A stretch of 64,000 bases of DNA from Planctomycetota bacterium. Its GTDB lineage: Bacteria > Planctomycetota > UBA8108 > SXIK01. The notes under the pieces are model-generated. The model ran no database searches, was not told where the DNA came from, and saw nothing but the letters and a program-made list of their open reading frames with translations. Location of the stretch: the NCBI GenBank assembly GCA_965223265.1, contig OZ244999.1, positions 480,001-544,000 of the forward strand, in the 5' to 3' direction. Shown piece after piece: positions 1 through 64,000 of the stretch (position 1 is its first letter; every line of letters begins with the position of its first letter). A program made the position numbers and the translations under genes.

Positions 1-867
1 GCCTTCCAGTTTCGCCTTCCGACCGAGGAGCTCTGACAGTCTCAGCGCTATGGAGCGCACGCTCACGACGTCGTTTCCTGCGACGTTGACGATCGCCGGC
101 GGCGACGCGGCCAGCTTGAATGCGCTCAGGCACATCGCGTTGGCGTCACCTTGCCAGATCAAGTTCACGTGCCCGGTTTCCAAGCGAATTGGCTCGCCGT
201 TCCAAACGCGTCGCGCGATGTCGAGCACGACTCCATAGCGCAGCTCGACCGCGTAGTTGAGACGAATCGTGGCGACGCGGGTAGAGTGAGCGCGGCTGAA
301 GTGCTCGAAAATCCTCTCGCGTCCGAGGCAGCTCATCGAGTACTCCCCGATCGGCTGCGGTGGGTCTTCCTCACGTGCGCCGCCGCTGCCGACGCTGCGG
401 AGACCGTAGACGTTTCCGGTCGAAAAGACGACCAGTCGGCTGTCTCGGTAGCGCTCTGCAATGAGCGCCGGGACATGTGTGTTCATCGCCCACGTAAGAG
501 ACTCGTTGCCACTCGAGCCAAATTTGCGCCCCGCCATGAAAACGACGTTCGGTGCTTCGTCGAGTCGACTGAGAGCGGTGCGATCAAGAAGATCGCACGT
601 GCGTGTCTCAACTCCACTTCGTTCGCACGACTCTCGCGCCGCCGCGTCAGAGAACCGCGACACCGCGATGACGCGACGAGGGCAGCCAGCAAGCGCGCTG
701 GCACGGACGGCCATTTGCGCTAACGTCGGCCCCATCTTGCCGCCGGCGCCGAGAACGAGGACGTCGCCCTCGAGCTCTTTGAACTGACTCACCAGCCCGC
801 TGCTCGGCCGACTCAGCAGTTCGTCGAGCGCTGATTCTGATTCGACGTGATCAGGTAGTTCACCCAT
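1..867 (-). CDS. NAD-dependent epimerase/dehydratase (3' end runs off the window)
   Basis: Manual translation from ATG 867: MGELPDHVESESALDELLSRPS...VLVLGAGGKMGPTLAQMA (Rossmann GxxGxxG). No stop inside the window, so it is absent from the ORF track; overlaps the upstream DMT stop. Confidence 0.85.
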   Translation of the reverse strand, partial: MGELPDHVESESALDELLSRPSSGLVSQFKELEGDVLVLGAGGKMGPTLAQMAVRASALAGCPRRVIAVSRFSDAAARESCERSGVETRTCDLLDRTALSRLDEAPNVVFMAGRKFGSSGNESLTWAMNTHVPALIAERYRDSRLVVFSTGNVYGLRSVGSGGAREEDPPQPIGEYSMSCLGRERIFEHFSRAHSTRVATIRLNYAVELRYGVVLDIARRVWNGEPIRLETGHVNLIWQGDANAMCLSAFKLAASPPAIVNVAGNDVVSVRSIALRLSELLGRKAKLEG

Positions 868-1825
868 TGTTCTGTTCTCGGTCAGGTTGCGCACTCCTCT
901 CGCGGTCGCGTGCGCGTCGGTCTACAGGCCGTCGTAGTCTGCCCGCCAGACCGAGGCGGACGAGAAGAGCCGTCAGTATGAAGGCCGCACCGGCGATCGT
1001 CCACGGTGCAGGCGTTTCGGTGGCTACCGCGAATGCCCATAGGGGCACAAGGAGCGGCTCGAGGAGCGCGATCAACGCTGCGTCCTGGCTCGGCAGGATG
1101 CGTAGTCCACGGGCGAAGAGAACGTAGGGTAGCCCCATCTGAAAAAAGCCGAAAGCGATGAGTAATGCTAGCTGAGTCGAGGTTGGCCAAATACCAATCC
1201 AGATCAATGGAGGGAGTAGGCAAACCGCAGCCACGAGATGATTGAGAGCGACCAACCATGCTGCGTCGTGGGCGCGCAGCGTGCGCAGAAAAATGATCAC
1301 GGCGCCGTAGGTGACGCCTGAAGCCAGACCGCAGAGAATGCCGATCCGTCCTTGTCCGCCAAGTTCGAAATAGAGAATGACGCCGATTCCAATCAGTGCG
1401 ATGCCCACCGGGATGAGGTTGCGACGGTGCGCGGACTCGCCGAGAAGAAAGAGCGAACATAGAGCGACCCAGAGCGGCGCTGTGCTCTGCAGCCAGATCG
1501 CGTTCGCCGCGGTCGTTAGAGACATCGCGGTCAGAAAACTCGCGTTCATCAAGGCGAACGAAATGGTCATCGGAGCAATGCCGAGACTCCAACTCGGACG
1601 TCGCACCAGCGGCAAGACGATCAGCCCCGCAAAGAGCACACGCCAAAAGGCGAGGATCAGTCCGCGTTCGGATGCCGGCCAGGTAGCAAAGATCGATGCC
1701 TTCGCAAACAGACCGCTCGTGCTCCAAAGGGTTGCTGCGGCGAGGACGAGGACAACTCCACGCCTTCTGCTCGTCGTCGGCACGTTCTGTTGACCGCCGG
1801 TCGGAGGCGAATTGAGAGGCGTCAT
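860..1825 (-). CDS. DMT/EamA family transporter
   Basis: About 10 hydrophobic segments in two EamA-like halves (LWSTSGLFAK...STAPLWV; ...LLEPLLVPLW). Confidence 0.9.
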   Translation of the reverse strand: MTPLNSPPTGGQQNVPTTSRRRGVVLVLAAATLWSTSGLFAKASIFATWPASERGLILAFWRVLFAGLIVLPLVRRPSWSLGIAPMTISFALMNASFLTAMSLTTAANAIWLQSTAPLWVALCSLFLLGESAHRRNLIPVGIALIGIGVILYFELGGQGRIGILCGLASGVTYGAVIIFLRTLRAHDAAWLVALNHLVAAVCLLPPLIWIGIWPTSTQLALLIAFGFFQMGLPYVLFARGLRILPSQDAALIALLEPLLVPLWAFAVATETPAPWTIAGAAFILTALLVRLGLAGRLRRPVDRRARDRERSAQPDREQNNG

Positions 1826-2117
1826 TTTTGATCGGTTGGTTTCTCGAGCGGCGTGCTGCTTGATCTCGGGAGTCGAATCTCGTGCGGTGCCATCGTCAGG
1901 TTGACGAGCCGCTACGGGCGCTGTGCTGGCTGTGAGTGACCTTCGTATCTACCCATTCTTCGGCACTTGCCGTCAATCTTGCGTTCAGAACTTTACAAGC
2001 GAACCGGGCGAGGCTAAATTCCGATCTGACCAAATTGAGGTCGAGCGCTGGACGCTTATATCCACGCCTCGTAGGATTGCCGCCGCGGAGCGGACCAAGA
2101 AGCTGAAGGAGAAAGAG

Positions 2118-3017
2118 ATGCGCCACGGTGATCTCACGCGCGTCGTCGAGGTGAGCTGTGTGGTTGTCATGACCTGGGCGGTCGCCACTGGCTGCGCGTC
2201 GTCGAACTCGATTGACGTCACGGCGACTGACTCGACCGCCGGCGCCGAGTCAACCGAGGCGACGGTTCATGGCAGCAGGGGCGAAGGATGGGTGCAGATT
2301 GACGATACAGCCGATAGCCCTGGCGCGAACGACGACATCGGTCCGACACCATCGACTTTGCAGCACGAGGGCACCCAGAATCGGGAGCCGAGTGAAGAGT
2401 CGCAGACGCGTTTCGAATCGAGCGACGACACCCATAGCGCTGAACTCCTACGGCCTGATCGCCTGCAGCAGCAAGCTCCAGAGCGATTTCGCGTCAAGGT
2501 CGTGACAACGAAAGGAGACTTCCTGATCGACGTCCACCGCGAGTGGGCGCCGATCGGCGTGACGCGATTCTGGGGACTTGTGGATGCTGGATTCTACGAT
2601 GGGGTGGCGTTTTTCCGGGTGCTCGAAGACTACATCGTGCAGTTCGGGATCCATGGAGCGCCGGATGTGAGCCGCGTGTGGCGCAGTGCCCCCATATCAG
2701 ACGACCCGGTTTCCAGGTCGAATCGACGCGGAGTAATCTCCTTTGCGCACGGCGGCACTCCCGATTCGCGGTCGACCCAGCTATTCATCAATTTGGCGGA
2801 CCGTAATTCAGAGTTCCTGGACGAACGTCGCTATGTGCCAATCGGTCAAGTCATCGAAGGAATGGAGGTGGTCGAAAGTTTGTATGGCGGCTACGGCGAC
2901 AGTCCGCCCGATGGCCAGGGGCCGCGTCAAGATGTGCTCCAGCGTCAGGGGAATCCGTATCTGGCCGATTATTTTCCGAAGCTAGACTACATCAAAAGCG
3001 CGAAGATTCTCGATTAG
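2118..3017 (+). CDS. Cyclophilin-type peptidyl-prolyl isomerase, probable lipoprotein
   Basis: TTKGDFLIDVHREWAPIG, FYDGVAFFRV, QFG, RSTQLFINL motifs; AAGGAG RBS before ATG 2118; lipobox-like ATGC. Confidence 0.9.
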   Translation: MRHGDLTRVVEVSCVVVMTWAVATGCASSNSIDVTATDSTAGAESTEATVHGSRGEGWVQIDDTADSPGANDDIGPTPSTLQHEGTQNREPSEESQTRFESSDDTHSAELLRPDRLQQQAPERFRVKVVTTKGDFLIDVHREWAPIGVTRFWGLVDAGFYDGVAFFRVLEDYIVQFGIHGAPDVSRVWRSAPISDDPVSRSNRRGVISFAHGGTPDSRSTQLFINLADRNSEFLDERRYVPIGQVIEGMEVVESLYGGYGDSPPDGQGPRQDVLQRQGNPYLADYFPKLDYIKSAKILD

Positions 3018-3024
3018 TGCGAAG

Positions 3025-3441
3025 ATGTCTCGACTTCACCGTGAACTCATTTCGATTCGGGCTCCGCGCCGTGGGCTTCATGAGGTCACCGCGAGCTTAG
3101 AGACGATCGTTTCTTCCAGTGGCATTGACGACGGCATGTGTAATGTCTTCGTCCAGCACACGTCGGCGAGCCTTGTCATCAATGAGAACGCCGACCCGAC
3201 CGCGCGCGCCGACCTCGAGGCATTTCTCGATCGATTGGTGCCGGAGAACGAACCCTACTTTCGTCACACGATGGAAGGACCGGATGACATGCCGTCGCAC
3301 ATCAAGTCCATTCTGACGCATGTCAGCTTGACGATTCCGGTCGCCTCATCTCGTCTTGCCCTCGGAACGTGGCAGGGCGTCTATCTCTGGGAGCACCGAG
3401 ACCGGCCGCCGTCACGTACCCTCGTCGTTTCGGTTTACTGA
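3025..3441 (+). CDS. yjbQ: YjbQ/UPF0047 family protein
   Basis: HTSASLVINENADP, EGPDDMPSHIKS, LGTWQGVYLWEHR. Confidence 0.92.
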   Translation: MSRLHRELISIRAPRRGLHEVTASLETIVSSSGIDDGMCNVFVQHTSASLVINENADPTARADLEAFLDRLVPENEPYFRHTMEGPDDMPSHIKSILTHVSLTIPVASSRLALGTWQGVYLWEHRDRPPSRTLVVSVY

Positions 3442-3453
3442 TATACTGGCCGG

Positions 3454-3715
3454 CTAGCTCGAGTTTGGCCATTTCGCGTCGAGCCTGCCAGCGCCAGGAG
3501 CGTCGAGGCCAAGGAGCGACTCGGGCGCGATCCTGCTCGGGTCGTGGCGGAGGACGGGCGCGGGCATCGGCGCTCCTGGCGTTCCCCGAAGGGCCGGACA
3601 GGAGTTTTTGAACTTTCACAAGGGTTCTCAGGGTACAAAAAAGTTGAAAGGGCCTTTGAATCCCCGCGAAACTCGTCCGGCCAGGCCGGCGCGAAATCGC
3701 CAAACTCGAGGCTAG
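3454..3715. repeat. Intergenic element bounded by ~34-bp imperfect inverted repeats (MITE-like)
   Basis: CTAGCTCGAGTTTGGCCATTTCGCGTCGAGCCTG (3454-3487) versus the reverse complement of CAGGCCGGCGCGAAATCGCCAAACTCGAGGCTAG (3682-3715); CTAG at both outer ends. Confidence 0.6.
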
Positions 3716-3740
3716 ACCTTCGGCCGCGGCCGTACTCGCG

Positions 3741-6700
3741 GTGCCTTCATCATTGACCGTCCCCGTGGGTCCACGCCATGGAGAAACTGTGAGCCAGCGC
3801 TCAACGCGACGAGAAGAATGGGACATCGACGCAGCCCTGCGGATCCTGCAGGCTTCCATCGATCCTTACATTTGGGATCAAGGGCAGGAGCTGTACCGGC
3901 GCGGCGCCGTCAAGGATTTCGCCATGTCGCAGGACGGCAACATTCGCGTGATCGTCCTTGATCCTCGCGATGCGCGGAACTTTTTCGTTAGCGTTCGACG
4001 CGAGCACGATGGCCGGATCGTCTCACATTGCGCGTGTCCGTATCGCTTGAACGGCCGATGTAGACATCAAGTTGTCGCACTCGAGTATTTGCGCGCGATA
4101 GCCGGTGGGGAGGCTCAACCAACCAGTGCCGCCGCCGCTGATGCTGCCGTCGAGTCGCCGCGCGTCAGTGGAGGCGACGTCAGTGATGCGGCGGGGAAAG
4201 CAGGGCCGGTACTCTACCGCCTATTTGACCCTCCATGCGACGTGGTGACAGCGGAGGACGGTTCGCTGCTGCGCCTTGTACTGCTATCGCTCGGCTCGGC
4301 CACGACGGCGCACCGTGTGGCGCTTCAGCTTTTCACCACGACTGGCTGGGGAGAAGTACGGACGCCGGAACTCGATCGCTGGATCGGCCGCGGAGATGTT
4401 GGGCCGCACCCGCGTGATTTGGCGCTTCGATCGACGCTTGCCGGGGATGGAGGCATTCGAAATGACGTCGATTCCGAGACGTTTGGGTATCTTCTGACTG
4501 TCGTCGCCGAGAGTTCCGCGCTGGTTGACCGATCGGGAAATGTGCTTGCTGTCTCACGCGATCCTTGGCGTCTGCGCACCGATGTGGAACGTTCAGGTGA
4601 GACTTCAATCCGCGTGCGTTTCTCGTGCGTCTTCCCAGGGCGCGAGTCGCGTCGATTCGAAGAGGTGGCGCTCGTCCCTTCGACCAGCGCGTGGATCCAA
4701 CTCGACAGTGGCGCGTTCCATCCCCTGATCGCAGCCGTACCGGGGCCGCTACTCGCTGAGGTGCAGGTCGAAGAGCTGAGTGAGATCGCGCCGCCCGAAT
4801 TGGACCAGTTCTTGATCAGCGGCGTGCATCAGCTCGAACGTTTGACTCCCGGCATGTTCTTCATAGAGCCCGGTCTGATTCGAGAGGTGGAAGGTGTAGA
4901 TAGCGCGCGCGTCCGGTTGAGCGCCATTGGCGACGAGTCTAGTGGAGGCTTTGCCGGTCAGCTTGAATTCCTCTACGGCGACGAATGGGTCGAGGCGCCG
5001 AGCGATCCAACGCCTTGGACGATCGATCAAGGCGGCAAGATCCACCGCTACCCTGCGGCGGGGCAGTCCCTCGCAAAGGCGCGACGTGAGCTCGAGAATG
5101 TCGGCTTCCGCCACGCAGATGGCGAATGGCGGCTCGAAGGGGAAGACGCGCTCGAGCGCGTGTTATCACAAGCGCCAGATTCGTTCGTCTCATTCGATCT
5201 GCCGCAGGAAGCAGCCGCGCGTGATTTTGTGAGTCGCGCACCACGCGTCCGTGTTGCGGTAGAGACGACGGACGAGAACGCAGATGGGACCCCGCAGTTG
5301 CGGCTTTCTCTTGAGCTGTTCGATGGCGATCGGCGACTCAGTTTTTCCACCGCTGAATTTGCTGAGCTCACTCCGGCCGGACGTCGAGGCTTCTTTCGCC
5401 TAGAAGACGAATCGATTGTGGATCCACGCCATCCAGGAGTGCGCGATCTCATCGAGCTGCTCGCCGCCGCCCACCGTTCAGGATCTGAACCGAGCCTCGA
5501 GGATGGGCGGCTCTGCCTTTCTGCGCCCGCGAGTGCAGTCGCGCTCATAGCCGACGCCAGCGATGAAGTGGATTTGGAACTTTCGCCGCGGGTCGCCCGT
5601 CTGTGTGAGAGGTTGAGCGGGCATCGGCTGGACGGGTCGGAAGAGATCGACGCATCTGGTTTTCAGGACAGCGTCGTGAAAACGCTGCGTGAGTATCAAC
5701 TCGCAGCCGTTGCATGGTTCGGGGCGCTCGCCGAGTGGGGGCTCGCCGGAGTGCTTGCTGACGAGATGGGACTCGGAAAGACTTTGATGACTCTTGCGCA
5801 CTTCTTCGGGCGCACGACAGCCGGCGCGCGCTCAGGAGAAGCGGCAGAGCCGGGCCATGCGGCGCTACCGGTGTTGGTCGTCTGCCCGACGAGCCTGGTC
5901 TTCAATTGGCTTGACGAGACGCAGCGATTTTTTCCAGAGGTGCGGACGACGTCGCTGCAGGGACTGCCGCGAGAGAAGCGCGAGGCGCTCCTCGGTTCTG
6001 ATACTGATATGATCGTGACCTCCTACGCGCTGATGAGACGCGACCGGGAGGCGTTGGAAGCGCTGCAGTTTCGTGCTGTAGTCCTCGACGAGGCCCAGCA
6101 TGTCAAGAACGCGGCGAGCCAGACGGCGAAGGCCGCGTTTGCGCTCCGGGCGCAGCAGCGCTGGGCGCTCACCGGCACGCCGATGGAAAACCATCTTGGC
6201 GAGATCTGGTCGATCTTCCGTTTTCTGTTGCCGGGATTCCTCGGTACGCAAGACGAGTTCGTCAAGGAATACCGAGAGCCCGCGGAGCGAGGCGACGACA
6301 CGGCTGTGACGCAGTTGCGACGGCGAGTGCGTCCCTTCATCTTGCGCCGCACCAAGACGGAGGTTTTGACGGATCTCCCTGAGCTGATCGAGCAGACGCG
6401 ACGGGTGCCGCTGTCGCCGCTGCAGCGTCAACTCTACGACGCGGAGTTGGCGGCTGCGCGCGAAGTCGTAGAGGGAGCTGAGGGGCCACAGGCGCGCATC
6501 AAGGTTCTCGCTGCGCTGACTCGCCTGCGGCAGATCTGCTGCGATCCGGGATTGATTCTTGACGACGAAGACCTCGCAACACTGCGAACGACTGAGGAGA
6601 CCGTCGTCAGCAGCAAGATGGAGCTACTCCTCGAGTTGCTTGAGGAGTGTATCGATGAACAGCATCGCGTCCTTCTTTTCAGTCAATTCACCAGCATGCT

Positions 6701-7115
6701 TGATCTCATCGAGTTGCGCCTCGACGAACGTAGCGTCGATCGCTGTCGACTCGATGGCGCAACACGCGATCGCGAGGCTCAGGTGCGGCGTTTTCAGGGC
6801 GATGGCGCAGTGCCAATCTTTCTCATCAGTCTCAAGGCTGGCGGCTACGGTCTCAATCTGACCGCGGCCGACATCGTGATTCTTTTCGATCCATGGTGGA
6901 ACCCGGCGACGGAAGCCCAGGCCGTGGCGAGAGCTCATCGCATGGGGCAGATGATGCCCGTGCATGTTCATAAGCTGGTGGCCGCAGACACCGTCGAGGA
7001 AAGAATCCAGGAGCTTCAGGAGACGAAACGAGACCTGGCCTCCCGTCTTCTCGAAACGGGTGAAGATCCGTTCGCGCAGCTGAATCTCGATACCTTGCGC
7101 GAGCTTTTCGCGTAA
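3741..7115 (+). CDS. SWIM zinc-finger SNF2-family helicase (start may be GTG 3789)
   Basis: CACP...CRH SWIM motif; LADEMGLGKT, DEAQ, LTGTPMEN, LKAGGYGLNL, DPWWNPA, RAHRMGQ. Confidence 0.95.
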   Translation: MPSSLTVPVGPRHGETVSQRSTRREEWDIDAALRILQASIDPYIWDQGQELYRRGAVKDFAMSQDGNIRVIVLDPRDARNFFVSVRREHDGRIVSHCACPYRLNGRCRHQVVALEYLRAIAGGEAQPTSAAAADAAVESPRVSGGDVSDAAGKAGPVLYRLFDPPCDVVTAEDGSLLRLVLLSLGSATTAHRVALQLFTTTGWGEVRTPELDRWIGRGDVGPHPRDLALRSTLAGDGGIRNDVDSETFGYLLTVVAESSALVDRSGNVLAVSRDPWRLRTDVERSGETSIRVRFSCVFPGRESRRFEEVALVPSTSAWIQLDSGAFHPLIAAVPGPLLAEVQVEELSEIAPPELDQFLISGVHQLERLTPGMFFIEPGLIREVEGVDSARVRLSAIGDESSGGFAGQLEFLYGDEWVEAPSDPTPWTIDQGGKIHRYPAAGQSLAKARRELENVGFRHADGEWRLEGEDALERVLSQAPDSFVSFDLPQEAAARDFVSRAPRVRVAVETTDENADGTPQLRLSLELFDGDRRLSFSTAEFAELTPAGRRGFFRLEDESIVDPRHPGVRDLIELLAAAHRSGSEPSLEDGRLCLSAPASAVALIADASDEVDLELSPRVARLCERLSGHRLDGSEEIDASGFQDSVVKTLREYQLAAVAWFGALAEWGLAGVLADEMGLGKTLMTLAHFFGRTTAGARSGEAAEPGHAALPVLVVCPTSLVFNWLDETQRFFPEVRTTSLQGLPREKREALLGSDTDMIVTSYALMRRDREALEALQFRAVVLDEAQHVKNAASQTAKAAFALRAQQRWALTGTPMENHLGEIWSIFRFLLPGFLGTQDEFVKEYREPAERGDDTAVTQLRRRVRPFILRRTKTEVLTDLPELIEQTRRVPLSPLQRQLYDAELAAAREVVEGAEGPQARIKVLAALTRLRQICCDPGLILDDEDLATLRTTEETVVSSKMELLLELLEECIDEQHRVLLFSQFTSMLDLIELRLDERSVDRCRLDGATRDREAQVRRFQGDGAVPIFLISLKAGGYGLNLTAADIVILFDPWWNPATEAQAVARAHRMGQMMPVHVHKLVAADTVEERIQELQETKRDLASRLLETGEDPFAQLNLDTLRELFA

Positions 7116-7132
7116 CCCTGCGGTCGAGCGCG

Positions 7133-7256
7133 GAGGCAGAGGCAGAGGCAGAGGCGGAGGCAGAGGCGGAAGCAGAGGCGGAGGCAGAGGCAGAGGCGGA
7201 AGCAGAGGCGGAGGCAGAGGCAGAGGCAGAGGCAGAGGCAGGCAGAGGCAGAGGCA
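7133..7256 (+). repeat. (GAGGCA/GAGGCG/GAAGCA)n microsatellite, leftmost tract
   Basis: About 21 hexamer units read directly; one truncated 4-nt unit near 7241. Confidence 0.97.
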
Positions 7257-7272
7257 CCTATGGTCCGACTGT

Positions 7273-7278
7273 TGTCAA
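7273..7278 (-). promoter_or_regulatory. Outward-facing consensus -35 hexamer (TTGACA) at the element's downstream end; present in all five copies
   Basis: tgtcaa on the + strand just inside the subterminal IR; IS110/IS1111 elements assemble junction promoters on circularisation; matching -10 not identified. Confidence 0.5.
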
Positions 7279-7326
7279 CGGGGGAGCTTTCTTTTCTTGA
7301 TTGTCTTCAATCCGACGTGGGGCAGT

Positions 7327-7503
7327 TGGGTTGCCTGGGGGTCCGGGGGGCGGCGGGTAGAGCGCCCCCGGGCTCTGTGCAGCCCGGAAGGTACCGCACG
7401 CGGGAGAGATCATTCTGGGTTGCCTGGGGGTCCGGGGGGCGGCGGGTAGAGCGCCCCCGGGCTCTGTGCAGCCCGGAAGGTACCGCACGCGGGAGAGATC
7501 ATT
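7327..7503. repeat. 89-bp direct tandem duplication in the IS non-coding end (also 10814-10990 and 14337-14513)
   Basis: TGGGTTGCCTGGGGGTCC...GGGAGAGATCATT starts at 7327 and again at 7416; single copy in IS copies 2 and 4. Confidence 0.95.
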
Positions 7504-7539
7504 TTCGTAGTAGTGCTGTGTTGTCTTTGGGCTGGCGGT

Positions 7540-7800
7540 AAAGAAGCCAAGTGTTCGGTTCGCTCTGAGCGCCGGGGCGGCAAAGCGCCTCGCGGCCAAC
7601 TCCTATGCGTGTCCGCTCTCTGGCGGATCACCTGATACTGCGTTCGCATCGCGGCAGGCGAACCGACAAGGACGGTTCCTTCTGAGAAGCACGGCGGCTT
7701 GGAAAGCCAGCCCAGCCTCTGCTCGAACGCGTCCTACAGTCGGCCAAGAATCCGAGTCAGCCCTGCAGGTCCCTCCGTTTGAGTTGGGTTGGTGTGTTGA
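7540..7800 (-). ncRNA. Putative bridge RNA/seekRNA of the IS element (boundaries approximate; identical copies at offsets +1690, +3487, +5213, +7010)
   Basis: Non-coding region downstream of tnp, as in IS1111-type elements; stem 7663-7678/7725-7743 encloses an internal loop with arms GCAGAGG and UGCUUCU that match the two target strands. Confidence 0.7.
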
Positions 7801-7820
7801 GCCTGTTGCTGGTCATCGAA

Positions 7821-8948
7821 TTAGGAACTGAGCCGTGCCAAGGGAGGTGGTACGTCAGTGCTGAGGAATCGCCAGAGCGAAATGAGCAGCTTTCTGGCTA
7901 AGGCGACGATTCCCGCCTTGCGCGAGCGCTTGGTGCCTGGCCCATAGCGCTGGCAGAACCATTGAGATAGCTGGCTCTGTGGCTGAAAGCGCAGCCAGTT
8001 CCAGGCAGCCTGAACCATGAGTGTGCGTACACGCCCGTTGCCAGCTTTGCTGATTCCTTGCTCGCGTTTGATGTTGTCACTGCGCCAGGGAACGCTCACC
8101 ATTCCTGCCAGGGCTCCGATTTCACGGCGATTGTTGAACTTACGCCAGAAGAACTCGTAGTAGAGCGTTGCGGCAGTGTACATGCCGATGCCGCGCAGGC
8201 TGTTGAGCTTGCCGACTTTCTTGCAGGCCTCCGGCGAGTTGGTGAGCGTTTCGAGAGTCTCGGCCTCAATCTCAGCGATTTGCTCTTCGACAAGCTGCAG
8301 CCGAGCGTGCTCGCGTAGCATGCCTGCCTTGGCATGCGGGGGGATCGCAGATCCATCGGGGCCGCGTAACGTGTCGATGATTTCAGGCAGCTTCTTGAGG
8401 CGGGCGCGGATGCCGAACTTGATCAACATGTCCTTGAGGCGATTGATGTGCCGAGTGCGATCCTTGACAAGGCGCTGACGCTCTCTTGGCAGGCGGCGCT
8501 CGTCCTCGATCTGCACGCTCGGCACATTGACAACGCGCAGTGGGCTGCGCGACGAGCCGTGGTGACGGATCAAAAGATCGAGCATCTTCTCTCCGTCGAG
8601 GCGATCGGTCTTTTGACGCTTGGCGCGCTGATCGACCTCGCAGCTAGCCGGGTCAATGACGGCGTTGTGGATCCCACTGTCTACGAGCCAGCGGTGCAGC
8701 CAGAATCCATCGCGGCCAGCTTCGTAGCAGCTCACCACCTCAGCTTGCGGCGAAAGGCGCAAGCGCGCCTTGGCTTTCGAGAGCTCTTCCTGAAACTCCG
8801 CAAGGTTTCCCGCCTCGACCGTCCTGCAGCGCGGCCGGCTCCCCGCAACACCGCTGACGAGCTTCCACGTTGTGTTGCCAACGTCAATTGCCACGTGAAG
8901 AACTTCGCTCATGTCGGTAAGCTGTCCCTGGGTCGTTCTTGTTGCCAT
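7821..8948 (-). CDS. IS110-family DEDD transposase/recombinase, copy 1
   Basis: AIDV, CYEAG, KTDRLD (RuvC-like DEDD), SLRGIG, PWRSD (conserved Ser), GISKAGNGRVR, ALARKL; AGGAG RBS. Confidence 0.97.
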   Translation of the reverse strand: MATRTTQGQLTDMSEVLHVAIDVGNTTWKLVSGVAGSRPRCRTVEAGNLAEFQEELSKAKARLRLSPQAEVVSCYEAGRDGFWLHRWLVDSGIHNAVIDPASCEVDQRAKRQKTDRLDGEKMLDLLIRHHGSSRSPLRVVNVPSVQIEDERRLPRERQRLVKDRTRHINRLKDMLIKFGIRARLKKLPEIIDTLRGPDGSAIPPHAKAGMLREHARLQLVEEQIAEIEAETLETLTNSPEACKKVGKLNSLRGIGMYTAATLYYEFFWRKFNNRREIGALAGMVSVPWRSDNIKREQGISKAGNGRVRTLMVQAAWNWLRFQPQSQLSQWFCQRYGPGTKRSRKAGIVALARKLLISLWRFLSTDVPPPLARLSS

Positions 8949-8999
8949 CTCTTCACTCCTAAAAAAGACTATGGTACACGAGGACGGCCCATAGTTTCT

Positions 9000-9035
9000 G
9001 AGGCGGAGGCAGAGGCAGAGGCAGAGGCAGAGGCA
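9000..9035 (+). repeat. Microsatellite spacer, 6 x GAGGCR
   Basis: Counted directly. Confidence 0.97.
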
Positions 9036-10689
9036 CCTATGGTCCGACTGTTGTCAACGGGGGAGCTTTCTTTTCTTGATTGTCTTCAATCCGACGTGGG
9101 GCAGTTGGGTTGCCTGGGGGTCCGGGGGGCGGCGGGTAGAGCGCCCCCGGGCTCTGTGCAGCCCGGAAGGTACCGCACGCGGGAGAGATCATTTTCGTAG
9201 TAGTGCTGTGTTGTCTTTGGGCTGGCGGTAAAGAAGCCAAGTGTTCGGTTCGCTCTGAGCGCCGGGGCGGCAAAGCGCCTCGCGGCCAACTCCTATGCGT
9301 GTCCGCTCTCTGGCGGATCACCTGATACTGCGTTCGCATCGCGGCAGGCGAACCGACAAGGACGGTTCCTTCTGAGAAGCACGGCGGCTTGGAAAGCCAG
9401 CCCAGCCTCTGCTCGAACGCGTCCTACAGTCGGCCAAGAATCCGAGTCAGCCCTGCAGGTCCCTCCGTTTGAGTTGGGTTGGTGTGTTGAGCCTGTTGCT
9501 GGTCATCGAATTAGGAACTGAGCCGTGCCAACGGAGGTGGTACGTCAGTGCTGAGGAATCGCCAGAGCGAAATGAGCAGCTTTCTGGCTAAGGCGACGAT
9601 TCCCGCCTTGCGCGAGCGCTTGGTGCCTGGCCCATAGCGCTGGCAGAACCATTGAGATAGCTGGCTCTGTGGCTGAAAGCGCAGCCAGTTCCAGGCAGCC
9701 TGAACCATGAGTGTGCGTACACGCCCGTTGCCAGCTTTGCTGATTCCTTGCTCGCGTTTGATGTTGTCACTGCGCCAGGGAACGCTCACCATTCCTGCCA
9801 GGGCTCCGATTTCACGGCGATTGTTGAACTTACGCCAGAAGAACTCGTAGTAGAGCGTTGCGGCAGTGTACATGCCGATGCCGCGCAGGCTGTTGAGCTT
9901 GCCGACTTTCTTGCAGGCCTCCGGCGAGTTGGTGAGCGTTTCGAGAGTCTCGGCCTCAATCTCAGCGATTTGCTCTTCGACAAGCTGCAGCCGAGCGTGC
10001 TCGCGTAGCATGCCTGCCTTGGCATGCGGGGGGATCGCAGATCCATCGGGGCCGCGTAACGTGTCGATGATTTCAGGCAGCTTCTTGAGGCGGGCGCGGA
10101 TGCCGAACTTGATCAACATGTCCTTGAGGCGATTGATGTGCCGAGTGCGATCCTTGACAAGGCGCTGACGCTCTCTTGGCAGGCGGCGCTCGTCCTCGAT
10201 CTGCACGCTCGGCACGTTGACAACGCGCAGTGGGCTGCGCGACGAGCCGTGGTGACGGATCAAAAGATCGAGCATCTTCTCTCCGTCGAGGCGATCGGTC
10301 TTTTGACGCTTGGCGCGCTGATCGACCTCGCAGCTAGCCGGGTCAATGACGGCGTTGTGGATCCCACTGTCTACGAGCCAACGGTGCAGCCAGAATCCAT
10401 CGCGGCCAGCTTCGTAGCAGCTCACCACCTCAGCTTGCGGCGAAAGGCGCAAGCGCGCCTTGGCTTTCGAGAGCTCTTCCTGAAACTCCGCAAGGTTTCC
10501 CGCCTCGACCGTCCTGCAGCGCGGCCGGCTCCCCGCAACACCGCTGACGAGCTTCCACGTTGTGTTGCCAACGTCAATTGCCACGTGAAGAACTTCGCTC
10601 ATGTCGGTAAGCTGTCCCTGGGTCGTTCTTGTTGCCATCTCTTCACTCCTAAAAAAGACTATGGTACACGAGGACGGCCCATAGTTTCT
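9036..10689 (-). mobile_element. IS110-family element, copy 2, short allele (1654 bp)
   Basis: Same ends as copy 1; lacks the 89-bp duplication; synonymous SNPs at 9532, 10216 and 10381. Confidence 0.95.
9511..10638 (-). CDS. IS110-family transposase, copy 2
   Basis: Protein identical to copy 1 (375 aa). Confidence 0.97.
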   Translation of the reverse strand: MATRTTQGQLTDMSEVLHVAIDVGNTTWKLVSGVAGSRPRCRTVEAGNLAEFQEELSKAKARLRLSPQAEVVSCYEAGRDGFWLHRWLVDSGIHNAVIDPASCEVDQRAKRQKTDRLDGEKMLDLLIRHHGSSRSPLRVVNVPSVQIEDERRLPRERQRLVKDRTRHINRLKDMLIKFGIRARLKKLPEIIDTLRGPDGSAIPPHAKAGMLREHARLQLVEEQIAEIEAETLETLTNSPEACKKVGKLNSLRGIGMYTAATLYYEFFWRKFNNRREIGALAGMVSVPWRSDNIKREQGISKAGNGRVRTLMVQAAWNWLRFQPQSQLSQWFCQRYGPGTKRSRKAGIVALARKLLISLWRFLSTDVPPPLARLSS

Positions 10690-10743
10690 GAGGCGGAGGC
10701 AGAGGCAGAGGCAGAGGCAGAGGCGGAGGCAGAGGCAGAGGCA
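10690..10743 (+). repeat. Microsatellite spacer, 9 x GAGGCR
   Basis: Counted directly. Confidence 0.97.
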
Positions 10744-12486
10744 CCTATGGTCCGACTGTTGTCAACGGGGGAGCTTTCTTTTCTTGATTGTCTTCAATCC
10801 GACGTGGGGCAGTTGGGTTGCCTGGGGGTCCGGGGGGCGGCGGGTAGAGCGCCCCCGGGCTCTGTGCAGCCCGGAAGGTACCGCACGCGGGAGAGATCAT
10901 TCTGGGTTGCCTGGGGGTCCGGGGGGCGGCGGGTAGAGCGCCCCCGGGCTCTGTGCAGCCCGGAAGGTACCGCACGCGGGAGAGATCATTTTCGTAGTAG
11001 TGCTGTGTTGTCTTTGGGCTGGCGGTAAAGAAGCCAAGTGTTCGGTTCGCTCTGAGCGCCGGGGCGGCAAAGCGCCTCGCGGCCAACTCCTATGCGTGTC
11101 CGCTCTCTGGCGGATCACCTGATACTGCGTTCGCATCGCGGCAGGCGAACCGACAAGGACGGTTCCTTCTGAGAAGCACGGCGGCTTGGAAAGCCAGCCC
11201 AGCCTCTGCTCGAACGCGTCCTACAGTCGGCCAAGAATCCGAGTCAGCCCTGCAGGTCCCTCCGTTTGAGTTGGGTTGGTGTGTTGAGCCTGTTGCTGGT
11301 CATCGAATTAGGAACTGAGCCGTGCCAAGGGAGGTGGTACGTCAGTGCTGAGGAATCGCCAGAGCGAAATGAGCAGCTTTCTGGCTAAGGCGACGATTCC
11401 CGCCTTGCGCGAGCGCTTGGTGCCTGGCCCATAGCGCTGGCAGAACCATTGAGATAGCTGGCTCTGTGGCTGAAAGCGCAGCCAGTTCCAGGCAGCCTGA
11501 ACCATGAGTGTGCGTACACGCCCGTTGCCAGCTTTGCTGATTCCTTGCTCGCGTTTGATGTTGTCACTGCGCCAGGGAACGCTCACCATTCCTGCCAGGG
11601 CTCCGATTTCACGGCGATTGTTGAACTTACGCCAGAAGAACTCGTAGTAGAGCGTTGCGGCAGTGTACATGCCGATGCCGCGCAGGCTGTTGAGCTTGCC
11701 GACTTTCTTGCAGGCCTCCGGCGAGTTGGTGAGCGTTTCGAGAGTCTCGGCCTCAATCTCAGCGATTTGCTCTTCGACAAGCTGCAGCCGAGCGTGCTCG
11801 CGTAGCATGCCTGCCTTGGCATGCGGGGGGATCGCAGATCCATCGGGGCCGCGTAACGTGTCGATGATTTCAGGCAGCTTCTTGAGGCGGGCGCGGATGC
11901 CGAACTTGATCAACATGTCCTTGAGGCGATTGATGTGCCGAGTGCGATCCTTGACAAGGCGCTGACGCTCTCTTGGCAGGCGGCGCTCGTCCTCGATCTG
12001 CACGCTCGGCACATTGACAACGCGCAGTGGGCTGCGCGACGAGCCGTGGTGACGGATCAAAAGATCGAGCATCTTCTCTCCGTCGAGGCGATCGGTCTTT
12101 TGACGCTTGGCGCGCTGATCGACCTCGCAGCTAGCCGGGTCAATGACGGCGTTGTGGATCCCACTGTCTACGAGCCAGCGGTGCAGCCAGAATCCATCGC
12201 GGCCAGCTTCGTAGCAGCTCACCACCTCAGCTTGCGGCGAAAGGCGCAAGCGCGCCTTGGCTTTCGAGAGCTCTTCCTGAAACTCCGCAAGGTTTCCCGC
12301 CTCGACCGTCCTGCAGCGCGGCCGGCTCCCCGCAACACCGCTGACGAGCTTCCACGTTGTGTTGCCAACGTCAATTGCCACGTGAAGAACTTCGCTCATG
12401 TCGGTAAGCTGTCCCTGGGTCGTTCTTGTTGCCATCTCTTCACTCCTAAAAAAGACTATGGTACACGAGGACGGCCCATAGTTTCT
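10744..12486 (-). mobile_element. IS110-family element, copy 3, long allele (1743 bp)
   Basis: Same ends, duplication and SNP state as copy 1. Confidence 0.95.
11308..12435 (-). CDS. IS110-family transposase, copy 3
   Basis: Identical 375-aa protein. Confidence 0.97.
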   Translation of the reverse strand: MATRTTQGQLTDMSEVLHVAIDVGNTTWKLVSGVAGSRPRCRTVEAGNLAEFQEELSKAKARLRLSPQAEVVSCYEAGRDGFWLHRWLVDSGIHNAVIDPASCEVDQRAKRQKTDRLDGEKMLDLLIRHHGSSRSPLRVVNVPSVQIEDERRLPRERQRLVKDRTRHINRLKDMLIKFGIRARLKKLPEIIDTLRGPDGSAIPPHAKAGMLREHARLQLVEEQIAEIEAETLETLTNSPEACKKVGKLNSLRGIGMYTAATLYYEFFWRKFNNRREIGALAGMVSVPWRSDNIKREQGISKAGNGRVRTLMVQAAWNWLRFQPQSQLSQWFCQRYGPGTKRSRKAGIVALARKLLISLWRFLSTDVPPPLARLSS

Positions 12487-12558
12487 GAGGCAGAGGCAGA
12501 GGCAGAGGCAGAGGCGGAGGCAGAGGCAGAGGCAGAGGCAGAGGCGGAGGCAGAGGCA
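12487..12558 (+). repeat. Microsatellite spacer, 12 x GAGGCR
   Basis: Counted directly. Confidence 0.97.
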
Positions 12559-14212
12559 CCTATGGTCCGACTGTTGTCAACGGGGGAGCTTTCTTTTCTT
12601 GATTGTCTTCAATCCGACGTGGGGCAGTTGGGTTGCCTGGGGGTCCGGGGGGCGGCGGGTAGAGCGCCCCCGGGCTCTGTGCAGCCCGGAAGGTACCGCA
12701 CGCGGGAGAGATCATTTTCGTAGTAGTGCTGTGTTGTCTTTGGGCTGGCGGTAAAGAAGCCAAGTGTTCGGTTCGCTCTGAGCGCCGGGGCGGCAAAGCG
12801 CCTCGCGGCCAACTCCTATGCGTGTCCGCTCTCTGGCGGATCACCTGATACTGCGTTCGCATCGCGGCAGGCGAACCGACAAGGACGGTTCCTTCTGAGA
12901 AGCACGGCGGCTTGGAAAGCCAGCCCAGCCTCTGCTCGAACGCGTCCTACAGTCGGCCAAGAATCCGAGTCAGCCCTGCAGGTCCCTCCGTTTGAGTTGG
13001 GTTGGTGTGTTGAGCCTGTTGCTGGTCATCGAATTAGGAACTGAGCCGTGCCAAGGGAGGTGGTACGTCAGTGCTGAGGAATCGCCAGAGCGAAATGAGC
13101 AGCTTTCTGGCTAAGGCGACGATTCCCGCCTTGCGCGAGCGCTTGGTGCCTGGCCCATAGCGCTGGCAGAACCATTGAGATAGCTGGCTCTGTGGCTGAA
13201 AGCGCAGCCAGTTCCAGGCAGCCTGAACCATGAGTGTGCGTACACGCCCGTTGCCAGCTTTGCTGATTCCTTGCTCGCGTTTGATGTTGTCACTGCGCCA
13301 GGGAACGCTCACCATTCCTGCCAGGGCTCCGATTTCACGGCGATTGTTGAACTTACGCCAGAAGAACTCGTAGTAGAGCGTTGCGGCAGTGTACATGCCG
13401 ATGCCGCGCAGGCTGTTGAGCTTGCCGACTTTCTTGCAGGCCTCCGGCGAGTTGGTGAGCGTTTCGAGAGTCTCGGCCTCAATCTCAGCGATTTGCTCTT
13501 CGACAAGCTGCAGCCGAGCGTGCTCGCGTAGCATGCCTGCCTTGGCATGCGGGGGGATCGCAGATCCATCGGGGCCGCGTAACGTGTCGATGATTTCAGG
13601 CAGCTTCTTGAGGCGGGCGCGGATGCCGAACTTGATCAACATGTCCTTGAGGCGATTGATGTGCCGAGTGCGATCCTTGACAAGGCGCTGACGCTCTCTT
13701 GGCAGGCGGCGCTCGTCCTCGATCTGCACGCTCGGCACGTTGACAACGCGCAGTGGGCTGCGCGACGAGCCGTGGTGACGGATCAAAAGATCGAGCATCT
13801 TCTCTCCGTCGAGGCGATCGGTCTTTTGACGCTTGGCGCGCTGATCGACCTCGCAGCTAGCCGGGTCAATGACGGCGTTGTGGATCCCACTGTCTACGAG
13901 CCAACGGTGCAGCCAGAATCCATCGCGGCCAGCTTCGTAGCAGCTCACCACCTCAGCTTGCGGCGAAAGGCGCAAGCGCGCCTTGGCTTTCGAGAGCTCT
14001 TCCTGAAACTCCGCAAGGTTTCCCGCCTCGACCGTCCTGCAGCGCGGCCGGCTCCCCGCAACACCGCTGACGAGCTTCCACGTTGTGTTGCCAACGTCAA
14101 TTGCCACGTGAAGAACTTCGCTCATGTCGGTAAGCTGTCCCTGGGTCGTTCTTGTTGCCATCTCTTCACTCCTAAAAAAGACTATGGTACACGAGGACGG
14201 CCCATAGTTTCT
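12559..14212 (-). mobile_element. IS110-family element, copy 4, short allele (1654 bp)
   Basis: Same ends; no duplication; shares the SNPs at 13739 and 13904 with copy 2. Confidence 0.95.
13034..14161 (-). CDS. IS110-family transposase, copy 4
   Basis: Identical 375-aa protein. Confidence 0.97.
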   Translation of the reverse strand: MATRTTQGQLTDMSEVLHVAIDVGNTTWKLVSGVAGSRPRCRTVEAGNLAEFQEELSKAKARLRLSPQAEVVSCYEAGRDGFWLHRWLVDSGIHNAVIDPASCEVDQRAKRQKTDRLDGEKMLDLLIRHHGSSRSPLRVVNVPSVQIEDERRLPRERQRLVKDRTRHINRLKDMLIKFGIRARLKKLPEIIDTLRGPDGSAIPPHAKAGMLREHARLQLVEEQIAEIEAETLETLTNSPEACKKVGKLNSLRGIGMYTAATLYYEFFWRKFNNRREIGALAGMVSVPWRSDNIKREQGISKAGNGRVRTLMVQAAWNWLRFQPQSQLSQWFCQRYGPGTKRSRKAGIVALARKLLISLWRFLSTDVPPPLARLSS

Positions 14213-14266
14213 GAGGCGGAGGCAGAGGCAGAGGCAGAGGCAGAGGCGGAGGCAGAGGCAGAGGCA
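14213..14266 (+). repeat. Microsatellite spacer, 9 x GAGGCR (identical to 10690-10743)
   Basis: Counted directly. Confidence 0.97.
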
Positions 14267-16009
14267 CCTATGGTCCGACTGTTGTCAACGGGGGAGCTTT
14301 CTTTTCTTGATTGTCTTCAATCCGACGTGGGGCAGTTGGGTTGCCTGGGGGTCCGGGGGGCGGCGGGTAGAGCGCCCCCGGGCTCTGTGCAGCCCGGAAG
14401 GTACCGCACGCGGGAGAGATCATTCTGGGTTGCCTGGGGGTCCGGGGGGCGGCGGGTAGAGCGCCCCCGGGCTCTGTGCAGCCCGGAAGGTACCGCACGC
14501 GGGAGAGATCATTTTCGTAGTAGTGCTGTGTTGTCTTTGGGCTGGCGGTAAAGAAGCCAAGTGTTCGGTTCGCTCTGAGCGCCGGGGCGGCAAAGCGCCT
14601 CGCGGCCAACTCCTATGCGTGTCCGCTCTCTGGCGGATCACCTGATACTGCGTTCGCATCGCGGCAGGCGAACCGACAAGGACGGTTCCTTCTGAGAAGC
14701 ACGGCGGCTTGGAAAGCCAGCCCAGCCTCTGCTCGAACGCGTCCTACAGTCGGCCAAGAATCCGAGTCAGCCCTGCAGGTCCCTCCGTTTGAGTTGGGTT
14801 GGTGTGTTGAGCCTGTTGCTGGTCATCGAATTAGGAACTGAGCCGTGCCAAGGGAGGTGGTACGTCAGTGCTGAGGAATCGCCAGAGCGAAATGAGCAGC
14901 TTTCTGGCTAAGGCGACGATTCCCGCCTTGCGCGAGCGCTTGGTGCCTGGCCCATAGCGCTGGCAGAACCATTGAGATAGCTGGCTCTGTGGCTGAAAGC
15001 GCAGCCAGTTCCAGGCAGCCTGAACCATGAGTGTGCGTACACGCCCGTTGCCAGCTTTGCTGATTCCTTGCTCGCGTTTGATGTTGTCACTGCGCCAGGG
15101 AACGCTCACCATTCCTGCCAGGGCTCCGATTTCACGGCGATTGTTGAACTTACGCCAGAAGAACTCGTAGTAGAGCGTTGCGGCAGTGTACATGCCGATG
15201 CCGCGCAGGCTGTTGAGCTTGCCGACTTTCTTGCAGGCCTCCGGCGAGTTGGTGAGCGTTTCGAGAGTCTCGGCCTCAATCTCAGCGATTTGCTCTTCGA
15301 CAAGCTGCAGCCGAGCGTGCTCGCGTAGCATGCCTGCCTTGGCATGCGGGGGGATCGCAGATCCATCGGGGCCGCGTAACGTGTCGATGATTTCAGGCAG
15401 CTTCTTGAGGCGGGCGCGGATGCCGAACTTGATCAACATGTCCTTGAGGCGATTGATGTGCCGAGTGCGATCCTTGACAAGGCGCTGACGCTCTCTTGGC
15501 AGGCGGCGCTCGTCCTCGATCTGCACGCTCGGCACATTGACAACGCGCAGTGGGCTGCGCGACGAGCCGTGGTGACGGATCAAAAGATCGAGCATCTTCT
15601 CTCCGTCGAGGCGATCGGTCTTTTGACGCTTGGCGCGCTGATCGACCTCGCAGCTAGCCGGGTCAATGACGGCGTTGTGGATCCCACTGTCTACGAGCCA
15701 GCGGTGCAGCCAGAATCCATCGCGGCCAGCTTCGTAGCAGCTCACCACCTCAGCTTGCGGCGAAAGGCGCAAGCGCGCCTTGGCTTTCGAGAGCTCTTCC
15801 TGAAACTCCGCAAGGTTTCCCGCCTCGACCGTCCTGCAGCGCGGCCGGCTCCCCGCAACACCGCTGACGAGCTTCCACGTTGTGTTGCCAACGTCAATTG
15901 CCACGTGAAGAACTTCGCTCATGTCGGTAAGCTGTCCCTGGGTCGTTCTTGTTGCCATCTCTTCACTCCTAAAAAAGACTATGGTACACGAGGACGGCCC
16001 ATAGTTTCT
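14267..16009 (-). mobile_element. IS110-family element, copy 5, long allele (1743 bp)
   Basis: Same ends and duplication as copies 1 and 3. Confidence 0.95.
14831..15958 (-). CDS. IS110-family transposase, copy 5
   Basis: Identical 375-aa protein from ATG 15958; the ORF-track extension to 16438 is spurious. Confidence 0.95.
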   Translation of the reverse strand: MATRTTQGQLTDMSEVLHVAIDVGNTTWKLVSGVAGSRPRCRTVEAGNLAEFQEELSKAKARLRLSPQAEVVSCYEAGRDGFWLHRWLVDSGIHNAVIDPASCEVDQRAKRQKTDRLDGEKMLDLLIRHHGSSRSPLRVVNVPSVQIEDERRLPRERQRLVKDRTRHINRLKDMLIKFGIRARLKKLPEIIDTLRGPDGSAIPPHAKAGMLREHARLQLVEEQIAEIEAETLETLTNSPEACKKVGKLNSLRGIGMYTAATLYYEFFWRKFNNRREIGALAGMVSVPWRSDNIKREQGISKAGNGRVRTLMVQAAWNWLRFQPQSQLSQWFCQRYGPGTKRSRKAGIVALARKLLISLWRFLSTDVPPPLARLSS

Positions 16010-16075
16010 GAGGCAGAGGCGGAGGCAGAGGCAGAGGCAGAGGCAGAAACAGCGGCAGAGGCAGAAAAGAGGCGG
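16010..16075 (+). repeat. Microsatellite, rightmost tract (GAGGCR degenerating to GAAACA/GCGGCA)
   Basis: Read directly. Confidence 0.93.
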
Positions 16076-16091
16076 GTTGTTAGGGCGTGCG

Positions 16092-16217
16092 CGCGGCGGC
16101 GGCATTGTCGATGGTAACCGAAGCACAGCCGGCCTCAAGGGTGCCCTCGCTGCGCTCGGCGCTTCGCGCGCTTGACCCCGTCTGTGCTTCGGTTGGCGGC
16201 AGTGAAACGCCGCCGCG
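16092..16217 (+). other. Long nested inverted repeat / hairpin upstream of the four-helix-bundle gene
   Basis: CGCGGCGGCG (16092-16101) pairs with CGCCGCCGCG (16208-16217); AACCGAAGCACAG (16116-16128) pairs with CTGTGCTTCGGTT (16182-16194); inner TCAAG/CTTGA. Confidence 0.8.
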
Positions 16218-16264
16218 TCGGGCGTGCGGCGAGAGTTCACGGGGCCGTTGACCGGAGTCTTCTC

Positions 16265-16588
16265 ATGAGCTTTCTCGCTTTGGATCACTCTGTTGGCATC
16301 GTTCGTCAGCTGCGTCCGCTTGTAGCGTCTGTGCGTCGTCACGACTCGAGGCTCGCTGCGCAGCTGCGCGACGCAGGCTCTTCGGTGGCGCTCAACCTCG
16401 GCGAGGGCAATCGGCGTCAGGGTCGTGACCGCGGACACCTTTGGCGCATTGCTTCAGGCAGCGCTGAAGAGGTTCGCACGGCGCTGCGTGTTGCCGAAGC
16501 GTGGGGCTACGTCGATGCAGCGGAGACAACTGCGGTGCTTGCGGACATCGATCGGCTGCAGGCAATGCTCTGGAAACTGACGCGCTGA
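16265..16588 (+). CDS. Four helix bundle protein (23S rRNA IVP / TIGR02436-like)
   Basis: LAAQLRDAGSSVALNLGEG...IASGSAEEVRTALRVAEAWGY matches the family QL.RA..S...N.AEG...A.GS..E pattern; GGAG RBS at 16254. Confidence 0.88.
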   Translation: MSFLALDHSVGIVRQLRPLVASVRRHDSRLAAQLRDAGSSVALNLGEGNRRQGRDRGHLWRIASGSAEEVRTALRVAEAWGYVDAAETTAVLADIDRLQAMLWKLTR

Positions 16589-16601
16589 CGCAGAAACCTT
16601 G

Positions 16602-16633
16602 GCCCGCCGTGCAGTACTTCGCGCGGCGGGTTT
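16602..16633 (+). terminator. Probable intrinsic terminator
   Basis: CCCGCCGTGC/GCGCGGCGGG stem followed by TTT, just after the stop codon. Confidence 0.55.
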
Positions 16634-16644
16634 GACGACGAGGG

Positions 16645-16885
16645 AGAGGCGGAGACAGAACCAGATACAGAGTCAGAAACAGAGGCGGAGACAGAATACA
16701 GAACCAGATACAGAGTCAGAAGCAGAAACAGAAACGGATACAGAAACGGATACGGAGGCAGAAGCGATTACCGGCACGCCCACGCCCACGCCCACGCCCA
16801 CGCCCACGCCCACGCCCACGCCCACGCACTCACAAACGCCCACGCACTCACAAACGCCCACGCAAACGCCCTCGCCCTCGCCCAC
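16645..16885 (+). repeat. Degenerate GAnnCR hexamer tract followed by a (CACGCC)n microsatellite
   Basis: GAGACA/GAACCA/GATACA/GAAACA units at 16645-16766; CACGCC units at 16775-16885. Confidence 0.9.
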
Positions 16886-16954
16886 CGAGCTAGGCTGGGC
16901 TCGCGACGCGGCGGCCGAGTCACGACTCGATGTGCGGAACAAACGACTCGAGCT

Positions 16955-17572
16955 TCACCCGGCCGACCCCTCCGACGCACCGTCGGCGATGTCGGGCTCC
17001 TTGACTCCGATGGCTGAAAACGTGAAGAACTCGAGGTGCGTCGGGGCGCGCCAGGCGTCCGGCTGTAGGCCCATCTTTTGCCGGCAGCATTCCCCTAAGA
17101 GCGTCGGTACGTCCCACTGTTGCTCGACCGCTACTTCGGGCAGAAAGCAGCCGCGCTTGTTGGCCCTGCGGTCGACGATGTAGATCCCCTCGCTCCCGCG
17201 TCGAAGGTGCAGGGGGTCATCGATTGCTGTCAGGCTTGAAAGAATCCGCACCGAGAGGACGAGATTGTCGAGCTCCTCCGCCGTCACGGGGTTGCGCTGA
17301 AAGCGGGAGTCGCGCGTCGCTGAACCAGCCATCTCGAAGATCGTTGCGCCCAGCGGTTCGGAACTCTCGAACGTTCCGACGCATCCGCGGAGTTCCCCGC
17401 GTCGATTCCTCAAGGTCACGAAACATCCGCGCCGCTGCGCTAGCACCCCGCCGGACGCGAGAGGGCGCGCTTGAGGCACCGCCGCGACGAAAGCAGCGCG
17501 AAGACCTGCCCGCGCGCACTCGAGGACCTCGCGCTTCGCTGCGGGTGAAAGCTCGGTTCTTTCTTGGGTCAT
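16955..17572 (-). CDS. amrA: AmmeMemoRadiSam system protein A (AMMECR1 domain)
   Basis: GCFVTL, LRGCVG, RDSRF, GCFLPEVAVEQQW. Confidence 0.9.
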   Translation of the reverse strand: MTQERTELSPAAKREVLECARAGLRAAFVAAVPQARPLASGGVLAQRRGCFVTLRNRRGELRGCVGTFESSEPLGATIFEMAGSATRDSRFQRNPVTAEELDNLVLSVRILSSLTAIDDPLHLRRGSEGIYIVDRRANKRGCFLPEVAVEQQWDVPTLLGECCRQKMGLQPDAWRAPTHLEFFTFSAIGVKEPDIADGASEGSAG

Positions 17573-17809
17573 CCGGTGCCGTCGACTCTTGAGCCGAGAT
17601 TCGAGTCAGTTTGACGCGTTGGTTGCTGCTTGCTTCTTCACTGGGCGTCGACGAGAATGCTCCGCCACCGATCTTGCCGGGCGATTCATCGGCTGAGGGC
17701 GAACGTCTAAGACCTTCGCATGATCATTTTCTCTGTCGCGCGGCGCAAGGGAAATCGACGTCGACTTGCGCGAACATCTCAACTTGTAAGGGACTCTGCC
17801 GCAACGCTG

Positions 17810-18991
17810 ATGGACCGCCTGCTCGACGCTTCATTGATTCCACGCGTCCGAGAATTGATCTCATCGCGTAGCGCTTCGTTGGTGGACGACTATCGGCATC
17901 TTCATGCTCAGCCTGAGCTGAGCTGGGACGAACACGCCACCGCGAACTACGTCGAGTCTCGATTGCGCGACCTTGGGCTCGAGCCTCGGAGGGTGGCAAC
18001 GACCGGGGTGGTTGCGGACTTTGGTCGTAGCGATCAGCCGAAGAGGATGCTCCGGGCCGACATCGACGCCGTGCCTGTTCACGAGGAATCAGGCCTCGAC
18101 TTTACGTCGAACAATCCCGGTGTGATGCACGCTTGCGGCCACGATGCTCATACCGCGATCTTACTCTGCGCCGCGTCCGTGCTTGTCAAGTTGGCGCCCA
18201 CGCGAGCGTTGCGATTCATGTTCCAGCCGGCCGAGGAGGTCCCCACGAGCGGTGCTGCACGATGTGTTGCCGAGGGTGCGCTGGACGGCGTCGCCGAGGT
18301 CGTCGCGCTGCACGTCTGGCCGGCACTGGAGACCGGTGTCTTGGGGCTGCGCGATGGTGCATTTACCGCCGCGGCGGACGTGTGGGAATGCGTATTGCGC
18401 GGCCCCGGCGGGCATAGCGCACGGCCACGCGATACGATCGATCTCGTCGACCTTGCCGCGCGCATCGTTGTCGAGTTGAATGCGATCCCTCAGCGCGTCT
18501 TGAATTCTGAGCGGGAAACGGCGGTCGTTACCGCAACGATGATTCACGGCGGTGATGCACCCAATGTGATACCGCAGGAGCTGCGGCTCGCAGGGACCGT
18601 CCGTACACTGGATATGTCGAGGCGAGATCGACTCCGCGCGACTCTCGAGTCCTGTGTCCGGAGACACGTCGCCAACGCCGGCGCCGGCGTTGAGTGGAAC
18701 TGCGCTCCCGGACCGCCAGCGCACGTTAATGACGAGTCGTTGACACAGGCGGCGCGGGAGCTTCTGACGGCGGCGTTCGGCAGCGACGGAGTCGTCGAGT
18801 TGGACGCACCCAGCCTTGGCAGTGAGGACTTTGCCTATCTGAGTCAGGACCGTCCTGCCCTCATGCTCCGCCTTGGCTGCCGCGCTCCGGGCGCCCCTTT
18901 CCATTCGCTGCACAGTCCGCGTTTCTGCGTCAGCGAGGACGCGCTCGTTCCCGGGGCGGTCGCTATGACGTTGCTCGGACTACTGACGTGA
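17810..18991 (+). CDS. M20 family amidohydrolase
   Basis: PELSWDE, LRADIDA, MHACGHDAH, FQPAEE, GGHSA, SEDFA. Confidence 0.93.
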   Translation: MDRLLDASLIPRVRELISSRSASLVDDYRHLHAQPELSWDEHATANYVESRLRDLGLEPRRVATTGVVADFGRSDQPKRMLRADIDAVPVHEESGLDFTSNNPGVMHACGHDAHTAILLCAASVLVKLAPTRALRFMFQPAEEVPTSGAARCVAEGALDGVAEVVALHVWPALETGVLGLRDGAFTAAADVWECVLRGPGGHSARPRDTIDLVDLAARIVVELNAIPQRVLNSERETAVVTATMIHGGDAPNVIPQELRLAGTVRTLDMSRRDRLRATLESCVRRHVANAGAGVEWNCAPGPPAHVNDESLTQAARELLTAAFGSDGVVELDAPSLGSEDFAYLSQDRPALMLRLGCRAPGAPFHSLHSPRFCVSEDALVPGAVAMTLLGLLT

Positions 18992-19066
18992 ACATAGCAT
19001 GAGAGTCCGCTGGTGCCGTCAAAGAGACTTTGACGGGGGCCGCGACCATCCCGATGGCTTCGACGC

Positions 19067-19579
19067 TCAGACGAAGCAGGCGACCGCGGCAGTCACCCAT
19101 ATGATCCCACCAGCGGCGAGTTTGGCGAGCACGCCGACGAAGCGACCGAGAGCAGCGCCCTGTCCGGAGGAGACGCTTTGATCGATCGGTTCGCCACGAA
19201 GAACTTCGACTGCGCACGCGCCGCAGAATGCGCCGAGGCAAACTCCGACAACCGAGCCGACGATGGGGATCGGGATCAGTAGGGTCCCCGCAATCGCTCC
19301 GGCGAACGCGCCAAGCATCGCACCTGCCGCGGCCCAGCGAGACGCTCCAGCCCTCTTTGCGCCGACCGCCGATGAGGCAAACTCGATCACTTCTGCGATG
19401 AGTGCGACGACCGTCATCGCGGCAAGTGTCCAGTTGCTCGCCAGCTCGAGCTCTGGTTTCCACCAGCTGAGCGCAGCGGTTGTCAAGATCATGAGCCAGG
19501 TGCCCGGAAGCCCGAGCAGAACCAGTCCGAGCCAGAGCGCGTTGAGAATCAAGAGTGGGGCGATGTAGAGAAAGCTCAT
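19067..19579 (-). CDS. DUF456-like membrane protein
   Basis: LGLPGT, GAKRAGASRW, Gly/Ala-rich TM segments. Confidence 0.8.
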   Translation of the reverse strand: MSFLYIAPLLILNALWLGLVLLGLPGTWLMILTTAALSWWKPELELASNWTLAAMTVVALIAEVIEFASSAVGAKRAGASRWAAAGAMLGAFAGAIAGTLLIPIPIVGSVVGVCLGAFCGACAVEVLRGEPIDQSVSSGQGAALGRFVGVLAKLAAGGIIWVTAAVACFV

Positions 19580-19613
19580 GTTCGCCCTTTCGGTCGCTCT
19601 TCTGTCGTGGCCT

Positions 19614-20576
19614 TCACAACTGCCGCAGCGCCCTGAGGTCTACGTTGCCGCCGGAAAGGATGATGCCGACTCGTCGGCCGCCAAACTCCGCTCGCACCGC
19701 GCGACTGAGGAATGCGCCGAGCGGCACGGCCGCTGACGGTTCGACGACGATCTTTGCACGCTCTAAGAGTAGCCACGTGGCGCGGAGTATGTCGTCTTCC
19801 GAGACCAGGGCAATCTCATCGACCCAGCGATGGATGATCGGAAACGTTCGGTCGCCTAGTGCGGTGCGGAGTCCGTCCGCGACCGTGTCGGTGCGCTCGA
19901 CCGGCTGAATCGAACCGCTGTGCCACGAACGAAACGCGTCGTCCGCGATCTCGGGCTCGCATCCGATGACGATTTTCTCGGGGTGTTGGTGTTTCACGGC
20001 CAGTATCGTGCCGCTCAGAAGTCCACCGCCGCCCACCGGCGCAGCGACGATCTCAAGGTCGTCCACCTGCTGGAGTAGCTCTGCGGCGCACGTCGCTTGG
20101 CCGCAGATGATGCGGTCGTCGTTGTAGGGGTGAATGAACTCAGCCCCTGTGTCCTCAACAACGCGTTGAGCGGTTGACTCCCGAGCCTCGAGCGTGGGCC
20201 GGCACAACTCGACACGCCCGCCATACCCCTCGACTGCGGCGCGTTTCACGGCCGGCGCGTTCTCGGGCATAACGATCGTCGCCGGGATGTTGCGGAGACT
20301 TGCTGCGTACGCCAGAGACGCGCCGTGGTTTCCTGACGAATGAGTGACGACCCCACGCTTTGCCTGCTGCGGCTGCAGAGAGAACGCCGCGTTGGTGGCG
20401 CCGCGCAGCTTGAAGGCGCCGGTGCGTTGAAAGTTTTCGCACTTGAAGAAGAGCTTGGCACCGACGAGCCGGTCGATCGTGCTGCAGGTGATGACAGGGG
20501 TGCGGTGGACGTACGGCGCAACGCGTTCTCGCGCTTCTCGAACGTCCTCGAGTCCAGGCGCTCGATCGTCGACCAC
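19614..20576 (-). CDS. PLP-dependent serine/threonine dehydratase or serine racemase
   Basis: KCENFQRTGAFKLRGA, SSGNHG, PVGGGGL, EPSAA, SGGNVD. Confidence 0.93.
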   Translation of the reverse strand: MVDDRAPGLEDVREARERVAPYVHRTPVITCSTIDRLVGAKLFFKCENFQRTGAFKLRGATNAAFSLQPQQAKRGVVTHSSGNHGASLAYAASLRNIPATIVMPENAPAVKRAAVEGYGGRVELCRPTLEARESTAQRVVEDTGAEFIHPYNDDRIICGQATCAAELLQQVDDLEIVAAPVGGGGLLSGTILAVKHQHPEKIVIGCEPEIADDAFRSWHSGSIQPVERTDTVADGLRTALGDRTFPIIHRWVDEIALVSEDDILRATWLLLERAKIVVEPSAAVPLGAFLSRAVRAEFGGRRVGIILSGGNVDLRALRQL

Positions 20577-20579
20577 GTG

Positions 20580-20993
20580 TTATATCTCGCCCACGTCTTC
20601 CGGCAGCTCGTCAGGCACCTCGGCGCGAGGCTCGCGCAGGATGACGAGAATCGCGTGTTGCGGCACGACGAGATAAGCATCCCTGCCAATCGAGATTTCG
20701 ATGGCGGCCTTACGGAAAAACGTCGCGTGGTCCCCGACCTTGATCTCCATCGGCATATACCGTGCCCCTTGCTTCGGCTCCTGCCACTCTTCTGAAAGCT
20801 CTTCGGTCGGTGGCGGGAGCGGGGTGCCGGGGCCGATCGCACGCACGATGCCCGATTGAACCGCATCCTTTGCGACGGCGTTTGCGGGCAGAATGAGACC
20901 GACTTCCGTGGTTTGCTCTCCGGTCTCGGGTTCGATCAAGACGCGATCGCCGACGACGTGAAGCTCTTTCTTACCGACGCTGAGACGTTTCAT
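20580..20993 (-). CDS. GroES/Cpn10-family co-chaperonin (stand-alone)
   Basis: GDRVLI, GLILP, GIVRAIGPG, IKVGD. Confidence 0.85.
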   Translation of the reverse strand: MKRLSVGKKELHVVGDRVLIEPETGEQTTEVGLILPANAVAKDAVQSGIVRAIGPGTPLPPPTEELSEEWQEPKQGARYMPMEIKVGDHATFFRKAAIEISIGRDAYLVVPQHAILVILREPRAEVPDELPEDVGEI

Positions 20994-21100
20994 GCGCGTA
21001 TCTTAGCACTCGCGACCGCGCGGAGCAATCCGCTGCGCCGGTCTCTGCAGCTGTCGCGTCGCGGTGGTGAGCCGTGGAGTGTGCATCGACCCTTGGCTCG

Positions 21101-22603
21101 CTAGGCGAGCACGTCCTCGACGACATGCCCGGAGACGTCCGTCAGTCGAAAGCGGCGGCCATTGTACAGATACGTGAGGCGCTCGTGGTCTAGGCCAAGG
21201 AGGTGCAGGATCGTGGCGTGGAGATCGTTGACGCTGACACGGTTGACGACAGCTTTGTGCCCGTACTCGTCGGTCTCTCCATAGTGAACTCCGCCTTTCA
21301 CACCGCCGCCGGCGAGCCACGTCGTGAAAGCGTGTGGGTTGTGATCCCGTCCTGGTTTTTGTCCCGTCTGTGCCACGGGCAGCCGTCCGAACTCGCCAGC
21401 ACAGAGGACAAGCGTTGCATCGAGAAGGCCACGCTCCTTGAGGTCGCTGAGCAGAGCGGCGATCGGTTGATCCGTCTCGCCGGCGAATTGGCGGTGGTTG
21501 TTCTCGATATCGCTATGACCGTCCCAGCTCTTTTGATTCTCTTCGCCGCCGCTGTAGATTTGAATGAAACGAACTCCGCGTTCGACCATTCGGCGCGCGA
21601 TGAGGCATTGCCGTGCGAAGTGGCCACAGTGCTTCTCGTCGAGCCCGTAGAGTTTTTTGATCGAGGCCGGTTCGCTGTCAACATCAATCGCCTCCGGCGC
21701 CGCAACTTGCATGCGGTAGGCGAGTTCGAAGCTCTCGATGCGAGCGTCAAGCTCGGCGCTGGCGCCGACTTCGCTCTGATGGCGGCGGTTCAAGCGCGCC
21801 AGCAAATCGAGCTGACGTCGCTGCGATGTCGGCGTCACGCCGGGCAGTCGATCGAGATTGTCGATCGGTGCACCCTGAGCGTTGAGCGCGGTGCCTTGAA
21901 AGACACCGGGAAGAAAACCGGTTCCCCAATTCTGCGCGTACCCTTTGGGAAGCCCGCGCCCGAGGGTGTCGTACATGACGACGAACGCCGGTAAGTTCTG
22001 GTTTTCAGTGCCGAGACCGTAGGTCACCCAGGAGCCGACGCAGGGAAATCCCATCCGACTCATGCCGGTGTTGATCTGGAAGAGGGCTGGTGAATGGTTG
22101 TTTGTCTCGGTGTGGCAGGAGTGAATGAACGCCATGTCGTCGACGTGACGTGACAGGTGCGGGAAGATCTCCGGCACCCACGTGCCCGAGTCGCCGTAGC
22201 GACGAAACTCGAACGGCGAGCGCATGAGAGCGCCGACGGCGTTGGGAAAGAACCCAGTGGCCTTGTCGAAGCCATCGAGCGCTCGTCCGTGATGCTCGGC
22301 CAGCAGGGGCTTGTAGTCCCACGTGTCGACTTGGCTCTGGCCGCCGTTCATGAACAGCCAGATGACCGATTTCGCAGGCCCGTCGAAATGAGGCGAATGA
22401 GGTGCTAGAGGCGCCGCCCTGACGCCGGCCGCTCGCCCGCCGGGCGTCGCCGTCGCCGTCGCCGTCGCCGCCGTCGGCTCGGAGGTCCAGCCGCTCTCTG
22501 CCAGCAGGCTAGCGAGAGCAAGCGCCCCGAAGCCGTTTCCCGTGCAGCGCAGAAACTCGCGGCGCGGGAGCGAGGTCAAAGCCGGCTCGTGAATCGGACG
22601 CAT
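21101..22603 (-). CDS. DUF1501 domain protein (Tat-like signal)
   Basis: RREFL, AKSVIWLFMNGGQSQVDTWD, WDGH, EFGR, GRDHNP, HATILHLLG. Confidence 0.93.
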   Translation of the reverse strand: MRPIHEPALTSLPRREFLRCTGNGFGALALASLLAESGWTSEPTAATATATATPGGRAAGVRAAPLAPHSPHFDGPAKSVIWLFMNGGQSQVDTWDYKPLLAEHHGRALDGFDKATGFFPNAVGALMRSPFEFRRYGDSGTWVPEIFPHLSRHVDDMAFIHSCHTETNNHSPALFQINTGMSRMGFPCVGSWVTYGLGTENQNLPAFVVMYDTLGRGLPKGYAQNWGTGFLPGVFQGTALNAQGAPIDNLDRLPGVTPTSQRRQLDLLARLNRRHQSEVGASAELDARIESFELAYRMQVAAPEAIDVDSEPASIKKLYGLDEKHCGHFARQCLIARRMVERGVRFIQIYSGGEENQKSWDGHSDIENNHRQFAGETDQPIAALLSDLKERGLLDATLVLCAGEFGRLPVAQTGQKPGRDHNPHAFTTWLAGGGVKGGVHYGETDEYGHKAVVNRVSVNDLHATILHLLGLDHERLTYLYNGRRFRLTDVSGHVVEDVLA

Positions 22604-22619
22604 GGAAACACCTATGTTG

Positions 22620-25600
22620 TCAATGGAGATACGCGAACTCGTTCAGTCCGAGGAGGACTTGGCAAAAGTCCGCCATGGCGCGCTCTCGCACTGTTCGCCG
22701 CTGTGCCTCTGCTTCGCGGGCGTCAACTCCTGTGTCCGCAGCGGCGTTCTTGGTTGTATACGCTTGTGTCTGTTGTTCGACGAACTCTATGGCATCGCTC
22801 AACTCCATTGGCGTCGGGCGGCGTGCCAAGGCGAGTTCGTAGGCCAGAGTGATTCCGTCGGCATCCGAGCGTGCTACCGCTGCCTCCAAGCGCGCGGAAA
22901 AACTTTCTGCGCAGCGCCGCACAACGGGGTGGTTCATGAGAAGAAGCGCCTGCGGTGCGACCGTCGTGACTGGTCGTGTAGCGACGCTTCCGAGGGTGTC
23001 GGGGGCGTCGAAGAGCATCATCCACGGGATCAGTTTGCTGCGCTTAACGAAAAAGTAGATGCTGCGCCGACGGTGTGCTTCATCGAGACTGCCGGGTCCG
23101 TACATCAGGGGATCGAGGCGGCCGCTGACGGCGAGCATTGCATCGCGAAGAGCTTCCGCTTCGAGTCGTCGCGGGTTCCAGCGCCACAGGAGACGATTCT
23201 GTGGGTCTTCGGTGGCGCCGGGCTGGAGCTGCGACGACTGTCTGTAGACGCTGCTCAAAACGATGAGGCGGTGTAGAGGCTTGAGCCTCCAGCCGCCGTG
23301 GATCAGTTCCGATGCCAACCAGTCAAGAAGCTCCGGGTGCGTCGGCCTTTCTCCTTGCGAGCCAAAGTCGCTCGGGGTGCCGACGATGCCGCGGCCGAGG
23401 TGATGCTGCCAGAGACGGTTGACGATAACGCGTGCTAGGAGATGCCCGGCGCCGTTATCAACATCGGTCAACCATTCGGCCAACGCTCGCCGGCGGAACG
23501 ACGTCTTGCTGCCGGGTGGGGGTTCTTCTTTCCAGTGCCGCTCGCCATTGGGAGAGCGCATGAGCACCTGAAGGAATCCTTGCGTTGCGACTTCACCCTT
23601 CTGCCGTGGGTCGCCGCGGTTGAGGAAATACGTTACGTCGAAGTAGTCGTCTCCCTGTGTGTTGAGGCGAATCGGGCGAAGGCCTTCGCTCGAGACGAGT
23701 GCGCGGGTCGTGGCCGGCTCGGGCTTGGTGGCTGCGTGTGCCGCTACCGCGGCGCTCAATTGTTGCCAGCGCTCGTCGTGCTGCCGCCACCACGTGAAGA
23801 GCGCGTCTCGTTCTGCCGGTAGAAGCCGCTGAACGTCGGCGACGGTTTGAACCTTGGTGAGCGCTATGCGTGCACGCTGCGAGATCGACGTCGCGCTGAG
23901 CTGCGGCTCTCTAGCCGTTGTGAGAGCCAGTCGCGGTCTGCCGATCGTGTGGCGGCGATTGGTATTGAACGCAAGCGTGAAGGTCAGAGTCGTGCCTGAC
24001 TCGTAGCCGATCGGTTCGCCGAAGGTGAAAACGGCACTATGATCCTTACCGTACTCGGGGGCGACAGCCCAACGCGAGCGGGGATCGTCGTCGATCGCTT
24101 TGGCGACGCCGCGCTCGGCGCTCGACTCGAACGTCGACGCCGCACTCACCAGTGGGACGGGCACGGGATCTCCACCCCCGGTGGGGGCCGCGGTGACGCG
24201 GAAATCGCTCAGGCCGATGTTGCCGTTGTCGGCCCGACCTGGGCCACGCCGCACAAGAGAGTCATCGGCGAGCGCATCAAGGCGCACCGCTGTGATGCCC
24301 TGTGCTTCGGTGTTCGCTACGAACGTAAATGTGTCGTAGGCGGCAAACTTACCACGGCTGAGGAGGGAACCATCTGATTGCTTCTCGAACTCCGTGCCAC
24401 CGGTTGAGCTCCACTCGATGATGTCGACGATGGTCCAAGGCGGCACGCTGAGAGCGCCGAACGTTTCATCGCTCGGAGCGTCGACGGGAACGTCCTCCCT
24501 GTTGCTATCGTTGCCACCGTTGCCGTCATTGTCGCGCCGCGCCGCGCTGGATCGTGCTTGCCCGATCGAACCGAGCCAGGTTTCGAAGGCGCCTCTGAGC
24601 TCGCCGCGTTCGTAAGCGCTGAGAGCCTCGACGAGGGGTGTTCGCTTGCGCTCATACTCCCGCAGCGCCAGGGCGTGTCCCTTCGGATCGATCGGGACCA
24701 GATGGTCGGAGCGAATCGTCGTCGTGAACGTGGACAACAGACGATAATAGTCACTCGTTGGGATCGGGTCGAACTTGTGGTCATGGCAGCGTGCACAGCC
24801 GACGGCCAGTCCTAGGAAGGCAGTTCCGACTGTGTTGGCCATGTCGTCGAGCTCGTCGTAGCGTTCCTTTTCGACTTGGTTTTTGGTGATCTGCGTGGCG
24901 TGTGTGCCGGCGGCCAGAAAACCTGTCGCCATCATGGCGAGAGGTTCCTCCGGCTTGTACTCATCACCGGCAATCTGCCATTTGACGAACGTTGTGTAGG
25001 GGAGGTCGTCGTTCAGTGCCTTGATGAGAAAATCGCGGTAGTGATAGGCGTGTTCGCGATCCGTATCGTGCTCGAAGCCGTGGCTTTCGGCGAAGCGAGC
25101 GAGATCGAGCCAGTGTCGCGCCCAGCGCTCTCCGAAGTGTGGGCTGTCGAGAAAATGATCGACCACGCGCTCGAACGCATCCGCCGACTTGTCACGAACG
25201 AAACGCTCGACTTCGTCCGGAGTTGGCGGTAGCCCAGTCAGAGTGAAGGCGACGCGACGAATCAGGCGGCGGCGATCGACGTCCGGATTGGGTGCGACTT
25301 CGAGTGCTTCGAGTCGGTGCAAGACGAAACGATCGATGGGCGTACGACACCACGAGGTGTCTTTGACTGCCGGCGGCTCCGGACGCTTGAGTGGTCGAAA
25401 CGACCAAAACTGTCGGTCCTCAATCGTGACGTCGCCGCTGGCGCGCGGCTGGGTGCTCTCCTGGGTTACTGCTTCCAGAACGCCTTTGCTGGCGACGCGG
25501 GGAATAGAACCACCGTCCCCGCCAACCAGCTGTGCTGGCGAGAGTGACTCGACACTGAGTACAGCGAAGAGCGCGGCGAGCGCAGCGCGTCGACGCGGCA

Positions 25601-25664
25601 TTGAGCTGGCGGTGAAGCTCTGGCGGCGGTGCGGTAGCCTCTCTTTTCGTGCCGGTTGACGCAT
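22620..25664 (-). CDS. DUF1549/DUF1553 (PSCyt2/PSD1) protein; start uncertain
   Basis: WSFRP, TGLPPT, GERWARHWLDLARFAES, CARCHDHKFDPI, RVIVNRLWQHH, THPELLDWLA, APQAL. Confidence 0.92.
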   Translation of the reverse strand: MRQPARKERLPHRRQSFTASSMPRRRAALAALFAVLSVESLSPAQLVGGDGGSIPRVASKGVLEAVTQESTQPRASGDVTIEDRQFWSFRPLKRPEPPAVKDTSWCRTPIDRFVLHRLEALEVAPNPDVDRRRLIRRVAFTLTGLPPTPDEVERFVRDKSADAFERVVDHFLDSPHFGERWARHWLDLARFAESHGFEHDTDREHAYHYRDFLIKALNDDLPYTTFVKWQIAGDEYKPEEPLAMMATGFLAAGTHATQITKNQVEKERYDELDDMANTVGTAFLGLAVGCARCHDHKFDPIPTSDYYRLLSTFTTTIRSDHLVPIDPKGHALALREYERKRTPLVEALSAYERGELRGAFETWLGSIGQARSSAARRDNDGNGGNDSNREDVPVDAPSDETFGALSVPPWTIVDIIEWSSTGGTEFEKQSDGSLLSRGKFAAYDTFTFVANTEAQGITAVRLDALADDSLVRRGPGRADNGNIGLSDFRVTAAPTGGGDPVPVPLVSAASTFESSAERGVAKAIDDDPRSRWAVAPEYGKDHSAVFTFGEPIGYESGTTLTFTLAFNTNRRHTIGRPRLALTTAREPQLSATSISQRARIALTKVQTVADVQRLLPAERDALFTWWRQHDERWQQLSAAVAAHAATKPEPATTRALVSSEGLRPIRLNTQGDDYFDVTYFLNRGDPRQKGEVATQGFLQVLMRSPNGERHWKEEPPPGSKTSFRRRALAEWLTDVDNGAGHLLARVIVNRLWQHHLGRGIVGTPSDFGSQGERPTHPELLDWLASELIHGGWRLKPLHRLIVLSSVYRQSSQLQPGATEDPQNRLLWRWNPRRLEAEALRDAMLAVSGRLDPLMYGPGSLDEAHRRRSIYFFVKRSKLIPWMMLFDAPDTLGSVATRPVTTVAPQALLLMNHPVVRRCAESFSARLEAAVARSDADGITLAYELALARRPTPMELSDAIEFVEQQTQAYTTKNAAADTGVDAREAEAQRRTVRERAMADFCQVLLGLNEFAYLH

Positions 25665-25773
25665 GAACTCAGAATAGCACAGGCGCGTCGGCGGGGAAAT
25701 GACTCCGATCGCATCCGTACTGCGGGCCGTGTGCGCCACCAAGCCACTGCACACGGCTGAGGTGGTGGCAGCT

Positions 25774-28700
25774 CTACACGCGTTTGCCGCGACGCAAGTA
25801 GATCCCAATCAGTAGCACGAAGCTGAGCGGCACGGCGACGAGAGCCGCCAAGCGGGCTGTGCTTCCCTCACGTCGCTGGACGATTTCCAGTTCGGCATCG
25901 CCTCCCGAACGGTGGAACGTGAGCATGAGCCCACCGCCCGACTCGGGTTTCACCTCGAGGCCTGGCAGCGAACCGAGTCCGGCGGCAGCGTCAAGCCCCG
26001 GCAGGCCGCCGCGCGCCTTCAGCTCTGACTCGGCCGCTTTCGATACGTTCGAGCTGACGAGCGCATCGACGCTCAGACGGCGCAGCCCATAGAAGCGTGA
26101 ACCCTCGGTGAAGTCTCTATAGGAGCGCTGCGCAGCGGGGCGCTGTTGGTCGTTTCTGGACGTCTTCCTCGCGCCTTTCGTCTCGCGCCAGTAGCGTCGC
26201 TTAAGAAAGTTCGTCGTGTCTTCGAACGACTGTTCCACTTGACTGCGATCCGCTGAATCGTCGACTTGATCCGCCTGGTTGTTGAGTGTGCGGAGGTCCT
26301 TCTGGGCTCTCTGCGCGTCCTCAATGAGGCGCCCTTGGGAAAGGCGTTGCTGGCGAAACTTCGTCTCCCCGTCCGCTTCAGGGGCGCGGAGATTGGCTTC
26401 GAGACCGTAGTTGCTCTGTAGTTCAGCGAGGTTGTCGCCCAGTTCACGTTCGAGACGGCTGAGCTCCCCAAGCGCTTGCTGTCGCAATCGCTTCGAGTCG
26501 GATTCGAGAGCTACCTTGGTGATTTTTTCTTGTTGCTCCAGGAGGTTCTCGACCTTCTTTGCGTACTGTACACTCGCTGAAACTTCGCGAACGTTGCCGC
26601 CGCGGTGTCGCGCCACCACGCCGGAAGGAAACTCTATTTTCCACAAGGTCTCGATGACCTTGACGCCCTTCACTTTCGGCGCGATCAATTGCGTAACGCC
26701 TCGGAACTCTGCCAGATCGAGCTTCGGTTCCTCGTAGCGCAGCGCGACCTGTAAGTCGAGATGGGCAGCGCCCACGTATTCGATCGGGATCTCGATCGTG
26801 CGACCGCCGCCGCTCTGGGGCGCTGCACTTTGACCGACAGACACGGCTCGGCCGTCCAACGTCACACCCCACAGCTCAGCACCGGGAGGCAGCTCGACGA
26901 CGAGGAATTGAAGACTGCGGTTGTGGAGCGTGAACACCACTTCGGTTCGAGTCGTGCCGTCGCTGCCAATGATGGTCGAGAGCTCCGCCAGCTTGACGAG
27001 TGCAACGAGTCCGCTTGCTTGTTCGATCTCCTGGGTCTCAAGTGTCAAACGCCAGTCGAGCGCAGTAGCTCGATATGCCGGCTTGAGGTTTTTTCGTGCC
27101 ACCCCTTCCGGGACGAAAGGAAAGTCGTCGGCGCTCGCTGGAGAGAGACCGCGGCGGTCGCTTTCGGCGAGCAGCACGGCGGGAGTCTGGAGCACGCCGA
27201 GGTACGCATCGACCGCATCGAGGACTTCACCTGCGTCGTACAGTGCCAGCGGCGCGAACGTCGGGGCTTCGCCGGCCGTCCTTGGCACGCGAAACGCAAC
27301 GTCGACTGTCTGCGTCCCGGTGCGGGGTGACTGCAGGACGACCTCCACCTCTGTGCCACGAATATGGCGCGTGCGTTGGTTGTCAGTGTCGACGCTTAAG
27401 AGCTGCGCACCCTGCGGCAGTTGAAGCCGAAAACGGTCACGCGGGGCGAAGCGAATTTGGTACGCGATGCGAGTATTGTAGTAGAGATAGTCGTCGGCGA
27501 TGCGCGCGAAGCTGACCGTTGTGGCGGCAAGGCGACTGGGACGCCGCCGCGCCGCAACGACCAGCGGGTTCGTCGGTCGTCGCGCCCGGTATCCGAAGCG
27601 GACGGACTCACCTGACCCAAGATGAAGCCACGACGGCGCGCGTTCTACTTTGATCGACTCCCAGCGTTCCGTGACAACCGGTGTGAGATCGAGGGCGTCG
27701 TTGGCGGCGAGGGTCCATTCGATCGTTTCGTTCACGCGAGCACCGTCGGGAGAAATAGCACGGACGTTCGGCAGCGTCAGGTCGTCTGCGACGTTGTCGA
27801 GTCGCAGCTCTGCCGCCCACGTGACCTCAGTGCCGATCTCGGAGCGGCCGCTGAAGTGAACGATGACGCGCTCCCCGGCAGCAGTCGACACCACTTCCCA
27901 GAATCGCATATTCTCGGACTCGACAGTGTGCACCCACCAGCCTGCAGGTAGATCAATGACGTGCCGCAGCGCGCCAGGCCGCGACTGCGTGTAGCGTGAC
28001 TTTGCGACGAATGCGAGACGCTCCGGGTGGAGAATCGAGACGACGTTGGTTTCGATGGCTGCGTCAATGGTGATGGGGCCGACGCCCAGAATCTCACCGC
28101 CACCGTGTCCATGGATGTGGTGGAGACGATCCGGTGCCGCAGATCGCGCCTGAGGAAAGAGCCGAACGACCTCCGCCTGCGAGACGCGTTGAACGTTCGC
28201 CAAACTATCGCCGTCGAAGCGCTCGGCAGGTGAATGCCGCAGACCGACGTACGTCTCCTGGCGGGCGGCGTCGATGAGTTCGAGCGTCGGGAGATCGAAT
28301 CGATCGCTACTGGAGGCTAATCCGGTGATGGCAACGGTCGCCTGGTCGAACGGCTCGGAAAAGAAGAGTTCGAGCACTCGAGCGGCATCGCGAGCGCCTG
28401 GTTCGCTGTCTTCGGTGTCTGCTTCTGCGAGTGCGACGACGTTCCACTCGCTCAGGCGCGGAGCGTCGACACCGGTGATGTTCCAGTCGCCGTGAACTCG
28501 GAAACGCAGGGTATCGATATGGCGGCCGGTCGCGCGGACGGCGTCGAGACGTCTGACAATCACCCCGGCGGTGTGAAGCTCGAGAAGAGTGTAAGACTGA
28601 TCTTCCCAGTGCGCACCGAGGTCTCGCTCCTGACGTGGAAACGACCACTCGATCGTGAGCCGATTCGCCGCGCCGACGTCTGCGACTAGGCGTGTGGCAG

Positions 28701-31700
28701 TATCGTCCTTTTCGATAACTCCCGGGCTCTCAGTGCCAATGATCTTCACTTCTGCTGTCGCGGGAAAGAGCGCCTGCAGTGTTCCGGCTGCGGCTATACC
28801 GAGAGAGCATGCGACGCGGTAAGTGCCGAATTGATGATTGACGTTCGCGGCGAGCTCGAGCAGTAGCTCCCGTTCGCCTCGGCCATGGAGGACCAGCGTC
28901 GGTACGCCATCGCGGGTGCGCAGGCCTGCCGCAGAACCGTCGAGCTGCGCTGAAACCACTTTGAGGCCTTCGAGTGACAGTGGAAGTTCCGTCCAGCGCT
29001 CCGTCAGGACGCGCACGGGGACGCGAGCACGGATGGTCGCTTGACTGCCGCTCACCTCCATTTCATACCGCGCGCTGCCCAGAAGAAACGGAGCTGGCAG
29101 CGTCTCTGCGGTTGGCGCCGGAGGCGGGTTGGCAAGCTGCCACAACTCGCCAAAGCGTTCCTCGGGGACGTAGACTTTTGGAGTTTCGTCGCCACCAGAT
29201 CCTACTCCGTTGTCGTCACCTGTGCCGTAGGGAATGAGGACACCGTCCCACTCACGCGTCAAAGTCGTGTGGTCGGTCGCCGCGACAACTTTTTGTGTCG
29301 CCGGAGTTTCGTTGGCTGCCGCGCCCGCGGTGAGGATCACGCCGGCGATGGTCACCATCCAAAGCGACGTGGTCCCGCGCCAAGCGAAGGTCCTACGTCC
29401 TAGACGCTTTCTAACGGAACGCGACAGCGCCGCGACGGTGCGATAGACCAGCGTGCCAACTGCGAGGAACAGTAGACCTTCGCACAGAGGCACCATGAGA
29501 AGCGGCGACTTCCAGTCGAGCGCGACTGGCAGAGCGGCACACACGAACATGATGTAAGTCCACACGAAAACGCGGCTGCGCCAAGTGCGAAACCGGCGCA
29601 AGAAAAGGGCCCCGAGTGCAATCGCCAGCAAGCCAACGACACGGGCCGAAGCGCGCTCCCAGCGATACGTCCAGTATCCGAGTTCGATCCGCGGATCGCC
29701 GCCGAGCTTGTCGATTTCGATCAGACCACCCGCAGGCGTGAACGTCACAAGCGGACGCCCGCCGCTTGGTTCGCCTTGCTTCACACTTAGCCGCTGTGCG
29801 ACGCCAGAGACTTCTCCTCCTTGGCTGACTGCACCGGCCGCCTCGAACACCGCGCCATCGAGTTGTGGCACTTCGATGGATCTAAGTGTGGGCGTTTCGA
29901 ATAGAGCCCAGCGCGTCTTCCTACCGCGCAGAATTGGCACCAGGAAGCTCTCGAGAAAGTTGGTCGGTGGCGAGCGCCAGGTCGCCTGGCGCCGAACGAT
30001 CGCGTTCGTCTCGAGAGGGGTGAATCGATAGTTCCACGGGTGATAGATGCGCCACGTCGTTTTGGCGACAGGCGTATTGAGGAGGCGTGGGCCATCTTCC
30101 GCCCAGCGATGCGACCCCCAAGTCGGCGCGCCATCTTCGCCGCGCTGTCTCGCCTCACCGCCAGAAGGGCGTTCATACGTGAACAGGACGCGCGAGTACG
30201 ACCGCGAAGGCAGCGGGATCGACACGATCGTCGGGTCGGAATCTCCCGCCGGACGCACAGCTCGGATTGGCTCGCCGTTAACTGCTGCGGCCACTATGCG
30301 GGCGTCGCGCGGTAACTGCACGTCTAGATATTGCGTCTGAGGAGAGCCGAGGAGCAGCTCGGCGCGCGTCCGTGACACGCCTTCGTCGCCGATGAGTGTC
30401 GTCAGCGTCATCTCCTGCACGAGGCGCTGCAAGACGGGGGCACGTTCGTGGACGACGGTCGCGAGCGTTCCGAGATCTCCCTGCACGCGGTAGCGAAAGG
30501 CGCTCAGGAGTCGCCCGTTCTTCCACGGCTCGGCGAACTCTGGTACGTCCTCCATGGCGATGGTCTCGACACCGTCGCCCGGGGCTGCTTTAACCTCGAC
30601 GGCTCCGCGACTCTGGAGCACGACGAAGCGTTCGCGACCGAACACGTCGGAGAGCTCGATCGACGGCAGCGGCCGTGGTGCTGTGACAGTGTGTGCGACC
30701 TCGTACTCGATGCGCAGTAATCTCGTGCCGAGCCAGGGTCTCAGGAAGTGGACCGTGTAGGCTCCTTCGGCGCTCCCCGGAAGCACTTCGCGAATCTCTT
30801 CTCCGAGGATAACCGGCTCGCCGTTTGGAACAGGGAGAAACTGTAGTTCGAGCGTTTCAATGGGGCGATCGACAACTGCGAGACGCACGTCGCCGCGGAG
30901 GCGGAGTGTGGACTCGAGTGCCAGGACATGGGTGACCGCTTGGTATTCGCCGCGTGTGGGTCGGCGAATGAGGCGCACCGTCGCACCTGGCTGTGCCACT
31001 TCTGTCGTCAACGTTGCGACCAAGTCGCGTTCGTGGAGGAAACCGTCAGGGAAGTGGCGGCGATCGAGACCGACTTGTTCGAGCTCGCGCTGCGTCAGGG
31101 AGCGCCAGCCGGGAAGGTCCGCAGTGAGCGTATCGAGTGATGACGGCAGAACCATCCCGAGATCGGTTTGCTGGCGTGCAGCATCACGTAGCCCTGGCAG
31201 TGTGAATGCCAAGTCACGTTCTTCCCACGGCGCGTCGGTGGCGAATGTACGGTGTTCGAGCTGTACACGAAACTCGGCCGAACTGTCGCGCATCAAACCT
31301 TGCTGCAACCGAACGACAACAGCTCTCGCGTCTCCTTCGCCAATTTCCTCGTATTCCACTGCACCTGGAAAGTCCGCCCCAGTCGCGTCCTGGGCGCGGA
31401 TGCCGTGGGCATCACGTATGGCAGCGGCGGCGCCACTGTTCGGCAACGCATTGACGATTGGTGCGAAGTCTTTGAGAACCCAGGGCTCCGGCAAGTTGAG
31501 GGTGAAGGTGAACAGCTTGCCGCGGCGCACGCCGACGCGCAGGACACCGTCGAGTCGCGCGGTTTCTTCTGACACTTGTAGCAAGTACGTTGCGTGGAAC
31601 TCGCTGCGCGGCGCGAGCTCAGCGTCGCGTACGCTCAGGCGCGCCGCGGGTGAGGCGAAGGAGAAGAGGTGGCGCGGCACCGCGTCGATGGCACTCGATG

Positions 31701-33105
31701 AGAGCGGCACGGCCTCATGACGAAGTGACGGCACAGATTCGGCATTGGCTGACAGTTCGAGCATCTGTGACACACCCTCGACCGTCGTTTCGTGGCCGAG
31801 TTGTGAGAACACGGCGACGTAACCGAAGTTGCTCATGGCATTCTCAAGTGCCGGCGGGGCTACGTCGAAGACCTCGCTGCTAGGGTTCAGAGCGGCCGTG
31901 ACCATGACGTCGACCCCACCGAGCCGCGGCTCCTTGAGTGTCAGGTGAAGGTGGGAGTCGGCGGTGCGCCACGAGTCGATCAGTGGCCCGGCGACATCGA
32001 GTACTGTCGCCGTCGGTGGTGTTCTCAAGACGAGCTCGCCAACTTCGTGGCGGGCGATGGTGATGTGCGAACGCCAAACGCAATACGGGTTGCCTGATTG
32101 GGCGAGTAAGCTGAATCGATGCGCCGCGGTCAGCAGCGGTTCGCTCTTCCCGCCTCCATGACGTCGCTGCCAAGTCAGGTGGAGCGTGTCGCGTTTGCCG
32201 AGGGCGATCGTCCACGACGTGCTCTCCTCGGTGGACTGCGTCTGATAGGGACCACACGCACTCGTGATCGTTGCCCGCCCCGGAACCTCGAGCCGGAGAT
32301 GTGACGCCGCGGCGTGGACAAGTGGACCAGAGACGCTCCAGCGGTCTTCCATCTCCCGCGCCGCGAGTGAATAGCGAAGTTCGACGCTGTGTTCACCCTT
32401 GCCGCGGAGGAGTAGGTACGTCTGCGGTGCGAGCGCCGTCTGAGGAACCGCGATGATCCTCCGCGCCGCCTCTTTCGCATCAGGGGCGGAGCCATTCGAG
32501 TGGTTTGATCGAGAAGGTGCGGCGTCGATGACGATCCAGCCTGCACGCCCGTCCACACGTACTGTTCCGAGATCCGGGAAGATGCCACCGAGAGGGCAGC
32601 GGACCCAGCCGTCGGTGGTAACCTGGACTTTGACGTGCGCCGTGAGTCGCAGGGTCTGTCCGATCACTTGTCCGTCGTACGATGCGCTCGTGACGACGGC
32701 GCGAACCGGCGGAAGTTCTGTTGGTTGATCGATCTGCCGGCTTTTCAGCGCCCGCGCCAACAAGGCGCGGTACGCCGGGAGCTCCATGATGACGCCGTCG
32801 GGGTGCGCGCCGACGTAGCGATGAAACTCATCGTATGGGACGTAGATTTCGCGTACGAGGTCAGACGGAGACTGCGCGGGGGCGTCAGCCGTCGCCCCGG
32901 GATCCGACGACCGCGATGAAACCGCTTCCTGAGCGTACACGAGTGGTGATGTCAGAAGCAGCGCCAGACCGAAAGCCCGAACGACGGGGAAGCGCCACAT
33001 CGAAGGCGACTCCCGCGCAGGCACCTCGATCGCCTCGGCGACCGAGTGCACGCTTGGGTGCGAACACCGCATGCCAGTAGTTCGACGAAAAGAATGGCCG
33101 TACAC
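25774..33105 (-). CDS. Giant hypothetical secreted/membrane protein (2443 aa)
   Basis: 7.3-kb ORF; GGAGG before GTG; signal-like segment, central TM cluster and C-terminal TM helix. Confidence 0.88.
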   Translation of the reverse strand: MYGHSFRRTTGMRCSHPSVHSVAEAIEVPARESPSMWRFPVVRAFGLALLLTSPLVYAQEAVSSRSSDPGATADAPAQSPSDLVREIYVPYDEFHRYVGAHPDGVIMELPAYRALLARALKSRQIDQPTELPPVRAVVTSASYDGQVIGQTLRLTAHVKVQVTTDGWVRCPLGGIFPDLGTVRVDGRAGWIVIDAAPSRSNHSNGSAPDAKEAARRIIAVPQTALAPQTYLLLRGKGEHSVELRYSLAAREMEDRWSVSGPLVHAAASHLRLEVPGRATITSACGPYQTQSTEESTSWTIALGKRDTLHLTWQRRHGGGKSEPLLTAAHRFSLLAQSGNPYCVWRSHITIARHEVGELVLRTPPTATVLDVAGPLIDSWRTADSHLHLTLKEPRLGGVDVMVTAALNPSSEVFDVAPPALENAMSNFGYVAVFSQLGHETTVEGVSQMLELSANAESVPSLRHEAVPLSSSAIDAVPRHLFSFASPAARLSVRDAELAPRSEFHATYLLQVSEETARLDGVLRVGVRRGKLFTFTLNLPEPWVLKDFAPIVNALPNSGAAAAIRDAHGIRAQDATGADFPGAVEYEEIGEGDARAVVVRLQQGLMRDSSAEFRVQLEHRTFATDAPWEERDLAFTLPGLRDAARQQTDLGMVLPSSLDTLTADLPGWRSLTQRELEQVGLDRRHFPDGFLHERDLVATLTTEVAQPGATVRLIRRPTRGEYQAVTHVLALESTLRLRGDVRLAVVDRPIETLELQFLPVPNGEPVILGEEIREVLPGSAEGAYTVHFLRPWLGTRLLRIEYEVAHTVTAPRPLPSIELSDVFGRERFVVLQSRGAVEVKAAPGDGVETIAMEDVPEFAEPWKNGRLLSAFRYRVQGDLGTLATVVHERAPVLQRLVQEMTLTTLIGDEGVSRTRAELLLGSPQTQYLDVQLPRDARIVAAAVNGEPIRAVRPAGDSDPTIVSIPLPSRSYSRVLFTYERPSGGEARQRGEDGAPTWGSHRWAEDGPRLLNTPVAKTTWRIYHPWNYRFTPLETNAIVRRQATWRSPPTNFLESFLVPILRGRKTRWALFETPTLRSIEVPQLDGAVFEAAGAVSQGGEVSGVAQRLSVKQGEPSGGRPLVTFTPAGGLIEIDKLGGDPRIELGYWTYRWERASARVVGLLAIALGALFLRRFRTWRSRVFVWTYIMFVCAALPVALDWKSPLLMVPLCEGLLFLAVGTLVYRTVAALSRSVRKRLGRRTFAWRGTTSLWMVTIAGVILTAGAAANETPATQKVVAATDHTTLTREWDGVLIPYGTGDDNGVGSGGDETPKVYVPEERFGELWQLANPPPAPTAETLPAPFLLGSARYEMEVSGSQATIRARVPVRVLTERWTELPLSLEGLKVVSAQLDGSAAGLRTRDGVPTLVLHGRGERELLLELAANVNHQFGTYRVACSLGIAAAGTLQALFPATAEVKIIGTESPGVIEKDDTATRLVADVGAANRLTIEWSFPRQERDLGAHWEDQSYTLLELHTAGVIVRRLDAVRATGRHIDTLRFRVHGDWNITGVDAPRLSEWNVVALAEADTEDSEPGARDAARVLELFFSEPFDQATVAITGLASSSDRFDLPTLELIDAARQETYVGLRHSPAERFDGDSLANVQRVSQAEVVRLFPQARSAAPDRLHHIHGHGGGEILGVGPITIDAAIETNVVSILHPERLAFVAKSRYTQSRPGALRHVIDLPAGWWVHTVESENMRFWEVVSTAAGERVIVHFSGRSEIGTEVTWAAELRLDNVADDLTLPNVRAISPDGARVNETIEWTLAANDALDLTPVVTERWESIKVERAPSWLHLGSGESVRFGYRARRPTNPLVVAARRRPSRLAATTVSFARIADDYLYYNTRIAYQIRFAPRDRFRLQLPQGAQLLSVDTDNQRTRHIRGTEVEVVLQSPRTGTQTVDVAFRVPRTAGEAPTFAPLALYDAGEVLDAVDAYLGVLQTPAVLLAESDRRGLSPASADDFPFVPEGVARKNLKPAYRATALDWRLTLETQEIEQASGLVALVKLAELSTIIGSDGTTRTEVVFTLHNRSLQFLVVELPPGAELWGVTLDGRAVSVGQSAAPQSGGGRTIEIPIEYVGAAHLDLQVALRYEEPKLDLAEFRGVTQLIAPKVKGVKVIETLWKIEFPSGVVARHRGGNVREVSASVQYAKKVENLLEQQEKITKVALESDSKRLRQQALGELSRLERELGDNLAELQSNYGLEANLRAPEADGETKFRQQRLSQGRLIEDAQRAQKDLRTLNNQADQVDDSADRSQVEQSFEDTTNFLKRRYWRETKGARKTSRNDQQRPAAQRSYRDFTEGSRFYGLRRLSVDALVSSNVSKAAESELKARGGLPGLDAAAGLGSLPGLEVKPESGGGLMLTFHRSGGDAELEIVQRREGSTARLAALVAVPLSFVLLIGIYLRRGKRV

Positions 33106-33107
33106 GA

Positions 33108-36100
33108 TTAGACCTCCCTCTCTGGAGCGTCGTCGTGACCGTCCTCCTTTTTGCGTCGGCGCCGCTTTTTCGGTGCAGAATCGGTCGTCGCGTCCTCGCT
33201 GTTCGCTTCGCCTGCGTCCGTCTCTGTGGCATTCGCCTCTGGTGACTCGGTCGCGTCCGCAGCCTCCTCTTTCTCACCACTAGTCGGCTGCGCTGGGGGT
33301 GGAAGCGTTGTCTCTGTTGTTGTTGACTCCGGCGATGAGCTCTCAGTCGTTGACTGGTCTCCGTCGCTTTCGTCGATCGCGCTCCCTGCCGCCTTGTCCT
33401 CCTGCCCGGCAACGATCTGGCGGAACGACTTGTCATCGAGCTGCTCTGGCTCGAGGACGACTGCGTCGACGGTTTCGCCTTCGAGGAAAGGATCCGGCGT
33501 CATCGGACCGTTGGTAGCAAACCACTCTTTGGTGGCCGCGATCGCGTGAAGCGTACCAAAGTAGACCGCTAGAAGCGCACCGCCAGCGAACACCGACGTG
33601 TACACCTCAGTGACGGCGCTATGGGCGAACCAGCTCAGCACGAGTGGGGCGATGATGAGCGCGGCGGTGACCTTGAGCTTCGACCACTTGAGGCGCTTGA
33701 TCATGAAGTAGCCGCCAGCCAGCGCGATAGCGAGTGCCGCGAGGTCGACGAATGTGAAGAGGTCCCTGCCCACATAGGTGAAGTTGAGCGCCGCGACAGG
33801 AGCCAGCGTCTCGAGTCGCACTGGTTTTAGGTTGCGCGTTGGCAGGTTGACAGAGATCGATTCGGACGGCGCCGCGGCGCGTCGTTGGCGCTTTTGGGCC
33901 ACTGCCGGCTTGCCGACCACGCCGTCAGTGTCCACGACACTTGAAAGCAGGCGCTTGAACCGTGGCCACAAACCCGTTGGTGTTTCATGTGCGACATTGC
34001 CGCTCCACCACAGGTAGGCGTAGTCGGGAGGCAGGTAGAGATCGAGCTCGACTTTGGCAACCGGAACGTCACCCTGCACCTCCAACGTGCGAACGCCGAG
34101 CTTGCCGATGGATCCGAGAGCCTTCTGGCCGAGTTGCTCTTCATAGACGATGACCACAGGAAACGCTTGCGCGTTGCCAGCTGATTGTGGGATCGGGATC
34201 AGCCGCACGTTCGAGTCGCGTCGTTTTTTGTTCGGTGCTTGCGGCTTGCCTGCGACCGTCAAGGAGAAGATCTCCGCTTGATCGCCGAGCTCGACCTCGA
34301 GATATTGACGATCGGTGTTCTGGACTATGAGCGTTGCTTCGCTTTTGAGCTTGTTTTCTTCGCTGAGGACGCTCTTGACGTAGAGCAGGTTGACGACCGC
34401 CGTCGCCAGAGATTCATACTGATAGTGAGTCAGCTTGAGTGTCAGCGTCGGGCTCGCGCTGAAGTAGCGGAAGGCACTGTAGATGGCGCCGCGGCGTAAC
34501 TTGTCGGGGAGATCGCTCGGGTCGACCGATTCCATGTTTTCAGGCTGCGGCACGATCTCGAGTGTGCCTTTTTTCTGCACCGCGACGAAGCCGCGCTCGG
34601 TACGCACGCCCTCGGGCCTGAGCATTGGCACGGCATAGTCGAGCGCCTGGCCCGAGGTCAGGCCCTTGAGGTCCATCTCGTGCGTCAGCGTTAGCGTGAC
34701 GGAACCGATGACGGGAGTTTGAAAGGTCAACTCCCAGAGCGTCGAACCGTTCTCTGCGCCAAGCGAGCGGATCTCTTTCTTGTTTTCAACTTCGACCTTT
34801 TCAGGAACGTTCGCGATGCTCTCCGGGGTGCGGAACTGCAGACGATCGACCGCGGCATAAAGGATGTTGTAGTCGAGCATATGCGCGACCTTGATGTTGC
34901 CGTCGGCGACCTCGATCAGGTGCTGCGCGAGGACGTCGACTTCCGTGTTCTTCGCCTCCAGGCGCAGTCGCACTGATGCCGGCTGCGCGCGGAAACGGTA
35001 GGCGCGCGGAATGGAGTTTTCCGAGCCGACCTGACTCATGATCCCGGAACGGAAGAGCTCGTCGATGTCAGCGTCGATCAACGCCTCGCGCTCAAGGGTG
35101 ACAACGTCGTAGGCGCGGGGTGTGCTGACGCCAAAGAGGCCGCGGCTCTGTTCGACGCCGACAACCTCGAGGACCGAGAACGAGCGCTCGCCCGCGTCTC
35201 GGATCGTCCCGTCAGCGCTGAAACGAAACGGCAAGCGAAGTTTGTTCATCGCTTTCGACTTGAGGCTGACGGTGACGATCCGCTGGCCGTTGGCCGGATC
35301 GCCGAGTTGAAAGTCTTCGACGTTACCTCCGGCGTCCATGCTGGTGACAGACCAGCGTTCTGGAATGCGGAGCTGCAGTCGAAAGACGCCGGCCTTGGAG
35401 ATGTCAAAGTCGACCCAGCCGACCCACGAGTCTTCTTCTTGTCCGAGCGTCAAGACCGACACGCTGTGGGCGCGAATCACGGGCAGGATCTTTTCGACTT
35501 GGAGCTGCAGATGCACGGGGTGGGCGACGAACTGGAAGCCGATTCCCAGCTGCGCGCGCAGCTCGTCTGGGACTTCGTCCGGGTCGAGCTGGCTGAGACC
35601 GGTTGCCGTCGCCACACGGATGTGCAGGCCGCTTTCGTGACCGACGACCACGTAGCCGGATTCGCGGAGGACGCCTTCGGCACGTGCAAACGGCACACTC
35701 AAGCTTTCAGGGGTCGCCGCGAGAATGCGTTCGAAGCGAAGGTTAAGCTCGTAGGCGTGTTTGACCGGCGCGTGGAGCTGGACGACGAGGACGTTCTCCT
35801 CCTGCGTCCACTCGCGGATGCTTTTGCCACGCACTGCGATTAGGCGCATGTCCTCTGGAAGCTGCACGCGGAACGTGTCTTGCTCGCCGCGCAAGATGCG
35901 AAAGCGTAGACGCGTTGTGCTCTTCAGCACACGCTCACCGAGATAAGTGTGCACCGCTTGCTCGGCCGTCAGCACGGAGCCGCCGTCAGCGGCGCGCCCT
36001 GCGGGCGGCAGCCAGCTCAGTGACAGCTTCGACGCGTTACCGAGAAAAGCGACGACTTGTGTCGCGTCGCCGGATGGTTCAACGTTGAGGACGGCCGACT

Positions 36101-37091
36101 TGGGCTCGACCTGGACGCGAACGTCTTTTTCCGGGACGCTCAGCTCGAGCCTTGAAAGCGCCGTTGCTGGAATGTCAAAGCTGAGAGTTTTCTTGCCGGG
36201 TTGGCTTTGAACGTGAACCGACAAACGCAGCGATACCTCATAGTGGCCGCGCCTCGGAAGGAAGACCGAGTAGCCTGCAGTGTCCGCCACGAGGAGCGCG
36301 CCTTCGTGTTCGATGGACTCGACTGCGACGCCGTCGAGCGGCAGAGCCAACTTTGTCCAGCCTTCTTTTAAGGCCTCGATATGATAGGTGACTTGAAAGC
36401 GAGCGGCGTCGCCTTCGACGCTGCCGGCGTACGAGGCGGATCGCACGACGGCGTCTGCCGGCGGCTCGTCGGGTTCAGGCTGCGGCGGCTTCGGGAGCGA
36501 CTTCCGCCAAATCTCGAGGAACTCTTTGTAGGGGAGGAAGATGCCGCGATCCTCCGACTCGAAAACATCCTCGAGTTTCTCGTAAGGGACGTAGACAGTG
36601 CGCTCACGGACGACGGTGCGGATGTCCTTGCCGCCGTCATCGGCGTTTGCAGTGGGCGGCGCGGCGCCCTTCGCTGGTGAGGGGCGTGACGGAGTCGCCG
36701 CGGCGACCGGGCCGACGGCCGCGTTCGCCGCAACCGCCCGTGGCGCGTTCAAGCCGCGAGCCAGGCGCGCGTCGCCGGCGAGGACGGCTGGAGGTGGCGC
36801 TGGCGTCGGAGCCGTCGCAGCTGAATCCCTGCTGTGGGGTGTGCTCGACGCGTCGGTGCCGCTGGTCGCGTCGGTCGCGTCGGTCGCGTCGGTCGCGGGC
36901 GGCGCGGCATCGCTTGCGGATGGATTGTCGGCGATGCCAGAGGCATCGCTGGCGACGTTCGACGTCCCGCCGCTGGCCGCAGTTTCCTGCGCCGCGACAA
37001 GCAGTACCGCGCCGGTTGACGCGAGGCAAACGAGGCACCACGTCAACAGACGCTGCCGGAAAGAGTGTGAGAGTGTGATCGGATGGCGCAT
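33108..37091 (-). CDS. Large hypothetical secreted/membrane protein (~1327 aa), paralog of the downstream gene
   Basis: GAGGAG RBS before ATG 37091; signal peptide; YVPY motif; C-terminal TM helices. Confidence 0.88.
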   Translation of the reverse strand: MRHPITLSHSFRQRLLTWCLVCLASTGAVLLVAAQETAASGGTSNVASDASGIADNPSASDAAPPATDATDATDATSGTDASSTPHSRDSAATAPTPAPPPAVLAGDARLARGLNAPRAVAANAAVGPVAAATPSRPSPAKGAAPPTANADDGGKDIRTVVRERTVYVPYEKLEDVFESEDRGIFLPYKEFLEIWRKSLPKPPQPEPDEPPADAVVRSASYAGSVEGDAARFQVTYHIEALKEGWTKLALPLDGVAVESIEHEGALLVADTAGYSVFLPRRGHYEVSLRLSVHVQSQPGKKTLSFDIPATALSRLELSVPEKDVRVQVEPKSAVLNVEPSGDATQVVAFLGNASKLSLSWLPPAGRAADGGSVLTAEQAVHTYLGERVLKSTTRLRFRILRGEQDTFRVQLPEDMRLIAVRGKSIREWTQEENVLVVQLHAPVKHAYELNLRFERILAATPESLSVPFARAEGVLRESGYVVVGHESGLHIRVATATGLSQLDPDEVPDELRAQLGIGFQFVAHPVHLQLQVEKILPVIRAHSVSVLTLGQEEDSWVGWVDFDISKAGVFRLQLRIPERWSVTSMDAGGNVEDFQLGDPANGQRIVTVSLKSKAMNKLRLPFRFSADGTIRDAGERSFSVLEVVGVEQSRGLFGVSTPRAYDVVTLEREALIDADIDELFRSGIMSQVGSENSIPRAYRFRAQPASVRLRLEAKNTEVDVLAQHLIEVADGNIKVAHMLDYNILYAAVDRLQFRTPESIANVPEKVEVENKKEIRSLGAENGSTLWELTFQTPVIGSVTLTLTHEMDLKGLTSGQALDYAVPMLRPEGVRTERGFVAVQKKGTLEIVPQPENMESVDPSDLPDKLRRGAIYSAFRYFSASPTLTLKLTHYQYESLATAVVNLLYVKSVLSEENKLKSEATLIVQNTDRQYLEVELGDQAEIFSLTVAGKPQAPNKKRRDSNVRLIPIPQSAGNAQAFPVVIVYEEQLGQKALGSIGKLGVRTLEVQGDVPVAKVELDLYLPPDYAYLWWSGNVAHETPTGLWPRFKRLLSSVVDTDGVVGKPAVAQKRQRRAAAPSESISVNLPTRNLKPVRLETLAPVAALNFTYVGRDLFTFVDLAALAIALAGGYFMIKRLKWSKLKVTAALIIAPLVLSWFAHSAVTEVYTSVFAGGALLAVYFGTLHAIAATKEWFATNGPMTPDPFLEGETVDAVVLEPEQLDDKSFRQIVAGQEDKAAGSAIDESDGDQSTTESSSPESTTTETTLPPPAQPTSGEKEEAADATESPEANATETDAGEANSEDATTDSAPKKRRRRKKEDGHDDAPEREV

Positions 37092-37233
37092 GGATGTCTC
37101 CTCAGCGCGGTAGCACGGTGAAGGTTTCAGGTGGCGGCTGCCATGAAGGTAACAACCGCACGCGGAATGATGTCGGAGGGAGGGAACGTGGCGGATCGTC
37201 GCGGGCGCGCCCCGCCGACGGTCGCCTGAGTGT

Positions 37234-40200
37234 CTACTCGCTCGTGCGAGCGATCTTGTCGATGACGAGCTGCTGCGCGCGCGTCGCTGTGCGCGTGATC
37301 TCCTGCCACGCAGCTCGCTGGCGGTAGGGTGCTTCGATACCATAGAGAACGTCGAGCACCTTGCCGAACGAGCCGTCACGCGCCCAGTAACTCTGGCGCA
37401 GGAGCTCAGCGGTTTCGGCGACGCAAGCGATCAAGCGAAAGCTCGCACTCGTACTCTTGAGATCGGTTTTGAGCACACTCGGCGGAAGCGGAAAATCGAG
37501 TTCATCGACGCGCCGGGTACCGGTGTCGCGGTAGCGGATAAAGATGCGCCCGAGCGCGCCGTGGGCGCCGGTGCGGCGTTCGATTTCATAGAGGACGGTC
37601 ACCGTCGTGCCGGGGCCGATTTCTGCGGCGTCGATCTTGTCGTTGCGGAAGTCGCGGTCGGCGATGTCGCGGTTCTCATAACCGAGGAGCCGATAGTGAC
37701 CGACGACCTCCGGGTTGAACTCGACTTGGATTTTGGCATCTTCGGCGAGGACGTGGAGCTGCGCCGGTAGGTTTTTTCGGAAGATCGTTTTCGCCTCGTC
37801 GAGATTGGCGACGAAGCTGTAGTTGCCCGCGCCGTCGCGCGCAATGCGCTCGAGGAGCGCGTCGTTGTAGCGCTGCTTTCCGAGGCCGACGACAGAGAGG
37901 TAAATGCCGCGGCGCGCGTACACTTTGACCTTCTCGAGCATCGCCTCGGGTTCGCGGCTACCGACGTTGGCGACGCCGTCCGAGCAGAGAACGACGCGGT
38001 TGAGTGCCTTGGCGTCGAGAGCTTCATCGGCAATGCGGTAGGCGAGTTCGAGACCCGCTTCGACGTTGGTGCCGCCGCCGGCGGCGAGACCATCCAGCGC
38101 CCCGACGATCCTCTCCTTCTCACGGGCGGGTGTGTGCGGCAGGACGACGTAGGCACGCGTGTTGTACGCGACAAGCCCGACGCGATCTTCCGTCTCCAGC
38201 GCCTGGACGAGTGAGCCGAGGGCGCTCCGCATGAGATCGAGGCCGCCGCCCGCGTGCATCGAACCCGATGTGTCGATCACGAACGTCAGGACGACGCGCT
38301 TGCGCTCGCCGGGGTGGAGTTCGCGCGCTTTGATGGTGACGCGTACGAGGTCAAGGCCCGCGCCGAAGGGGGAGGGGGCGCCTTCGGTGAAGACGCTGAA
38401 GGGGCGGGTCGGATCGGTTGTCGTCAGATCGCTTGGGAAGTGATTGACGAACTCTTCGACGCGCACGCTTTCGGGCTGCGGCAGTTGACCACGAAGAAGA
38501 ACGTCGCGCGAGCGCGTGTACGACGCCGTGTCGACATCCATCGAGAACGTCGAGAAGCGGTCGCGACGCGTGTCGACGAACGGGTTGACGCCGTAGCGCT
38601 CGCGGAAGCCGTCGCGGCCGAGGCCTTCGTCGCCCACGGCCGGTGGCGGCACCGTGAGAGCCTGCGCTTCCTGCGCCTCGAACGTCAGCTGGTCGTCGAA
38701 GCGGCGGTAGTGACTGTAGGCGCGCAGCTGCGTCTCGACCTCACCGAGCTGACGCTGCGAGGTGGCGTAGTTGTCGGCGAGCTGAGCGAGGGCGAGATCT
38801 GTCTTCGCTGTGACTTCTTCTTCCTGTCTCGTCAGGCGCTGTCCGAGGATTTGCTTCGCAGCGTCGACCTGGGAGCTCTCGGCGGTACCGGACGAGAAGA
38901 GGTTCCCGGAACGCTCGGGTTCACTCAGCGCGCCGTTGAGCAGAAGAAGCTGGCGACTGTTGACTTGGCGCGACGCGTCGGCAAGCTCTTCGGCGCGCGA
39001 GCGCTGCGCCGGCGCCGGAGCGTCACGCGTCGCTTCGTTTTTGACGCCGCGCTTGGCTTTGCCGCGTTGACCCTTGTTGGCGTAGTCGCCGAAGCTGTAG
39101 TCCCGTCTCGGGGTCGCGGCGATCTCTTTGGCGAGCGACGCGCCCTCGCCGCGGGCGGCGGCGATGTCTTCTTCGATTTGCCCGAAATCTTTGAGCTCGC
39201 TGAACCGACCCGTGTCGCCAGACTGGCCCGCAGCGCGGCTTTCACTCAGCGTCTCCAGGGTCGATGCGAGCTCGGCGTGCTCGCCGGCCTGACTCTTGCG
39301 GGCGTTGGGGTCGCGGAGCTGCAGCTCACGGCCGGCGAATTCGCGGGTCTTTTCGTCTTCGGGCTGCGCACTCGGCGCCGGTGACCTGGCCGGCTCGGAC
39401 GCGGAGCGGTCGAAGCGCTCGCGTTGGGTTCCGAGTTGCGCTCCCAGGACGTCAGGCGCGTCTTTCTCTCCGTTCACACTCTCATCGAAGAGGCCGGACG
39501 TGTTGAAGTCGCTGAGCTCCTCGCTCGTCGGCATGTCCACGTCACCGTCATTGTCGGCGCCAAATGAAAACCCACCCAAGCGAAACGGCGACCGGGCGTC
39601 GGCGCCGTAGTCGCCGCGCCCATCGACCGCGAGGTCTTCACCCTCTTCTTGTGCCGCCGCGTGTTGTTTGGGAGACGATTCGCTCAGCGCGATGTTGTCG
39701 CGGTTGCTGTTGACTTCGTTGTCGTCATATCCGTCGGACGAGAACTGGATCGACTCCGCCGTGCGTTTTTTCTCGTTTTGTTCTTTCGCACGGGGTTGCC
39801 CGTAGAGAGCTTTCCCACCACCCGTTCCGCTTCCGGGACCGACATTGGTCGTTGCGATCCGGCGGCCGTCTCGAGCGATCCTATAGACGCGCATCTCTTC
39901 GCTCTTCTTCGCGGGCCCGCTGTCATGGCCGCCACCGCCTCCCGGAACTCCCCAAAACTCAGTGAAATCTTGCTTCGCGGGGGCGTTCGTGCTCGATGGC
40001 CCTGGATCGTCCACTCCCACAGTCGCATCGCCGTTCTGATCCATGTCCAACTTCTGCTGCCCGAAGACTTCGACGACCTCTTGGGGCGACGAGCGCGGGA
40101 TGGCGTCAGACCCATCTCTCTCGCGTGTGCTTGGAATGGCGTAGTTCCTGGGTAGCGCACGGCTGGTGCCCGTCAACTCGTCGAGCGCAGCGGGTGGCGC

Positions 40201-41208
40201 GATTTCGTCCGGCGACCTGCGCGCGACGCGACCCGGACTGGCTCCGTTGGTCACGACATCTCTGGCGAGACCGTAGTGCCGCGTCGCCCGGTCGCCGGCC
40301 GCGGCGGTACCCGCACTCTGTGGTTCTGGTGCGTACGCCAGGTAGTCCTCAGCATCCGCCTCCTCCACGATGGCCACTTCCGTGCCGCCGGAAACCGTCG
40401 GAAGGGGCGTTGTCGACACGCTTTCACGCGCGCGCCCCAACAGCTCCTCGCCTTCGTCTCCAGACGCTTGTGGCAACCGAGGCGCGGCCTGAGAGCGGTT
40501 TGCCAGTCCGACGCCCGAGTTAGCCTGCTTCGATTCGAACCAAGACTCGTTGCGCGAACCGCCGCGGCCGCGGCCGTCGCGGAAGTATTCCTTTCCCATC
40601 TTTTCCTCCGCGTCGGTTTGGAAACCTTCCGCCTGCGTGCGCTTCGCGTTGTCCCAAGATTCGTTGGAGTAGAAGGGGCGGTAATCTGTGGAACTCGACT
40701 TCGCCGAAAAGGCAAGCTCGCGAGCTCGGTCCCGGCCGAACCGCACGCCCGGCAGGAGCGCCAGCCCAACAAGCCCGACCGCGACGAGAACCATCGCCGC
40801 CGCAGCCATCCATTGACGTCGCCGCAAGCGCACGCGCCGGCGCGTGGCCGCGGTACTTTGGAGCGATGCAGGGTCAAGACGCGGGTAGGCCGCCGCGCCG
40901 GTGCGATCACCGCCGCCGTCTTCGCCGTCATCCGATGCGTCGCTCGCACCTGCCGAATCGTCGGCGCCCTCCGCGGCGTCACCGGCAGCGTCGACAAGCG
41001 CCGCTTCGAGCAGCGACTGCGTTGCACGCAGTCTTTCGAGCTCGGCGCGGGCCTCCGGCGAGCGTTCGAGTTCCTTCTCCACCGCGGCCTTGCCGGCCGG
41101 TGTGATGTCGCCGAAGACGTACGCGGTGAGGAGATACTCCTGCGTGCCGCTGAGGTTCGGCGTCTGGCGCGCTTTGGCGCGAGCTGTTCGTTTCTCTTTC
41201 TTCTTCAT
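37234..41208 (-). CDS. Anti-sigma-like N-terminus + TM + YfbK-like vWA protein
   Basis: STFSMDVDTASY, VRVEEFVN, DTSGSM (MIDAS), GGTN, SDG, YRLLGYENR; start overlaps the sigma-factor stop. Confidence 0.88.
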   Translation of the reverse strand: MKKKEKRTARAKARQTPNLSGTQEYLLTAYVFGDITPAGKAAVEKELERSPEARAELERLRATQSLLEAALVDAAGDAAEGADDSAGASDASDDGEDGGGDRTGAAAYPRLDPASLQSTAATRRRVRLRRRQWMAAAAMVLVAVGLVGLALLPGVRFGRDRARELAFSAKSSSTDYRPFYSNESWDNAKRTQAEGFQTDAEEKMGKEYFRDGRGRGGSRNESWFESKQANSGVGLANRSQAAPRLPQASGDEGEELLGRARESVSTTPLPTVSGGTEVAIVEEADAEDYLAYAPEPQSAGTAAAGDRATRHYGLARDVVTNGASPGRVARRSPDEIAPPAALDELTGTSRALPRNYAIPSTRERDGSDAIPRSSPQEVVEVFGQQKLDMDQNGDATVGVDDPGPSSTNAPAKQDFTEFWGVPGGGGGHDSGPAKKSEEMRVYRIARDGRRIATTNVGPGSGTGGGKALYGQPRAKEQNEKKRTAESIQFSSDGYDDNEVNSNRDNIALSESSPKQHAAAQEEGEDLAVDGRGDYGADARSPFRLGGFSFGADNDGDVDMPTSEELSDFNTSGLFDESVNGEKDAPDVLGAQLGTQRERFDRSASEPARSPAPSAQPEDEKTREFAGRELQLRDPNARKSQAGEHAELASTLETLSESRAAGQSGDTGRFSELKDFGQIEEDIAAARGEGASLAKEIAATPRRDYSFGDYANKGQRGKAKRGVKNEATRDAPAPAQRSRAEELADASRQVNSRQLLLLNGALSEPERSGNLFSSGTAESSQVDAAKQILGQRLTRQEEEVTAKTDLALAQLADNYATSQRQLGEVETQLRAYSHYRRFDDQLTFEAQEAQALTVPPPAVGDEGLGRDGFRERYGVNPFVDTRRDRFSTFSMDVDTASYTRSRDVLLRGQLPQPESVRVEEFVNHFPSDLTTTDPTRPFSVFTEGAPSPFGAGLDLVRVTIKARELHPGERKRVVLTFVIDTSGSMHAGGGLDLMRSALGSLVQALETEDRVGLVAYNTRAYVVLPHTPAREKERIVGALDGLAAGGGTNVEAGLELAYRIADEALDAKALNRVVLCSDGVANVGSREPEAMLEKVKVYARRGIYLSVVGLGKQRYNDALLERIARDGAGNYSFVANLDEAKTIFRKNLPAQLHVLAEDAKIQVEFNPEVVGHYRLLGYENRDIADRDFRNDKIDAAEIGPGTTVTVLYEIERRTGAHGALGRIFIRYRDTGTRRVDELDFPLPPSVLKTDLKSTSASFRLIACVAETAELLRQSYWARDGSFGKVLDVLYGIEAPYRQRAAWQEITRTATRAQQLVIDKIARTSE

Positions 41209-41774
41209 AGGAGCTCCTCTCGCTTCGGTGCGAGTCGGTGGCTCAACGTTTTCATCGCTTGATGAAGCTGGTAGCCAACGTTCGTGACGCTCATGCCCGT
41301 GATCGCGGCGATCTCTTTGTAGGACTTTTGCTCAACGACCTTGAGAATCACGAGCTCACGCTGCCTCGGTTTGAGCTTGTCGATTTCCGCGTGCACCTGT
41401 GCCTGTAGCTCCGATTTCTCGAGCGCTGCCGCCGGTGATGCCTGAGCGCCGTCGGTGCTGCGCACGCGTTCGTTGTGCTCGGCCACGGCCGTGGCGTGTT
41501 TCTGCGCCGTCTTGCGCCGGCGCATCTGGTCGATGCCGAGGTTGCGCGCGACGCGCAGCAGCCAGTTGTGGCAGTTTTCGACCTTGAGCAGCTTCTTGGG
41601 GCATTCGGCCACCTGCAGAAAAGTTTCCTGGACGACGTCGTGCGCCGCCTCGCCGTCACCAAGCATTTTCGTGACGAAACGCATGAGCGGATCCTGGTAG
41701 CGATGGATGAACGTGCTGAACGATTCGACGTCCGCCTGATTGGCGTAGGCTTCGATCAGATCCTGGTCGGTCAT
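41205..41774 (-). CDS. ECF sigma-70 factor (start uncertain)
   Basis: DVVQETFL, WLLRVARN, SYKEIAAITGMSVTNV. Confidence 0.92.
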   Translation of the reverse strand: MTDQDLIEAYANQADVESFSTFIHRYQDPLMRFVTKMLGDGEAAHDVVQETFLQVAECPKKLLKVENCHNWLLRVARNLGIDQMRRRKTAQKHATAVAEHNERVRSTDGAQASPAAALEKSELQAQVHAEIDKLKPRQRELVILKVVEQKSYKEIAAITGMSVTNVGYQLHQAMKTLSHRLAPKREELL

Positions 41775-42107
41775 CAACGTCCTCGTACTCGCCACGTCCG
41801 CCTCGGATGACGGGCTTGCGGGGGAGGTTCTTAGGACTTTTTCACTCGCCGCGGAGCGCATTGGCGCCTCGATCCTGGAAGGCAGCTCGTTCTCGGAACT
41901 TTTCCCGGCTTCAGGACGGTCGACTCTCCCTTTCTGTTCGGCTGTAAGCTCCAAAGTCGTGTTGTTTCTCGGTCAGTCTCGGTGAATGGAGATTTTGCTT
42001 GGTTGTAACGTGTTGAGGCTTTTGTGCTTAGGGGTTAGGCTCGAAACATGAAAAAAAATCGGGCAGCTATGAAACAACCGGGCGAGTCGGGCGTCTCTAA
42101 GGGCACT

Positions 42108-42713
42108 ATGAACGACATGGTGCTTCCTTCTGCGCCGCACGGCGGATTCGTTCAGCCCGACGACGTCCCAGGAGACCCTTCCGATGACGAGTCGCCAGCT
42201 GAGTTTTCAAGCGACCCGACCCCGCGTCTCGAGGGGCTGGTCCGCGGCAACGCGGGGTGGCTTCGCGGTTGGTTCCGCGGCCGCGTGCGTGACCCCGAGA
42301 TCGTCGATGATCTCTGCCAGGAGACGTTCCTGCGCGCGCTGCGCGGGTTCTCGCGCCTACGGGATCCGGCCCGTTTCCCGGCCTGGATCTACCGCACCGC
42401 GGAGAATCTTTTGCGCGACCACCTGCGCCGCAAACGTCGACGCGGCGACCGCGTCGTTTTTACCGATTCCCTCGACACCCCAGACCGAGACCCTACGCCC
42501 GAAGAAAAGATGTTGAGGAAGGAAATGGCCAGCGAACTGTTAGCGAGTGTCGAAGAGTTACCAGCGCGTTACCGCGAGCCGTTCCTGCTGCGCCACACCC
42601 GTGATCTCACCTACGCCGAGATTTCCAACCTCCTTGGCGTCACGGAAAGCGCCGTGCGCGTCAGAGTGTTTAGAGCCCGCAAGATTCTACGTGAGAAGTG
42701 CGATGCCGAGTAG
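42108..42713 (+). CDS. ECF sigma-70 factor (start uncertain)
   Basis: DDLCQETFL, FPAWIYR, TYAEISNLLGVTESAVRVRVFRAR. Confidence 0.92.
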   Translation: MNDMVLPSAPHGGFVQPDDVPGDPSDDESPAEFSSDPTPRLEGLVRGNAGWLRGWFRGRVRDPEIVDDLCQETFLRALRGFSRLRDPARFPAWIYRTAENLLRDHLRRKRRRGDRVVFTDSLDTPDRDPTPEEKMLRKEMASELLASVEELPARYREPFLLRHTRDLTYAEISNLLGVTESAVRVRVFRARKILREKCDAE

Positions 42714-43356
42714 CCACCCCGCCGCCCAAGGCCTATCGTGTTCCGAGGCGCAGTTGTGGATTTCCATGCGGATTGACGCAGAGGAGTTGCCCCCAGACGC
42801 CGTGCCGCGATTGGACGCGCACTGCGTCTCCTGCGAGCCATGTCGCCGCTGGTTTGAAGAGGAGAAGGAGCGCAGTGCGCAGCTGAGAGTCGTGCTTTGT
42901 AGCTCGCCCGAGGAGGACTCGGCACTCGAACGCACGATCTGCGACGCGGCGCTGCAGGCAGGGTGGGACGGTCGGACTTTGACGTCGAGCGTCGCGTCGA
43001 AACGGCATGCATGGCGGCGTGGGATCATGGCGCTCGCTGCAGCGGCTGTTGTGGTGTCGCTGGCAGCTTACTTCGTCGCCACGACGGAACCGTCGAGTGA
43101 CGGGGTACCACATGTCGGCCAGGTGTCGATCGACGGTCCGTTTTCGTCGCCCGGCATCGGAGCCTCGCCCGAGGAACGGCTGCTGATTCTGCCCGACTCT
43201 CAGGGGGCGCCTTGGGCCGTGCGGTTCGATCGTCGGCATTACCGTTTACAGATCGACCCAGATGGCAGTGAAGAGAACGAGAAGCCGCGGATGCTTCTCG
43301 AAGTGGAACAATACGATCCGCGCTACATGCGTCTCGCCAGTTGGCCGTATCAGTAG
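42703..43356 (+). CDS. Zinc-finger (HxxxCxxC) membrane anti-sigma factor
   Basis: AHCVSCEPC motif, one TM helix, overlaps the sigma-factor stop. Confidence 0.85.
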   Translation: MPSSHPAAQGLSCSEAQLWISMRIDAEELPPDAVPRLDAHCVSCEPCRRWFEEEKERSAQLRVVLCSSPEEDSALERTICDAALQAGWDGRTLTSSVASKRHAWRRGIMALAAAAVVVSLAAYFVATTEPSSDGVPHVGQVSIDGPFSSPGIGASPEERLLILPDSQGAPWAVRFDRRHYRLQIDPDGSEENEKPRMLLEVEQYDPRYMRLASWPYQ

Positions 43357-43605
43357 CCTCGTCGGCGAAGCCGCTTCCCGTCGTGGCCGGGTCGTTGCCT
43401 TGAGATTGCCTTGAACACTGGTGGCACGAGTGGGCAAGACCGAGGTGCACATCGGTCGACCTGAACACTTCCGTTGACTCCAGTTGCGAAGACTCACGAG
43501 ACGACAGCGAGCCGAAGTCTCGACGCCGCTCTCGCGCCAGGAATCTTTGTTGACGTTGGGGTCGATTCACGATCGATAGAGAAGAAGTTAGCAAGGAGTA
43601 TCACC

Positions 43606-44811
43606 ATGAGATTCACAGCGATGACGCTGCCACTTTTTTTCGCTCTACTGACCACCGGCAACGCTGCCGCGGCGGACAAAGGCTACTTGGGCGTTGAGCT
43701 CAAGGCGTTCGGCTTCGGCCCGGGCGTGCTCATCGCCGGCGTTGCCGAAGATGGCCCGGCGGCCCGCGCCGGTGTGCGCGAGCTGGACGTCCTCAAAGCG
43801 ATCGATGGCGAGGCCGTGCGAAGTCAGCGCGATGTCGTCCTTATCATCGGTGCCCACAAGAGCGGCGACACGATTCAGCTGACGCTCCAGCGCGGGAACG
43901 AAACCGTGGAGCTCGAAGCGACCCTTGGTACCCGACCGCAGGTCGACGTCGTTCCACGTGCCGACGTTCCTGAGAAAGAGAAGAGCAATGCGACCGCAAA
44001 GTCGGCGGGATTCCTCGGCGTCGGGTACGCTGACGTTCCTGAGATGCTCTCCGTTCACCTCGGACTTAAAGTCGGCGATGGTGTGCTCGTCGGTGGCGTA
44101 CACAAGGAGTCGGCCGCCGGTGAGGCTGGTATCGAGCGCTTCGATGTGATCGTCAAGATCGACGGCGAGATCGTTCGCGGTGGTCGCGGACTCGTCAAGC
44201 TGATGAGCGGCAAGTCCGCCGGTGACGAGGTTTCGGTCGAACTGATCCACCGCGGTAAGGCGACGTCCAAGAAACTCACGCTGGGCGAACGACCCGCCGG
44301 ACTCGCGAAGGCGCCGTGGGGTCATCCCGGCCCAGGCATGCCCGGTTGGTTCGGTCCCCACGGCCAAGTGTTCCCGCACGGTATGCCGCGGCGGCAAGGC
44401 CGATTTCACCTTGGCGACGAGGTTTTCGAGCTGCCGTTCCCGAACGCGTACGAGAGTCTTCGCCAGCTCCTCGAGGAGCGGGGTGAGTTCGATCCGCACA
44501 CGTGGCAGCGTTTCGAAGAAGCGTTCAAGGGCCTCGACGGCGCGGTCGAGAGGAGCGAGTCGTCACAGCTGCACGTCATCGAGGATGGCTTCGAGATCAA
44601 AATCGTCACCGATGCCGCGGGCACGCGCGTGACGGTGAGCCGCGACGGCGAGATGATCGCCGACAACGTGCCTTACGACAAGATCGACTCGCTTCCCGAG
44701 GACGTGCAGGAGCGGGTGCGTACTCTGATGAAGAAGCACGAAGTGAAGCCGAGCGACGGCGCCACAACGCCGAGCAAGCCGATCGAGCCGAGTCGCGGCA
44801 TCAAAGCGTAA
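43606..44811 (+). CDS. Secreted tandem PDZ-domain protein
   Basis: AAGGAG RBS; signal peptide; GYLGV...GPAARAG and GFLGV...SAAGEAG PDZ repeats; no protease domain evident. Confidence 0.88.
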   Translation: MRFTAMTLPLFFALLTTGNAAAADKGYLGVELKAFGFGPGVLIAGVAEDGPAARAGVRELDVLKAIDGEAVRSQRDVVLIIGAHKSGDTIQLTLQRGNETVELEATLGTRPQVDVVPRADVPEKEKSNATAKSAGFLGVGYADVPEMLSVHLGLKVGDGVLVGGVHKESAAGEAGIERFDVIVKIDGEIVRGGRGLVKLMSGKSAGDEVSVELIHRGKATSKKLTLGERPAGLAKAPWGHPGPGMPGWFGPHGQVFPHGMPRRQGRFHLGDEVFELPFPNAYESLRQLLEERGEFDPHTWQRFEEAFKGLDGAVERSESSQLHVIEDGFEIKIVTDAAGTRVTVSRDGEMIADNVPYDKIDSLPEDVQERVRTLMKKHEVKPSDGATTPSKPIEPSRGIKA

Positions 44812-44853
44812 CCGACCCTTACCGGGCGTGATCAAAGAACTCCGGTCCGAGAA

Positions 44854-45016
44854 CGGAGAGTGCCTGCTACTCGAAGCGTATCGCCAGTTCGACCTTCAAA
44901 GTAGCAGGCACACTCCTGTGTGCCGTCCGGACGTGGGCGTGAGCGTGGGCGTGAGCGTCGACCGTGAGTTTCGACGGCACGTTTTTAAGAACTCACATCC
45001 TCTCTGTGTGCCGTCT
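44854..45016. repeat. GTAG-type REP-like palindromic cluster
   Basis: GGAGAGTGCCTGCTAC (to 44870) inverted to GTAGCAGGCACACTCCTGTGTGCCGTC (44901-44927); further GACGGCAC and CTGTGTGCCGTC fragments. Confidence 0.65.
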
Positions 45017-45086
45017 GGACGTGACTGTGAGTGACGACGGCCCGTGCACCGAATGGCCATAGCGCCGAACATCACGTTTCGATTGA

Positions 45087-45265
45087 CAGCCCGTTGAAGA
45101 AGTCATTCGGCCGACGAAAGTGGCCTCTTCACGCCCAGACGGGCCGCGTCAATATTCGCCATCAGAATCGAAAGAAGAAGGCCCGAAGATTGCCTGCATT
45201 GGTGGCGGCCGATCTGGACGCGAAGAGACCAGTTTTCGGCTCGAAACACTTTTTCGGGCAGGCTG
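45087..45265. mobile_element. MITE-like element, copy A (~180 bp)
   Basis: Ends CAGCCCGTTGAAGAAGT...ACTTTTTCGGGCAGGCTG; homologous to the inverted copy at 56610-56779. Confidence 0.75.
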
Positions 45266-45352
45266 CTAACCGCGAGTTCTCGTGGGATGCCGTTGCAACC
45301 GCCGTCGCGACAGTTTTTCTCACGGGAGCTCGTTTTTGCCGCTACTGCGCCG

Positions 45353-45874
45353 CTAACGTGGTTCGACGAACTCGAAGCGGCCGCGTGTGAAGAGCTTCGG
45401 CGGCGTCAGCCAGACCAATTCGCCGGTGCCCAGCCGTACGTCCGCCCAACGATCCACCGCGAAGTCGATGCGCGTCATCGCCGCGGTTGGGAAACGCACC
45501 TCCCCGCCGCCGATGAAGAGCGACGTCATCGCGCTCCAGGTGGGCTCATGGCCGGCGAGGAGAAGAGTCTGGGTTGCGCCCGGCTCGCTGTGAATCTCCG
45601 CCAGCACTGCGTCGGGCGTTGCCTCATAGAGTGCGCTCGTGACGCGAATCTCGCAGCCCCAGTTCCCTGCGGCTACGGCCAGCTCGACTGCGGTCCGGGC
45701 GCGGACGGCGGACGACGTGACGACCGCGTCGGGAGGCTGAGCTGCGAGCTCAAGGAAGCGTCCCATGGTCTTGGCAGCCCGCACGCCGCGAGGTGCGAGC
45801 GGGCGCTCGTGATCGACCTCGATCCCCGTGTCCCAGTCTGATTTGCCGTGGCGAAAGAGAATGAGGCTCTTCAT
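45353..45874 (-). CDS. sixA: SixA-like histidine phosphatase
   Basis: FRHGKS, DHERPLAPRG, SSAVRA, GHEP. Confidence 0.88.
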   Translation of the reverse strand: MKSLILFRHGKSDWDTGIEVDHERPLAPRGVRAAKTMGRFLELAAQPPDAVVTSSAVRARTAVELAVAAGNWGCEIRVTSALYEATPDAVLAEIHSEPGATQTLLLAGHEPTWSAMTSLFIGGGEVRFPTAAMTRIDFAVDRWADVRLGTGELVWLTPPKLFTRGRFEFVEPR

Positions 45875-46101
45875 GACTCGTCACCTTCGTTTGACGTCGG
45901 CTCGCTCGAACGGCCGAAGCGTGTGCGCAGCAGATGCGCAAGATAGAACGCTAGGCCAATCGCGCCCAGCGCACAGAGACCGACCGCCACCAGATCCTTA
46001 CGCGCTCCAGACGCCGACCAGGACCGAAACCGGTAGACGCCGAAACCGACGGTGAACAAGAGGCCACACGCGATGAGGAGGTAGTGAAACCGGTAGAGCA
46101 T
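45871..46101 (-). CDS. Small 2-TM hypothetical protein
   Basis: MLYRFHYLLIACG...; two hydrophobic helices; stop overlaps the sixA start. Confidence 0.65.
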   Translation of the reverse strand: MLYRFHYLLIACGLLFTVGFGVYRFRSWSASGARKDLVAVGLCALGAIGLAFYLAHLLRTRFGRSSEPTSNEGDES

Positions 46102-46153
46102 CTTCTCGATGACTCGGTCAGTGGAGCGCGGTCTTACGAGGCGCGGGACGCCG

Positions 46154-46417
46154 TCAATTGAGTTCGGCTTCAGCCGGCAACAGCGAGATTGTCCCGGTGC
46201 CCGGGTCGAAAGGACCAACAAGGAAGCCGTGCGCGTCGGCGAACTGTTCGAGCAGCGGCATCAGCCCATCCGCATCTCCCATCGGATCGACCTCGAGGAT
46301 GCCGTCGGTCAGCGTCGCAGTAAGGATTTCAAAGTCGACGTACGGAGTCTTCTCGCGGTCGTGTAGCCAATCCTGCAATCGGTCCGCGTGTTCAAAGATC
46401 GCCGAGCTTCCGTACAT
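46154..46417 (-). CDS. Hypothetical acidic protein (87 aa)
   Basis: GGAGG RBS; coding-like composition; operon position. Confidence 0.65.
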   Translation of the reverse strand: MYGSSAIFEHADRLQDWLHDREKTPYVDFEILTATLTDGILEVDPMGDADGLMPLLEQFADAHGFLVGPFDPGTGTISLLPAEAELN

Positions 46418-46604
46418 AACAAACCTCCGCAGAGTTTTTACTACGACGGAGCTCGAAAAGCAATGTCACGCCGCGCTGCTCTGTGGGTCGAAGCGCCGCA
46501 GTAGGGCCGAAAAACCGAACAAAACGCGCGCACCGCAGGAACTTCGTGGAGACTGTCGCTTCTGCGTCGAGATCGGCTGTGGCAAACGCACCAAACCATC
46601 CCAC

Positions 46605-46730
46605 CTACATCAAGTATGCCGTGAACGCGAGGAGCAAGAGCCCAATCGTGAAACAACAAAGAATCCAAACGAAGACGATGTAGGGAGTCTTGTCGTTTGG
46701 TGGCCCCGCGGGTGCCGACGGTTTGTTCAC
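46605..46730 (-). CDS. Small single-TM protein (41 aa), below the ORF-track cutoff
   Basis: GTG start: MNKPSAPAGPPNDKTPYIVFVWILCCFTIGLLLLAFTAYLM*; follows cox subunit IV. Confidence 0.5.
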   Translation of the reverse strand: MNKPSAPAGPPNDKTPYIVFVWILCCFTIGLLLLAFTAYLM

Positions 46731-46769
46731 AGAGCTGGTCCGTCGGTCAGTCTGGTGACGACCGCGCGG

Positions 46770-47060
46770 TTATCCTTTGAAGACAACGTCCGGAATCAGC
46801 GACACGACAAGTACGACCGCCAGCAGCAGCGGAAAACTAACGATCAGTATGAACGCCGTCCGCTCTGAAATGAGATGCATGAAGTACAGCGCGACGAGGG
46901 CCGCTTTGACGAGCGCCAGGAGCACGAGAACGACGACGGTGGTCGTCCACAGATCCATAGCGAACCCCACTTTCGCAGCCCCGATCTCCACGACCGTGAG
47001 CACCGCCAGAGCGACGAAAATCAGCATGTAGTTGGGATGTTTGTGTGCTTCTTCAGACAC
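46770..47060 (-). CDS. Cytochrome c oxidase subunit IV (caa3-type)
   Basis: LAVLTVVE, KAALVALYFMHL. Confidence 0.9.
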   Translation of the reverse strand: MSEEAHKHPNYMLIFVALAVLTVVEIGAAKVGFAMDLWTTTVVVLVLLALVKAALVALYFMHLISERTAFILIVSFPLLLAVVLVVSLIPDVVFKG

Positions 47061-47895
47061 TGTCGGTCACCCTGTTTTCAACCAGATAGACGATGGTGAA
47101 GATGACGATCCAGACAAGATCGACGAAGTGCCAGTAGAGCCCGACGATCTCCATGCGATTCACGGTCCAGCGATTCCTCAGCACACCGAGAAGAATGATC
47201 GCAAGATAGATCACTCCGGAGGCGACATGGCAGCCGTGAAAGCAGGTGAGGACGTAGAACGTGGCGCAGAACAGCCCCTCCGATTCGCCGATTTTTGTCT
47301 TCGGGTAATCGCGATCCAAAACCTCCTTGGCTGCTGTGAACGCGGCGGCAGCCTCGTCAGCGTCGTGGCTGACACTATGGTCGAGGAACTTCTCCGCCGC
47401 GGCGAACTCCGCGACCGAGGTCACCGGGCTTGGTGCGCCGCTCGCTTCCGCTTCAGCAGCGATGGTTTCGAATCGTTTGCGCACCTCGTACTCGTCGGAG
47501 AACCCCGACACCGTAAAACCGCTGTTGATTTGGTGCGTGTACTCGTAGACCTGGATGCCAAGGAACACCAAGCCGCCAAAAATCGTCGCGCCAAGCCACT
47601 TCACCATGCCGCTTTTGTCTGCGTTTTGCGACGCGAGGAAGGCTTTCACCATCGACACGCTACTGCAAATGAGGACGAACGTGTTGAACGCGGTGAGGTC
47701 GATCGCCAGATGATCTGTCGGCTCTGGCCACGTGCCGGCGTTACCGCCGCGCAGCGCCACGTACGCCGCGATGAGGCCCATGAACGACATGCCGTCGGAA
47801 CCCAGAAAGATCCACATGGCGAGCTTGCCGTCGGTGACACCGAGTGTCGGTTGGCTGCCGGCCGTGGAGGCTTCTGGAGCCGCTGTTTGACTCAT
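47053..47895 (-). CDS. Heme-copper oxidase subunit III
   Basis: MWIFLGSD, NTFVLICSS, QVYEY, FYVLTCFHGCHV, LYWHFVDLVW. Confidence 0.93.
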   Translation of the reverse strand: MSQTAAPEASTAGSQPTLGVTDGKLAMWIFLGSDGMSFMGLIAAYVALRGGNAGTWPEPTDHLAIDLTAFNTFVLICSSVSMVKAFLASQNADKSGMVKWLGATIFGGLVFLGIQVYEYTHQINSGFTVSGFSDEYEVRKRFETIAAEAEASGAPSPVTSVAEFAAAEKFLDHSVSHDADEAAAAFTAAKEVLDRDYPKTKIGESEGLFCATFYVLTCFHGCHVASGVIYLAIILLGVLRNRWTVNRMEIVGLYWHFVDLVWIVIFTIVYLVENRVTDSV

Positions 47896-48382
47896 GAGTC
47901 TTGATTCCTCGGTTTATGAAACTGTGCTTTTGGAGTCTCTTGATTTCGACGTAAGTCTTCGAAGATGCGAAACGAACCAGAGCACTACCACGACGTGGGC
48001 GTCTCAGTGATTCAAACGCACGATTCCGACGCAGTCCTCTGAGGCGGCGCCAAACGTCCGTGTCGGGAGGAATGCGGTCGCTCACCTCGGGTGTGAAAGG
48101 ACGTAGTTTGAAGTTTCGGGTGCGGAGCGTCAATAGCTTGCCTTGAAATCGACGCAAGGGGCATCTCGGTCGCCGCAGGTCGACCTGAGCCGCGTCCTTC
48201 CCGCGCGCCTTGGTGCGGTGATTTGTCGCGGCTGTGGCGGTCGTGAGGGGCGGTTTTGGGTGCTCCGAAAGGCCTTGAGTCTCTCCTTTCGAAGTGGTAT
48301 AGAATGATCGTCCTGGCGCTCGTGGGCATCCTTTCGAGCGCCCAGATCAGCGACAAAAATAGGCAAATACAAGGAATTCAAC

Positions 48383-48739
48383 ATGCCGCATATCGTCACT
48401 GGCCGCTGTGTGGACTGCCGCTACACCGATTGCTGCACCGTCTGTCCGGTCGACTGTTTCTACGAGACCGCGGATCCGGCCATGCTGGTGATCGATCCTG
48501 ACACCTGCATCGACTGCGAGCTCTGCGTCCCGGAATGTCCGATCAACGCGATTTACCCTGAGAGCGAACTGCCCGAATGTTACTCCGAGTGGGTCGAGAA
48601 GAACGCCGAACTGTTTGAAGGCGGCGAGAACGTCACCGAGAAGAAAGACGCTCTGGACGGGGCTCTGTCGCTTGAAGCGATTCAGGGCAAAGAGAAAGAG
48701 GCCGGTTTCGACGTCGAAGAGCCATCGAAGGCCGGTTGA
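48383..48739 (+). CDS. fdxA: 7Fe/8Fe ferredoxin (FdxA type)
   Basis: CVDCRYTDCCTVCPVDCF, CIDCELCVPECP. Confidence 0.92.
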   Translation: MPHIVTGRCVDCRYTDCCTVCPVDCFYETADPAMLVIDPDTCIDCELCVPECPINAIYPESELPECYSEWVEKNAELFEGGENVTEKKDALDGALSLEAIQGKEKEAGFDVEEPSKAG

Positions 48740-48973
48740 ACGACTCTTCGCTTTCAGAGCGGCCAGAACTGTAGCCGCGACAGAGAATCCATTGACATCA
48801 CCAAGCAGCCGGGAACCCGCGAGTCCCGGCTGCCTTCGTTTGTGGGCGGCGAAGCTTTGCGCCGGCCGAGTCCGCGCGAACGCGCGAACGCGCGGCCGTG
48901 GGGAACCGATCCGCGCGTCGAGTCGTTCCCTACCGCAGAGAAGTCCTTCGCACTCTTTTGGAGGTCGCAAGTG

Positions 48974-50038
48974 ATGCTGTCGATTCGTCTCGCCGCCGTT
49001 GGATCCCCATGCATCGTCGCTGCCTTTTGCTTTGTGGTCGGCTGCACTCGGATGGAGACGCAGCAACCGGCGACCCCGGCGGAATCGTCCGCGCCGCCGA
49101 AACAGTCGGGCGCCTCCGTTGGAGGCACCGCGAGCACGAACGCGCCAGTGGATTTCGCCGCCGGGGAAAACGGAACAGGCGAGGACGGAACAGCCGAAGC
49201 GAATGGAACCAGCGTCGAGGCCATTTCCCTACCTGGCGCCAAGACCGTCGAAGGCACCGCGAGTGGGGAGGCACACCGGCCTGTCGTCGAAGCTCCCGCC
49301 TCGGCGGAGTCCACGCCTGCCGAGGTTGCCGTTGGGCACCACGCTAGCTGGACGCGGATACTGAAACAGCACGTCAGCGAGGAGGGTTGGATCGACTACC
49401 GTGCGCTCAGGCAGAGCAGTACTGGCGATCTGGAGGACTATTTGCAGCAACTCGCGACGACCGAATTGGCGGAGCTGTCGACAAAGAATGAACAGATGGC
49501 ATTCTGGATCAACGCCTACAACGCGCTTTGCGTCCGCACGCTGATTGATCATGACTTACCCAAAGAGGTGCCGCACGCGTTCGTCTTCGGCGCGAACATC
49601 TTCAAAGAGAAACGTTATCGCGTTGCCGGCAAGATTCGCCCACTCGACGAAATCGAGCATGAAATCTTGCGACCCAAATTCGCCGACCCACGCGTCCACG
49701 CGGCACTGGTCTGCGGCGCTAGTAGTTGCCCGCGGTTGCGCCCTGAAGCATACGAGGGCGATCGACTCGACCAGCAACTGGATGAGGAAACGCGGCGCTG
49801 GATCGGGTTCGGTAAAGACAAGAAGGGACGGCGAAAGAACGAGCTTGATCGCGCCGCCAAGGTGTTTCGAGCCTCGAAGATTTTCGATTGGTTCGCTGAA
49901 GACTTTGGCGACGGGGAAGCCGGCGTTTTAGCGTTTATCCGTCGCTACGCCTCACCGCAGGATGCCGCTTTCCTGGCTCAAACGAGCGTGCGTCTGAAAT
50001 ACCTCGACTACGACTGGAGTCTCAACAGTCGGCCTTGA
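48974..50038 (+). CDS. DUF547 domain lipoprotein
   Basis: AFWINAYNA, IEHEILR, DPRVHAALVCGASSCP, YDWSLN. Confidence 0.9.
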   Translation: MLSIRLAAVGSPCIVAAFCFVVGCTRMETQQPATPAESSAPPKQSGASVGGTASTNAPVDFAAGENGTGEDGTAEANGTSVEAISLPGAKTVEGTASGEAHRPVVEAPASAESTPAEVAVGHHASWTRILKQHVSEEGWIDYRALRQSSTGDLEDYLQQLATTELAELSTKNEQMAFWINAYNALCVRTLIDHDLPKEVPHAFVFGANIFKEKRYRVAGKIRPLDEIEHEILRPKFADPRVHAALVCGASSCPRLRPEAYEGDRLDQQLDEETRRWIGFGKDKKGRRKNELDRAAKVFRASKIFDWFAEDFGDGEAGVLAFIRRYASPQDAAFLAQTSVRLKYLDYDWSLNSRP

Positions 50039-50248
50039 GCTCAGCCGGACCGCCTTGGCGGCGTTCGTCACTGCTGTGGACAACCGGGTGCAGTCTTTAT
50101 GCAGCGGGTTTTCGAGCGCCGCGGTTTGTTGTAGGCTCAGGTCTTCTCAGAACCCTTCGCAGAGTTGCCGTCACCGAGATCTATGGCCGACCTTCGACTG
50201 GTGGCCATGAGGGCTTGGCCGACGCAACCATCTTCCTGGGAGAACTCT

Positions 50249-51577
50249 ATGTCTTGTCGTATTCACTCGGTCATCCTTGGTTTAGCCTGCGCCTCTCTCT
50301 TCTTTACGTCGTCGCGACTCGTCGCCTACGAAACACCACCAGCCGAACCGGGTTTCGTCTCGCTCTTTGACGGCAAGAACATCGAGGAGCACTTCGTCAT
50401 CAAAGGGGATCGCGCGCAGTGGCGCGTCGAGGATGGCGTCATCGTTTCCTATCCCGGCGGCGATCGACTCATGTCCAAGGAGGTTTATAGCGACTTCGTG
50501 CTCCGCCTCGACTGGAAGGTCGGCAAGAACGGTAACAGCGGTGTGTTCATCCGCGTGCCGTCACAGGAAGATCGGGCGCCATGGACAACCGGGTTCGAAG
50601 TGCAGATCAGTAACGCCTACCGCGACAACTATCACTACACTGGCTCGGTTTATGGCGTCGCGCCGGTGAATCCGCGGCCCGACGCCACCGCCGACGAGTG
50701 GCACAGCTTCGAGATCATGTGTCTTCGCACATACGTTCGCGTCAAGGTTGACGGCACCGTTTGCGTTGAGATGAGCTACGACGATCCGAACTATGCTGCG
50801 GCGATGCGTTCACGTGGGCTTGCTGGATATATCGGCCTGCAGGACTCACACGTCGGCAAGGAGCACAAAGACCTGACGATTTCCTACCGTAACATTCGCA
50901 TCCAGCGTCTGACTGCGGATGGCGTCGCGGAAGGCTTCGAGCCACTGACGACAAAGTCGCAGGGGTGGCGCAAGATCGAAACCGGGCATGGCAGTGGCGG
51001 GCGCTGGCGCCACAGCGGGCGGATCTGGAGCGGCGAGCAAGATCCGCCAGGCAGCGGTAACGGCGGTGTCTTGCTTAGCGAACGGCGCTTCCAAGACTTT
51101 GAAGTCATCTTCGAAACCTATCCTGATTGGGGCGTGTGCAGCGGTTTCTTTCTGCGTTCCACCGAGAAAGGTGCCTGCTATCAGATCATGATTGACCACC
51201 ACGGTCGCGGCAACATCGGTGGCCTTTACGGTGAAGGTACCGGTGGATTCAACGTGCGCAGCTACAACCTCCAGCCCGATCGCACGATCGTCCCGGCACC
51301 GCCGGAAAGCGCCGGAGCGATTGCGCTGCCGTTTCCGGCGAGCCAGTTCGGGCGCTACTGGGACTTCCAGGGGTTCAATGAAATCCGTGCTCGATGTGTG
51401 GGCAATCCGCCCACGATCGAGGTATGGCTGAACGGCGCTTACGTGACGCGCTTTAAGGACGATCAAGTTCGCCTCGAGGAACCCGGTGGGCTTGGCCTCC
51501 AGGTTCACGGCGGGAACGGCTGGCCAGAAGGGGCTAAGGTCAGGTTTCGGAACGTCCAGGTGCGTGAGCTACGATGA
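50249..51577 (+). CDS. Tandem DUF1080 (3-keto-disaccharide hydrolase) protein
   Basis: SLFDGK, NSGVF, EVQI, GYIGLQ.H, RNIRI; second domain with GLQVHG, FRNV. Confidence 0.9.
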   Translation: MSCRIHSVILGLACASLFFTSSRLVAYETPPAEPGFVSLFDGKNIEEHFVIKGDRAQWRVEDGVIVSYPGGDRLMSKEVYSDFVLRLDWKVGKNGNSGVFIRVPSQEDRAPWTTGFEVQISNAYRDNYHYTGSVYGVAPVNPRPDATADEWHSFEIMCLRTYVRVKVDGTVCVEMSYDDPNYAAAMRSRGLAGYIGLQDSHVGKEHKDLTISYRNIRIQRLTADGVAEGFEPLTTKSQGWRKIETGHGSGGRWRHSGRIWSGEQDPPGSGNGGVLLSERRFQDFEVIFETYPDWGVCSGFFLRSTEKGACYQIMIDHHGRGNIGGLYGEGTGGFNVRSYNLQPDRTIVPAPPESAGAIALPFPASQFGRYWDFQGFNEIRARCVGNPPTIEVWLNGAYVTRFKDDQVRLEEPGGLGLQVHGGNGWPEGAKVRFRNVQVRELR

Positions 51578-51634
51578 GTCGCGCCCGCGGAGTCGCAGCG
51601 AGCATCGGGTTGATCGTGAGGCGGAGCTAGTTCA

Positions 51635-52525
51635 ATGGGTGTGCCAAAATTCGAACCGGGGACAGACCTGGCGCAGTTCCACGAGCCGGTGGGGGAGCTG
51701 CTCTCGGCTGCGGAACGCACCGGAGCACATGAGCGCTATCAGCTCACGGAGGCGCAGCTTGCTGCCTACGACGAGCAAGGGTTTGTCAGTGGTGTGCGGG
51801 TTCTCTCCGACGAGCAGATCGATATGCTGCGTGACGAGTGTAGCGCTCTGACGGCTACGTCGCATCCCGGTCACGAGCTTTTCTACGAGTACAACTCGAA
51901 CGAGTCGACGGACCCGTCAAAGGTTCTCTTTCATGCCCTCGGCGCCTGGCGGATCGCCCCGGGGTTGCACGACATTCTTTGGCACCCGGCGTTCACCGTT
52001 GCGGCGTCGCAGCTACTCAGAGGCGGCGTGCGTTTTTGGCACGACCAACTGTTCTGTAAGCCTGCGTTCGATGGAGGTGTCGTGGCGTGGCACCAGGATT
52101 ACTCGTATTGGCAGCGCACCGAGCCAATGGCTCACCTGACGTGCTGGATTGCGCTCGACGACGCCACGACGGAAAACGGCTGCATCCACTATGTTCCGGG
52201 AAGCCATCGCTGGGAGCTTCTACCGATCACCGGGCTGGCAGGCGACATGGATGCGATCCAATCGGTGCTGTCGCCGTCGCAGCGGCGCGAGTTTCAGCCG
52301 GTCGCTATCGAGCTCAGGCGCGGCGAAGCCACGTTCCACCATCCCCTTATGGTGCATGGATCGTTTGAGAATCGTAGCCCGCGCCCCCGCCGCGCAGTGG
52401 TCCTCAACGCGTTTCGCGACGGCGTCCGCTCCGCTTCTTCGGAGGCCTTGCTGGCGGGGGTGCCGCCGATCGCGGCCGGCGAACGGATGGAGGGGATGTT
52501 CTTTCCCCTGCTTTTGGACCGATAG
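51635..52525 (+). CDS. Phytanoyl-CoA dioxygenase (PhyH) family protein
   Basis: WHQD, WIALDD, NGC..YVPGSH, HGS.EN. Confidence 0.92.
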
Positions 52526-52641
52526 CAGAGTAGGCGGTAGGATGGGAGCGTCGATCTGCTGAGCTCCGGCCGGGGGCGACATGATCTTCGCGCGGCGTTT
52601 TTTTCTGCTGAGCCTGTCTACGCACGGCTTTCCGACTGCGA

Positions 52642-52689
52642 TCGAGTCACCCTGTCGAGTCACCCTGTCGAGTCACCCTGTCGAGTCAC
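52642..52689 (+). repeat. 13-bp tandem repeat (TCGAGTCACCCTG) x 3.7
   Basis: Read directly; ends 3 nt before ATG 52693. Confidence 0.93.
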
Positions 52690-52692
52690 ACC

Positions 52693-52980
52693 ATGCCGCT
52701 TTACGAATATGTTCCCTTAGGTGATACCTGCCCACACTGCATTGGCGGTTTTGAAACACTTCAAAAACCAGATGAATCGCCACTCGAAAGCTGCCCAGTG
52801 TGCGGCAACCCCTGCGAACAGGTGCTGTCGAATTTCAGTGTCGGTGGATCGCCGAAGTCGACACTGAGCCCCAAGAATCTTGAGAAAGCTGGATTCACGC
52901 AATACGTCAAGAAGGGGAAAGGGTACTACGAGAAGACGGCGGGGGCAGGACCGCAAGGGATCGTCGATGGCTCAAAGTGA
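52693..52980 (+). CDS. FmdB-family zinc ribbon protein
   Basis: MPLYEY, CPHC, CPVCG. Confidence 0.88.
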   Translation: MPLYEYVPLGDTCPHCIGGFETLQKPDESPLESCPVCGNPCEQVLSNFSVGGSPKSTLSPKNLEKAGFTQYVKKGKGYYEKTAGAGPQGIVDGSK

Positions 52981-53437
52981 GGGGTGAGTCGTTTCGTAGC
53001 GGCTGCACCGTTATCGCCTGGAAAGTGTCTTCACTGCGACGGGCTCAGAAACGCTTGTCCTCAGGCTCGATCGGCGGCTTCGGGGCGTCGCGGCGGATTG
53101 CACGTTTGGTGACGTCCGCCGATGTGACGTGTCGACCAATTCGCACCATCGGCCGAACCGCGCCTATGGTGACCCGCGTCCCCCACGCGCCCACGCCCAC
53201 GGCGTTGAAGCGTTTCTCATTTGCGACAATGGGGACGGGCTGGAGGGGGAGAACTTCTAACGTTTCTCGTCAGACCGTGGTTCGCGCAGCCATTCAGGGG
53301 AAATCTGACGAGAAAAACGGCAGAGCCGGTTGTATGTTGTCAGCAGTCGCATGTCCGCTGCGGTGATCGACACGTGGTGTGGAGCCTCTGCGCCTGGCCT
53401 CACCTAGCCGCGGGTCCTGTCCACTCGGCCGTCCTTC

Positions 53438-55108
53438 GTGGCGCGGTTCACCTCACCCTTTCTTGGGAGTCCGCCTGTGCAAATCACGTCTTTCGCGGTC
53501 GTGCTAGCGCTCTTCGGAGCCTCTGAGTGGAGCCAGGTCCAACAAACGTTCGTCCACGCGGTTGAGCAGTATGTGAGCATTGTCAAACGGCACGGGAGAT
53601 TGTCAGGTCAGTCGGGCGCGCTCGCGGTTGGCGCCGCACGGGGCGCACTTGACACAGCCGCTGCTGCCGCGTTCTCTCCTGAGACCGCTGGCCCGCCACT
53701 CGCTTCGCGCATAGCAACGTTGTTGCCCGTCGTCGACCGTCTGGCACCGGAGCAGTATGCCGGGCTGTATGACGTGCTTCGGCAGCGGAGCGAGCAAGCG
53801 TTTGCAGCGCTCACCCCAGACGACGCTACTGCCTTCGAAGCGTATGCGCACAAGCTTTGGGGCGCCAAGACCAAAAAGCGCGCCGCGCCGACGGCCATGC
53901 AGCGGATGATCTTCGCCGACCATGTGGACGTTGCCATTCAGCGTGCTGTAGAGAAGCGTCCATTCATCGAAACCGTCCGGTGGATTCTCGAGCGCGAGAC
54001 TGCCTGGATCAAGGCGACGCCGTCGAAACCGGTGTCGCTGCGGCGGGCGCTCAAATTGCTCAAGAATGAACCAGAGTCGGCAAGTATCTATCCAGTGTTG
54101 GACGCTCTAGACGCCGTTTATCGTTTTGGCTCTGTGGCTGACGTCAACGCTGCACTCGATCCGTTCGTCTCCGTTCTGATCGAGCTTCTGGGGAAGCTTG
54201 AAATCCGTGTCAAGTCTTCCGACGGGACGGTTCTCGACGCCGATGACGAGCGCAGTGTCGCGCAGTACACCGTTTGGTTTCGAGTCTCCCGAATCCTGCG
54301 TCGCTGGACGGGGCGCGACCTCGTTTGGTCTGAGGACTGGAGGAACTTCTGGTCACGATTCTCCGGGGAGGCGAACGCGCGCTTCGACTATCACGCCGTC
54401 AACGCCCAGAGGGTGGGAGTCAGTCGTACGAAAGTGGTGCGACAGCCATCGGCAAGCTTCTTTGGTATCGAAGCGAAGACATCGAAGGTACTGCTTCTCG
54501 TTGATCTCTCGGGTTCGATGAATGCTGGCGGCAACCCGCGTGGCGAGGATCGACTTGCGGCGCTAAAAACGGAAGTGACGAAGTTTATCAAGGAGCTCAG
54601 GCCGGGTGTTCACTACAACATTCTTCCTTTCAGCTCGGAGTGTGATATCCGCACGAGTTTCACGAAAAGTCACGTGCCTTTCGCCAAGAGGGTTCCACGC
54701 GGTGAGATGAGCAGCGAAGCAGTCGACTGGCTCAACGCCCTCGTGGCCGATGGCCTCACGCGGGTTGACCTGGCGTTTGAGACAGCGTTCAGACAGGGAG
54801 AGAAGAACGAACCGAACAAGCCGGTGATCACAGGGCGGGTTCGGCCTCGCTTCAGCGAGATCTACTTTCTTACCGACGGATCGCCGACCGACTGGACAGG
54901 CGCTGTGCTCGATGCCGAGGCGCGCGCAGCTCTTGTCGAGAGGATTACCGCGATGAATGCGCGCCACCGCGTGATCATTCACACCATCGGCTACAGCGGC
55001 ATGAACTCGAGTTTTCTGCGCGCGATCGCTGCGGCCAATGGCGGCACCGTGCGTATGATCGCTGGCGTGGTGCCGCCCCCTCCACAGCCACCTCCGCAAG
55101 CGCCTTGA
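53438..55108 (+). CDS. vWA-domain protein (start uncertain)
   Basis: FFGI, DLSGSM, YFLTDG.P, IHTIG, LRAIAAANGG. Confidence 0.82.
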   Translation: MARFTSPFLGSPPVQITSFAVVLALFGASEWSQVQQTFVHAVEQYVSIVKRHGRLSGQSGALAVGAARGALDTAAAAAFSPETAGPPLASRIATLLPVVDRLAPEQYAGLYDVLRQRSEQAFAALTPDDATAFEAYAHKLWGAKTKKRAAPTAMQRMIFADHVDVAIQRAVEKRPFIETVRWILERETAWIKATPSKPVSLRRALKLLKNEPESASIYPVLDALDAVYRFGSVADVNAALDPFVSVLIELLGKLEIRVKSSDGTVLDADDERSVAQYTVWFRVSRILRRWTGRDLVWSEDWRNFWSRFSGEANARFDYHAVNAQRVGVSRTKVVRQPSASFFGIEAKTSKVLLLVDLSGSMNAGGNPRGEDRLAALKTEVTKFIKELRPGVHYNILPFSSECDIRTSFTKSHVPFAKRVPRGEMSSEAVDWLNALVADGLTRVDLAFETAFRQGEKNEPNKPVITGRVRPRFSEIYFLTDGSPTDWTGAVLDAEARAALVERITAMNARHRVIIHTIGYSGMNSSFLRAIAAANGGTVRMIAGVVPPPPQPPPQAP

Positions 55109-55556
55109 CGACTTGACGGTACCAGCGGCCGCGGCGCTGCTTCGGCCGTTCGCGCAGCGTCGCGCGGTTTGATGGGCGATCGCCACACTGCGCTGGGGGT
55201 GTGTGGTCCGTGTCCCTCACGTGGGGACGGGCGGGGCGCGCGACGGCGCTCTGCGGCGGCTCCTGCGAAGGGAGCACCGGTCACTGGTTGGAGGCAGCGC
55301 TCTGCCGCGGAGTGTTGCCAAAAAATAAGAGGCCGGCTGAGTACGTGACTCGCCGACCTCCGGGGCAGTTGTGGGCTGTTTTGGATGAGCTGTTGAGCTC
55401 GAGTAGCTGAACTATTTCTAACATTGGCATCTGGTGGAGTCAAACGAAAAAGAGGTGTTGCTGCACAATTTGCAGGCAGCAGAAGGGGGTTGTTTTGGTG
55501 TTTTATGTTATGTCTTCGTGTTTTTATCGACGGCGGACTCGCCGGTTCAGGGATTG

Positions 55557-56561
55557 CTAGGGCTGCGACTCGTCCTTAGTTTTCTGCGGCGGAGGAAGCG
55601 GTGGAGGGCCTGGCGACCGGGGAACCGCCGGAGGCGGCGTCTTCGGCGCCGTCGTCGAGACAAGGTCGCCTGTCTGGACCGCCTCGGTCATCTCGACGAT
55701 TCGTGCTGCCGCCAGGGATCTGTTGGCATCGACGCGGTAGACGGTGGCACGAGCGACCTGTTGCCCACCACGCGTGATCCATACGGTTTGGCCTTGCGTG
55801 AGGTTGGGGACGTTTTCCACCGCGATCCGGTGGTCCTCAATCGCGGCGACCCGGGCCGGTCCGCTCGGCGTGGCCGCTCGTGGAGTTTCTTCCAGCTGCA
55901 GGATGCGTGCATGGAGGCCGCGCAGTTCATCGGTTAGTTGCGTCAATTGCGAGTTCATTGCCTCGAGAAGGTCGGCGGTCTCAGGGTTTGGCGGAGGAGC
56001 CGTGTTCGCGCTCAGGGTGTCGTAGCGCTCGTCTAGATTCTGGAGCTCGCCGCCCATGGACTCGACAGCTGCGCCGAGTTCGCCGACGAGGCGCTCCACG
56101 TCCGACTGGCTTGTCTCGATTCGGTCGATGGCCTCGGCGTGCTTGGCCCCACGCCGCGTGGCGGCCGCTCGCTCGCGAAGCGACGCTTCTCGAGCCGACA
56201 CAAGCTCTGCCTGCAGCGCTTCGATCCTAGCCATGACTGCCGCCGCATCCGGTCCCTCGAGCGGAGGCTCATGGCCGTTCAAATGCAGGTCACGCAGCGC
56301 ATGGGCATCATTCTTGCCAGGGGCAGACGCCTTGAGACTGTCCTGCAGTTGTTTGACGAGCTCGATCACGGCCTGTGTGATCTCACTCTGTTGGCGCATG
56401 CTCTCGGACAGCACGTCACGAAGAGGGTTTTCTGGCTCCTGAAAAGCGACCTCTCTGGTCGGCTCGCGATGGCGACGCACGTGGTCGTAGAGAACGACCG
56501 CTACGGCGATTGAGAAGAGCCATGTGAAACCTAAGACGACGGTGAGGAAGAACCGATTCAT
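55557..56561 (-). CDS. Membrane-anchored coiled-coil hypothetical protein
   Basis: N-terminal TM, heptad-rich middle, small C-terminal beta domain, Pro-rich tail. Confidence 0.75.
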   Translation of the reverse strand: MNRFFLTVVLGFTWLFSIAVAVVLYDHVRRHREPTREVAFQEPENPLRDVLSESMRQQSEITQAVIELVKQLQDSLKASAPGKNDAHALRDLHLNGHEPPLEGPDAAAVMARIEALQAELVSAREASLRERAAATRRGAKHAEAIDRIETSQSDVERLVGELGAAVESMGGELQNLDERYDTLSANTAPPPNPETADLLEAMNSQLTQLTDELRGLHARILQLEETPRAATPSGPARVAAIEDHRIAVENVPNLTQGQTVWITRGGQQVARATVYRVDANRSLAAARIVEMTEAVQTGDLVSTTAPKTPPPAVPRSPGPPPLPPPQKTKDESQP

Positions 56562-56609
56562 GACATCCAGCTTCTGTGGCGACCCTCCGTCTGACTCAAC
56601 TCGAGCCAA

Positions 56610-56779
56610 CAGCCTGTTCGAAAAAGTGCTTCGAGCCGAAAATTGGTCTCTTCACGTCCCGATCGGCTGCGGCGAACGCAGGGTAACCTCCGAGCCCTCT
56701 TCTATGGATCGACGGTGAGCGGTCGAGCTGGGGCGCGAAGACGCCAGTTCTCCGGCCGAATGACTCTTTCAACTGGCTG
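56610..56779. mobile_element. MITE-like element, copy B (inverted relative to copy A)
   Basis: Ends CAGCCTGTTCGAAAAAGT...ACTCTTTCAACTGGCTG; its reverse complement shares GAAGAGACCA.TTTTCGGCTCGAA.CACTTTTTCG and AGTCATTCGGCCG with copy A. Confidence 0.75.
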
Positions 56780-56975
56780 CTCACCACGAGACAGCGCCCC
56801 GTGCCGCACCATAGCAAGTGTACCTGCGACGTCGCGCAATTTGCTACCTCGGCGCTGTTCGCAGGATGTTTGCGGTGACGTGTCGACGGCTCATACTGAA
56901 CGCGGACACTGTCGTGGAGGAAGGCGGTCGCGCGCCGAAATCTGCGTTCGGGTCTCGTTTGAGTCGGTCGACCTG

Positions 56976-57893
56976 CTAGCCAATCCGACCGGGCGAAAAG
57001 AGGAGAGCAGCGCCACCAGCCGCACCGGCGCGACTGCCAAGCTCGGAGGGCGTTACGAGCATTCGATCAGAGACCGTCGGCGCGACGTGCTCAGCCAATG
57101 AATCTCTCAGGTCTGACTCGAAGAAACGAAACGCGGAGGCTACAGAGCCCCCGAGGATGATCGCCGCCGGGTCGATCACCGACGCAATCACCGCGAGGCC
57201 ACGGCCGACGTCTGCGCCGAAGGCGCTTAGGGCAGCCACAGCCACTTCGTCACCCGTCGCTGCGAGCGCGGCGATTTCTCGAGCGCTCTTGTGGCAGGCA
57301 GCTCGCTCCTCATAGTGACGTGCGACGCCGCTGCCGGAGAGTAGCTCGTCGAAGTTGCGGCCGAGAAGCGGCGCCTTGTACAGTTCTCCAGCGTTGAATG
57401 TCGCGCCCTCCAGGATGCGCCGTTCGATCACAATTCCGCATCCGCATCCGGTTCCAAGGGTGACGCCGACGACGACGTTGTGGCCTCGACCTGCTCCGAA
57501 GAGCGCCTCCGCGAGCGCAAACGCGTTGGCGTCGTTGGTAAACTCCGCGGGCACGTTGTAGCGGTCGTAGAGCGCGTCCTTGAGCGGGAAGTAATAGAGA
57601 TTCGGAAGTGTCTCAGGCTCGTAGTAGGCTCCATTGACGACGTCGAGAGGCCCGGTCGTTCCGATCCCGATCCCGGCGAGCTCGTCCACACGGCAGTGCG
57701 CGTGAGCCGTGGTGTCGTCGATCAAGTCGAAAAGATTCGCCAACGTGGCCGCTTGTGGTCCCTCAGCCGCTGTAGCGCAGCTACGAACTTCACCGTAAAG
57801 CTGACCGTTTGCGTCGAAAAGACCAGCGCGTATGTTCGTACCGCCAAGATCGATGCCGAGGGCGCAGAGGCTAGGATTGATAGAGGAGGGCAT
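56976..57893 (-). CDS. ROK family sugar kinase
   Basis: GIDLGGTN, NDANAFALAE, TLGTGCGCG, GGSV. Confidence 0.92.
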   Translation of the reverse strand: MPSSINPSLCALGIDLGGTNIRAGLFDANGQLYGEVRSCATAAEGPQAATLANLFDLIDDTTAHAHCRVDELAGIGIGTTGPLDVVNGAYYEPETLPNLYYFPLKDALYDRYNVPAEFTNDANAFALAEALFGAGRGHNVVVGVTLGTGCGCGIVIERRILEGATFNAGELYKAPLLGRNFDELLSGSGVARHYEERAACHKSAREIAALAATGDEVAVAALSAFGADVGRGLAVIASVIDPAAIILGGSVASAFRFFESDLRDSLAEHVAPTVSDRMLVTPSELGSRAGAAGGAALLFSPGRIG

Positions 57894-57997
57894 TGGGTCT
57901 CAAACGCTATGAACTCGGAACGCACGGAGGTCGAGGTCAGCGCCGAGCGTCGCCTTGCAGGCTATATCGACGGTGCTCGAGCCTTAGTAGGCGAGCG

Positions 57998-59419
57998 TCA
58001 ATCGAGGAGCTTAACGATCACCTGAAGAAAAATGAATGCGGCGGACAAATCACAGAGCATGGTTACGAACGGACCTGAGGCAATCGCGGGATCGATCTTT
58101 GTCATGCGGCACAGAACTGGAACGACCGCGCCGACTAGCGCCGCGAAGACCATTGAGACACAGAGGCCGATCGCAAACGCTGGGATCAACTCCCTGGCTT
58201 GACTCACCGACATCGACGCGTCGGAAGACTGCAGGAGCGCGGGATAGGCGAGGAAGACGATAGAGATGACGATCGACATCACAACCGCGATGCCCGTGCC
58301 GATGAGGAACTCGTGCGTCAGAGCTTTCCAGCTGCGCTGCAAGTTGATCTCGCCGGTTGTCAAACCGCGCACCATGACGGTCGACGTGACAATCGCGACG
58401 TTGCCCGAGAGCGCACAAAGAAGTGGAATCGCGGTGAGCGTCAAAACGAGATGGCTTGGGCTTAGATCGTGCTCAAAATAGGGGCGCAGAAGCATGATGC
58501 CGAGTCCGCCGATCATCGTCAGAGAGAGGAAGGGAAGGCGCTTCCAGACACCGGCTGTGACGGACTCGTAGTAAGGGTGTACGGCGATCGTCCCAGCCAT
58601 GCGCAGCATGTCTTCCGAGTGCTCTTCCTCGACCGCATCGAGAATGTCGTCAACCGTGACGATGCCGCGAATCTCTCCCTCGTTGTCAATCACGGGGACG
58701 ACGCTGAGATTGTACTTGTTGGCGACCTGTGCGACTTCCTCCTGGTCCGTGAGGAGATTGACGGTGATCGGATCTGTCACCATGTACTGCCGGATAGGAG
58801 TGGAGGGTTGCGCGCGCAAGATATCTCGAATCGACACGACGCCGAGAAGTTTCGCCGGTTTCTCAACCAGGTAGACGTAGGAAATGACTTCGGCGTCGAG
58901 ATTGCCCTGGATCTCGGTCAATGCTTGCTTACTTGTGACATCGACCGAGAGCGTCAGGAAATCCGTCGTCATCATTCCGCCCGCGACGTCGGGAGGAAAC
59001 TGAGAGAGTGCCTCGACATCACGAGCCTCATCCGGCTCGAGCTCGGCGAGGACGATGGCCTTTTCTTCGGCGGGCAGCTGTTCGATGTGATCAACGATGT
59101 CGTCGACCGACATCTCTCCGAGCACCGAGGCCTTCTCCTCGGTCGAGATTCCGTCCAGAATCTCGTCATGACTTTGCTGGTCGGTCTCCTCGATGATGAC
59201 GCCCCGCGCTTCGTCGCTGGGAAGCGAGCGGAAAATGAGGATCTTGTCCTCTTCAGAGAAGTCTTCGAGGATCGCAGCAACGTCTTCCGGAGCGACTTTC
59301 TTGAGAATGACACCGAGGTTCTCGCGTGAGGGCGTGCCAACTCCGAACAATGCTGCGAGATTCTCGCGCAAAGCGGTAGCTCGGTCGTCGTTGAGAGAGG
59401 GCTGCGTCTTAGGGTCCAT
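57998..59419 (-). CDS. mgtE: Magnesium transporter MgtE
   Basis: N-domain, CBS pair (AGGMMT, GIVTVDD), KRLPFL, GN, DPAIASGPFVT...D. Confidence 0.95.
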   Translation of the reverse strand: MDPKTQPSLNDDRATALRENLAALFGVGTPSRENLGVILKKVAPEDVAAILEDFSEEDKILIFRSLPSDEARGVIIEETDQQSHDEILDGISTEEKASVLGEMSVDDIVDHIEQLPAEEKAIVLAELEPDEARDVEALSQFPPDVAGGMMTTDFLTLSVDVTSKQALTEIQGNLDAEVISYVYLVEKPAKLLGVVSIRDILRAQPSTPIRQYMVTDPITVNLLTDQEEVAQVANKYNLSVVPVIDNEGEIRGIVTVDDILDAVEEEHSEDMLRMAGTIAVHPYYESVTAGVWKRLPFLSLTMIGGLGIMLLRPYFEHDLSPSHLVLTLTAIPLLCALSGNVAIVTSTVMVRGLTTGEINLQRSWKALTHEFLIGTGIAVVMSIVISIVFLAYPALLQSSDASMSVSQARELIPAFAIGLCVSMVFAALVGAVVPVLCRMTKIDPAIASGPFVTMLCDLSAAFIFLQVIVKLLD

Positions 59420-59791
59420 TCTTCGCTGTAGAATGAGCGCGATCTGCTTGAGGGTGCGGCGACGGAATCGCTTTCATCGCGGATGGTCTGCGAGGAGTCA
59501 AGGCTTTTTGTTCAACACGCTTCGCGCCCTGTTCTTCACCGCGAAGTGCGGTGAATATCGTGTCCGACTTCTGTCGTTCGCGTGAGCCGCGGAGTTTTCG
59601 CGTAACGATCTCTTTCCCGGCCCAGGCTTGCCTGGGTCGTCTGTTGCAGACATTGGTCGATCGATCCGACATGGTTTGACGGGCGTTCGTAGGGCAGCGT
59701 TTACTTGCTTCGGCATCAATACTCGGGATCGACGCCGAGCGGCGACGCTTCGGGCGGCGGCCTGGGTCTCTTCTGCCCACGGCCGTTCGCT

Positions 59792-60655
59792 CTACTTCCA
59801 GCGAGAGTAGAGATCGAGGCGACGATGGGATCTCACCGGCAGTCTTGCCCTCACGTCAGCTATTCTGGTCGCGCTGAGGTCGGCGAAGATCATGTCGCTC
59901 TCCACACCTGCTTCGGCGAGTACGTCGCCCCAGGGGTCGACGACGAGTGAATGGCCATAGGCGACGTAGTTCGCCGTTTCGTCGCGACCAGGGCAAGCTG
60001 CGGCGACGTACATTTGGTAGTCCACTGCGCGCCCACGCATCAGCAAATGCCAGTGCGCTTCGCCTGTAGGACGACTGAAGGCTGCCGGGATCGCGACGAC
60101 GTCGACACATTGGCGCTCGAAGTAGTCGAAGATTGCCGGAAAGCGGACATCATAGCAGATTGCCACACCGAGTCGGCAGAATGGTAGATCGACGACGAGC
60201 GGCTCTGTTCCGGCCGAGAACGTGCTCGACTCTTGGACGCGCACGGTGTCGAGGTCGATGTCGAAGAGGTGGATCTTGCGGTGCCGACCGAGAAGTTCCC
60301 CTCGCGGCCCGATGGTGTACGAAGTGTTGTAGAGATGCCCTGGCGCCGACTCTTCGACAAGGTCTTTCCCGCTGGCGCTCTCTCGTTCGCAGAGGGAACC
60401 TGCGACGATCGTCAACGACAACTCCGCCGCTAAATCGCGAAGACGGGTGAGCGCCGGTCCCTCAGAGTCCTCCGCTGCAGCGTTCATGAGCTCGAGTTGA
60501 TACGGAGTCTGGAACATCTCTGGCAGCACACAGAGCTGAGCCTTCGCTTCGCGGGAGCGGCGTAGAAACTCCTCAGCGTGCGTGAGGTTCGTCTCCGCGT
60601 CCTTGTCGACGATCCATTGGCCGACTGCGATGCGGAAATCTTTCATGGCCTGCAT
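59792..60655 (-). CDS. Carbon-nitrogen hydrolase (Nit-like)
   Basis: LPE, RKIHLFD, ICYDVRF, GHSLVVDPWG. Confidence 0.93.
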   Translation of the reverse strand: MQAMKDFRIAVGQWIVDKDAETNLTHAEEFLRRSREAKAQLCVLPEMFQTPYQLELMNAAAEDSEGPALTRLRDLAAELSLTIVAGSLCERESASGKDLVEESAPGHLYNTSYTIGPRGELLGRHRKIHLFDIDLDTVRVQESSTFSAGTEPLVVDLPFCRLGVAICYDVRFPAIFDYFERQCVDVVAIPAAFSRPTGEAHWHLLMRGRAVDYQMYVAAACPGRDETANYVAYGHSLVVDPWGDVLAEAGVESDMIFADLSATRIADVRARLPVRSHRRLDLYSRWK

Positions 60656-60700
60656 TCTCTCGTGCGCATGTGTGCGTCTCGGCCAAACTCGAGACTAACC

Positions 60701-61495
60701 CTAAAGGCCAAGGCGCCCTCGGAGTAGAAACGCTACGACTCCTAGAAGGCCGCCGAAGACGTTGCCCCAGACAACCAGCCAGCCGAGATGCTGTCGAATC
60801 ACGTCTTCCATCATACGTTTGACGTCTGCCGCGTGCAGCTGCTGAAGTTTCGTTTCCAGGAGTACCCCGACGTTTTCACGCAAATCGCGAACGACCGCCT
60901 CCTCGTCGAGCTCAAGTGGGAGGTCGGACGGGCTGGCCTCAGCGGCGACAGCGAGGACCTTCTCCTGCATCGACGCGATGAACCCCGAGACGAATTGGTT
61001 GACCGCAGGTCTCACCTTGTCGAGCCCCACCATGACAAGAAGCCCTCCGACGGAGGAGTTGGTGAGCTTATCGATCTGGCTATCGATCATCGGCTGCACT
61101 ACGTCGGCCGACGTCAGTTTTTCCCACTGGCGTTCGACGAAGTCGCTCATTGGGCTACCGCCGTTCGACGAGCGCTTCAGGTACTTCTGCCAATCGATTT
61201 CGCCTTGGCGCTGCGAGAAGAAATCCTTGAGATATTCCTCGTCGAAGAAGTGTTCGACGATGAGATCTTTCACCTTCGAGCGAATCTCTCGAAACCGCGC
61301 TGGGATGACCCCGCTTCCAATCAGTCCGGGGATGCGATCGAAGAGCATCTTGACCGCAAGCCAGTTCGTCACTCCGCCGCTAAAAGCGAAGATCGCAGCG
61401 GAGAAGACAAGGGCCCGCGCGGCCCCGTCGGGTAAGAGGATGCTGACAACGAGCAGCAGCGCAGAGGTGAGATTTGAAACGGTCCCTTTGTCCAT
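60701..61495 (-). CDS. DUF445-family membrane protein
   Basis: GGVTNWLAVKMLF, GSGVIP, WLVVWGNVFGGLLG. Confidence 0.85.
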   Translation of the reverse strand: MDKGTVSNLTSALLLVVSILLPDGAARALVFSAAIFAFSGGVTNWLAVKMLFDRIPGLIGSGVIPARFREIRSKVKDLIVEHFFDEEYLKDFFSQRQGEIDWQKYLKRSSNGGSPMSDFVERQWEKLTSADVVQPMIDSQIDKLTNSSVGGLLVMVGLDKVRPAVNQFVSGFIASMQEKVLAVAAEASPSDLPLELDEEAVVRDLRENVGVLLETKLQQLHAADVKRMMEDVIRQHLGWLVVWGNVFGGLLGVVAFLLRGRLGL

Positions 61496-61853
61496 CGGTC
61501 ACTCGTGGTAGCTGAATTCGAGCCGGACAGTGTACCAAACGTCGCTGAGAGCGAAAGTGTATCTCACAATCGAACTCTCCTTGATTGCGGCGCGCGATCG
61601 ACATTCAAGCGGGAACGCGAGCAAGGTGCGTGCCGTTCTAACGCGTGGCTCGCTGATTTGGCTTGGCCACGTCGCGTGTCACCCGATTGTTGAGATTCGT
61701 CAAAAGAGCTCTGAGTTCGTAGCGGTATGAACTTAGGCGCTTCTGCATGTGCGATTGCGCGCGGTCGTTTTGACAAGACCGATTGGTCCATCGTAGTCTC
61801 ATCGTCGGGGTCACTTCCGTCGTCGCCGTGAACACTTTGAGGGGAGGCACGCG

Positions 61854-63878
61854 ATGCGCCGGACGATTTTGCCCGCGTTGATTCTCGTCACGAGTGGATT
61901 GGGAGCGCAGACACTTGCGGTCAAGGGCTACCCGACTCAGTTGGTTCTCGATGAGATTTCTCCCGGTCCAGCGCAGCTTGTCACCGGCGCCGGTGCACCA
62001 CTCGGTCTGGGAGTGTACGTTGAGCTGTGGAGGGTGGCGGCCGGCGAAAACGCAGCCGAGTCGATTGCCTCGGTCGCAGCCAGCTCCGACGGTACGTTCG
62101 CATTCGCTGACGTGACCGTCTTGGAGGGGGAGCACTACTACGCGACTCTCTCTCGCAGCTGGCATTTCGATCGCGACGGCGACTTCGAAGGCTGGGATCA
62201 AATGACCTCGACAGACGCGGAGTTGGAAGTCGCTGACGGCGTTTTGAGGATCACGATCACAGATGCGAACCGAGATGGCTTTCACGACCCTTTTCTGCAC
62301 AACTTTTTCGACTACGACCCGTCGCTCTATCGGGTCGTTGAGGTTCGTCTGCGCAATCCAGCGAACGTGACACCTGCAAGACTCGGAATCTTCTGGGGAC
62401 AACCTCTCGAGCCGACCGTATTTCGCCATATCGCATCTGTGCCGACGGCGATGGTCGACTTCGAAACGCTCTTCATCCCCATGAACGTCGGCGAAGCCGT
62501 CATTCCAAGAGTTGCCGGCATTGACGCTGAGTGGAACGTCGATGGCCTGTGGACCGCGGCCGGTGTCAACGATACGCTGCGCCTCGACCCTCTCTGCGGC
62601 TTGCCGCGAAACACGCCAGGAGTTGAAGGTGTCGTCTTTGAGATCGATTCGATCCGTATCCGCGAGGACATACGCGTCGACTTTCACATCGATGACGATC
62701 TCTCAGGTCTCGGCATCTTCAACGGTGTCAACGACGTGTCGATCAGGCGAGGATTCCTTGGGTACACTGTTATCGCAGACCCGTCTGTTCTCTTCGACGT
62801 CATGACGGGACGTATCGAGACGAGTCATTTCACACAGTTTGTTGTGGGTCTTGATGGGCTCTCCGTGGCGAACCCGGCGACTTCTCTCGCAGTGCTGTTT
62901 AACGACGAAGACAGTGGCTCGAGCTACTTAGACGACGGTGGCAACATGCAGTCTGCTGAGCTGCCGCTTGATCTGAGCACAGGGGTGGACGCGATGATGC
63001 AGCTTGACCTCAGCACAGCTCCAGTCGGTGAGTGGAATGAAGACGGACGTGTGCCGATGGAGGGACTGCAAACGAGTCTTCCCGTCGGTGGTACGAGTGG
63101 AGATGTGATCGGCATCGACTACTTCGGCTGGATTCCTGCGACGCCGTTCGGCCCAAGCCCAGCGGTTTTGGCTGCGTTTCCGAACAATCCGCCGAACGTT
63201 TTGATTACAGTCGACCCGTCATCTGCGGAAGTTCAGATAGGGGACGACGACAGCGCGCGCGTTGAGCTCTCGAGTGTTGGGACCGACGACGGTGACGGAG
63301 GCGCGGCGACGTTGACCTTTGCCTGGAGCAAGATCTCGGGACCGGACGGCGACACGATCGAAGCGCCGACCATGCCGGAGACTGGTGTGGTGTTCAGCGT
63401 TGCGGGTGACTACGTGTACCGGCTGACCGTGGACGATGGCCAGCTGCTCGACTCGAGTGCGTCAGCTGACGTCACTATCGTCGTTCTTGAGCGGCCGGCG
63501 CCGCCTGAATCTCTTTTCGTTCGTGGCGACGCCAACAGCGATGGGCGCGGCATGGAGATCTCCGATGCGATGTTCGTGATCCGTGCACTGTTCAGACCGT
63601 CGAGCGTCGGGGAGCCACGCTGTCTTGACGCCCTTGATGCCAACGACGACGGATTCATCGACTTGTCCGACGCTGTCTTCATGCTGCGCTATCGCGTGAG
63701 TGGTCGTGTCGTGCCGCCGGCGCCGTTCCCGCTCTGCGGCTCCGATCCCACAGATGACGCTCTCAGCACCTGCGACGGAGCTGATGAGCTTTGCCCGACC
63801 GAAGAGGAAGCCGCTCTCGTCAAGCGAGACCGCCGTCGCTGGAAGCGAACGCGCCGGCATCGAACTCGTTGGCGTTGA
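61854..63878 (+). CDS. Secreted multidomain protein with PKD-like and dockerin-like C-terminal domains
   Basis: GGAGG RBS; signal peptide; FAWSKISGP...GDYVYRLTVDDG; FVRGDANSDG...DANDDGFIDLSDA. Confidence 0.85.
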   Translation: MRRTILPALILVTSGLGAQTLAVKGYPTQLVLDEISPGPAQLVTGAGAPLGLGVYVELWRVAAGENAAESIASVAASSDGTFAFADVTVLEGEHYYATLSRSWHFDRDGDFEGWDQMTSTDAELEVADGVLRITITDANRDGFHDPFLHNFFDYDPSLYRVVEVRLRNPANVTPARLGIFWGQPLEPTVFRHIASVPTAMVDFETLFIPMNVGEAVIPRVAGIDAEWNVDGLWTAAGVNDTLRLDPLCGLPRNTPGVEGVVFEIDSIRIREDIRVDFHIDDDLSGLGIFNGVNDVSIRRGFLGYTVIADPSVLFDVMTGRIETSHFTQFVVGLDGLSVANPATSLAVLFNDEDSGSSYLDDGGNMQSAELPLDLSTGVDAMMQLDLSTAPVGEWNEDGRVPMEGLQTSLPVGGTSGDVIGIDYFGWIPATPFGPSPAVLAAFPNNPPNVLITVDPSSAEVQIGDDDSARVELSSVGTDDGDGGAATLTFAWSKISGPDGDTIEAPTMPETGVVFSVAGDYVYRLTVDDGQLLDSSASADVTIVVLERPAPPESLFVRGDANSDGRGMEISDAMFVIRALFRPSSVGEPRCLDALDANDDGFIDLSDAVFMLRYRVSGRVVPPAPFPLCGSDPTDDALSTCDGADELCPTEEEAALVKRDRRRWKRTRRHRTRWR

Positions 63879-64000
63879 AGCTCGACGCGGTGCACTGATG
63901 CCGCGTCAGTCCTTCCATTCCCCAGACTCTCTATCCTGACGTGCTGCAGCCCTGCGATCTGTAATGGGTCGCGGGGCTGTAGTTTTTTTTTGAGGTTCCA

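Follow-up and report, generated by a model that had tools for sequence, protein, structure and literature searches.

How several copies of one insertion sequence (IS) came to lie side by side in a single microsatellite is the question raised by a locus of a Planctomycetota bacterium, analysed here within a window of 64,000 nt (OZ244999.1:480001-544000). The known targets of IS110/IS1111 elements (REP elements, attC sites, transposon ends and short unique sequences) are split on insertion. A recent preprint takes this splitting as the explanation of why such elements need no target immunity.

Organisation of the Array

In the assembly, five co-oriented IS copies of 1743, 1654, 1743, 1654 and 1743 bp occupy a single (GAGGCA)n tract between the stop codon of a SNF2 helicase gene (3741–7115) and a gene of the 23S_rRNA_IVP family (16172–16588). 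All five are on the minus strand (copies 1 to 5 at 7257–8999, 9036–10689, 10744–12486, 12559–14212 and 14267–16009), the transposase-sense left end of copy 1 being at position 8999 and its right end at 7257. On the plus strand, the tract begins with 124 nt on the left (7133–7256; about 21 units, with GAGGCG and GAAGCA variants), continues as spacers of 36, 54, 72 and 54 nt, or 6, 9, 12 and 9 hexamers (9000–9035, 10690–10743, 12487–12558 and 14213–14266), and degenerates over 66 nt on the right (16010–16075). The junction sequence is GAGGCA|CCTATGG at the left of every copy and CATAGTTTCT|GAGGC at the right (window plus strand), and the 375 aa transposase is 100% identical in all five array copies and in 8/8 copies across the genome. 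The initial annotation had described five co-oriented copies with identical 375 aa transposases, in one junction register and separated by 6, 9, 12 and 9 hexamers; coordinates and sequence comparison bear out the copies, and the register and spacing hold at every array junction.

The copies are of two kinds. Copies 1, 3 and 5 (A variant, 1743 bp) are mutually identical and carry a tandem duplication of 89 bp (two units; 7327–7503, 10814–10990 and 14337–14513), which lies in the non-coding region, 3′ of the RNA described below and some 70 nt short of the right end. This duplication and two private substitutions define the A variant, which occurs only in the array. Copies 2 and 4 (B variant, 1654 bp) are without one 89 bp unit and show a 1 nt difference between them, copy 4 having the A-type base at element position 497. 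Copy 2 is identical to dispersed copies at genome positions 743506–745159 and 904588–906241, and the B lineage is also the source of the three dispersed copies.

The Element and Its Transposase

The transposase gene of copy 1 (7821–8948, minus strand) and its identical counterparts in copies 2–5 (9511–10638, 11308–12435, 13034–14161 and 14831–15958, minus strand) specify a protein with the Pfam domains DEDD_Tnp_IS110 (PF01548, E 4e-10) and Transposase_20 (PF02371, E 4e-14), each over its cut-off. The NCBIfam equivalog NF033542, 'IS110 family RNA-guided transposase', was matched at 194.4 bits (cut-off 140). The protein shares 26% identity with that of IS4321 over 264 aa (residues 76–330; pairwise E 6e-14) and matches the IS621 structure weakly and in its C-terminal part only (E 0.0027). 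The serine of a WRSD sequence aligns with that of YESG in IS621 and with the threonine of STG in IS4321, the following glycine being aspartate here; this serine may be the catalytic residue of the IS110-family G--P----S(t)G motif.

Non-coding sequence amounts to 51 nt on the 5′ side of the gene versus 475 nt in the B variant and 564 nt in the A variant on the 3′ side. Subterminal inverted repeats (CTATGGGCCG / CGGACCATAG) extend over 10 bp with one mismatch, which is below the 11–13 bp given for IS1111 elements but inside the range of 7–17 bp of Durrant et al. (PMC11208160). Beyond them are terminal extensions of 5 nt on the left (AGAAA) and 1 nt on the right (G), if the ends are set by the hexamer period; the 6–7 nt (left) and 3 nt (right) reported for IS1111 elements (PMC11187229) are reached only when flanking repeat bases are counted as element. 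The transposase, at 375 aa, is likewise outside the 330–350 aa of that report. Relatives of the element end in AGATA (left) and AAG (right). Its identification as an autonomous IS110-family IS with IS1111-type architecture, the type already named on first inspection, is supported by the DEDD transposase and the long 3′ non-coding region; subterminal inverted repeats are present but short, and the extension lengths and protein size deviate.

Insertion Specificity across the Genome

The genome is a single contig of 9.18 Mb and carries three further full copies, eight in total. All eight are in GAGRCR hexamer tracts, at 4/4 independent loci, in one register and one orientation; no target bases are duplicated, and in every copy the flanks carry on the hexamer period. 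One copy is in a GAGACA context. Tracts of (GAGRCR)n with n ≥ 3 make up only about 4.8 kb of the 9.18 Mb (about 0.05%), yet hold all four full-copy loci, which excludes chance. The genomic copies are at least 99.8% identical and are, therefore, recent. Copies in unrelated, non-repeat sequence had been named as the finding that would speak against targeting, but the other full copies (3/3) are at GAGRCR units. The two short remnants give a divided answer, as one is beside two GAGRCR units in that same register and the other beside about one GAGRCR-like unit only. None of 40 related genomes carried the element, and a search of them for an empty allele found none, synteny being lost 3′ of the SNF2 orthologue.

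Intact candidate targets (13-mers) number 83 in 30 loci of the genome, against 1.6 expected. The array locus is the richest, with 26 of the 83, distributed at two to seven per tract segment: seven in the left tract, three, four and six in spacers 1, 2 and 3, further sites in spacer 4, and two in the right tract. The expectation that target sequence survives on both flanks of an insertion agrees with these intact sites, which occur in the left and right tracts as well as in each spacer (three to six per spacer).

The GAGRCR tracts are intergenic and strongly strand-asymmetric (purine/pyrimidine-rich). A second, unrelated IS110-family element (25% identity) is found in the same type of tract and carries a triplication of about 198 bp.

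A Predicted Guide RNA

A structured RNA 3′ of the transposase gene is common to more than 100 distant relatives. By nhmmer, the non-coding region is collinear with that of relatives of no more than 47% protein identity, and an alignment of 37 sequences gave a consensus fold with compensatory changes in 11 of 26 pairs. A covariance model built on 36 relatives only, with this element left out, matched all five copies at full length on the transposase strand (45.3 bits, E 5.3e-10), predicting a seekRNA/bridge-RNA-like element at 7575–7736, 9265–9426, 11062–11223, 12788–12949 and 14585–14746 (minus strand). The same model gave 70 matches in 80 metagenome loci, never more than one to a locus, and 45 in 44 other genome loci, some of which have two.

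The predicted fold is an outer stem around an internal loop, with a hairpin interrupting the loop. Folded as a single sequence, the RNA is no more stable than shuffled versions (z −0.66), and there the guide strands pair together. A search of the integrated copy for a sigma-70-like promoter found none. A second conserved module has the 3′ strand GCAUAGGAGUU (copy 2, 9288–9298, minus strand), which matches the right end CATAGG and then AG, the dinucleotide with which the left end begins; in relatives the module reads GGAUAGAAG and the right end CATAGAAG.

Guide Strands and Target

Both strands of the internal loop match the hexamer repeat, over 8 nt on one side and by YCUC together with the first four element bases on the other. 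The 5′ strand carries the T guide GAGCAGAGGCUG (9403–9414 in copy 2; 7713–7724, 11200–11211, 12926–12937 and 14723–14734 in copies 1, 3, 4 and 5; minus strand), eight bases of which are complementary to the right flank GCCTCTGC. The 3′ strand carries the B guide GUGCUUCUCAGAAG (9369–9382 in copy 2; 7679–7692, 11166–11179, 12892–12905 and 14689–14702 in copies 1, 3, 4 and 5; minus strand), in the sense of the left junction YCTC|AGAA. The repeat 8-mer fell inside the homologous 12 nt loop in only 16 of 20,000 shuffles.

Relatives show the same correspondence. Where the right end could be located (n = 29), the reverse complement of the T strand matches at least seven of the first nine flank bases in 27 relatives, a level reached by 4 of 588 mismatched control pairs; the score of the present element is 8/9, and an exact 7–9-mer stands directly after CATAGA(A/G) in many more loci. 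In 101 of 129 elements, the B strand closes with the same four bases that open the left end, among them the non-consensus pairs AGAA/AGAA (seven cases) and CGAA, AGAC and GGAT (one each); the pair here is AGAA/AGAAAC. Against the left flank the B-guide match is short, with three Watson-Crick pairs and one wobble before AGAA. The right-junction dinucleotide is TG in all copies, while the T guide would fit best with AG, and one T-guide position is mismatched because TG, not AG, adjoins the right end. The in silico order of the guides, T (5′ of the hairpin) and then B (3′), both covarying with the flanks of relatives, is that reported for IS1111-family seekRNAs (PMC11187229).

RNA guidance had been noted at the outset as a property of IS110/IS1111 recombinases, and an RNA with hexamer-matching guide strands was found in the 3′ non-coding region. 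RNA-guided targeting of the microsatellite is well supported, because the loop strands match the repeat and a model made without the element finds the RNA in 5/5 copies.

Proposed Mechanism

The RNA would be made and bound by the transposase. Its T guide would pair with the transposase-sense strand of the right flank, (T)GCCTCTGC, and its B guide would have the sense of the left flank and the first four element bases, YCTC|AGAA. Both half-sites would belong to one hexamer, (TGCCTC)n in transposase sense or (GAGGCA)n on the plus strand of the window, so that any two neighbouring units could form a target, and the two guide strands are mutually complementary because the half-sites are identical. 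An insertion would consume one site and leave intact sites on either side. With the repeat as target and sites spared, the element would be confined to GAGRCR tracts in one orientation and register, and a long tract could hold several copies. A circle is the putative intermediate, and the exact positions of strand exchange are likewise putative. Comparison with relatives and with ISPpu9 suggests that the AG dinucleotide belongs to the left end of the element, and the right-junction dinucleotide (TG here) appears to be target-derived.

We consider it probable that this is an RNA-guided, hexamer-targeting IS, and that the array arose from a few targeted insertions together with at least one event in which a two-copy unit was duplicated or moved.

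Growth of the Array and Other Explanations

The A-B-A-B-A order of the variants and the two identical 54 bp spacers are less suggestive of five single insertions than of a history with at least one duplication or two-copy move. The initial annotation had seen the tract as a landing pad that builds arrays; reusable target sites do persist, but five successive insertions are not the only fit, a duplication or two-copy move accounting equally well for these features and for the confinement of the A variant to the array. An explanation with close to an even chance of being correct goes further, and holds that targeting is real but that single insertions gave only two or three copies, the array having grown mainly by block copying in place, either by unequal homologous recombination between identical copies or tracts, or by recombinase excision and re-insertion of B, the 54 nt spacer and A. 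Besides the variant order, it draws on the identity of spacers 2 and 4 over 54 nt including their GAGGCG positions (spacers 1 and 3 differ), on the restriction of three identical A copies to the array while the B lineage is also dispersed, and on the summed tract length of 406 bp, which exceeds the longest uninterrupted GARRCR tract of the genome (312 bp). Tandem cargo repeats were reported in 3 of 96 colonies in another preprint, and ISPpu9 yields several kinds of circle (PMC12288879). Block copying is opposed by the single base that separates copies 2 and 4, copy 2 having the state of the dispersed copies, and by the unequal lengths of spacer 1 (36 nt) and spacer 3 (72 nt), so that a simple crossover between A copies would need an additional change in tract length. 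The locus also holds the most candidate sites still remaining in the genome, so several hits would be expected by targeting alone.

That the target is picked by the protein, or by an unusual structure of purine/pyrimidine-tract DNA, with the RNA match incidental, is very unlikely. The strand asymmetry of the tracts, the unrelated element (25% identity) in tracts of the same kind and the shortness of the B-guide match could be read in this way, but the guide strands covary with the flanks over many distinct targets in relatives, the match sits in exactly the homologous loop (16/20,000 by chance), the copy in GAGACA context is still compatible with the guide by G-T wobble (7/9), and experiments on IS1111-family members have demonstrated RNA dependence (PMC11187229).

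Inflation or creation of the array by the assembler, fewer copies being real, is very unlikely. Identical 1.7 kb repeats with microsatellites between them are hard to assemble, none of the short contigs from public runs spans a tract, and in run X1 two within-element contigs disagree in depth (189.5 versus 45.6, the flank having 12.1). However, the genome is one contig, and the copies can be told apart by two length variants, four substitutions and four spacers of three lengths. In run X2, a within-element contig of 1531 nt has a depth of 83 against 10.7 for a flank contig of 3476 nt (7.8-fold; eight copies assembled) and the 89 bp unit a depth of 113 (10.6-fold; 11 units assembled), a weak hint only, because contig depth is not copy number. 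Non-specific insertion followed by selective loss of copies outside tracts would suit intergenic, probably neutral tracts, but is extremely unlikely given a register and orientation kept to the base in 8/8 copies, the far greater extent of neutral intergenic DNA than the 0.05% in tracts, and copies at least 99.8% identical and so recent.

Beyond the preferred reading of an RNA-guided, hexamer-targeting IS with few insertions and at least one two-copy duplication or move, a wider one is possible, although as a whole we think it doubtful. It would combine a guide set to a tandem repeat, with the tract as a self-renewing landing pad that accumulates arrays; growth of arrays both through single insertions and through transfer of several copies as one unit; convergence of two unrelated IS110-family lineages on the same hexamer tracts; flanking of a 42-member 23S_IVP gene family by such tracts; and mutually complementary guide strands, a constraint undescribed for seekRNAs or bridge RNAs.

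Comparison with Known Systems

The nearest named comparators are the seekRNA elements of the IS1111 family, ISEc11, ISPa11, ISKpn4 and ISPst6 (Siddiquee et al. 2024, PMC11187229). Shared with these are a DEDD transposase, a long non-coding region 3′ of its gene, subterminal inverted repeats, a specific target used in a single orientation with flanks matching the RNA, and an RNA in which the segment complementary to the top strand is 5′ of that complementary to the bottom strand (PMC11187229). The present element differs in its tandem-hexamer target, identical half-sites, mutually complementary guides and the intact targets left behind (in silico here), and in its 375 aa transposase (26% identity to IS4321) and extensions of 5 and 1 nt.

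Bridge RNA recombination by IS621 and the IS110 group is reportedly also the subject of Hiraizumi et al. 2024 (PMC11208158). Through its internal loops, the IS621 bridge RNA recognises the target and the element ends on both strands, around a shared core dinucleotide (Durrant et al. 2024, PMC11208160). The second conserved module here resembles the donor-binding loop of IS621 in repeating the right end plus AG, but the present element has its RNA at the 3′ end, carries the guides in the opposite order and is only marginally similar in protein. The target of IS621 is REP elements, and in the available text of Durrant et al. (PMC11208160) the terms 'microsatellite' and 'tandem repeat' are absent. 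ISPpu9, ISPpu10 and ISPa11, which also target REP, similarly use an abundant intergenic repeat (PMC12288879), giving many safe sites per genome, and ISPpu9 has AG at both ends, as do the relatives of the present element (PMC12288879). A REP, however, is a single palindromic unit that insertion splits, whereas the hexamer units are tandem, so that targets persist beside each insertion.

Tandem IS110 modules are already known from a 2026 preprint on expanded IS110 loci, with tandem complete modules and tandem non-coding units by the transposase gene (bioRxiv 10.64898/2026.08.14.744561); the 89 bp duplication here and the triplication of about 198 bp in the second IS family are comparable. The word 'microsatellite' is absent from the main text of that preprint, as available, and a literature search found no description of a microsatellite target for IS110/IS1111 elements. 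Sequence-specific insertion into simple tandem repeats is described for eukaryotic elements, namely Waldo, Mino, Kibi, Koshi and Dong, the MINE-1 helitrons and the Micron MITEs (PMC3812793). Those are retrotransposons or other DNA transposons, and their targeting is ascribed to a protein endonuclease, with no RNA guide (PMC3812793).

Significance

A tandem-repeat target offers many sites per tract, and the tract survives insertion. Identical 1.7 kb direct repeats accumulate side by side and can drive amplification, deletion and the formation of multi-copy circles. The element is also a natural test case for an RNA-guided recombinase with guide strands able to pair together, and for tolerance of a mismatched core position (AG in the element versus TG in the target). 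An engineering use is also suggested, in which bridge or seek RNAs would be directed to microsatellites to integrate several copies. In a bacterium, too, microsatellites can offer mobile DNA a safe harbour; until now this role had been described for eukaryotic elements.

Five Copies in One Hexamer Tract

Five co-oriented copies of the element, all with the transposase ORF on the minus strand, occupy a single (GAGGCA)n tract bounded by the stop codon of a SNF2 helicase gene and a 23S_rRNA_IVP-family gene. Copies 1 (7257-8999), 3 (10744-12486) and 5 (14267-16009) represent a 1743 bp variant (A), and copies 2 (9036-10689) and 4 (12559-14212) a 1654 bp variant (B). The 375-aa ORF is identical in all five. 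The A copies show no differences among themselves and carry an 89 bp tandem duplication and two private substitutions; the B copies have a single 89 bp unit and are one base apart from each other. All substitutions are silent.

Every junction in the array reads GAGGCA/CCTATGG ... CATAGTTTCT/GAGGC, where the slash marks the junction. The four (GAGGCA)n spacers (9000-9035, 10690-10743, 12487-12558 and 14213-14266) are 36, 54, 72 and 54 nt long, or 6, 9, 12 and 9 hexamers, and spacers 2 and 4 are identical. The initial annotation had described these copies, junctions and spacers, and was right in every detail checked. The spacer lengths are all multiples of three hexamers (18 bp).

Where the two 89 bp units meet (7410-7420, and likewise in copies 3 and 5), the sequence in transposase orientation is CCCAGAATG. 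The duplication creates the pentamer CAGAA at this point, the same bases as are found at the left junction of the element and in the 3′ part of its B guide (see below), and this may be the footprint of a recombinase-mediated half-site event, or chance.

Transposase and Classification

The transposase carries the DEDD_Tnp_IS110 and Transposase_20 domains and passes the NCBI equivalog model 'IS110 family RNA-guided transposase'. Over 264 residues it shares 26% identity with the transposase of IS4321 from plasmid R751, a member of the IS1111 group (pairwise E 6e-14), and it matches the solved IS621 transposase weakly, in the C-terminal part only. In transposase orientation, the gene has 51 nt of non-coding DNA upstream and 475 or 564 nt downstream, and the subterminal inverted repeats are CTATGGGCCG and CGGACCATAG. 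A long region downstream of the transposase gene and subterminal inverted repeats are described as the architecture of the IS1111 group (PMC11187229; PMC11208160). The long downstream region agrees with the layout seen here; the inverted repeats, 10 bp with one mismatch, fall within the range of 7-17 bp given in PMC11208160 and short of the 11-13 bp otherwise given for the group. The terminal extensions, as defined by the insertions, are 5 and 1 nt, whereas those described in PMC11187229 are 6-7 and 3 nt, and the protein of 375 aa exceeds the 330-350 aa given there. Judged by its sequence, the element belongs to the IS110 family as a distant member, and has an IS1111-type layout and a conserved, predicted guide RNA.

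Distribution in the Genome and among Relatives

The genome is a single contig of 9,179,496 bp (60.8% G+C). BLASTN against it returned three further full copies (743506-745159, 904588-906241 and 5868346-5869999) and two short right-end remnants. The three full copies are all within hexamer tracts, with register and orientation relative to the tract strand unchanged; the units are GAGGCA/GAGGCG at two of them, while the remaining copy has GAGACA and GAGACG on either side. One remnant adjoins GAGGCG GAGACA units, and the other lies beside only about one GAGRCR-like unit. Tracts of at least three GAGRCR units number 112 and together make up 0.05% of the genome (about 4.8 kb). The initial annotation had proposed that copies in unrelated non-repeat sequence would refute tract targeting; since all three dispersed full copies sit in such rare tracts, the genome search does not refute it. 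The unit just past the left end (transposase orientation) is a GAGRCG variant in five of the eight full copies.

Intact candidate sites of the form YCTC/TGYCTCTGC number 83, in 30 loci, against 1.6 expected. The idea that the element itself makes the tracts was rejected, as there are about 110 (GAGRCR)n tracts of at least three units and only four of the 30 candidate-site loci are occupied.

A public sequencing run (X6) with a different organism label and from a different study contains two contigs of 151 nt that match the element at 99% or better and align to window 7259-7323 and 14658-14808; one of them continues into sequence that differs from the flank in the window. A copy of the element, or of a near-identical one, may exist elsewhere.

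Relatives were taken as the best 80 of 190 matches among genome contigs and the best 80 of 297 among metagenome contigs. Identity does not exceed 49% in either set, whose nearest members come from betaproteobacteria, Pirellulales and other MAGs, so that covariation was studied in distant relatives only. A hexamer tract at the element junction was found in none of these 160 loci; 18 have a short perfect tandem repeat of some kind away from the junction. The transposase was not found, at E≤1e-20, in 40 related genomes. SNF2 orthologues were detected in three of five related genomes, and downstream of the two inspected (57% and 54% identity) there is neither a tract nor a 23S_rRNA_IVP-family gene; no empty allele of the array locus was found among these related genomes.

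A Conserved Predicted RNA Downstream of the Transposase Gene

A search of Rfam with window 7100-10800 (E≤1) matched no family, so the RNA is not filed under any curated family. By nhmmer, the 3′ non-coding region is weakly and collinearly similar to its counterpart in relatives. The RNAalifold consensus of a 37-sequence alignment contains an outer stem, an internal loop that a hairpin interrupts, and a second conserved module, also a hairpin, with compensatory changes in 11 of the 26 consensus pairs. When built on the 36 relatives, with the element itself left out, a covariance model matches all five copies over its full length and in the direction of the transposase gene (45.3 bits, E 5.3e-10). 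Of 80 metagenome loci, 70 contain a single match to this model; a further 44 genome loci yield 45 matches, with two at some loci. Nearly all follow the transposase gene and share its orientation. Given this spread and near-constant position, the predicted RNA belongs to the conserved features of this element clade. Four relatives' loci (L013, L033, L052 and L072) hold a second match, on the opposite strand in two cases, a sign of adjacent or nested copies, or of orphan RNA genes.

In relatives, the second module has GGAUAGAAG as its 3′ strand, and the right end of the element is CATAGAAG; the corresponding strand here is GCAUAGGAG, with CATAGG at the right end and AG at the start of the left end. 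As this strand echoes the element ends, it looks like a donor-reading strand. A promoter scan of one integrated copy detected no promoter-like sites, and one terminator-like site on the wrong strand.

Putative Guide Strands Match the Flanks

The two strands of the internal loop, 5′ (T) and 3′ (B), are the putative target guides. In relatives, T reads as the reverse complement of whatever DNA adjoins the element on its right, as with the flanks CCGCCGTT, TCTTACTGT, CGCCCACC, CAGACGTT and GGCCGAATT. At least seven of the first nine flank bases are matched in 27 of the 29 relatives with a located right end, compared with 4 of 588 control pairs in which guide and flank came from different elements. 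Seven of the 36 aligned relatives do not enter this score, as a CATAGRAR right end followed by 12 nt of flank could not be located in them. The nine-position score superseded a stricter one requiring contiguous matches from base 1 (16/29 vs 2/588) and an earlier inverted-repeat search. In a wider exact-match test (115 RNA matches, 113 used after two on the minus strand were dropped), a T/flank match of at least 7 nt is missing in 43 of the 113, many of them on contigs ending within 100-400 nt.

The B strand has the sense of the left junction, consisting of a few flank bases and then the element's own first four. In 101 of 129 elements, B ends in the same four bases with which the left end starts, non-consensus pairs among them (AGAA/AGAA, n=7; CGAA, AGAC and GGAT, n=1 each). 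Most of the 28 non-matches are accounted for by about 20 loci in which the left-end pattern picks the wrong TATG. In the flank part of B, 2.8 of five bases are matched, against 1.3 in controls.

In the element described here, T is GAGCAGAGGCUG, the complement of which contains GCCTCTGC and so covers eight of the first nine positions in the right flank (TGCCTCTGC). For B, which is GUGCUUCUCAGAAG, the left junction is ...CCTC/AGAAAC, giving three Watson-Crick pairs and one U-G wobble, followed by AGAA. For the copy in GAGACA context, T scores 7/9 with one G-T wobble position, and B forms four Watson-Crick pairs. When the non-coding region was shuffled 20000 times, an 8-mer of the repeat, on the right strand, fell within the homologous 12-nt loop 16 times and at any position in the region 1728 times. 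The T-then-B order is that of the seekRNAs described for the IS1111 family (PMC11187229). RNA-guided specificity for a hexamer microsatellite is thus well supported by comparison of predicted guides with their flanks.

Relatives carry AG at both junctions, as does ISPpu9 (PMC12288879); the element here has AG at the left junction and TG at the right. The simplest reading is that AG would be part of the left end and the right-junction dinucleotide the target's own. Two relatives, L079 and L052, have AA at the right junction only, suggesting that this dinucleotide is inherited from the target. An AG in place of the right-junction TG would let the T guide pair one base further.

Growth of the Array

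The array locus holds by far the most candidate sites in the genome, so repeated hits are expected from targeting alone. In the variant tree, copy 4 is nearest the root and the A lineage and the dispersed lineage form two branches; the array locus was therefore probably colonised before the others. The A-B-A-B-A order, the identical spacers 2 and 4, and the confinement of the A variant to the array point to a copied block, and the odds on at least one block-copy step are about even. The copied block would be B, 54 nt and A (3451 bp), moved by unequal recombination or as a two-copy circle. The unequal lengths of spacers 1 and 3 and the one-base difference between copies 2 and 4 speak against a simple crossover; at that base, copy 2 has the same state as the three dispersed copies. 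Ancestral tract reconstruction from the GAGGCG/GAGGCA spacer pattern does not decide between serial insertion and duplication.

Mis-assembly of the array has a small probability. Logan contigs of two runs with the same organism label break at every tract. In one run (X2), contig depth is 83 inside the element, 113 in the 89 bp unit and 10.7 in unique flank, and the ratios of 7.8 and 10.6 compare with 8 copies and 11 units assembled, though contig depth is not copy number; under the same caveat, contig depths of the other run (X1) are inconsistent.

Other Occupants and Neighbours of Hexamer Tracts

A second IS110-family element is found within GAGRCR-type tracts outside the window (genome positions 402083-404170, 5604924-5608244 and 5870050-5871720). 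It encodes a 358-aa transposase, about 25% identical to that of the first and on the purine-rich strand of the tract, and has a 494-nt 3′ non-coding region and 11 bp inverted repeats (ATGAGAAGGCC/GGCCTTCTCAT). One of its loci is a tandem pair, at another only 50 bp separate it from a copy of the first element, and one copy has an end region of about 198 bp present three times over.

The 23S_rRNA_IVP-family (four-helix-bundle) gene has 42 tblastn matches across the genome, 35 of them no more than 1 kb from a GANNCR tract; such tracts number 186 and total 12 kb. The gene in the window (16172-16588) has tracts on either side (16010-16075 and 16650-16885). Between the first of these and the gene is a 96 bp sequence (16080-16175) with 42 copies in the genome, 20 of which are within 500 bp of a hexamer tract, and several variants of it occur in public-run contigs. 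The genome is rich in hexamer microsatellites (perfect, at least four units; by canonical unit, AAACGC 45, ACGCCC 41, ACACGC 34, AGAGGC 10, and others), and tracts of unlike units often abut, as at 16650-16885.

Consequences of a Periodic Target

Microsatellite-specific elements are known from eukaryotes (PMC3812793). The open literature searched yielded no bacterial IS reported to target a microsatellite; target logos or bridge-RNA tables in supplements could include a repeat-targeting element.

Both half-sites of the target are the same repeat, and for this reason T is complementary to B (window 9369-9414, minus strand). In the minimum-free-energy fold of the single sequence, AGAGGC pairs with GCUUCU (one G-U), closing the loop.

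A 2026 preprint (bioRxiv 10.64898/2026.08.14.744561) reports 437 tandem complete IS110 modules and 468 tandem non-coding units, and describes insertion as not regenerating the target. The case here departs from that description. Candidate sites remain in every tract segment of the array, with seven in the left tract, 3, 4, 6 and 4 in spacers 1-4, and two in the right tract, so the proposal of the initial annotation that a periodic target survives on both flanks of an insertion holds.

What the first reader, a model, noticed from the sequence alone, without database searches (positions are those of the whole stretch)
7663..7743. Candidate bridge/seekRNA target-binding loop whose arms spell both strands of the microsatellite
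Seen (minus-strand RNA): stem CCGAC-UGU-AGGACG...GUUC pairs with GAAC-CGUCCU-U-GUCGG and encloses arm 1 AGCAGAGGC (7723-7715), an inner hairpin GGCUU-UCC-AAGCC, and arm 2 UGCUUCU (7691-7685). Arm 1 is identical to the purine strand (GCAGAGGC). Arm 2 equals the pyrimidine strand TGCCTCT with one change that would give a G-U wobble. Known: bridge/seekRNAs use an internal loop with two short guides, one per target strand, and IS1111-type RNAs lie downstream of tnp. Inference: a natural guide for a simple repeat, and a compact reprogrammable recombinase candidate.
Basis: partly seen in the sequence, partly recalled or inferred. Interest (0 to 1): 0.88.

Follow-up and report, generated by a model that had tools for sequence, protein, structure and literature searches.

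The report
Guide RNA loop aimed at microsatellite
The flagged hairpin is very probably the target-reading loop of the guide RNA of a jumping gene (IS110/IS1111 type) that steers it into a six-letter simple repeat, which is why five copies sit head to tail in one repeat tract; it is a new example of a mechanism described in 2024.

Summary
In detail: every stem, arm and coordinate is in the sequence. The window holds five head-to-tail copies of a 1.65-1.74 kb IS110-family element with IS1111-like layout. Each copy lies inside a (GCCTCT)n microsatellite, and three more copies elsewhere in the genome lie in similar repeats.

In about 130 distant relatives (41-49% protein identity) the same position after the transposase gene holds an outer stem, a 12-nt 5' arm, an inner hairpin and a 3' arm. 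Their 5' arms change with the DNA flanking the element: 59 of 81 arm/flank combinations give at least 7 contiguous pairs, against 2.5% of mismatched pairings.

The query's arm 1 (GCAGAGGC, 7722-7715) pairs with 8 of 8 bases of its right junction. A donor-binding-loop model built without the query hits directly beside the hairpin (E 2.9e-11). Models of the target loop alone do not reach significance.

Arm 2 needs correcting.

No RNA data exist. Verdict: a bridge/seekRNA target-binding loop, a new member of a known kind. Its unusual points are the repeat target, a donor/target core mismatch and an SD catalytic motif.

The parts
7257..8999 (-). IS copy 1 (1743 nt): AGAAACTATGG...CCATAGG in tnp sense. 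The following TG (7256-7255) is read as the target's own core.
   Evidence: Junctions of 8 copies compared; copies compared.
7821..8948 (-). tnp, 375 aa, IS110-family DEDD/Ser transposase.
   Evidence: Pfam PF01548 at 40.1 bits and PF02371 at 53.3 bits. NCBIfam NF033542 'IS110 family RNA-guided transposase' at 194.4 bits, cutoff 140. E76, D115, D118 and S290 are invariant in 158 relatives.
7545..7750 (-). Predicted bridge/seekRNA, about 200 nt, holding the target-binding and donor-binding loops. The true ends are unknown.
   Evidence: Fold; identical in all 8 copies; position equivalent to the relatives' RNA.
7663..7743 (-). Target-binding loop (the finding): outer stem, 12-nt 5' arm (7724-7713), inner hairpin, 14-nt 3' arm (7692-7679).
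   Evidence: Same anatomy as the relatives' consensus, in which 11 of 13 pairs show compensatory changes.
7715..7722 (-). Right-target guide GCAGAGGC. It pairs with the top strand G+CCTCTGC at the right junction (8 Watson-Crick pairs).
   Evidence: The relatives' arms against this flank reach at most 4.
7693..7712 (-). Inner hairpin GGC(U)GGCUU-UCC-AAGCCGCC separating the two arms.
7680..7687 (-). Left-target guide in the homology register: (U)CUC has the same sense as the left flank ..(C/T)CTC. It is followed by AG (core-binding) and AA (matches nt 3-4 of the left end; handshake-like).
7685..7691 (-). It pairs with arm 1 in the free RNA and is an alternative, shifted left-guide register.
7553..7664 (-). 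Donor-binding loop. The 5' arm ACGCAGUAUCAGG holds AGUAUC (7639-7634), which faces left-end GAAACT. The inner hairpin is at 7627-7612. The 3' arm holds CAUAGGAGU (7607-7599), which has the same sense as right-end CATAGG plus core.
   Evidence: Model R2, built without the query: 42.7 bits, E 2.9e-11 at 7594-7691. Arms.
8985..8994 (-). Left subterminal inverted repeat CTATGGGCCG, preceded by the terminal extension AGAAA (8999-8995).
   Evidence: Read. 9 of 10 letters are complementary to the right repeat.
7258..7267 (-). Right subterminal inverted repeat CGGACCATAG. TTGACA lies at 7278-7273.
   Evidence: Read. The TTGAC-N-CATAG motif is shared with relatives.
9036..10689 (-). IS copy 2 (short form, 1654 nt); its target-binding loop is at 9353-9433.
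10744..12486 (-). IS copy 3 (long form); its target-binding loop is at 11150-11230.
12559..14212 (-). IS copy 4 (short form); its target-binding loop is at 12876-12956.
14267..16009 (-). IS copy 5 (long form); its target-binding loop is at 14673-14753.
7133..7256 (.). (GAGGCA)n microsatellite, the target. Further pieces between and after the copies lie at 9000-9035, 10690-10743, 12487-12558, 14213-14266 and 16010-16065.
   Evidence: Tandem Repeats Finder.

Best explanation
Region 7663-7743 (minus strand) encodes the target-binding loop of a roughly 200-nt bridge/seekRNA (about 7750-7545). The RNA lies in the 3' non-coding end of an IS110-family element with IS1111-like layout.

Proposed mechanism:
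- The transposase holds the RNA.
- The 5' arm (GCAGAGGC) pairs with the transposase-sense ('top') strand of the repeat to the right of the crossover.
- The 3' arm ((U)CUC-AG-AA) pairs with the other strand to the left of it. Its last two letters match the element's own left end.
- The neighbouring donor-binding loop (7664-7553) reads the element's two ends in the same way.
- The element is therefore recombined, in one orientation, between ...GCCTC and TGCCTCT... of (GCCTCT)n. Because the target recurs every 6 bp, copies pile up head to tail.

Shown here: the anatomy; homology of the donor loop; change of the guides with the flanks in relatives; and the fit of the query's guides to its own junctions.

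Inferred: that the RNA is made, that it binds the protein, and the order of strand exchange.
For: 1. Element and family. The transposase matches PF01548, PF02371 and NF033542. Its best solved relative is the IS621 transposase, though weakly (E 0.0027). All 8 copies sit in the same junction context..CTC-AG-AAAC.. and ..CATAGG-TG-(C/T)CTCTGCC.

2. Shared anatomy. 55 relatives give a consensus of outer stem, 12-nt arm, hairpin and 3' arm; 11 of 13 pairs show compensatory changes. The query's arms are 12 and 14 nt, and its 3' arm ends CAGAAG where relatives have (U/C/A/G)AGAUG.

3. Guides track targets. With six registers allowed, 59 of 81 unique arm+flank combinations reach at least 7 contiguous pairs (G-U allowed), against 2.5% of 6386 mismatched pairings. 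With Watson-Crick pairs only the figures are 48 of 81 against 0.45%. 53 of 65 distinct arms reach 7.

4. The query's 5' arm makes 8 contiguous Watson-Crick pairs with its right junction. Relatives' arms on that flank reach at most 4, and the query's arm on the relatives' flanks at most 6.

5. The 3' arm matches the left flank directly before AGA(U/A): mean 2.29 nt against 0.44 in mismatched pairings, and at least 3 nt in 32 of 96 combinations against 2.2%. Only this register is enriched. The query has 3 such matches, 4 with a wobble.

6. Donor loop. Model R2, built from 35 relatives without the query, finds all five window copies at 42.7 bits (E 2.9e-11); the next best match scores 10.6 bits. 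The hit abuts the hairpin.
   - Its 5' arm tracks left-end nt 3-6 in relatives: ATAC/GUAU in 75 of 75 loci, ATGC/GCAU in 30 of 34, ATCC/GGAU in 8 of 8.
   - Its 3' arm repeats the right end. The query has AUAGG in both RNA and end where relatives have AUAGA; L039 and L047 show parallel changes.

7. The order (top-strand match 5' of bottom-strand match) is the one reported for IS1111 seekRNAs (PMC11187229, section 9). Read on the opposite strand, the layout is that of IS621, including a CT core and handshake positions (passages of PMC11208160 and PMC11208158).
Against: - Covariance models of the target loop alone do not recover the query. R1 gives no match at the locus among 46 matches with E up to 10. 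R3 gives 11.2 bits, E 2.5, at 7669-7735, below several chance hits.
- Rfam has no match.
- No relative closer than 49% protein identity was found, so covariation cannot be tested within the query's own lineage.
- 22 of 81 relatives' combinations fall below 7 pairs, and 9 of 96 have no left-flank match at all.
- The query's 5'-arm register is one base off the two registers common in relatives.
- The left guide is only 3-4 nt long, and a second register exists.
- Each donor guide has one mismatch to the element's own ends.
- In the minimum-energy fold the two arms pair with each other.
- The residue after the catalytic Ser is D, where 154 of 158 relatives have G.
- No promoter-like site was found.
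Confidence: 0.85

Rival explanations
1. Same RNA and same loop, but the left guide is the reader's UGCUUCU (7691-7685). It would pair with the bottom strand of TGCCTC plus the first core base T of the uninterrupted repeat, so that the two guides tile 15 contiguous base pairs. AGAA would then be only a conserved scaffold or handshake motif.
For: With G-U allowed, this register gives 6 matches to the flank, or 7 when the target's core T is included, against 4 in the homology register. It would also read the target's real core base (T), which the homology register mismatches.
Against: In 96 relatives' combinations only shift 0 is enriched: mean 2.29 against 0.44, while shifts 1 and 2 give 0.54 and 0.49 against 0.34 and 0.41. 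In a periodic pyrimidine target a shifted match is expected by construction. The same letters also pair with arm 1.
Confidence: 0.2
2. The hairpin is only a structural element of the tnp 3' untranslated region (a terminator, stabiliser or processing site). Its arms pair with each other, and the 8-mer identity to the repeat is chance or a captured piece of target.
For: The minimum-energy fold pairs the arms. An 8-mer of the repeat somewhere in a shuffled element occurs in 596 of 2000 shuffles. Target-loop models are not significant.
Against: The 8-mer sits in the arm that tracks the flank in relatives, one base from their register. The adjacent donor loop is homologous at E 2.9e-11. There is no T-run after the stem, and no terminator-like site was called on this strand.
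Confidence: 0.06
3. The repeat is chosen by the protein or by an unusual DNA structure of the purine/pyrimidine tract, not by RNA pairing. The five copies then arose mainly by unequal recombination.
For: The short-copy/54-nt-spacer/long-copy unit occurs twice with identical spacers, so at least one copy pair is probably a segmental duplication. The left guide is short.
Against: Three further copies lie at separate loci in degenerate repeats, with the same junction to the base and in the orientation set by the repeat strand. Relatives with non-repeat targets show guide/flank matching.
Confidence: 0.05

Closest known systems
seekRNAs of IS1111-family elements (ISEc11, ISPa11, ISKpn4, ISPst6; Siddiquee et al. 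2024, PMC11187229; abstract and sections 6, 9, 13 read)
   Same: The long non-coding region lies downstream of tnp. There are subterminal inverted repeats with terminal extensions. [quoted passage not shown] Each element has its own target.
   Different: The transposase is 375 aa, against 330-350 aa stated for the IS1111 family. It has SD instead of SG/TG after the P-containing motif. The target is a hexanucleotide repeat. No biochemical evidence exists here.
IS621 bridge RNA (Durrant et al. 2024, PMC11208160; Hiraizumi et al. 2024, PMC11208158; passages read)
   Same: There are two internal loops, each with two guides that read opposite strands on either side of a 2-nt core. Read on the other strand, the relatives' core AG is CT, as in IS621. 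The 3' guide of each loop carries extra positions that match the other partner, like handshake guides.
   Different: The RNA lies at the other end of the element, and the guide order is reversed relative to tnp. The proteins are only marginally alike (E 0.0027). In the query the donor and target cores differ (CT against CA in the IS621 frame).
ISPpu9 / ISPpu10 of Pseudomonas putida (PMC12288879; 10.64898/2026.03.19.712850; search-listing abstracts only)
   Same: These are IS110-family elements that insert into a repeated intergenic sequence, so the host offers many identical targets.
   Different: Their targets are dispersed palindromic repeats, not a tandem simple repeat. No head-to-tail arrays inside one repeat tract are mentioned in the abstracts I saw.

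Membership tests
IS110 family (IS1111-like organisation) | N-terminal DEDD (RuvC-like) domain | tested here: met
   PF01548 scores 40.1 bits against a cutoff of 29. E76, D115 and D118 are invariant in 158 aligned proteins. Position 22 is D in the query and in 8 others, and E in 147.
IS110 family (IS1111-like organisation) | C-terminal Tnp domain with catalytic Ser in a G..P....S(G) motif | tested here: met
   PF02371 scores 53.3 bits. S290 is invariant and aligns with the Ser of YESG in IS621. The next residue is D, not G; only 4 of 158 proteins have D there.
IS110 family (IS1111-like organisation) | Subterminal inverted repeats of 7-17 bp with short terminal extensions (as stated in PMC11208160 and PMC11187229) | tested here: met
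   CTATGGGCCG (8994-8985) and CGGACCATAG (7267-7258) are complementary at 9 of 10 positions. The extensions are AGAAA and G.
IS110 family (IS1111-like organisation) | Longer non-coding end downstream of tnp | tested here: met
   There are 564 nt after the stop codon (7820-7257) and 51 nt before the start.
IS110 family (IS1111-like organisation) | Transposase length 330-350 aa (IS1111 family, PMC11187229 section 6) | tested here: not met
   The protein is 375 aa, and relatives' reading frames were also over 330 aa. I therefore call the layout IS1111-like without filing the element in the IS1111 family proper.
Bridge RNA / seekRNA | Internal loop with two guides complementary to opposite strands of the target, flanking the crossover | tested here: met
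   8 pairs on the right and 3-4 plus a core base on the left, at the observed junctions of 8 of 8 copies.
Bridge RNA / seekRNA | Guides change with the target among related elements | tested here: met
   In relatives 59 of 81 combinations reach the threshold, against 2.5% of mismatched pairings. This could not be tested within the query's own lineage, because no close relative was found.
Bridge RNA / seekRNA | Second loop that reads the element's own ends | tested here: met
   R2 hits at E 2.9e-11. The arms track the left-end and right-end variants in relatives. The query's two donor guides each carry one mismatch.
Bridge RNA / seekRNA | Structural homology of the target loop itself to relatives' loops (covariance model) | tested here: inconclusive
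   R1 gives no hit. R3 gives 11.2 bits, E 2.5, at the right place.
Bridge RNA / seekRNA | The RNA is expressed, bound by the transposase and needed for transposition | not testable with these tools
   No RNA run holds the stretch. Only DNA contigs could be laid on it.

The most novel reading that the evidence does not exclude
Donor and target cores differ by one base: AG against TG in tnp sense, or CT against CA in the IS621 frame. The eight junction pairs therefore record which strand's product was inherited.

All 8 copies carry the donor core at the left end and the target core at the right end. This is the outcome expected if the cut falls 3' of the core on one strand only and replication copies that transferred strand. 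A staggered double-strand exchange should give both outcomes.

This would be a natural footprint of single-strand ('top-strand') insertion in an IS1111-like lineage. Two further points belong to this reading. The microsatellite-aimed guides are complementary to each other, and so may mask themselves until the protein opens them. And the catalytic motif is SD rather than SG.
Probability: 0.3. Interest if true: 0.6.

Novelty: new member of a known kind. Interest (0 to 1): 0.5.

Why it matters
RNA-guided IS110/IS1111 recombinases are being developed as genome-writing tools, so natural diversity in guide layout is useful.

This element adds three things:
- It is a divergent lineage, at most 49% identical to anything found in three large collections.
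- Its natural target is a simple repeat. That explains head-to-tail arrays of insertion sequences inside microsatellites, and shows what guides look like when the two target halves are nearly the same sequence.
- It offers a natural donor/target core mismatch that can be used to ask which strand is transferred.

For genome annotation, it shows that the 'spacers' between tandem IS copies are pieces of the original target, not part of the element.

Tried and rejected
Rfam scan of 6500-13500 at E up to 1: no match.

Target-loop covariance models:
- R1 gave nothing at the locus.
- R3 gave a match in the right place, but at E 2.5.
I therefore do not claim model-based homology for the target loop itself.

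Plain similarity searches of the non-coding end against relatives gave only weak hits, and these fell in the donor-loop part (blastn E 0.19 or worse; nhmmer best E 0.0027).

My first fixed-register scoring of the 5' arm gave a two-peaked result, because relatives use two registers. I re-scored with six registers for observed and mismatched pairings alike.

A first parse of the donor 5' arm anchored on GGTG was unreliable (7 of 46 combinations pairing). I replaced it with model-based alignments.

I first thought the fourth letter of AGA(U/A) tracked the left end. The counts are 78 AGAT/AGAT and 5 AGAA/AGAA, but also 2 AGAA/AGAT and a few other discordant combinations. The AGAA group is one close-knit set, so I do not claim covariation at that letter.

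Closer relatives were sought in genome contigs, in 400 other genomes of the same phylum (3 matched, best 47-48%) and in metagenome contigs. None exceeded 49% identity.

phmmer against solved structures at E 0.001 found nothing. At E 10, IS621 came first.

No RNA holder was listed among the public runs. Contigs of four runs laid on 6900-9300 showed no circle junction or empty site. One contig skips the 89-nt duplication, and the collapsed IS contig carries the two synonymous variants of the short copies.

No promoter-like site was called in 7200-9050.

The predicted circle junction is absent from the chromosome, as expected. The RNA-ideal target CTC-AG-CCTCTGC occurs once in the genome and is empty.

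Literature searches for IS110/bridge RNA together with microsatellite or simple repeat returned nothing relevant. This covers the held library only. Supplementary tables of Durrant et al. and Siddiquee et al. were not seen, and they may list repeat targets.

Full report
WHAT IS THERE

The window carries five head-to-tail copies of one insertion sequence on the minus strand: 7257-8999, 9036-10689, 10744-12486, 12559-14212 and 14267-16009. They are separated by 36-72 nt of (GAGGCA)n and flanked by more of the same repeat.

The whole genome holds eight full copies and two right-end remnants.
- Three copies are 1743 nt long and identical to each other.
- Five copies are 1654 nt long. They lack one unit of an 89-nt tandem duplication and differ by 2-4 substitutions.
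- All substitutions are synonymous.
- The 206 nt spanning 7545-7750 are identical in all eight copies.

Each copy encodes a 375-aa protein that matches PF01548 and PF02371. It also matches NCBIfam NF033542, 'IS110 family RNA-guided transposase', at 194.4 bits against a cutoff of 140.

In tnp sense the element reads AGAAA-CTATGGGCCG ... CGGACCATAG-G. The subterminal inverted repeats agree at 9 of 10 positions. There are 51 nt before tnp and 564 nt after it. This is the IS1111-like layout described in PMC11187229 (section 6) and in PMC11208160 (passages read).

THE OBSERVATION

The local fold has z -2.63; 3 of 200 shuffles fold as well. It contains the outer stem and the inner hairpin. It also pairs arm 1 with arm 2, because two guides for the two strands of a 6-bp repeat are necessarily complementary to each other.

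GCAGAGGC is the only stretch of 7 or more letters in the element that is identical to a strand of the repeat. Such an 8-mer somewhere in 1743 nt is not rare, however (596 of 2000 shuffles). The argument therefore has to rest on position and on relatives.

RELATIVES

No close relative exists in the collections searched.
- The best matches are 41-49% identical in species-representative genomes (190 of 515 candidate stretches confirmed, 80 kept).
- In the same phylum, 3 of 400 other genomes matched at E 1e-40 or better, the two nearest at 47-48%.
- In JGI metagenomes 297 of 597 candidates were confirmed, 80 were kept, and identity was 41-48%.

These relatives share the layout. Their left end reads (A/G)GA(T/A/C)NCTATG and their right end reads TTGAC-N8-16-CATAGAAG.

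A MAFFT alignment of the region after tnp places the query's hairpin over a conserved module of the relatives.

For 55 non-identical relatives, RNAalifold gives an outer stem, a 12-nt 5' arm, an inner hairpin and a 3' arm that ends AGAUG. 11 of 13 pairs show compensatory changes.

THE DECISIVE TEST

They do not stay constant.

5' arm against the right flank:
- I took arms from model-based alignments of 133 loci.
- I scored the 5' arm against the DNA that follows the right end, allowing six registers for real and mismatched pairings alike.
- 59 of 81 unique arm+flank combinations reach at least 7 contiguous pairs, against 2.5% of 6386 mismatched pairings.
- With Watson-Crick pairs only, the figures are 48 of 81 against 0.45%.
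- 53 of 65 distinct arms reach 7.
- 22 combinations fall short, and several of these have a single internal mismatch.
- Related loci are not independent, so these are counts, not probabilities.

The query's 12-nt arm GAGCAGAGGCUG makes 8 contiguous Watson-Crick pairs with G+CCTCTGC at its right junction. Its register is one base off the two registers common in relatives. Relatives' arms on that flank reach at most 4.

3' arm against the left flank:
- It matches the left flank directly before AGA(U/A), with a mean of 2.29 nt against 0.44.
- 32 of 96 combinations reach at least 3 nt, against 2.2% of mismatched pairings.
- 9 of 96 have no match at all.
- Shifting the register by 1-4 nt removes the signal.

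In the query this register gives CUC, or UCUC with a wobble, followed by AGAA (7687-7680). It gives 6-7 matches including a wobble, but only because the target is periodic. I keep it as a rival at 0.2.

THE SECOND LOOP

A covariance model of the segment following the target loop was built from 35 relatives without the query. It finds all five window copies at 7594-7691 and equivalent places, at 42.7 bits and E 2.9e-11. The next best match in 64 kb scores 10.6 bits.

Its 13-nt 5' arm tracks left-end nt 3-6 in relatives:
- ATAC with GUAU in 75 of 75 loci
- ATGC with GCAU in 30 of 34 loci
- ATCC with GGAU in 8 of 8 loci

Its 3' arm repeats the right end. Relatives have CACGGAUAGAAG beside CATAGAAG. 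L039 has AGAGG in both and L047 has CAUAUAAG in both. The query has CAUAGG in both.

Each of the query's donor guides carries one mismatch to its own end: AGUAUC against GAAACT, and CAUAGGAG against CATAGG+TG.

By contrast, models of the target loop alone do not recover the query. R1 gives nothing, and R3 gives 11.2 bits at E 2.5 in the right place. Homology of the flagged hairpin itself therefore rests on four things: its position beside a homologous donor loop, its arm lengths, the CAGAAG end of its 3' arm, and the fit of its guides.

MECHANISM AND COMPARISON

In IS621 the left guides pair with the bottom strand and the right guides with the top strand. The core is included in each pairing (PMC11208160, passage).

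Here the 5' arm reads the top strand on the right and the 3' arm reads the bottom strand on the left. This is the reversed order that PMC11187229 (section 9) reports for IS1111 seekRNAs.

Read on the opposite strand, the layout becomes that of IS621, and the relatives' AG at both junctions becomes the CT core.

Two handshake-like features appear:
- The two letters after the core-binding AG in the target loop's 3' arm match left-end nt 3-4.
- The letter after AGAAG in the donor loop's 3' arm is compatible with the first right-flank base in 73 of 76 combinations. It is identical in 43, against 21.2 expected.
These behave like the handshake guides of IS621 (PMC11208158, passages). This equivalence is my inference.

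AN ODDITY

The repeat offers TG where the RNA and the left junction have AG. All 8 copies read ..CTC-AG-AAAC.. on the left and ..CATAGG-TG-(C/T)CTC.. on the right, and the flanks join into an unbroken repeat.

If the cut is 3' of the core on the first-exchanged strand, as in IS621, this is the product of that strand. A staggered exchange of both strands should leave half of the descendants with the cores swapped.

Two preprints, of which I saw only the abstracts, argue for top-strand insertion and copy-and-paste. The copies here come from at most four loci, and at least one pair is probably a segmental duplication (identical 54-nt spacers). The evidence is therefore suggestive only.

LIMITS

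No RNA data exist: no RNA holder was listed and only contigs could be laid. No promoter-like site was called.

The residue after the catalytic Ser is D, where 154 of 158 relatives have G. The near-identical copies at separate repeat loci argue that the element has moved recently.

The genome holds 60 occurrences of the 12-mer CTCTGCCTCTGC. There are eight loci with perfect arrays of at least three units, and most are unoccupied.

Only 2 of 140 relatives' loci have a periodic flank. I found no paper on a microsatellite target in the held library; supplements were not seen.

VERDICT

The finding is real and its main interpretation is supported: this is the target-binding loop of a bridge/seekRNA. 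It is a new, divergent member of a kind described in 2024, with an unusual natural target and some instructive details. It is not a new kind of system.

Noticed in passing
window 7327-7503 (also 10814-10990 and 14337-14513): An 89-nt exact tandem duplication lies in the non-coding end, between the RNA and the right end. It is present in 3 of the 8 copies. Long and short copies alternate in the array, and the unit of short copy, 54-nt spacer and long copy occurs twice with identical spacers. This suggests that a segmental duplication occurred as well as insertions.
   Followed up: partly
own genome G000:C1:6414624-6414687 (L009) and 5827833-5827927 (L010): Two solitary right-end remnants (94% and 81% identical to the last 60-105 nt of the element) have no tnp. 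One abuts GTCTCC/GCCTCT-like repeats. The other is followed by CG rather than TG, and then by other short repeats.
   Followed up: partly
window 7273-7278 with 8990-8999: TTGACA lies near the right end, and AACTAT/TACTAT-like letters lie in the left end. In a circle they would sit 17-19 nt apart. This motif pair is shared with relatives (TTGAC-N-CATAGAAG + ATACTATG) and looks like a promoter assembled only at the circle junction. That reading is an inference, made from recalled knowledge of other IS110 elements.
   Followed up: no
P0001 residues 286-291 (window about 8076-8093, minus strand): The catalytic motif reads VPWRSD where relatives read (T/A)P(S/T)PY(A/S)SG. D follows the Ser in only 4 of 158 aligned proteins.
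   Followed up: partly
loci L051, L061, L063, L064, L069: Related elements in Caballeronia, Paraburkholderia and Rhodanobacter all have the same right flank, TCTTACTGTGTCA, but different left flanks. It is as if they target the end of another mobile element. An uninterrupted copy of that sequence was seen in L051.
   Followed up: no
loci L098 and L132: Two relatives also lie beside tandem repeats (an 11-nt and a 9-nt period). These are the only 2 of 140 loci with an exact periodic run of at least 24 nt in a flank.
   Followed up: partly
relatives, donor loop 3' arm (alignments A5, A6): The letter after AGAAG tracks the first base of the right flank: G with G or A, and U with C or T, in 73 of 76 combinations. 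This is a handshake-like position in an IS1111-like clade.
   Followed up: partly
window 16650-16885: Beyond the last copy the tract continues as other hexamer repeats, (ACAGAA)n and (CACGCC)n. The 1124-aa ORF 3741-7115, which ends 18 nt before the microsatellite, contains LDEAQHVKN. That reads like a SNF2-type helicase motif, but this is recalled and was not tested.
   Followed up: no
loci L109, L115, L123, L145, L147, L156: A metagenomic subgroup shares the query's left end (AGAAACTATG) and the CAGAAGG end of its 3' arm. It matches 6 nt of its left flank (CCGGTC). Between the RNA and the right end it carries a long GC-rich palindrome flanked by A- and T-runs, which looks like a terminator.
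   Followed up: no
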